Source of the DNA: Octopus sinensis | Lineage: Eukaryota | NCBI RefSeq assembly: GCF_006345805.1 | Contig: NC_043018.1 | Coordinates: 11,346,001 to 11,410,000, forward strand | Direction of reading: 5' to 3' | DNA: 64,000 bases | Shown: piece after piece, positions 1 to 64,000 of the stretch | How positions within the stretch are numbered: the first letter of the stretch is position 1 | Layout of the letters: each line of letters begins with the position of its first letter | Program-made: the position numbers and the translations under genes | The notes under the pieces: generated by a model | What the model saw: the letters and a program-made list of their open reading frames with translations, nothing else | Databases searched by the model: none | What the model was told of the DNA's origin: nothing

Positions 1-39079: not shown

Positions 39080-40080
39080 GTGTGTGTATGGTCGTGCAGA
39101 TAATTTTTATGATGCATAAAACTGATTATAAATAGATATAATTTTAATGTAACATTTATTACAACAAAAACATCACTCATGACCACCCTTTTGGGCAATC
39201 ATTGCCTCCACACAAGAACGAAATTCTTCTGCAGCTGCCACAACCTCTGCCTTTTTTTATTTTGCATATCACACGCATGATGCAGGTCTTCAAACTGCTG
39301 ACACATGATTGTGGAGAAGCATTGGTCCTTGCTTGAAGTATGCCCCATAAAAAGTGATCAAGAAGATTGAGAGCTGGGCTATTACTGAGCCAGATGTTGG
39401 CCCTCACAAAAAATGGCACCTTCTCATCATAAAAGGCTCATGTTGCTTTTGACCCATAGCATGGTGCAGAATCTTGGATAAGCACCACATTGTTGAGCCC
39501 AAACTTCTGTTCCATCTAAGGTAACAGAGAGTTCTTCAGGATGTCCAGATCCTCCTTTATGCTGATCTTCAAGCCAGACTCAATGAAGTGTGGACCCATG
39601 ACACTTCCATCACTGGCTACGGCTCCAAATACCATCACAGAGGCAGGATTCTTAGTCTCAAAAACAGGTGGGGACATCAGAAGGGTTGTATGCAATCACT
39701 TGAGAATTTCTGTGATTCACCTCAGCGTCCACAAACATGAGAGTTTTTCCTGCACCTTGATGAATGACAGAAGCTTTGGGCATCTCTCGGCTCTGGCCTT
39801 GGCTGTTGGTAGGTGACGGTATTGTCAAACACAGTTAGTCATGCCAAGGTTCCTGTTCACAGCTCTGGACAGCACGGAAAAGGACACATTGTATTTCTTT
39901 GTAAGAGTTGTCATGGATGGGTTGGCTTCAATTGGGTGCTTGAGGCCAGCAAGACACTTTGGATTGTACTTGGAATCACTTTGAGTCTTGTGTTCTTTTC
40001 TATTGATCTATCCCTCTTCTTTAAATTGTTTATACACAATGATAAACTGTTGATTTTGGAAGTTTCGTCAACTTAACCAC
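39080..40080 (-). mobile_element. Decayed Tc1/mariner-superfamily transposon (maT/DD37D-like)
   Basis: TKNPASVMVFGAVASDGSVMGPHF, LIQDSAP, IWLSNSPALNLLDHFLWGIL. Confidence 0.75.
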
Positions 40081-41639
40081 TGCTGAGTGCCACAGCAGTT
40101 TCTGTCTACCAAATCCACTCACAAAGCTTTGGCCAACCCAAGATTACAATAGAAGACACTTGGCCTACGTGCCACACAGTGGGACTGAACCTGGAATCAT
40201 AAGGATGGGAAGAAAGCTTCTTACCACACAGCCACGCCTGTATTCATATGTTAAATTATATTCCAAACGCCAGCTCAATGATGAGTTATTTTACTAAATT
40301 TGGCTATTACCTTTTGCCTATACTGACACAAAATGATGGTAAGCTTGTCACCTAATTATATGATCTAAATCCAGCCCTTTCCATTGTTACAGTCTCTTTC
40401 TTTATTACATCATTTGATCACTTCTTAATCAAGATGAAACTCTGATTCTCATTAACAAATATGTTTAACATCTGATGTAGCTAAGCAGCTGATAAATATT
40501 GTCCTCCTAGGTGTGTGTCTCACTGAATTCGAGCTCCTCCTCTCATTGTCTCCTGTTTACCCACAAACAATACTTGAAAGACAACCCATTTGTCCACTGC
40601 ATTGTCTGCAACATCCTCTGCATCCAGTTTTAGTTCCATGCCATGCAGAATCCTCCTCAACAAAGATGACTGTAAAAAAAGCATTCATGCAGATAAAAAT
40701 ATGACAACAACTCTAATATTTCTTCTTGCAAAAGGCCTGGTTGGAGGCGTAACCTTCCAAGTCCTTTTACAGGGCTTAGAAAAACTGAAGGAGCCCCTGC
40801 ATTAAGTGTGTGAATCTGAGAAGGGAATATGTTGAATAAAATTATAATTAACTGATCTGAAATCCTAAAGCTTCTCAGCACCCCTCATAGTCTCAATAAA
40901 TACATATCCCAAGGAAACATTCTTTCCTTCCTAAACATTAACACACAGCTAAAACAAATCATTGCTGCTACAAATACTTGGTCATCAATCTCTGATGGTC
41001 TTTCACATGCATCCCACATCGTTTGTGTTGGTATTGCAGTCTGGCAAGATACACCACATCTACAATACCTGTATATCTCATGTCCTGCACCCTCAATATA
41101 CACATTAAATTCATTTTGATCAAAACTATACATCACCTACATTCATCTGGAAGGACCTAGCAAACCTATTATTTATTCCGCTTCTTTAAAAGTAGCTTAA
41201 ATACTAGCTTAAAAGCCACATTCCATGTGGACTTTTAAGCTAGCTCCTGTAGAAGGCTAACTGGACCTGTGGCCCAAAACTAATGAGAGCAATAATAATA
41301 AAGAACTTATTGGTACCCTACCAATATGGTATTACTTTAAACTCAGTTTAAATGAAAAATTTATCAGTTCACAAAGTTTGGGAATTCTTTAAAAATTTTA
41401 ATGCTGGATGTTCAAGAACAAAATGAAGAGCAGATTTTCAACCCCGGGGTCATCCTGATTCCAAAAATATGTCTATGCAGAGCAAATGTAGACTGAGATA
41501 AAGGGGGCCCGGACGGACAGGTAGAATTTTGCATTTATTATTATAGAAATACATGGATGCATATATCACATTTGAAATTACCATTTGTTGTCATAATTAT
41601 TTATAAAAAGATCAAAGAAAGATCAAGACAGCAAAACAC

Positions 41640-43335
41640 TGAAGACAATCGAGTTTAATAAATCACACTTTATGTACACAACAACATAAAGGAAGCAGTT
41701 TGAACTAGTAACCTTCTTCACTGCCCTAAACTATTAATAATAATTAGCAATGGTTTGGAAGTTCATGTAGAAAGATGACGGTGGCCAGTGTTTTGTATTC
41801 CTAGTTCTGTCTTCTTTTATTCTTGGCAAGACTTGAGACAATAAGGTTTATATATAATCATTTCTTACATTATTTGCTTAAAAGGTTGTATGGCTTAGAG
41901 TTAAGAGCCTTGCTCAAGGGCCAACAGCACAGTGACTGGAGTCCAACATGTAAAGAGTGAAAGATGTTTGATATATCTCAGCCATAAGCTACTATCACAT
42001 AAATAACAAACAAAACACTTGAGATCTTGGCTCAGTGATTTTTATACAGAAATTAGCCTTGTCAATGTATTTAATATTCAATGGAGTGGGTCAGAAAGGT
42101 TGTTTTTTTCTTTCTTGCATTAAATAAAACCTTATTGCTCAAAAACAGGCAGTCTTGTGCCAAGGTCTTTTTTTTCCCCTTGTTTCCTAGACAAAAGAGC
42201 AAATCCTGTCTTATTGATAATTTCCTATAAACCTACAATATAGAAAGCTAGCCCCTGAACTTTCAGCTAAATCCTGCCTAGAAGGGGGTGGGGGTGGAAT
42301 ACATTATTATGTAAGCAAAGGAAACTAGTACATACTGCTAAATTAAGATTATCACTTTTAACATTAAGAAAAACATTCAGAGAGAAAACATAATGCAAGC
42401 CGTAACAAAATGGAGTGATTGACAATTACAAGTTAAAGAAAAAAACCCAAAATTGCAGAATAATTGAAATGTTTACCAAACAATAAATTTACAGCAAGCA
42501 AGTTTTACACAAGCAGTTGCAATGTGTCAGTGACCAGGTTATAAAAAAAAAAGAGAGAGAAAAAAAGAAGAAGAAACAAAAAAACGTTTTTTTGTTAGTT
42601 AATAAATTGACTAATTAATGCTATTTAAATTTTTACTGGTCTGCAAACCACAGACAAAGGAATAGATAAAAGGGAGAAGTAGGAAATAAAAAAAGAATGG
42701 GGGGGGGAACTAAAATTTGGGCCCCAACTTTATGATACGTCTTTAACTAAACAGAATAAAAAATGAAACTGAAAAAGAGAAAAAAGACCCAAAACTGAAC
42801 AATGAAAGGATAAAGCTACAGATAATAGCTACAGGTGAAAAATTAACTAATTTCTCTTGAAATAAAGAAATGGAACATAAATATTAAAAAAAAAAATATA
42901 TAAACTATTCCATGGTGAATGGTGTCCCCGTTCCCTTATTCCTTATGCAGTGTTTGCAGAATATATTTAAAAAATACACAAAGGGCAAGAAGCAATTACG
43001 CATGATCAATGAACGGTGTAACAGCAGTGAAAGCTGTGCTCAAGAACTGGTCCCCCAATCATATTACCAGCATAGGGGAGTGTGTAGGGATTTTAGGGAT
43101 CATGGGATTAGTCTCTGCAAGAAGAACAATGTCAAGACGGACCTCATTGAGTGGGGTGGGGTCGGGAAGGGTAGCGGAAGAGTTCAATTTCTTTTTATAT
43201 ATATTTCTGTTTAGTTTGTTTACACTGTTTTAATCTAATACTGGTATTCAGCCCCCGTTTTTTCTTTTTTGTTTGTTAGTTGTTGTTTTTTTTTTCATTT
43301 TGTTTAGTTTACTGGTGAAGAGACGAACAACTCGA
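41640..43335 (-). other. TOLLIP: Probable TOLLIP 3' UTR (about 1.7 kb), candidate ATTAAA poly(A) signal at 41659-41654
   Basis: Nearly repeat-free, U-rich sequence on the minus strand after the stop; ATTAAA is followed by a U/CU-rich downstream element. The end point is a guess. Confidence 0.4.
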
Positions 43336-43541
43336 TTATTGTTCGGAACTCATTGAGAGCAGTGAATTAATGACCGCATTTTTGTTGCCTCGTTGCGCAA
43401 TGAAAACTGACTGAATGACATTGGTTTCAATTCCTGGGAACATATCCTTCATTTGTTGAACATCAGATTCTGTGTATGCTGGAGCTTGTTGTACAGGGGC
43501 TGGAGGCAGCTGGGTAGTTTGATACACTGGAGTGCCACCAA
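43336..43541 (-). CDS. TOLLIP: TOLLIP terminal coding exon with CUE ubiquitin-binding domain: ...YTESDVQQMKDMFPGIETNVIQSVFIAQRGNKNAVINSLLSMSSEQ*
   Basis: CUE MFP motif and C-terminal LL. Acceptor ttttcctgtctctgttgcag|, phase 1; TAA at 43338-43336. Confidence 0.96.
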
Positions 43542-46500
43542 CTGCAACAGAGACAGGAAAAATTAGTAAAACAACCAATTACCTACAAATTAATAAAAAA
43601 ATTTAAAAAACCCCAAAAAAACGCTATCAGACACTCACTGTGTACCAAGAAATAAGGAAGAGGGTATGTGTGTGTGTGTGCACACTCAAGAATGGACAGG
43701 CCTGATTATCAAAATCCAACTTCTAATCAGTACAGATGCAGATAGATATCCAGGCATCATGGCTCGTGTATACTGATGTCACCTTATATGGTTTTCTTAC
43801 ATTTAATCACATAACATGTACAATAATATCTATAATTTTACAGGATGCACTGAAACAGCTGTAAAGATTCATTTCTTGTAAATATTATGTAACAACTTAA
43901 GGCAGTGAGCAAGCAGAATCCTTAGCACACCAGGTAAAATGCTTAGCAGCATTTTGTCCAAATACTAGTAACAATTGACTTAACCTTGCCCCCAAATTGC
44001 TGGCCTGGTACCAAAATTTGAAACCAATTTTCTAACAACTTATGTAAATATATTTGTATACCAATAATTGTCCAAATGTATAGATAACTAGATAGATCAG
44101 AATCTTCCCTAACTGCTTTGTTTTCTGCTGAATATCCCTTTCACTTCCACTTTCCCCCAATACATCTGCTCAATCTACCAATAGCAGCTCCCACTATTTC
44201 CACCTCTATATACCACTGACCTCCTCCCAGGCACAGTGCATCTCTTGCACACTGTCTACACTCCACATCACCTGTACAGCCTCTTATTGCCTCCACCTGC
44301 ATTTAACTGCATTTACCTCTACCTCCATCTCTATCCATCTCTCGAGAACTTCCCTGCCCCTTCACCCTGTCCAATCCTCTGGACCACTAATGTTCACCTT
44401 CCTGTAACTTGAGAGTATGCCCTGATACCTCGTCACCATCTCTCCTTTTCAAGCTGGGGTAGTCACAACGCAAGACATCTATTTGTGTCCCTCTAACATA
44501 TGTTAACATCTCATCACCGGGCATGAAACCACCTTCCTCGGCTGCTAACCTCACAAGTGATAGAGTCATGTAAAAAGGCACCCACTAAGTGGTTGATGAT
44601 AGGAAGAGTATCCAGCAATAGAAACCATGCTACAGTAGACAATGGTGCTTGACGTCGCCCTCTGACTTGTCAGATCCTGCAAAATTGTCTGACCCATGCC
44701 AGCATGAAAAACAGGTGTTGAACGAGAGAGAGATGACTGTAAATACTAACTTTTCTGATGGAAAATGTACGATCCAATATAAGCTGCAGGTTTGTGCCTT
44801 CCGAGTAAGAGGAAGACAGAAAGAGAGTAGAGAAAGAAGGTGAAGAACATGAAACATTCATATCCTTCTGCTAAATATTTGTTCCGGGCTATTCTCGATG
44901 GTGTATACAATAAGGAAGGAAAGAACAGAAACCAATAACACTGATCAATAGGATACAGCGACTGAAATCTATACACAGGATCTGTGGCTGGAGTAAGGTG
45001 CAGGCCAGAAGGTATTACAGTAGTGAAAGAGTACCTTTAGGGAGAACACTAAAAGTTAAAAGATAGGCATGGAAGAACTGGAAAGGAACATCAAAGAACA
45101 CCGGGAAGCTAGCTGGCTATCAGAAAGCAGAAATTTTGTTAGTGTTCTGCAATAAGTGGATCAGAAGTTCTGGATTACAAAGCAAGAGTCTTGCAGGTGA
45201 ATCAAAACGTCAATGGGGAAAAGTGTGCTCAGAATGACAGTGGTGTACTTACCTTCATTGGCAATAAGAAGAGACAAGACAGAGAAATATGTGCGAGACG
45301 AAGAGGAGTTACTCCAAATATACACAAAAGAGTAACCAGTTATTCAAGTGGACAGTTATATATGGATATAGTTGAAATGGCCATTAAGCATCTAAAGTTG
45401 GGGAAAGTGACAGATGAATCAAGCATAGTTGCTATGATGTAAGGGGTTAGGCTAGCCACCCACATAATCAGTCAGGTAATACCCAGGCTGGTGGGGCAGT
45501 ATAATTGTAGAATGCTGTAAGGGTGTTAACAAATTTATTTCTACAGTAACAACAACAATTCATTCTATTATATTAAAAAATACAAGTTCATTCAATGAAA
45601 ACTCCACCCTTTTCCCTCAGTCAAAACTATCAAAGACATCTAATTTTATCATAAACAAATGCCCAAAACCTAGAAGTTAGATAAGAAGGTTGTCAAAGAC
45701 AACACACATAAAGTCAGACTGCCCCCCCCCATTCTGTCTCTGTCATTTTCTTTGTTGTCTACTTCAGTACAAGATTTAATGTCTAAATATTATGACATGT
45801 TCTCCGGCTGCAAAACCCAAGTATTGCTACCTGAAACACAGAGGAGAGAAAGATAAACAAATACAGGAGCCTGACCAGCCATTATCAGTTGGTGTCAAGA
45901 CCTCAGGTGTTCTTGCCCCCCCCCTCACCCGCATTGCTGATTTCCTGTGGCCTGTGAGGTGGGGTGGCTGCTGCAGTGCCTTTGCCATCATGGCTGCAAT
46001 GAGGCACAGCTAAACACCCCAATTTGTTCTGAGGTGTACAACCCATTACTCCCTCTCCCCACCATCTTCAGTTGCTTAATTCCCCACTTCTTTTTCTTTG
46101 TTTCCTTGGTGACGTACTTATTCTTTTATACTTTTACACGTTTCAGGTGATGAAAGGTTATGGTGAGATAGAAACAAATGTCTTGCTAGAGCGGAGGTAC
46201 GTGGTTGCCTAATTGTTATAATAGAAGACACTTCCCAAGATGCCATGTAGTGGGACTGAACTCGGAACTATGTGGTTGGGGAGCAAATTTCTTACCATAC
46301 AGCCACACTTGCACGTATGTGTTTATTTTTGAGTTACAATTACTACAAATTCTAATACAAAGCTCTCCGAAATCTCAAAAGTTTCTCTGCTATAATATAC
46401 TGAGTAATATGTGGCTGTTTAACAGCATGTAATTAATTTTCTAATGAAATAACAGATCATTATTTAATGAACACCAAGAGGGAAAAACTGATGCCCAAAA

Positions 46501-48485
46501 CAGGACTAACTTCTTAAGCTCCAATATCTAAAGTGCAACTTATGTCCTTAATTTTAGCACTTGAATGAATACATCAGTCTATCAAGGGGTATATCATTAT
46601 CTCCTAACTAAAACTGATAGTACATTTGAAATCAGTACCCGGAATATAGTTAACTTTCACATTTTTTCATTTTTTTTTTTCTGGCAGTGTTATCTCCCTA
46701 CAGATTCAAAATAGTGTTGTGATGGTGAGAATTTAGATGTTTAATCAACTGAAACACCTACCCTCATAAGTAAGAACTGGCACGATACAGTGCATGACAA
46801 GGCTGTACCGTTTTAATTACAGATACAATTCTCCCAACCAGTTTCTGCATAGTTTCTATCAAACTAGTCTTACTAACAATGGATGGGTCAATCCAAGGCT
46901 GAAGAAAACGACAATTTGCCTAAGATATCATGCCTCCCAAACCATTTGCTTCTAATATGGTTAGATTTACTTATCCATCTGGCTGGTTTATGTTATGATC
47001 CAAGGTGGAGCACACAACATGTTCACTCAAACTGCTAAAAAATAACAGCTAAATCTCTCTCAAATAACATCTCCTGTCTTACAAACAAGGAAGAACATAG
47101 TTGTATAATGTGGACCTATACCTGACGGAAAAACAAGATGTTGAACAAGAGAAGGTATTTGATAGTAGGTCTGCTCGATCAGAGAGGTTGACCTAGGCTT
47201 TAAACAACAAAAACAAGTCAATCTTTTCTTGAGAGAGGTGGTGCCATGACTACGACCTTGTATGAATGTTTTCCTGCCTGGAACATGAAATAAAAACAGA
47301 AGCAAACTGAGGGTTAGTCCAGAGACATATTCGTTGCCACACACTCACAGAACTGAAGTGAGTGACACACATGGTCAGTGAAGCAGACATGGCACTGTGT
47401 TTAAGATTAGAATGAGCTTATTTTATGCAGTGTTCAAGTGCACTACAACTATTCCTGCTCTAGTGGGAACACTGTATGAAAAGGTTAACAGAAATAAGGG
47501 CAGTGATATGGTAACAAAAGATATGGTACAGAGATATGATAACAAATGGGTTTTATGGTCATGTGCTACACATATTGGTTTGTTAGTCTTTCAACCCTGC
47601 TCATGGTTAGGAAACTACTAACCAATCACATATTTTGAAATTAATATGGGTGAAGACTTATGACAATGTTAGAAATAAGGGCACTTTTATGCAGTTGCTT
47701 AACCTATCCTGCTAGAAATATCTGCCAAATCTCTCTCAAAATCAACATACCATCTTCAAAAAGGGAATACTATAGGATGGTCAGAGTTGGAATACTTCCT
47801 GTCATAAATAGGCCTGCTCAAGCGAGGGCAACTGTGGGCTAAATAATAAAGAGAACATTAAACTGAGAAATTTGGTTTCTCTAATGCCAAAGAGAATCTC
47901 TTCTGGCATCTAGAATTGGTGATAAGTAGAAAAAGAGGGACTCTATAAATCTTTGCTCGTATCATTAGTATCAGTGCAAAGGTGTAAACGAAGTTAATGA
48001 AATTTGAATAAGTCACACACAAGACACAGAACAAGAAATTTTGATCCTCACAGAACTTATTTACAATATGAAGGATATTTAGTTTGTGGAACAGACAGAA
48101 AGTAAAACAGAGTGAGAGAGAAGGTACCTTGAAAAATAGAGGAGAGGAGAGTAAGAATGAATATGGGCAATGGGGAAAGGTGGCAATGGAGAGAGTGAGA
48201 AAGAAAGACAAGAAAATGGAAGAGTGCAAAGGGGAAAAGCAGGAGTTAGTGATGGAAAGAGGTGAAGGGGTGGATGAGAGGAAAGGAGAAAGAAGCAGAA
48301 GCAAGATGGAGATAAAAGGAAGAACTAAACTTGAAAAACTACTGCTAGAGTACTAGGGCTTAAATTGTAGAAGAATTGTGTAGGTTAGTGTTTCAAGAGA
48401 CAAAATGGTAAAATAGAAGAACAGTTCAAGAGCAACAATTGCAGGAAAACTAATGAATAGACTCTGCTATTCCTTCTGTACTTAC

Positions 48486-48591
48486 CTACAGGCTGCATGG
48501 GAGCGTAAAACATTCCAGGGCTGACAACTTGTGGGATTACCATAGTTTGTTGGGGACAAATAAAGCTTCCCATTGTAAGGTTTTGGACAGG
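48486..48591 (-). CDS. TOLLIP: TOLLIP linker exon: PVQNLTMGSFICPQQTMVIPQVVSPGMFYAPMQPV(V)
   Basis: P/Q/M/V-rich linker like Tollip exon 5. Boundaries cattcacag| and G|gtaagt; 106 nt, phase 0/1 fits both the upstream C2 exon and the CUE exon. Confidence 0.85.
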
Positions 48592-49010
48592 CTGTGAATG
48601 GAAGAAGAAATTCAAAGAGATTTATTATTCACACATAGTTACTGTCTGTGTCAAGGAGGAGGAAGAGTATAATTTTTTTATATTCTTTCATAGGAGTTGA
48701 TGCAACAACGTATTGATGGAACGACTGATTTTATTCTACCGTCTTTCATCATTTATATTTCCATCTAAACATACACACATATATACATCTTCAGTGGACC
48801 ACATTCTAAAGGATAGAGCAGCAATGTATTTACAAGCAGTTAAATATACGTCCAGTCATAGAGTGATCAATCGTCTCACATCCCTAAAACGCTTAGTTTT
48901 ATAGACAATTTGCCAGACTCTAATGCAGTCTCTCTGGAGGCTTTATGGATGTGAAACCATTGGTCATTCTACGACTGGACATATATTTAACTGCAACATA
49001 TATATATATC

Positions 49011-49044
<34 letters not shown>

Positions 49045-52000
49045 AAAAACACCATCCGAGCGTGGCCGTGCATACCTTCCTTCCTTCTTGTGAAGACCTG
49101 TGAAGACCTGTTGAGGCAAGTGAAAATCAAATCAAATCAAATCAAAACAAATCAAAATAGATGAACATCAATGGAATTTGTATCTTTGTGGTACCAGTGC
49201 CGGTGGCACACAAGAAAACCACCCGAACGTGGCCGTAGCCAGTACCGCATCAACTGGCCTCCGTGCTGTGGGCACGTAACAAACACCATCCGATCGTGGC
49301 CGTTCGCCAGCCTCATCTGGCACCTGTGTCGGTGGCACATAATAACACCATCCGAGCGTGGCCGTCTGGCACCTGTGTCGGTGGCACATAAAAAACACCA
49401 TCCGAGCGTGGCCGTTCGCCAGCCTCGTCTGGCACCTGTGTCGGTGGCACATAAAATCACCCACTACACTCTCGGAGTGGTTGGCGTTAGGAAGGGCATC
49501 CAGCTGTAGAAACACTGCCAGATCTGACTGGCCTGGTGTAGCCTTCGGGCTCCCCAGACCCCAGTTGAACCGTCCAACCCATGCTAGCATGGAAAACGGA
49601 TGATGATGAATGATGATATTTCGTTTTTGGATTTGGTTTGCAAGATTCTTTATGTGAGTTCCTGTGTTGAAGCACATTCTGTTGTCTGGGGAGAGTCATT
49701 CTCTTTTAGTGCCTTATAATTTAACACACTCACTGGTAAAATTTCCACTCATTTCCTTTATTTTTCTAAAATTTTCATTGCACCTTGCAACCTTGTCAAT
49801 AGTTTTGAGAGTCATTATAAGAACCCTACAGTTTTGTTTTTGGATAAATATTAACCAGCCCTATTTATGATATCATAAGTGCTCTTTCTAGACATATTGG
49901 TAATTTCTTGTCTTATCTTAGTGCAAACTTCATTTCACTACTTTTCAAACATCCTGGTCCCCGCTTTATATAGAAATAACCTGTAAATATTTCCCTAGAC
50001 CACTGCGAGATCACTCTTTTGTCTATTGACTTCAAAGCTCTATGCAGGACGATGGTATGACTAATATATTAAGTCTCCTGCCCTCTTCTCGAGGCCATGT
50101 TCTTACCTATTCCCTCCGTTTATTTTATTTTATGCATTTGTATTCACTCTGATGAAGTTCCATGTACTAGATCGAATGTCCTTTAAAGATGAATACTATT
50201 AGCACCGACTGGCACTGGACGCAGATATGGCCATAAGAAATGTTTATGTTATGTTTTGTATTAAAAAATAATCTACAGATGTAGTCCAATTTGTTTGTTT
50301 GTTGATCAAAAGTTTTCTCCATTTTCTGATTATTTAAATTATTTACACACACACACACAAGCAGGTCTTATATTCCTGTCTCATGACTTTCATCTCTTCA
50401 TCTCCTGTGTTCCTGCTTCAAGGCTTTCGCTCTACACATGCCAGCGCAACTTGATTCATCTTTATTAGTTGAAAGACATCTGTTGTTATTTTCTCCTTGT
50501 TTGTAATTGTACAACATTTTTTCTGGTTTTTTTTTTGGTTTTTTTGCCTTTGTTGTCGTACACATTCACTTGCTTTCTCCCTAAATATTTAATGTTCTTA
50601 GCTTAGATAGTGGGGGCCAGCCAAATTTGAACAGTCTCAAGTGTAACTGGCCGAAACTGTAAGGATAAGCTGGAAACTTGACTGAAGAGAGAAAGCTGCG
50701 AATGACCCGGCCTTATTTTTCCTGTCTGTCTTTGTATCGTCTATCTGTCCAGATGTTTTATCGTCGTCTGTCACAGATATTTTGAAGTAACTTTTTTTCT
50801 ACTGAACCAAATCTCAAACTATTTATGCCAAAGTGTAGCTGAGGAGGTGTCCTCTTTAAAACTGTTAACAGTTTGCAATTTAGTTGAGAACTGAATTAGT
50901 GGTGAAGCTTGGATGCTGCTGCGATTGACGAAATGGTGGACTTAAGAATACATTCAACCACTACCGTGGTTGAACGATTATATAACATGGAGTGAAATTA
51001 AATGAGAGAGACAAAAAATATATAAACAGTTGCCGAACATGGCAGAGGTGAAGATTTTTTTCTTTTCTTTTTTACAGGAACACACTATATTGAGGGCAGA
51101 GATTCTGAATCTGCAAAAAATTCTGCATTTCAAAATTTAAATCACCCACCTAAATTTCTTAAATTTTCACTGTTTATTAAAGATTTTTTTTTTTTTGGCG
51201 AAATACATAGAAAAATATGGAGATTACGATTCTGAAAAAAAAAAATTCTGTAAAATTTCAATTTTTCAAAAACAAATAAAAAAACAACTCCCATTCCCTC
51301 CGCCCTATGGCGAAGTGAAATTAATTTCACTTCTTGTCAAAGGGCGTGCCGTTCAAACCGAAAAGATCCAAATTCTGAAATGCAGATTTTTTTGCGGATT
51401 CGGAATCTCCGCCCTCGATACAGTGTGTTCCTTTAAAAATACCCCCTTCCCCAATCCCAAGGTGGGTGCGGTCCATGATCTTTACCTCCGCCCCAAGCTT
51501 TTCGATTTGCGAACAGACAACAAAATAATACAAACTAGACGGACGTTTGTTAATAAAGAGCAATGACTAAAAGTCATCGCTAAAATGAAACTCGCAATTT
51601 TATGTTAATATAGTAGTTCAGTTCGGGGAAAATCTGAAAGGTGAATTAGCCCCATGCATTTATTTTTTCCCCCCTAGTTGTTTCACGAGTCGAACAAATT
51701 GCTTAAATGCATTCCTTCTGGGTTTACATTCTGAGTTCAAAGACTGCCGAGGTCAACTTTGCCTTTCATTCTTTCGATGTTCACCCACACAACCTTCCCT
51801 CACGACATGGATAAAGAGGGTGGGCTGTAAAAGAGGGTGGATGACGTCTCAAACCGACACTCTTCCTAATGCTGTGTGCCTCTACTATAAAAGTAGGAGT
51901 TAAAGTGGGTCGATCAACGAGGATTATCAGCGCGCTCACGCACACCATTTGACTCATAAATCAACTTTCCTGTCGAAGTACCAATAAAAAATAAACAATC

Positions 52001-53134
52001 GCAAGCTATTTCCGTTTATGGATTAAAAAAAGAAATCAAACTCGTTTTGCAAAAAAAAAAAAAATCATATTTAAATTTCCTTTTCTTACGTCAGATACTT
52101 TCCACTTTAATTTTATTATCATACAAGCAGTAATCGCCCGGAGTTGCTCGGGTTTGTTTCGACCCTTTAGAATTGGAATTTTTGAAAAGTAAAAAGTTTA
52201 CATTATGTAGTTTGTTATTCTCTTTGAGTGAACATTTTTCTGGTTGAAATACACCAAAAAATGGCGTAAAAATAGGGATTTTAATAGAAAAAAGCACCTT
52301 TTTGATGTAAATAATTTTTGGTGTTAACATGGTCCGATTTGAATTTTTTCTTCTACGGGAGGAAGAGCAAGGCTTCTTCTATCATATTCTCAATTTTGGT
52401 CAACTTACGCCGCAGGGTCTCAGTGTTAATTGAAGGCTACCGACACCTGCCGCACACAGACAACTTCAGCTTTATAGAGAGAGAGAAGAGATTTCACTTC
52501 GATTCATCCTACACTTCCTTGATATCCGCCATTATATGTTCATATATCAAAAGATTAGGCCGTCTTTCGTTTTGATTTGCAGAAGTCATTTGGATCAACT
52601 GGTTGTTAGCCGATGATTATTTACTATCATTTGTTTTGTTTTTCTTCTTCGGTTTATGAGGAAGGGCTGTGGAAACGAAACCAAGACGACCTTTCAACAA
52701 GTTTCCAAAACGAGTAGGACGAAGTGGTAACGTTCACGAGTGAATTCCGCTGAAGGAACCCAAGGACCTTCCACAACAGTTTCCGTCTACCAAATTTCAC
52801 ACACGAAGTGATGGTCGACTCAAACACTGCCCAAAACTGGAATCGAACTCCAAACAACGTAGTTGCGCAAGTGAACGCGTTACTGCCTGCCACCTAGACT
52901 GTAAATAGGGCGAAGGGATAAAGACGATGGGAACCAAGAAGGCAAAGAGCCGGAACAAATACCACCAACTTATGGGATAAGTTCAAAGCCATAAAAAAAA
53001 AAAATGCCCATTAAACAGGCAAGAAACTCCGCAGTTAACAATATTATTTGACGATTAAAGAAATCTACCACCACCAACACCCTCTTCTACTTTATCGCCA
53101 TGTTGACAAAATAATAACAAACGAAAAACGATAC

Positions 53135-53245
53135 CTGGTTTGGGACATATTGGTAGACCCCTGATGGGGTAATCAATCGGCCGTTACTGGTTTGGACCGA
53201 ATATACTGAAACAGTGTTGGGATAGTGTTGCACGTAGGTTCTCAT
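53135..53245 (-). CDS. Candidate alternative first coding exon of TOLLIP: MRTYVQHYPNTVSVYSVQTSNGRLITPSGVYQYVPNQ (37 aa)
   Basis: ATG in aatcATGa context, open frame to CAG|GTATCG donor in phase 0, matching the phase-0 acceptor at 48591. See findings. Confidence 0.55.
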
Positions 53246-53364
53246 GATTAAAACCACTCGGAGCTGATCAGTTGGGACAACAACGACGATGGCGCGAGAC
53301 AGAAACCAAGTCAGACGAAGATAAAACAACAAAAATGACAAACGCAACCAACCTACAGAAAAGG

Positions 53365-53410
53365 AGTGTTACTAAGTAGAGATAGGAGGAGGAGAGATAT
53401 ATATAAATAG
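53365..53410 (-). promoter_or_regulatory. Candidate internal core promoter (TATA about -30, Inr TTAGT with +1 at 53373)
   Basis: TATATATA at 53405-53398 and TTAGT at 53375-53371 on the minus strand with canonical spacing; the region is visibly CpG-richer than its surroundings. Confidence 0.5.
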
Positions 53411-54219
53411 AAAGAGAGAGATAAATGAAAGGAAGGAGGGAGAGGAGAGACTATATCAGAATGATTGACAAAAATAAACAGGATTTAGTCAGGTGGACAT
53501 TTAGTCAGGTGGTGAGAGTAGAGAAGTGATAGGACACGTCCACACGCACCTATGCCAGAGACGACATCAAGCCGATTAGGTGACAGAGCTGTAGACGAGA
53601 GCAAGAGACACTTGTGTAACTTGACAACTGTTTGTCACCTTAAACCGACGGACTGCCCCTCCTGCCTCATCTCCACGAATCACTCAAGTGTATCCCCTAC
53701 TCCCCAAATTTATTAAATATTTATTTGCTGTTCAGGTACGTTTAGTCCTTTCGTAACAGACGTGAAACTTCTCAAAGCAGACAAACAGGAAGTGAAGTGA
53801 GAGTATGTGTGTGTGTGTGTATCGTCGGTAAATCCTAAATCCGAAAAAGAAGTTACAGAGCAGTATAGTATCTCTCTATACACACACACACACATATATA
53901 TACAAACACACACACACACATATATATACAAACACACACACACTAGTGAGTGGACAAATGAAACATTTAATAGGCGTTACATGTATGATTTAAAAGAATT
54001 GGATTCAGTTTCGTGCACATCCACAAACACACGATTAAGTTGTGTCAAAAGGTGAGATTTTCAATGTGAAATGATATTAAGAGATACGAACTAAGACAAA
54101 AAGAAACTGATGAAATACAATCAAGAAGCACAAACTCATGTGACCACCACCTGCCAATCCTTTTTATCTCAAATGTTATTATTCATTCTTTTTCTCTCTG
54201 CTACTTTATTTTAAATCAT

Positions 54220-55590
54220 CATCAGTTGACGCCCGCTTTCTATGCTGCTATGGATTGGACAGTTAAACAGGAGCCAAGCCAGACTCCTCAGTCTGTTTTG
54301 GTAGGATTTCTACAGTTGGATGCTCTTTAACACCAACCACTTAACAGTGTACCAGGTGCTTTTTATGTGGCATCATCACTAGCACTTTTCACATGGCACC
54401 AATATTAACAGGGTCACCAAGCACCTTGTAATATACAAACCCCTAAACTCAGAGAGGGAGTAGAAAGTATTAAGTGGGTGTGGCTTTGTGCCAGTTGAGA
54501 GATTAAAGATATAGAGGGACAGTTAGAGGTGTCTGGTTGAAGAGTAAATACAAGCATCCCCCTGTTGGAAAACAAAGGAGAGTGCATGATGATGGCAAAG
54601 ATGTATCAGGAGATGCCACTGAGGCACACCGGGGCTCGTGAGAATAGGTGAGGTGATGTGGAGGCTTGGATTGGGCGAGTGGGTTAGAATGAGGTGACTG
54701 CAGCAAATGATGCTGAGAAATACAGAAGTTTGGGTGAGGGTCGCAGTAGATATATGAGGATGACAAATACTAAAGATGGAGAAGAACACAGGGAGGGGAG
54801 AGAGGGTACAAAAAGGGGGTGATTGGTGGAGACAGCAGGTAGGGGAAGACAGTAGGAAATAGAAGTGGTTTGAGGTGGGAGGAAGGTAACTGAAAAAGCC
54901 AAGGGAGAGGGATAGTATGTGCCGATTCTGCTCTCAGGTGAAAAAGGAAATGATGGGTAAAGGGGATGAAATGTGGGAGGAGAAGATTGATGAGGCTGAG
55001 AGGAAGTGGGGCAGAGCAACTGGTGAACAAGCATTACCAGGGCAGTTTTAGGATATCAATTCTGCTGTGGTGGATGGGTCTTCTTGAGTACAGCAAAGCG
55101 CCAGATATCCCAGTCTTTTGTCATCTCCTTTGTAAGGTTCAGTACCTTGAGATTGGCCTTCAATACTTCGTCCCATGTCTTCCTGGGTCTCCCTCTTCAA
55201 CATGTTCCATCCACTTCAAGTTTCTGATACTTCTTTATGCAACTGTCTATCACATGACCAAACTAGTTCACTCTTTTCCCTTGTACACTGCATATAATTC
55301 CTCACATAACTTTTCACTCTATACACTAACACTCCATTGCACATGCATACTGACACTGCACATCCAGCAGACCAGACTAGCTTTGTTCCTCTCTAGTCTT
55401 TGCATGTCTTCTGCATTCAGGGCCTGCATTTCACTATCATGTAGCATTGCTGTTTGTACACATGCATCATACAATCTTCCTTTCAGTCAAAGGGAGACCT
55501 TTGGTTGCCAACAGCTCTCTCAACTTTCGCTATCCTATTCTTATTCTAGCAATTATACTTTCAGTACATCCTCCTCCACTGCTAATTAGG
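54220..55590 (-). mobile_element. RTE LINE 3' end in TOLLIP intron 5; other fragments of this family at 3645-3990(+), 23150-23760(-), 45050-45445(+), 49060-49615(+), 57600-58035(-)
   Basis: [40 protein letters not shown] motifs, and the shared 3' UTR ending ATGGAAA..(GAT)n. Confidence 0.75.
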
Positions 55591-55685
55591 TTATCTGTAT
55601 ATTTCTAAGCTATTTTAAATGAGCTATTTACATTTCTACAAGATAATCAATCTGCTCACATAGCAAGACAAGTAAAACTACTTGT

Positions 55686-55723
<38 letters not shown>

Positions 55724-56457
55724 CACTTATCCAATATACTTACATTAATAGACAAATTCCCTTGGAGGTAAAGAGAGCACAGTTTAAAAAATAAAATAAA
55801 AACTTAAATAATAGGTAATAAAAATGATTTTAAAATTTTCTGAGGGATTGGCAGGTACTCTGTTGTGTAAGCAGCAACACTGATAGGTGGCAAGTGATAG
55901 GTTTAAGGTTTGGATCATGTCAATGAGCCCATCTCATCTTACTCTCCCAAATTCATTAAGATGTTTAATACTATAAAATGATATGTTTACACAGTGTCTA
56001 TCTGTTAGTTTAGTCTTCAATAAAAAAAATTATTTCATTTGTTTTTCCAGGGTTTTTCCATGCTAGCTTGAGTAGGATAAATACACGTCTTATGCAGTGA
56101 CTGATTTTTAGTTTGGTGCTCAGCTTTAGTTTATCATGGTTCATTCAGAAATCCAGTCACATTCAAATAACTGAGTATCACTCCCCTCATGAAAAGCAGT
56201 TCTTATGACGGCTTAGTTCAGATGAAGAACACAAACACAAGGTGCATTGGAATCAAAAGCCATCTTGTCACTGCAGCAGTTTAGAAAACTATGTTTCTTT
56301 CACTTCCCTAATTAGTTTGTATCTGTATTCTGTCATCAACACGGACGGAGAACAGAAATGCTGAAATTTCAACATCTTCAGAAACCATCATCAGAGAAAA
56401 TACCTATCAAACATTCAAACATGTTTGAAGGAAGATTCTTGGACGAGAGAAAGAAAT

Positions 56458-56528
<71 letters not shown>

Positions 56529-56650
56529 GAAAAATTTTAAATAATAAGAGTGAAAAATTGAATATTAATTTGATTAATATCAATTTAAAACCAGTGGTCT
56601 AACATATTGAAAAATCTGAAGTTTCAGAAAAAATTATATTACTTACATAT

Positions 56651-56799
56651 AAGAGGGATGACCTGTAAGTGGACATCCATTATGCTAGAAGATCCGCTAT
56701 GGTCTTATCACTAAGAAAGGAATGTTCTCAAGAAAAGGACATTACACAGAATAATCTTCTTCTAGCATAATGGATGTCCACTTACAGGTCATCCCTCTT
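56651..56799. other. Perfect 42-bp inverted repeat (149-bp foldback/MITE-like) in TOLLIP intron 5
   Basis: 56651-56692 is the exact reverse complement of 56758-56799. Confidence 0.93.
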
Positions 56800-56979
56800 C
56801 ATCATCATCATCGTTTAACTTCCGCTTTCCATGCTAGCATGGGTTGGACGATTTTGACTGAGGGCTGGCAAACCAGATGGCTGCACCAGGCTCCAATCTT
56901 GATCTGGCAGAGTTTCTATAGCTGGATGCCCTTCCCTCTTATATGTATGTAATATAAATAAATGAATGTATATACTCAC

Positions 56980-57132
56980 TGTGAAAGATAAAACAAGATT
57001 AATCATGCCTTCCTTTTCTTCGCCTTGCCTTCCACTAAGAGGGTACCAGTCATCAACGACATCACCATTCAAGACAGACTGGGGTATTGTGACGTGACAC
57101 CATGCTATCCTATCATCAACAGTAAAAGATCT
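56980..57132 (-). CDS. TOLLIP: TOLLIP C2-domain exon: [51 protein letters not shown]
   Basis: Matches Tollip RAFSMDDRIAWTHITIP...[22 protein letters not shown]. Boundaries tttcag| and |gtgagt; 153 nt, phase 0/0. Confidence 0.97.
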
Positions 57133-58258
57133 CTGAAATAGATACAAAAAATAAAAAATAAATAAATGCAAAGTCTTCATTGTTGAGATTCAAATCCTAC
57201 AAACATGTTAATTATTGTTCTCAGTAAAACAGATTATCATTTTGACATTGAGTCTAAGCCATTTCACGCCAACCCACCCAAGACCACCTCTAGTTCGATA
57301 TGTAACTGCTTGTTTAAAAATATTCATATTTAAATTATAATTGTCTCATGAATTTATTGAAATTATGTTCTCCAAATCAAAATTGATAATTTTTTTTGAC
57401 AAAGGTACAAGGCTAGACAGAAGCCATGTGTGAAGGCACGTGGTTCAGTGGTTAGAGCATTGAGCTAACTACACTGAGGTCATGAGTTTGATCCCTGGAC
57501 TGGGCTGTGTGTTGTGTTCTCAAGCAAAGCACTTCATTTTCACATTGCTCCTGTTCACTCAGCTGTATTTTGATTCTGCTGCAACTGTCATGTGCCCATA
57601 GTTTGCACTGACCACACTATGGAATTTCTATCTGCATCTTGTCAACATATGGAACAGGGCTGTTCACTTGAAGGGATTAGGGTTCTGTCTGTTCTTCTGC
57701 TACTTAGAATTTTAGTCTTTACCAAGTTAACTTTAAGACCCTTGGAATTTTAATTTTAATTCTTCTACACTTTCAGTTATAATAACAAGGTCATCAGCAT
57801 AGGGGAGTTCTTATTGATAACTGATCTTAAATTCCTCTGTTATGGCCTGGAGGACTATGATGAATAAGAGGGGACTCATAACCGAACCCTTATGGATTCC
57901 TACCTGCACACTAAATTCACTGTTGTACTTGTTAACTCTCTCTTTGGTAAAGGTACCCTTGTACCTGCCTTGAATGGCTCTTACTAGCCAGTCATCTATT
58001 CCTAGCTTTCACATCAACCACCAGATGATTTCCAAATGTTGTGTGTGGAGAACTAGAAACAAATAGCACTGTCTACAAAAGGCTCATTCAGACAAAAGGT
58101 CACACAACATGGTAAGGCATATCAAGAAGCCCAGATTTATAGGTAAATGTGTGTGAAAAAATGTCAAACTTCCAAAAAGCAACCTGAACAGATGTGCACA
58201 ACTAATTACGCTAACACACTTATTTAGTATAGGAGAAAACAGGCCAACTAAAACTCAC

Positions 58259-58307
58259 CTCATCGAAGATTTCAAGATACATACTGTCCACGCCAACTGG
58301 AAGGTAA
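58259..58307 (-). CDS. TOLLIP: TOLLIP 49-nt C2 exon: (C)YLPVGVDSMYLEIFDE
   Basis: Matches Tollip TVPPGVDSFYLEIFDE. Boundaries ttccag| and |gtgagt; phase 2/0 joins both neighbours in frame. Confidence 0.95.
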
Positions 58308-59240
58308 CTGGAACAGAGTAGAAGAAAAATAATCTCAGATGTTTGATTGGTTTCTAATTAATTATCATTAGATCAAGACCACACTTTAAATTAATAAATA
58401 AAAATATTAATGAAAAAGCTACTGTGTAGATATTTTGGTTTCCACAACAATAATCTCATTATCTTTGTAATGGATACAGTAATACTTTAATACTTTAAGC
58501 CCCAAATCTTACAGAAGTAATACAGATAAAAATAGAAACAAAAAAAAAAGAGAGAGAGATGGCTGACCACTGTGAAAACAGTAACTGAATGATTATAAAA
58601 TCCTATTTTAGAAGGCAAACTTTGAAAGTGCCCAGTCGCATCCAGAATGGTTATGGCTTCACTCTAAGTATCAAGAATATTGTTGGCTAATACCACTTTA
58701 GCTCAGCAACTGCTGGCATACAGGTGGTTGGCCAGACAACTAGGTCTGGCCCACAGAACTATTGTTCCAGATACACCAAACTTCTGACAAGCTGAGGACA
58801 ATATTGCACACATTCCAATATCCTGAGTAAGTGTAGACATGTTGTCCTCTACTGTCCAGTCTATTTCTGGAATACTTATAGATTCTGGTGGTGACCACAG
58901 CAGATGTGGGCATGATTGAATGTTAAAGTATGACAAATACATATTCTTCTAATGTTGGAAACAAAAACGTATTTTAAAGGACTGTGAAATTCCGAACAGT
59001 CACAGCTGAAAGAAAGCCATCAATTTGGCAAAGTAATGAGGCCTGTAAAGGAAGAGGAAAAAACATTGAGGGCATTTCTCTTCACTCATTTTCCTGTCTT
59101 CTGGTCTACCGATTATTGTAGCTATGAACTTAGAAGTGTTCTGGCCAAGTATTAGACTGATCTGCACATAGGGCTTTGATTCAAATCTATTGCAAACATT
59201 TTGTGTTCTTGTGCTAATCATCACTGGGCAAATGATTTAA

Positions 59241-59428
59241 CCGTTTAGTATTCAGATTACTTTGTCAAGTTTAATGCTTATTTATTCACATCGTTTTGAA
59301 TTAATCAAGCATCATCTTCTAGCTTCAAAAATTTCAATGATGCGATCATATTTTTGTAGAATGACATTGTCGGTTAGATGTGAGAGGCCAGATCTGAGCT
59401 GGGTAGGGCCAGTTTAAATGCTAAAGGG
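59241..59428. mobile_element. piggyBac-type MITE; fragments of the same family at 1-390 and 12005-12655
   Basis: TTAA|CCGTTTAGTATT...AATGCTAAAGGG|TTAA. Confidence 0.75.
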
Positions 59429-60082
59429 TTAAGAGGATCTGATGAAACAAGGAACCTGTATCAAGCCCCAATGTCTATTCTGGCATGGTCTTTAAGGCTG
59501 GATGTTCTTCCTAACACCAATCACTCAACAGAGTGTTGTAGGTGCTTTTTTCTTGGCCCTGGCACCAGTGAGATTACTAAGTGACTTGCAAGATAAGACA
59601 CCCACTGCAATAGAGTTGGGGTGCAGTGTTGAGGGAGCTGGCTTTGTGCTAGGTGTTGAAGTATAATAGAGGGACAGGAACTGGTGCTCTGTTGTAGAGG
59701 AGATACAGGATTGCTCCAGCTGGGAAGGTAGGACACATTATTTAAATTATCACAGTCTGACTAGTTGTTAGAAATAGGTACCAGACAGTTATCTGTGATA
59801 GACTAGTGGTGTTTTACCACAGAAGCATTTATTTCTCATCCACTAAACCCCATAAGACTAGAAACAAACCAGTGGCCTTTGAAAAGCTGCCACACCTTAG
59901 GAGTTTATGTTTTGTATTATAGATTATGGCTGTATGGTTAAGAAGTTCACTTTGGAACCATACAGCTTAAATTTTATTTCCACTGCTTGAACACCATCTC
60001 TGTGAAAGTGGTTGGCATTAGAAAGGGAGAGAGGGGAAGAGAGAGAAGGATGAGGAAGACTTTAAAACAAGGTCATATTTAC

Positions 60083-60216
60083 CACTGAACACATTTATTC
60101 CAGGAAGGAAGTTTTGCTCCATTATACGAAGTTGGAGTCTCAAACACCGCATGTCCTACTCGGATGCGACAATAAGGGTCCATCTTCATAATGCCATAGT
60201 TTTTGGTTAATTGAGC
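60083..60216 (-). CDS. TOLLIP: TOLLIP C2-domain exon: [44 protein letters not shown](C)
   Basis: Manual translation (not in the ORF track) matches Tollip [37 protein letters not shown]. Boundaries tcag| and |gtaaat; 134 nt, phase 0/2. Confidence 0.96.
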
Positions 60217-62409
60217 CTGATCAGAAATTAAAAAACGTGCAAATTATAACTGGTATATTTAGAAACAGGAGAGTGGTGCAAGAAACAAACAACATGAAAG
60301 ATAAGTTATCAAGAGGACAAAGTTTCAAGCCAAGGCCGCCAAATTGCTACACTTTGCTTACAGTGACGCACGGGAGAGGCATGAATATCACAACATGTTT
60401 CCTACCATGCTCAAGTTGATAATGGAAACAATTCATTAAGAGATAACGCCAGTTACAACATATGACGAAGGTAACCAATGCAAACCTGCTCATTGAAGGA
60501 GCATAGTCAGTTGTATATAGCGAGAGGAAGGAATTGCTGTTTAGTGGCTGAAAATGCCAAAGAGGGCAACCAAATGCCATAGAGGGCAACCAAATCTTCA
60601 TATCTCATGCTTTAGTATCAAAAAGAAAGACAAAATGTAGTCCATGATATAAACAAGACGGTCATAGCCGTAACCCCTTTTATCGTGTATCTACTTGATT
60701 GGTGTTGATCTGCAGCTAAGCAGCCAGAATTAAAGGAGTTTCCACAAGGTCGATCAATCTGCTAGAAATAGCAACCAAAGCTCAATCACGTCACTCTGTA
60801 CTTCCATCAAAAAGGAAGGATACATAAGAAAATGTGATCCTTGATATACGAAGTGATGAATGGTCATGGTTTGAAGGCTCTCATTATAAGTGTCTTCAGT
60901 TTGGGCTGGCCTGGGGCTAAACAACAACCATAACTATTTCCAGCCAATGAAGAATCACCTACTTCAGTGATTTTCAACCCTTCCTCTGTTTTTTTAACTC
61001 CTTGACTTGATGTATTTTGCTGTTTAACTTCTTACTTCCTCACAAAAATAAGCACTAAATAATCACTATATATAAAAGCTCATGTCACTGCCAAAACATT
61101 ACCTTTAAGGTAGCATGTTAGCACTAGTAGTAGTAGTAGTAGTTGTAATAATAATAATAATGATGCTTATAATTTTCGCACAAGTCTAGCCTTGTTGAAG
61201 GGAGGAGGCAAGTACCTGAGTGGTACTTATTGTAATGATGAAACGTAAAGCTGATCTCAGCATAATTTGAACTCAGAAAGTAAAGAGTTGAAAATTGTAG
61301 TAGTTCTTTCTAATTTTGGCTCAAGGCCAGCAATTCTGGTGGAAGGGAGCAAATCAATTGCATCATCTCCTGTAGTGAGTTGACTGATACTTTATTTTAT
61401 CAACTCTGAAAGGATTAAAAACAAGGTTGATTTTGGCAGGATTTGAACTCAGAATGTCAAGAACCAGAAGAAATAGCACAAAGCATTTTGACCGACACAC
61501 TAATGATTCTGCCAGCTTTCTGCCCAATAATAATTATAAGGGTTTCAAATTTTGGTACAAGGCCAGCAATTTCGGGGGAGGGGTAAGCCAATTACAATGA
61601 CCCCAGTACACAACTGGTACTTATTTTATTGACCTCCGAAAGAATGAAAAGCAAAGTCAACCTTGGTGGAATTTGAACTCAGAACGAATAAATAGACAAA
61701 ATGCTGCTAAGCACTCTGCCCCGTGTGCCAACGGTTCTGCCAGCTCACCGCCCCCGCACAGTAATATCAATAACAATTGTTTCTCATTTATGCACAAAAC
61801 TCCAACTTCCATTGTAACATCAAGAAAGAGGAAATTCACATTAGTATGGCAGAATCAAAATAGACAATTAAGCATTGAAGGAAGCAAAGAACTGAAGAGA
61901 ATCCAGACAAACACCAAACACAATATAATAAAGGGATTATTTTAGAAACACACAACTTTGTTGTAAAACTGAAGTGAGAACATTTTAACGGTGAATAGTG
62001 GTTTGTTGGAGGATTTTATAGTTACTAAAATCAGAGTTTTTGGTCAAGTAGAACAAAGAAAATGTTGGACATAAGTGAAAACAAAATAAACTGGAATCAT
62101 TGTTTCAGAAAAAGAATGGAATGATGAAAGAATATTTTGAAGAGGAAAAAGAAAGGTGATACAGTGTGGGAAGGAGAGGGTGAATAAGAGGAGGGTTGAG
62201 AGGTGGATGAGGGGAGACAGAGGGGTGGATGAAGGGAGGGGGAGAGAGAGAGAGGTGGGAAAGAGAGTGGAGGAAGAAAGAGGGAGAGAGAGAGAGGAAG
62301 GAAAGAGAGAGAGGACAGAGAGAAAGAGAGTGGAGGAAGAAAGAGAGAGAGAGAGCAGGAGAGAGTGGAATGGTTTTAAAGTATATAAAGCTGTTTATTG
62401 AATACTTAC

Positions 62410-62580
62410 TGTAACTATTTTAATACTAAGACGACCAGCAACACTGCCAGCCACAAAAGACATTCCGGCTTGGTGTTGTGCCTGAAGAATTTGGGCCACT
62501 CGCTCATCTGCTGCGATTTGTTGCTCGGTAGGGTTGGAGGAGACCCGCAAGAAATCATCTGGCAGCTCACCTACCATAAC
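62410..62580 (-). CDS. TOLLIP: TOLLIP coding exon (first one in window; Tom1-binding region and start of C2): VMVGELPDDFLRVSSNPTEQQIAADERVAQILQAQHQAGMSFVAGSVAGRLSIKIVT
   Basis: The GELPDDFLR...GRLSI motif matches Tollip exon 2 (vertebrate GELPQDFLR...GRLNITVVQ). Bounded by AG (62582-62581) and GTAAGT; 171 nt, phase 0/0. The upstream first exon lies outside the window. Confidence 0.95.
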
Positions 62581-62629
62581 CTTCAATTAATAATAATAAT
62601 AATAATAATAATAAATATAACAATAATAA

Positions 62630-62845
62630 CAATCCTTTCTACTAAAGGCACAAAGCCTGAAATTTGTGGGGGGGGGGACGACTAGTCAATTATATCGACC
62701 CCCAGTGTTTCACTTAATTTATCAACCCCAAAAGGATGAAAAGCAAAGTCGACATCGGCAGAATTTGAACTCAGAATGTAGCAGCAGACAAAATTCCGCT
62801 CAGCATTTTGCCCGGCATTCTAACAATTCTGCTAGTTTGCTGCCT
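62630..62845 (-). mobile_element. tRNA-derived SINE family B; further copies at about 400-570, 730-1625, 12340-12550, 14480-14655, 36975-37170, 51690-51775, 61200-61755
   Basis: Shared GGCAGAAT.GTTAG..TTCTGAGTTCAAATTCCGCC..GGTCGACTTTGCCTTTCATCC body. Confidence 0.8.
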
Positions 62846-64000
62846 TAAACAACAACAACAACAACAGCTTTATTGGCCTGAAGGGCCCAAGACATCAAGG
62901 AACAGTACATGTATAAATAGAAAAACAAGGAGTTGGTGGATTTAAATCAAGTAAAACAAAGGAATCAGCAATAAGAATAAGGAACAATAACAGAAGATAA
63001 CAAATCCTCCTGGTGTTGAAACAAAAGAAATAAATAATAAAAACAAACGATCCTGAAAAGTGGAGGTGAGCCTCATTGGGTAACTCAGGGGATCCTACAT
63101 AAAACCCCCAGATTACACACCAAAGTACTATCTGCTAGAAATAGCAGCCAAATTTACCTTAAATCACACACACTACCATCTTCAAAAAGAGTGCATTAGA
63201 TAACTTAGTTGGAGATGCACTCTGAAACAGATGGTCATATCTGGAATATCTTTGATGAGTTTATTCAATCAGGATTAATGTAGGCACAGAAATATCACCA
63301 TAGCAAGCAAATCAGATTGGAATTGTGATATAACGAGAGTACAACTTCTGCACCTTAATACTACCTTTTAAAGGTAGGGGTCAATAAAGTTTCCATCTGC
63401 ATACTCCTTAAGAACAGTACCAAAACTGAGGCACAGCAGTATTAGATTTTAGGGGAAAAATTAGTCCAAAGATGAGGTCAGTTGAAATGAGGCTTAAATA
63501 CAGTTAGTGTTTAGTATCCTTAATGGTCAGTTGTGGAGGTGGAGACCAAAATAGAGAAGGTGCAAATCTAAAGAGGAGGGATTTTAGTAAAAGAATAAAT
63601 AAGTGCAGGCATGGCTGTGTGGTAAGAAGCTTGCTTCCCAACGACATATGGTTCCAGTTTCAGTCCCAGTACATGGTACCTTGAGCAAATGTCTTCTACT
63701 ATAGCCTTGAGCCAACAAAAGCCTCATAAGTGGATTTGGTAGATGAAACTGAACAAAGCCTGTGATGTATGTATGTGTGTACACCTTTGTCTGTGTTTGT
63801 ACCTCCACTATCGCCTGACTATGAATGTTGGTGTGTTTATCTCCGCGTAACTTAGCAGTTCGGCAAAAGAGACTAATAGAATAAGTAGTAGGCTTACAAA
63901 AAATAAGCTCTGGGGTCGATTTCTTCAACTGAAAAATCCCCTTAAGGCAGTGCTCCAGCATGGCTGTAGTCAAATGACTGAAACAAGCAAAAGAATAAAT

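What the first reader, a model, noticed from the sequence alone, without database searches (positions are those of the whole stretch)
53135..53410. Internal promoter and alternative first exon predicting a C2-less, CUE-only TOLLIP isoform
Seen: on the TOLLIP strand inside the 8.4-kb intron 5 there is TATATATA (53405-53398), then an Inr-like TTAGT whose A (53373) is about 30 nt downstream, then a 128-nt leader with no ATG. The first ATG (aatcATGa, 53245) opens a 37-codon frame ending at CAG|GTATCG in phase 0, the phase needed to join the linker exon (48591) and the CUE exon. About 51.3-53.9 kb visibly retains CpGs, even inside old SINE copies, unlike the rest of the gene body. Established: Tollip binds Tom1 through its N-terminus, phosphoinositides through C2 and ubiquitin through CUE; yeast Cue5 is a CUE-containing autophagy adaptor without C2. 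Inference: a 140-aa protein (37+35+1+67) keeping only CUE could be a membrane-uncoupled ubiquitin adaptor or a dominant-negative modulator of TLR/IL-1R signalling. YQYV fits the loose [WFY]xx[LIV] LIR core, but that motif has low specificity. Alternative reading: a symmetric 129-nt cassette exon from the acceptor ctgatcag| at 53263 (adds LRVVLI).
Basis: partly seen in the sequence, partly recalled or inferred. Interest (0 to 1): 0.82.

Follow-up and report, generated by a model that had tools for sequence, protein, structure and literature searches.

The report
Conserved hidden exon in octopus TOLLIP
Inside a long intron of the octopus TOLLIP immune-adaptor gene lies a short protein-coding segment with splice signals that is also preserved in the distantly related argonaut, so it is probably a real but unannotated alternative exon, although no transcript containing it has been seen and the proposed internal promoter remains unproven.

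Summary
The window is Octopus sinensis chromosome DNA and TOLLIP lies on the minus strand. The TATA/Inr/ATG-ORF/GT pattern alone is at chance level: intron 5 holds 23 comparable ORFs, TATATATA occurs 385 times per strand, and 262 GT sites score as well. All known octopod TOLLIP proteins and two RNA contigs join 56980 directly to 48591. None of the predicted isoforms is in the protein collections.

Two things are more than chance. (1) The ORF has an orthologue at the same relative position in intron 5 of Argonauta hians. It is 42 codons with a strong acceptor, a conserved ATG and the same CAG|GTAT phase-0 end. The similarity is frame-specific with a codon-position pattern of 0.54/0.86/0.32, which neutral simulations almost never give. 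(2) CpG o/e is 0.94 over 51.3-53.9 kb against 0.30 in the rest of the gene body, as at the main promoter. This block is absent in Argonauta.

Verdict: probably a real, old, weakly constrained alternative exon ("5b"). Within Octopus it evolves about neutrally, so it may be decaying. RNA evidence is needed.

The parts
53135..53263 (-). Candidate alternative exon '5b' of TOLLIP in the cassette reading: 129 nt, 43 codons, phase 0/0 (LRVVLIMRTYVQHYPNTVSVYSVQTSNGRLITPSGVYQYVPNQ)
   Evidence: Sequence read. Orthologue in Argonauta hians at L007 27905-28030 (126 nt). Reciprocal best hit. Frame-specific similarity. Codon-position identity 0.54/0.86/0.32. Neutral simulation.
53135..53245 (-). ATG-initiated reading of the same exon: 37 codons. 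The ATG is conserved in all four octopod genomes with A at -3.
   Evidence: This is the only reading intact in O. bimaculoides (36 codons).
53129..53134 (-). 5' splice site GTATCG after ...CAG. CAG|GTAT is conserved in O. vulgaris, O. bimaculoides (GTATTG) and Argonauta (GTATTT). It is a weak donor lacking +5 G.
   Evidence: Under neutral drift the full CAGGTAT 7-mer is retained in 2.2% of simulations.
53264..53290 (-). Acceptor-like AG (53265-53264) with a moderate pyrimidine tract (0.64) and an 87-nt AG-free zone. It is weaker than all five real TOLLIP acceptors.
   Evidence: It ranks in the top 8.5% of AG sites. The Argonauta counterpart ranks in the top 3.4%.
53373..53405 (-). TATATATA (53405-53398) and TTAGT (A at 53373), proposed as TATA box and initiator. 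They are present but not distinguishable from chance.
   Evidence: TATATATA occurs 385 times per strand. The spacing changes by a 3-nt indel in O. vulgaris.
51250..54200 (.). CpG-retaining block, inferred to be germline-hypomethylated: CpG o/e about 0.94, G+C unchanged. A weaker extension runs to about 48750. It is mostly unique sequence.
   Evidence: Slower CpG decay between O. sinensis and O. bimaculoides: 17/30 CpGs kept against 6/30 in intronic flanks, Fisher p=0.007. Same signature at the main promoter. Absent in Argonauta.
56980..57134 (-). TOLLIP exon 5 (end of the C2 domain, ...MINLVLSFT), phase-0 donor ACA|GTGAGT
48486..48591 (-). TOLLIP exon 6 (linker, PVQNLTMGSF...PMQPV), starts in phase 0. 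It is joined directly to exon 5 in all observed transcripts.
   Evidence: L001; L003.
42543..43541 (-). TOLLIP last exon (CUE domain; by my count of the coding length the CDS ends near 43336, not checked by a tool) plus 3' UTR as far as the transcript contig reaches
   Evidence: CUE Pfam hit.

Best explanation
The segment 53263-53135 is a genuine, evolutionarily old, unannotated alternative coding exon of TOLLIP ('exon 5b'). It splices through its weak CAG|GTAT donor to exon 6 in frame.

The usage I think most likely is as an internal cassette exon. It would be entered through its own AG acceptor from exon 5 and would insert 42-43 Tyr/Pro/Val/Gln-rich residues between the C2 domain and the existing linker. 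That lengthens the tether between the membrane-binding and ubiquitin-binding modules. Inclusion must be rare or restricted to particular tissues or stages. The exon appears to be under relaxed constraint, and possibly decaying, in the genus Octopus.

Shown: the sequence features; orthology with Argonauta; the coding-type substitution pattern; and the absence of the exon from all known transcripts. Inferred: that it is spliced at all; that it is entered from exon 5; and any effect on the protein.

The adjacent CpG-retaining block is a real Octopus-genus feature. Its link to the exon is not established.
For: Orthologue in Argonauta hians intron 5, on the same strand and at the same fractional position (0.44 vs 0.45), with 126 nt of open frame between a pyrimidine-rich AG and CAG|GTATTT.

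Smith-Waterman score 59 against a shuffled null of 37.4 +/- 4.2 (maximum 52 of 300). It is a reciprocal best hit in the whole 64-kb window, 59 vs next best 43. It is the best non-repeat match of 253 intronic open segments.

The similarity exists only in the ORF frame: 59 against 17-30 for the other frame pairs. Codon-position identity is 0.54/0.86/0.32, and 9 of 15 identical residues use different codons.

Neutral drift at the calibrated silent-site distance (d about 0.62) gives the joint result of score, open frame, ATG and GT in 0.3% of runs. It gives the codon-position pattern in 1e-4 of the runs that reach the score.

Support for cassette use: exon lengths of 129 and 126 nt, both phase 0/0 and stop-free. 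The Argonauta acceptor is in the top 3.4% of AG sites and the O. sinensis one in the top 8.5%. A Leu two codons upstream of the ATG is conserved through two synonymous changes, TTA vs CTG. Linker-insert isoforms exist in RefSeq models of another lophotrochozoan, Lineus.
Against: No transcript evidence. RefSeq X1 and X2, the cloned O. vulgaris cDNA, the O. bimaculoides and Argonauta models and two Logan RNA contigs all join exon 5 directly to exon 6. The ORF shares no words with any of 5.8 billion clustered proteins. The predicted isoforms are absent from the 15-billion-sequence collection.

In O. bimaculoides a 1-nt deletion between the acceptor and the ATG makes the cassette 125 nt long with immediate stops.

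Between O. sinensis and O. bimaculoides the exon differs at 15 of 108 nt. That is above the local intron rate (8.9%) and far above the canonical exons (0.7%). Codon changes are 7 nonsynonymous to 3 synonymous.

The O. sinensis acceptor is weaker than all five real acceptors. No other lophotrochozoan TOLLIP has an insert at this junction.
Confidence: 0.4

Rival explanations
1. Exon 5b is the first coding exon of a transcript that starts inside intron 5, either directly at a TSS near 53373 or after a short non-coding leader exon spliced to the 53263 acceptor. Translation starts at the conserved ATG (53245). The product is a 140-aa protein without the TBD or C2 domain, consisting of the linker plus CUE. 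It would bind ubiquitin without binding Tom1 or phosphoinositides.
For: The ATG, with A at -3, is conserved in all four genomes. The ATG-initiated frame is the only reading intact in O. bimaculoides. Protein-level similarity with Argonauta begins only two codons before the ATG. Argonauta has an in-frame TAG immediately upstream. No ATG occurs within 240 nt or more upstream in any genome.

The exon lies about 0.8-0.9 kb inside the 5' edge of a CpG-retaining block whose o/e of about 1 and geometry match the main promoter zone. Octopus genes of this expression class have unmethylated TSSs and methylated bodies (PMC9476566).

The 140-aa product retains an intact CUE domain, Pfam E=2e-9.
Against: The TATA and Inr motifs are at chance level, and their spacing is not fixed. 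The lack of upstream ATGs is explained by pyrimidine-rich or microsatellite composition. There is no CpG block around the Argonauta exon, only 0-4 CpG per 500 bp.

A true first exon needs no acceptor, yet acceptor-like, in-frame AGs precede the ORF in both Argonauta and O. sinensis. No 140-aa, 139-aa or 144-aa product is on record. The 97-aa Logan ORF that looked like a 5' variant turned out to be a chimeric contig carrying the canonical exon 5/6 junction. The YQYV LIR-like motif is not conserved.
Confidence: 0.25
2. Relic exon. Exon 5b was a functional alternative exon in the octopod ancestor, and perhaps still is in Argonauta. It is no longer used in the genus Octopus, where it drifts neutrally and merely has not yet acquired a stop codon.
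For: Within Octopus the exon evolves at or above the neutral rate: 13.9% against 8.9% local intron divergence and 4.3% at four-fold sites. Codon changes are 7 nonsynonymous to 3 synonymous, spread 5/3/6 over codon positions. There is a frameshift upstream of the ATG in O. bimaculoides. The Octopus acceptors are weaker than the Argonauta one. No transcript contains the exon although TOLLIP is abundantly expressed (PMC10230085).
Against: The ATG, open frame and donor are intact in all three Octopus genomes. The counts are small: omega of 0.3 or less is disfavoured at about p=0.01 by my own Poisson estimate (no tool call), but omega of about 0.5 is compatible. Some of the changes are at hypermutable CpGs. 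Polarising the changes with Argonauta as outgroup shows no one-sided decay.
Confidence: 0.2
3. The segment was never an exon. It is an ordinary chance ORF in intronic DNA. The Argonauta match is either residual similarity of neutral orthologous sequence or a conserved non-coding element.
For: ORFs of this kind are common, with 23 in intron 5 alone. Neutral drift without indels at d about 0.62 reaches the observed protein score in 25% of simulations. Raw DNA identity of the aligned part (57%) equals the identity at four-fold sites (58%). DNA-level similarity of the exon is no better than that of its flanks.
Against: Under neutrality, joint retention of score, open frame, ATG and GT has probability about 0.003. 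Frame specificity occurs in 0.7% of runs. The codon-position pattern occurs in 1e-4 of runs. All indels between species within the ORF are multiples of 3. The rest of intron 5 is unalignable except for repeats. A non-coding element would not show 86% identity at second positions against 32% at third positions.
Confidence: 0.1

Closest known systems
Mammalian TOLLIP splice isoforms A-D (B lacks the TBD through exon-2 skipping, C lacks C2 through exon-3 skipping, D uses an alternative exon; summarised in PMC8086045)
   Same: It is the same gene family, and the principle is the same: alternative splicing changes which of the TBD, C2 and CUE modules are present or how they are connected. The O. 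vulgaris models P0122 and P0004 also skip exon 2, like human isoform B.
   Different: The mammalian variants arise by skipping constitutive exons. Here an extra exon lies hidden in the intron between the C2 and linker exons. A TBD-less, C2-less CUE-only product from an internal start is not among the isoforms that review lists. I did not compare human isoform D's alternative exon with exon 5b.
Linker-insert isoforms of TOLLIP in Lineus longissimus (RefSeq X2-X8, 287-342 aa)
   Same: Optional in-frame segments lengthen the Pro/Gln/Val-rich linker between C2 and CUE.
   Different: The inserts lie at the next exon junction downstream, equivalent to octopus exon 6/7. They show no sequence similarity to exon 5b and are annotated from transcript evidence.
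Yeast Cue5, a CUE-domain ubiquitin-Atg8 autophagy adaptor without C2
   Same: The hypothetical 140-aa product would likewise be a CUE protein without a membrane-binding C2 domain.
   Different: Cue5 function depends on an Atg8-interacting motif. The only LIR-like motif in exon 5b (YQYV) is absent from the Argonauta orthologue. No expression of the product has been shown.
Unmethylated TSS regions of methylated-body genes in Octopus bimaculoides (pattern MP2, PMC9476566)
   Same: The intron-5 block has the CpG o/e (about 1) and the size of the unmethylated zone around TOLLIP exon 1.
   Different: The block lies inside the gene body and is inferred from CpG content and decay only. It shows no sequence constraint, having the highest non-CpG divergence of all segments. 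It is absent in Argonauta.

Membership tests
TOLLIP gene (TBD-C2-CUE adaptor) | C2 domain followed by a linker and a C-terminal CUE domain, orthologous to annotated Tollip | tested here: met
   The window is 100% identical to the O. sinensis TOLLIP locus. The protein equals XP_029649349.1. Pfam C2 and CUE hits.
Alternative cassette exon | AG acceptor and GT donor on the gene strand, length divisible by 3, no in-frame stop, phases matching the flanking exons | tested here: inconclusive
   Met in O. sinensis and O. vulgaris (129 nt) and in Argonauta (126 nt). Not met in O. bimaculoides (125 nt, stops in frame).
Alternative cassette exon | Spliced reads joining exon 5 to the exon, and the exon to exon 6 | not testable with these tools
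   No read-level RNA-seq access. The assembled transcripts and annotated isoforms available all skip it.
Protein-coding exon under purifying selection | Cross-species conservation stronger at the protein level than the DNA level, frame-specific, with third positions free to vary and indels in multiples of 3 | tested here: met
   Octopus against Argonauta. Caveat: this is not met over the short O. sinensis to O. bimaculoides distance, where change is about neutral.
Alternative promoter / first exon | Core promoter motifs (TATA, Inr) at the correct spacing and beyond chance | tested here: not met
   The motifs are present but ubiquitous: TATATATA 385 times per strand. The Inr match is imperfect. 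Spacing varies between O. sinensis and O. vulgaris. In Argonauta only a (TA)n microsatellite lies upstream.
Alternative promoter / first exon | Unmethylated, CpG-retaining region around the TSS | tested here: inconclusive
   Met in O. sinensis, O. vulgaris and the readable parts of O. bimaculoides. Not met in Argonauta. Methylation itself was not measured.
Alternative promoter / first exon | Mapped transcription start (CAGE, 5'RACE, capped reads) | not testable with these tools
   No such data are accessible here.
CUE-only autophagy adaptor (Cue5-like) | CUE domain plus a conserved Atg8/LC3-interacting motif | tested here: not met
   CUE would be retained. YQYV (O. sinensis) and YHYV (O. bimaculoides) have no counterpart in Argonauta, which reads AYPPYAQ there.

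The most novel reading that the evidence does not exclude
Octopods have kept, since before the Octopus-Argonauta split, an internally initiated TOLLIP transcript. Its first coding exon (5b) supplies a conserved start codon and about 37-40 residues, and is spliced to the linker and CUE exons. The product is a soluble CUE-only Tollip that cannot bind Tom1 or phosphoinositides. In Octopus it would be driven from a germline-hypomethylated intragenic promoter island. Such a protein could act as a membrane-uncoupled ubiquitin adaptor or as a dominant-negative modulator of TLR/IL-1R-type signalling.
Probability: 0.25. Interest if true: 0.6.

Novelty: new variant of a known kind. Interest (0 to 1): 0.42.

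Why it matters
TOLLIP is a conserved adaptor that links ubiquitin, endosomal membranes and innate immune signalling, and its isoforms are little studied even in mammals. An extra exon conserved across octopods but missing from every annotation would mean cephalopod TOLLIP makes a product not yet described. That product would have either a longer C2-CUE tether or a CUE-only protein. It also shows that cephalopod gene models still miss conserved alternative exons.

The neighbouring CpG-retaining block is a clear example of an intragenic, apparently unmethylated island inside a methylated invertebrate gene body. It can be tested directly against the bisulfite data already published for O. bimaculoides. 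If the exon proves unused, the case is still a useful caution. The promoter-plus-ORF pattern is at chance level in this genome, and only the cross-species test separates this ORF from the 22 others in the same intron.

Tried and rejected
Rejected: all octopod and decapod proteins and the mRNA contig read SFT|PVQ.

(2) Homology to linker inserts of other lophotrochozoan TOLLIPs. None of 22 aligned sequences has an insert at this junction.

(3) Logan ORF P0129 (97 aa) as evidence for an alternative 5' exon spliced to exon 6. Rejected: contig L003 is a chimera whose TOLLIP part begins with the last 18 nt of exon 5.

(4) Exon 5b as a diverged duplicate of exon 6. No similarity (p=0.73 and 0.93).

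(5) Repeat or transposon origin of the exon. There are no other copies in the window or in the fetched loci, and no Pfam domain.

(6) The CpG block as a young insertion. Rejected, because it is orthologous in O. bimaculoides and contains an exon that is orthologous in Argonauta.

(7) A nested gene or structured RNA in the block. There are no convincing ORFs, no tRNA and only sub-threshold Rfam hits on microsatellite or SINE hairpins.

(8) CpG decay between O. sinensis and O. vulgaris. The divergence of 0.5% is too small (6/104 vs 13/125, p=0.24).

(9) A profile search of the three octopod exon-5b peptides joined to exon 6 returned nothing. It also failed to recover canonical TOLLIPs, so I do not count it as a negative.

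(10) The look-up of the cuttlefish locus failed, so no decapod intron could be examined.

Full report
**What the window is.** The window is 100% identical over the 16-kb stretch compared (window 58500-42500) to Octopus sinensis chromosome CM016880.1. TOLLIP lies on the minus strand. A 1863-nt RNA-derived contig (L001) maps as exons 62582-62409, 60216-60080, 58308-58259, 57134-56980, 48591-48486 and 43546-42543. The first coding exon (MSTDRRSQ) lies beyond the end of the window. The intron between them is 8388 nt.

**Observation.** Every literal feature is at the stated coordinates:
- TATATATA at 53405-53398.
- TTAGT with its A at 53373.
- An ATG-free leader. In fact there is no ATG for 255 nt upstream.
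- ATG at 53245, followed by 37 codons ending CAG|GTATCG after 53135.
- An upstream ctgatcag| acceptor that gives a 129-nt phase 0/0 exon.

As a pattern this is not above background. TATATATA occurs 385 times on each strand. Intron 5 alone has 23 distinct ATGs that open frames of 30 or more codons ending at a phase-0 GT. On this strand, 262 GT sites score at least as well as the candidate donor. The acceptor is weaker than all five real TOLLIP acceptors.

**Transcripts and annotation.** No known product contains the segment. The following all read ...LVLSFT|PVQNL...:
- RefSeq O. sinensis X1 and X2.
- The cloned O. vulgaris cDNA.
- The O. vulgaris, O. bimaculoides and Argonauta hians genome models.
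- Two decapod transcript proteins.
- Two independent RNA contigs (L001, and L003, which is chimeric at its 5' end).

The 86-aa ORF shares no set of three 5-residue words with any of 5.8 billion clustered proteins. Seven predicted products, covering both models in three species, are absent from the 15-billion-sequence collection. None of 22 aligned lophotrochozoan TOLLIPs has an insert at this junction. The Lineus isoforms insert at the next junction downstream. These negatives are real but limited. Only a handful of octopus RNA assemblies are represented, and assemblies favour the dominant isoform.

**Close relatives.** O. vulgaris (L002) differs by about 0.5% in substitutions, and the ORF carries one synonymous change. 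This is uninformative.

O. bimaculoides (L006) aligns collinearly through intron 5. There the ATG, a 36-codon open frame (after a 3-nt deletion) and CAG|GTATTG are retained. However:
- Codon changes are 7 nonsynonymous to 3 synonymous.
- Differences fall 5/3/6 on the three codon positions.
- Identity (86%) is no higher than in the flanks (86-91%).
- A 1-nt deletion between the acceptor and the ATG makes the cassette reading 125 nt long with immediate stops.

**The Argonauta result.** The hit lies in intron 5 of Argonauta hians, on the TOLLIP strand, at the same fractional position as in O. sinensis (0.45 vs 0.44). The sequence reads ccacctccacccaatag|CTG ACC ATG AGG ... GCT CAG|gtatttt. That is 126 nt, or 42 codons, with an ATG at codon 3, an in-frame TAG immediately upstream, and the same CAG|GTAT phase-0 end.

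- The Smith-Waterman score is 59, against 37.4 +/- 4.2 (maximum 52) for 300 shuffled peptides.
- It is the reciprocal best hit in the entire window (59 vs next best 43).
- Of 253 intronic open segments it is the best that is not a translated microsatellite, low-complexity tract or SINE.
- Similarity exists only in the ORF frame: 59, against 17-30 for the other eight frame pairs. DNA-level similarity is not significant.
- Across 28 aligned codons, identity is 0.54, 0.86 and 0.32 at positions 1, 2 and 3. Nine of 15 identical residues use different codons.

**Is that more than neutral orthology?** I calibrated silent divergence on the canonical exons. O. sinensis and Argonauta are 58% identical at four-fold sites (d about 0.62). 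O. sinensis and O. bimaculoides differ at 4 of 93 such sites (d about 0.044).

Simulating neutral drift of the exon at the Argonauta distance, without indels, gives a score of 59 or more in 25% of runs. So similarity alone does not prove selection. The other features do discriminate:
- Score, open frame, retained ATG and retained GT occur together in 0.3% of runs.
- Frame specificity occurs in 0.7% of runs.
- Among runs that reach the score, the expected codon-position identities are 0.62/0.64/0.59. The observed contrast (position 2 at 0.86 or more with position 3 at 0.32 or less) occurs in 1e-4.

In addition, all within-ORF indels between species are multiples of three. I conclude that the frame was under purifying selection for most of the time since the two lineages split.

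The same calibration shows a tension. Within Octopus the exon changes at 13.9%. That is above the local intron rate (8.9% non-CpG) and far above the canonical exons (0.7%). So constraint is weak or recently relaxed.

**The CpG block.** CpG o/e is 0.94 over 51.3-53.9 kb and 0.30 in the rest of the gene body, with unchanged G+C. At 250-bp resolution the plateau runs from about 54.0 to 51.25 kb, with a weaker extension to about 48.75 kb. That extension includes a CpG-rich repeat at 49.1-49.6 kb.

The main promoter zone around exon 1 has the same signature. The readable parts of the orthologous O. bimaculoides intron are also elevated. CpGs have decayed more slowly in the block than in purely intronic flanks: 17/30 kept against 6/30, Fisher p=0.007. 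That partition was chosen after seeing the data.

This fits the published octopus methylome, in which constitutively expressed genes have methylated bodies and unmethylated TSSs (PMC9476566). Tollip is abundantly and broadly expressed in O. vulgaris (PMC10230085).

Three points count against a tight link to the exon. The block shows no sequence constraint, having the highest non-CpG divergence of all segments. The Argonauta exon sits in CpG-poor DNA.

**Cassette exon or first exon?**

For the cassette:
- In-frame, stop-free exons of 129 and 126 nt.
- An Argonauta acceptor in the top 3.4% of AG sites, and an O. sinensis acceptor in the top 8.5%.
- A Leu conserved through synonymous changes upstream of the ATG.
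- Cassette exons are more common than internal coding first exons (my own prior, not tested here).
- Linker-insert isoforms exist in Lineus.

For the ATG-initiated CUE-only form:
- The ATG with A at -3 is conserved in all four genomes.
- It is the only reading intact in O. bimaculoides.
- Similarity starts just before the ATG.
- The CpG block is present in Octopus.

A hybrid would reconcile most of these observations: an internal promoter, a short non-coding exon, then the acceptor and the ATG. It needs an exon that has not been observed.

My estimates are cassette about 0.4, ATG-initiated about 0.25, relic no longer used in Octopus about 0.2, and never an exon about 0.1.

**Comparison with what is known.** Mammalian TOLLIP has isoforms lacking the TBD (B) or C2 (C), and one using an alternative exon (D) (PMC8086045). 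The O. vulgaris models that skip exon 2 mirror isoform B. An extra exon between the C2 and linker exons, or an internally initiated CUE-only product, would be a new variant of this known theme. The Cue5 analogy fails its motif test, because the YQYV LIR-like motif is not conserved in Argonauta. The peptide matches no Pfam family, and the 140-aa product would keep an intact CUE domain.

**Verdict.** It is most likely a real, ancient, weakly constrained and unannotated alternative exon of octopod TOLLIP, lying next to a real Octopus-specific CpG-retaining island. How the exon is used, and whether it is still used, must be settled with RNA data. Interest is moderate.

Noticed in passing
window 49096-49619: A G+C- and CpG-rich element (19 CpG in 250 bp, GC 0.59) built of tandem subunits of about 112 nt containing AAAAACACCATCCGAGCGTGGCCGT. 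Related copies lie at about 30450-30805, 10160-10361, 23156-23419 and 56804-56935, and in the Argonauta TOLLIP locus. It looks like an old interspersed (SINE-like) repeat family shared across octopods. It accounts for the local CpG peak at 49.25-49.5 kb.
   Followed up: partly
window 51069-51439: Inverted repeat with 75-nt arms (87% complementary) separated by 221 nt. It is MITE-like or could form a long hairpin, and it is present at the orthologous place in O. vulgaris.
   Followed up: no
window 24000-31000 and 33000-38000: Further zones with CpG o/e of 0.6-1.2, downstream of TOLLIP. They are presumably unmethylated intergenic or promoter DNA of neighbouring genes. The O. vulgaris annotation has a 173-aa gene at L002 51536-52158, roughly window 34.2-34.8 kb by my estimate. 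In contrast, 1-23 kb is CpG-depleted like a methylated gene body.
   Followed up: no
L002 (O. vulgaris OX597835.1), proteins P0004 and P0122: Two O. vulgaris gene models skip exon 2 (MSTDRRSQ|AQLTKNYG) and so lack the Tom1-binding region, like human isoform B. P0004 also replaces the end of the CUE domain with an unrelated tail and has no Pfam CUE hit. This could be real isoforms or annotation artefacts.
   Followed up: no
L003 (Logan SRR16213285 contig, 1270 nt): Chimeric assembly. Positions 1-528 carry an unrelated ORF in antisense. Positions 529-1270 are TOLLIP, from the last 18 nt of exon 5 onward.
   Followed up: yes
L006 (O. bimaculoides CM046622.1) about 8000-11000 and 16000-18000: Runs of N interrupt intron 5 and another intron, so about 4 kb orthologous to window 52.9-48.9 kb could not be compared. 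The RefSeq model XP_014777447.2 (206 aa) starts at an internal Met and is 5'-truncated.
   Followed up: no
window 56661-56789 and 53802-53898: Sub-threshold Rfam hits: MIR6024 at 31.8 bits (gathering threshold 72), and mir-466 at about 27 bits on both strands. They fall next to or on SINE and (CA)n/(TG)n palindromic sequence, so they are chance hairpins rather than miRNA genes.
   Followed up: partly
alignment A1, columns about 380-442 (Lineus longissimus P0045-P0051): RefSeq isoforms of nemertean TOLLIP (287-342 aa) differ by combinations of optional segments within the C2-CUE linker, at the junction equivalent to octopus exon 6/7. Linker-length variation by cassette exons may be a recurrent feature of lophotrochozoan TOLLIP.
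   Followed up: no
protein P0005 (Acanthosepion pharaonis TOLLIP, 199 aa): The cuttlefish gene model reads through the exon-5 donor into the intron (…LVLTFT VSAAILHML…) and stops, so it lacks the linker and CUE. It is a truncated annotation. Its locus could not be fetched.
   Followed up: no
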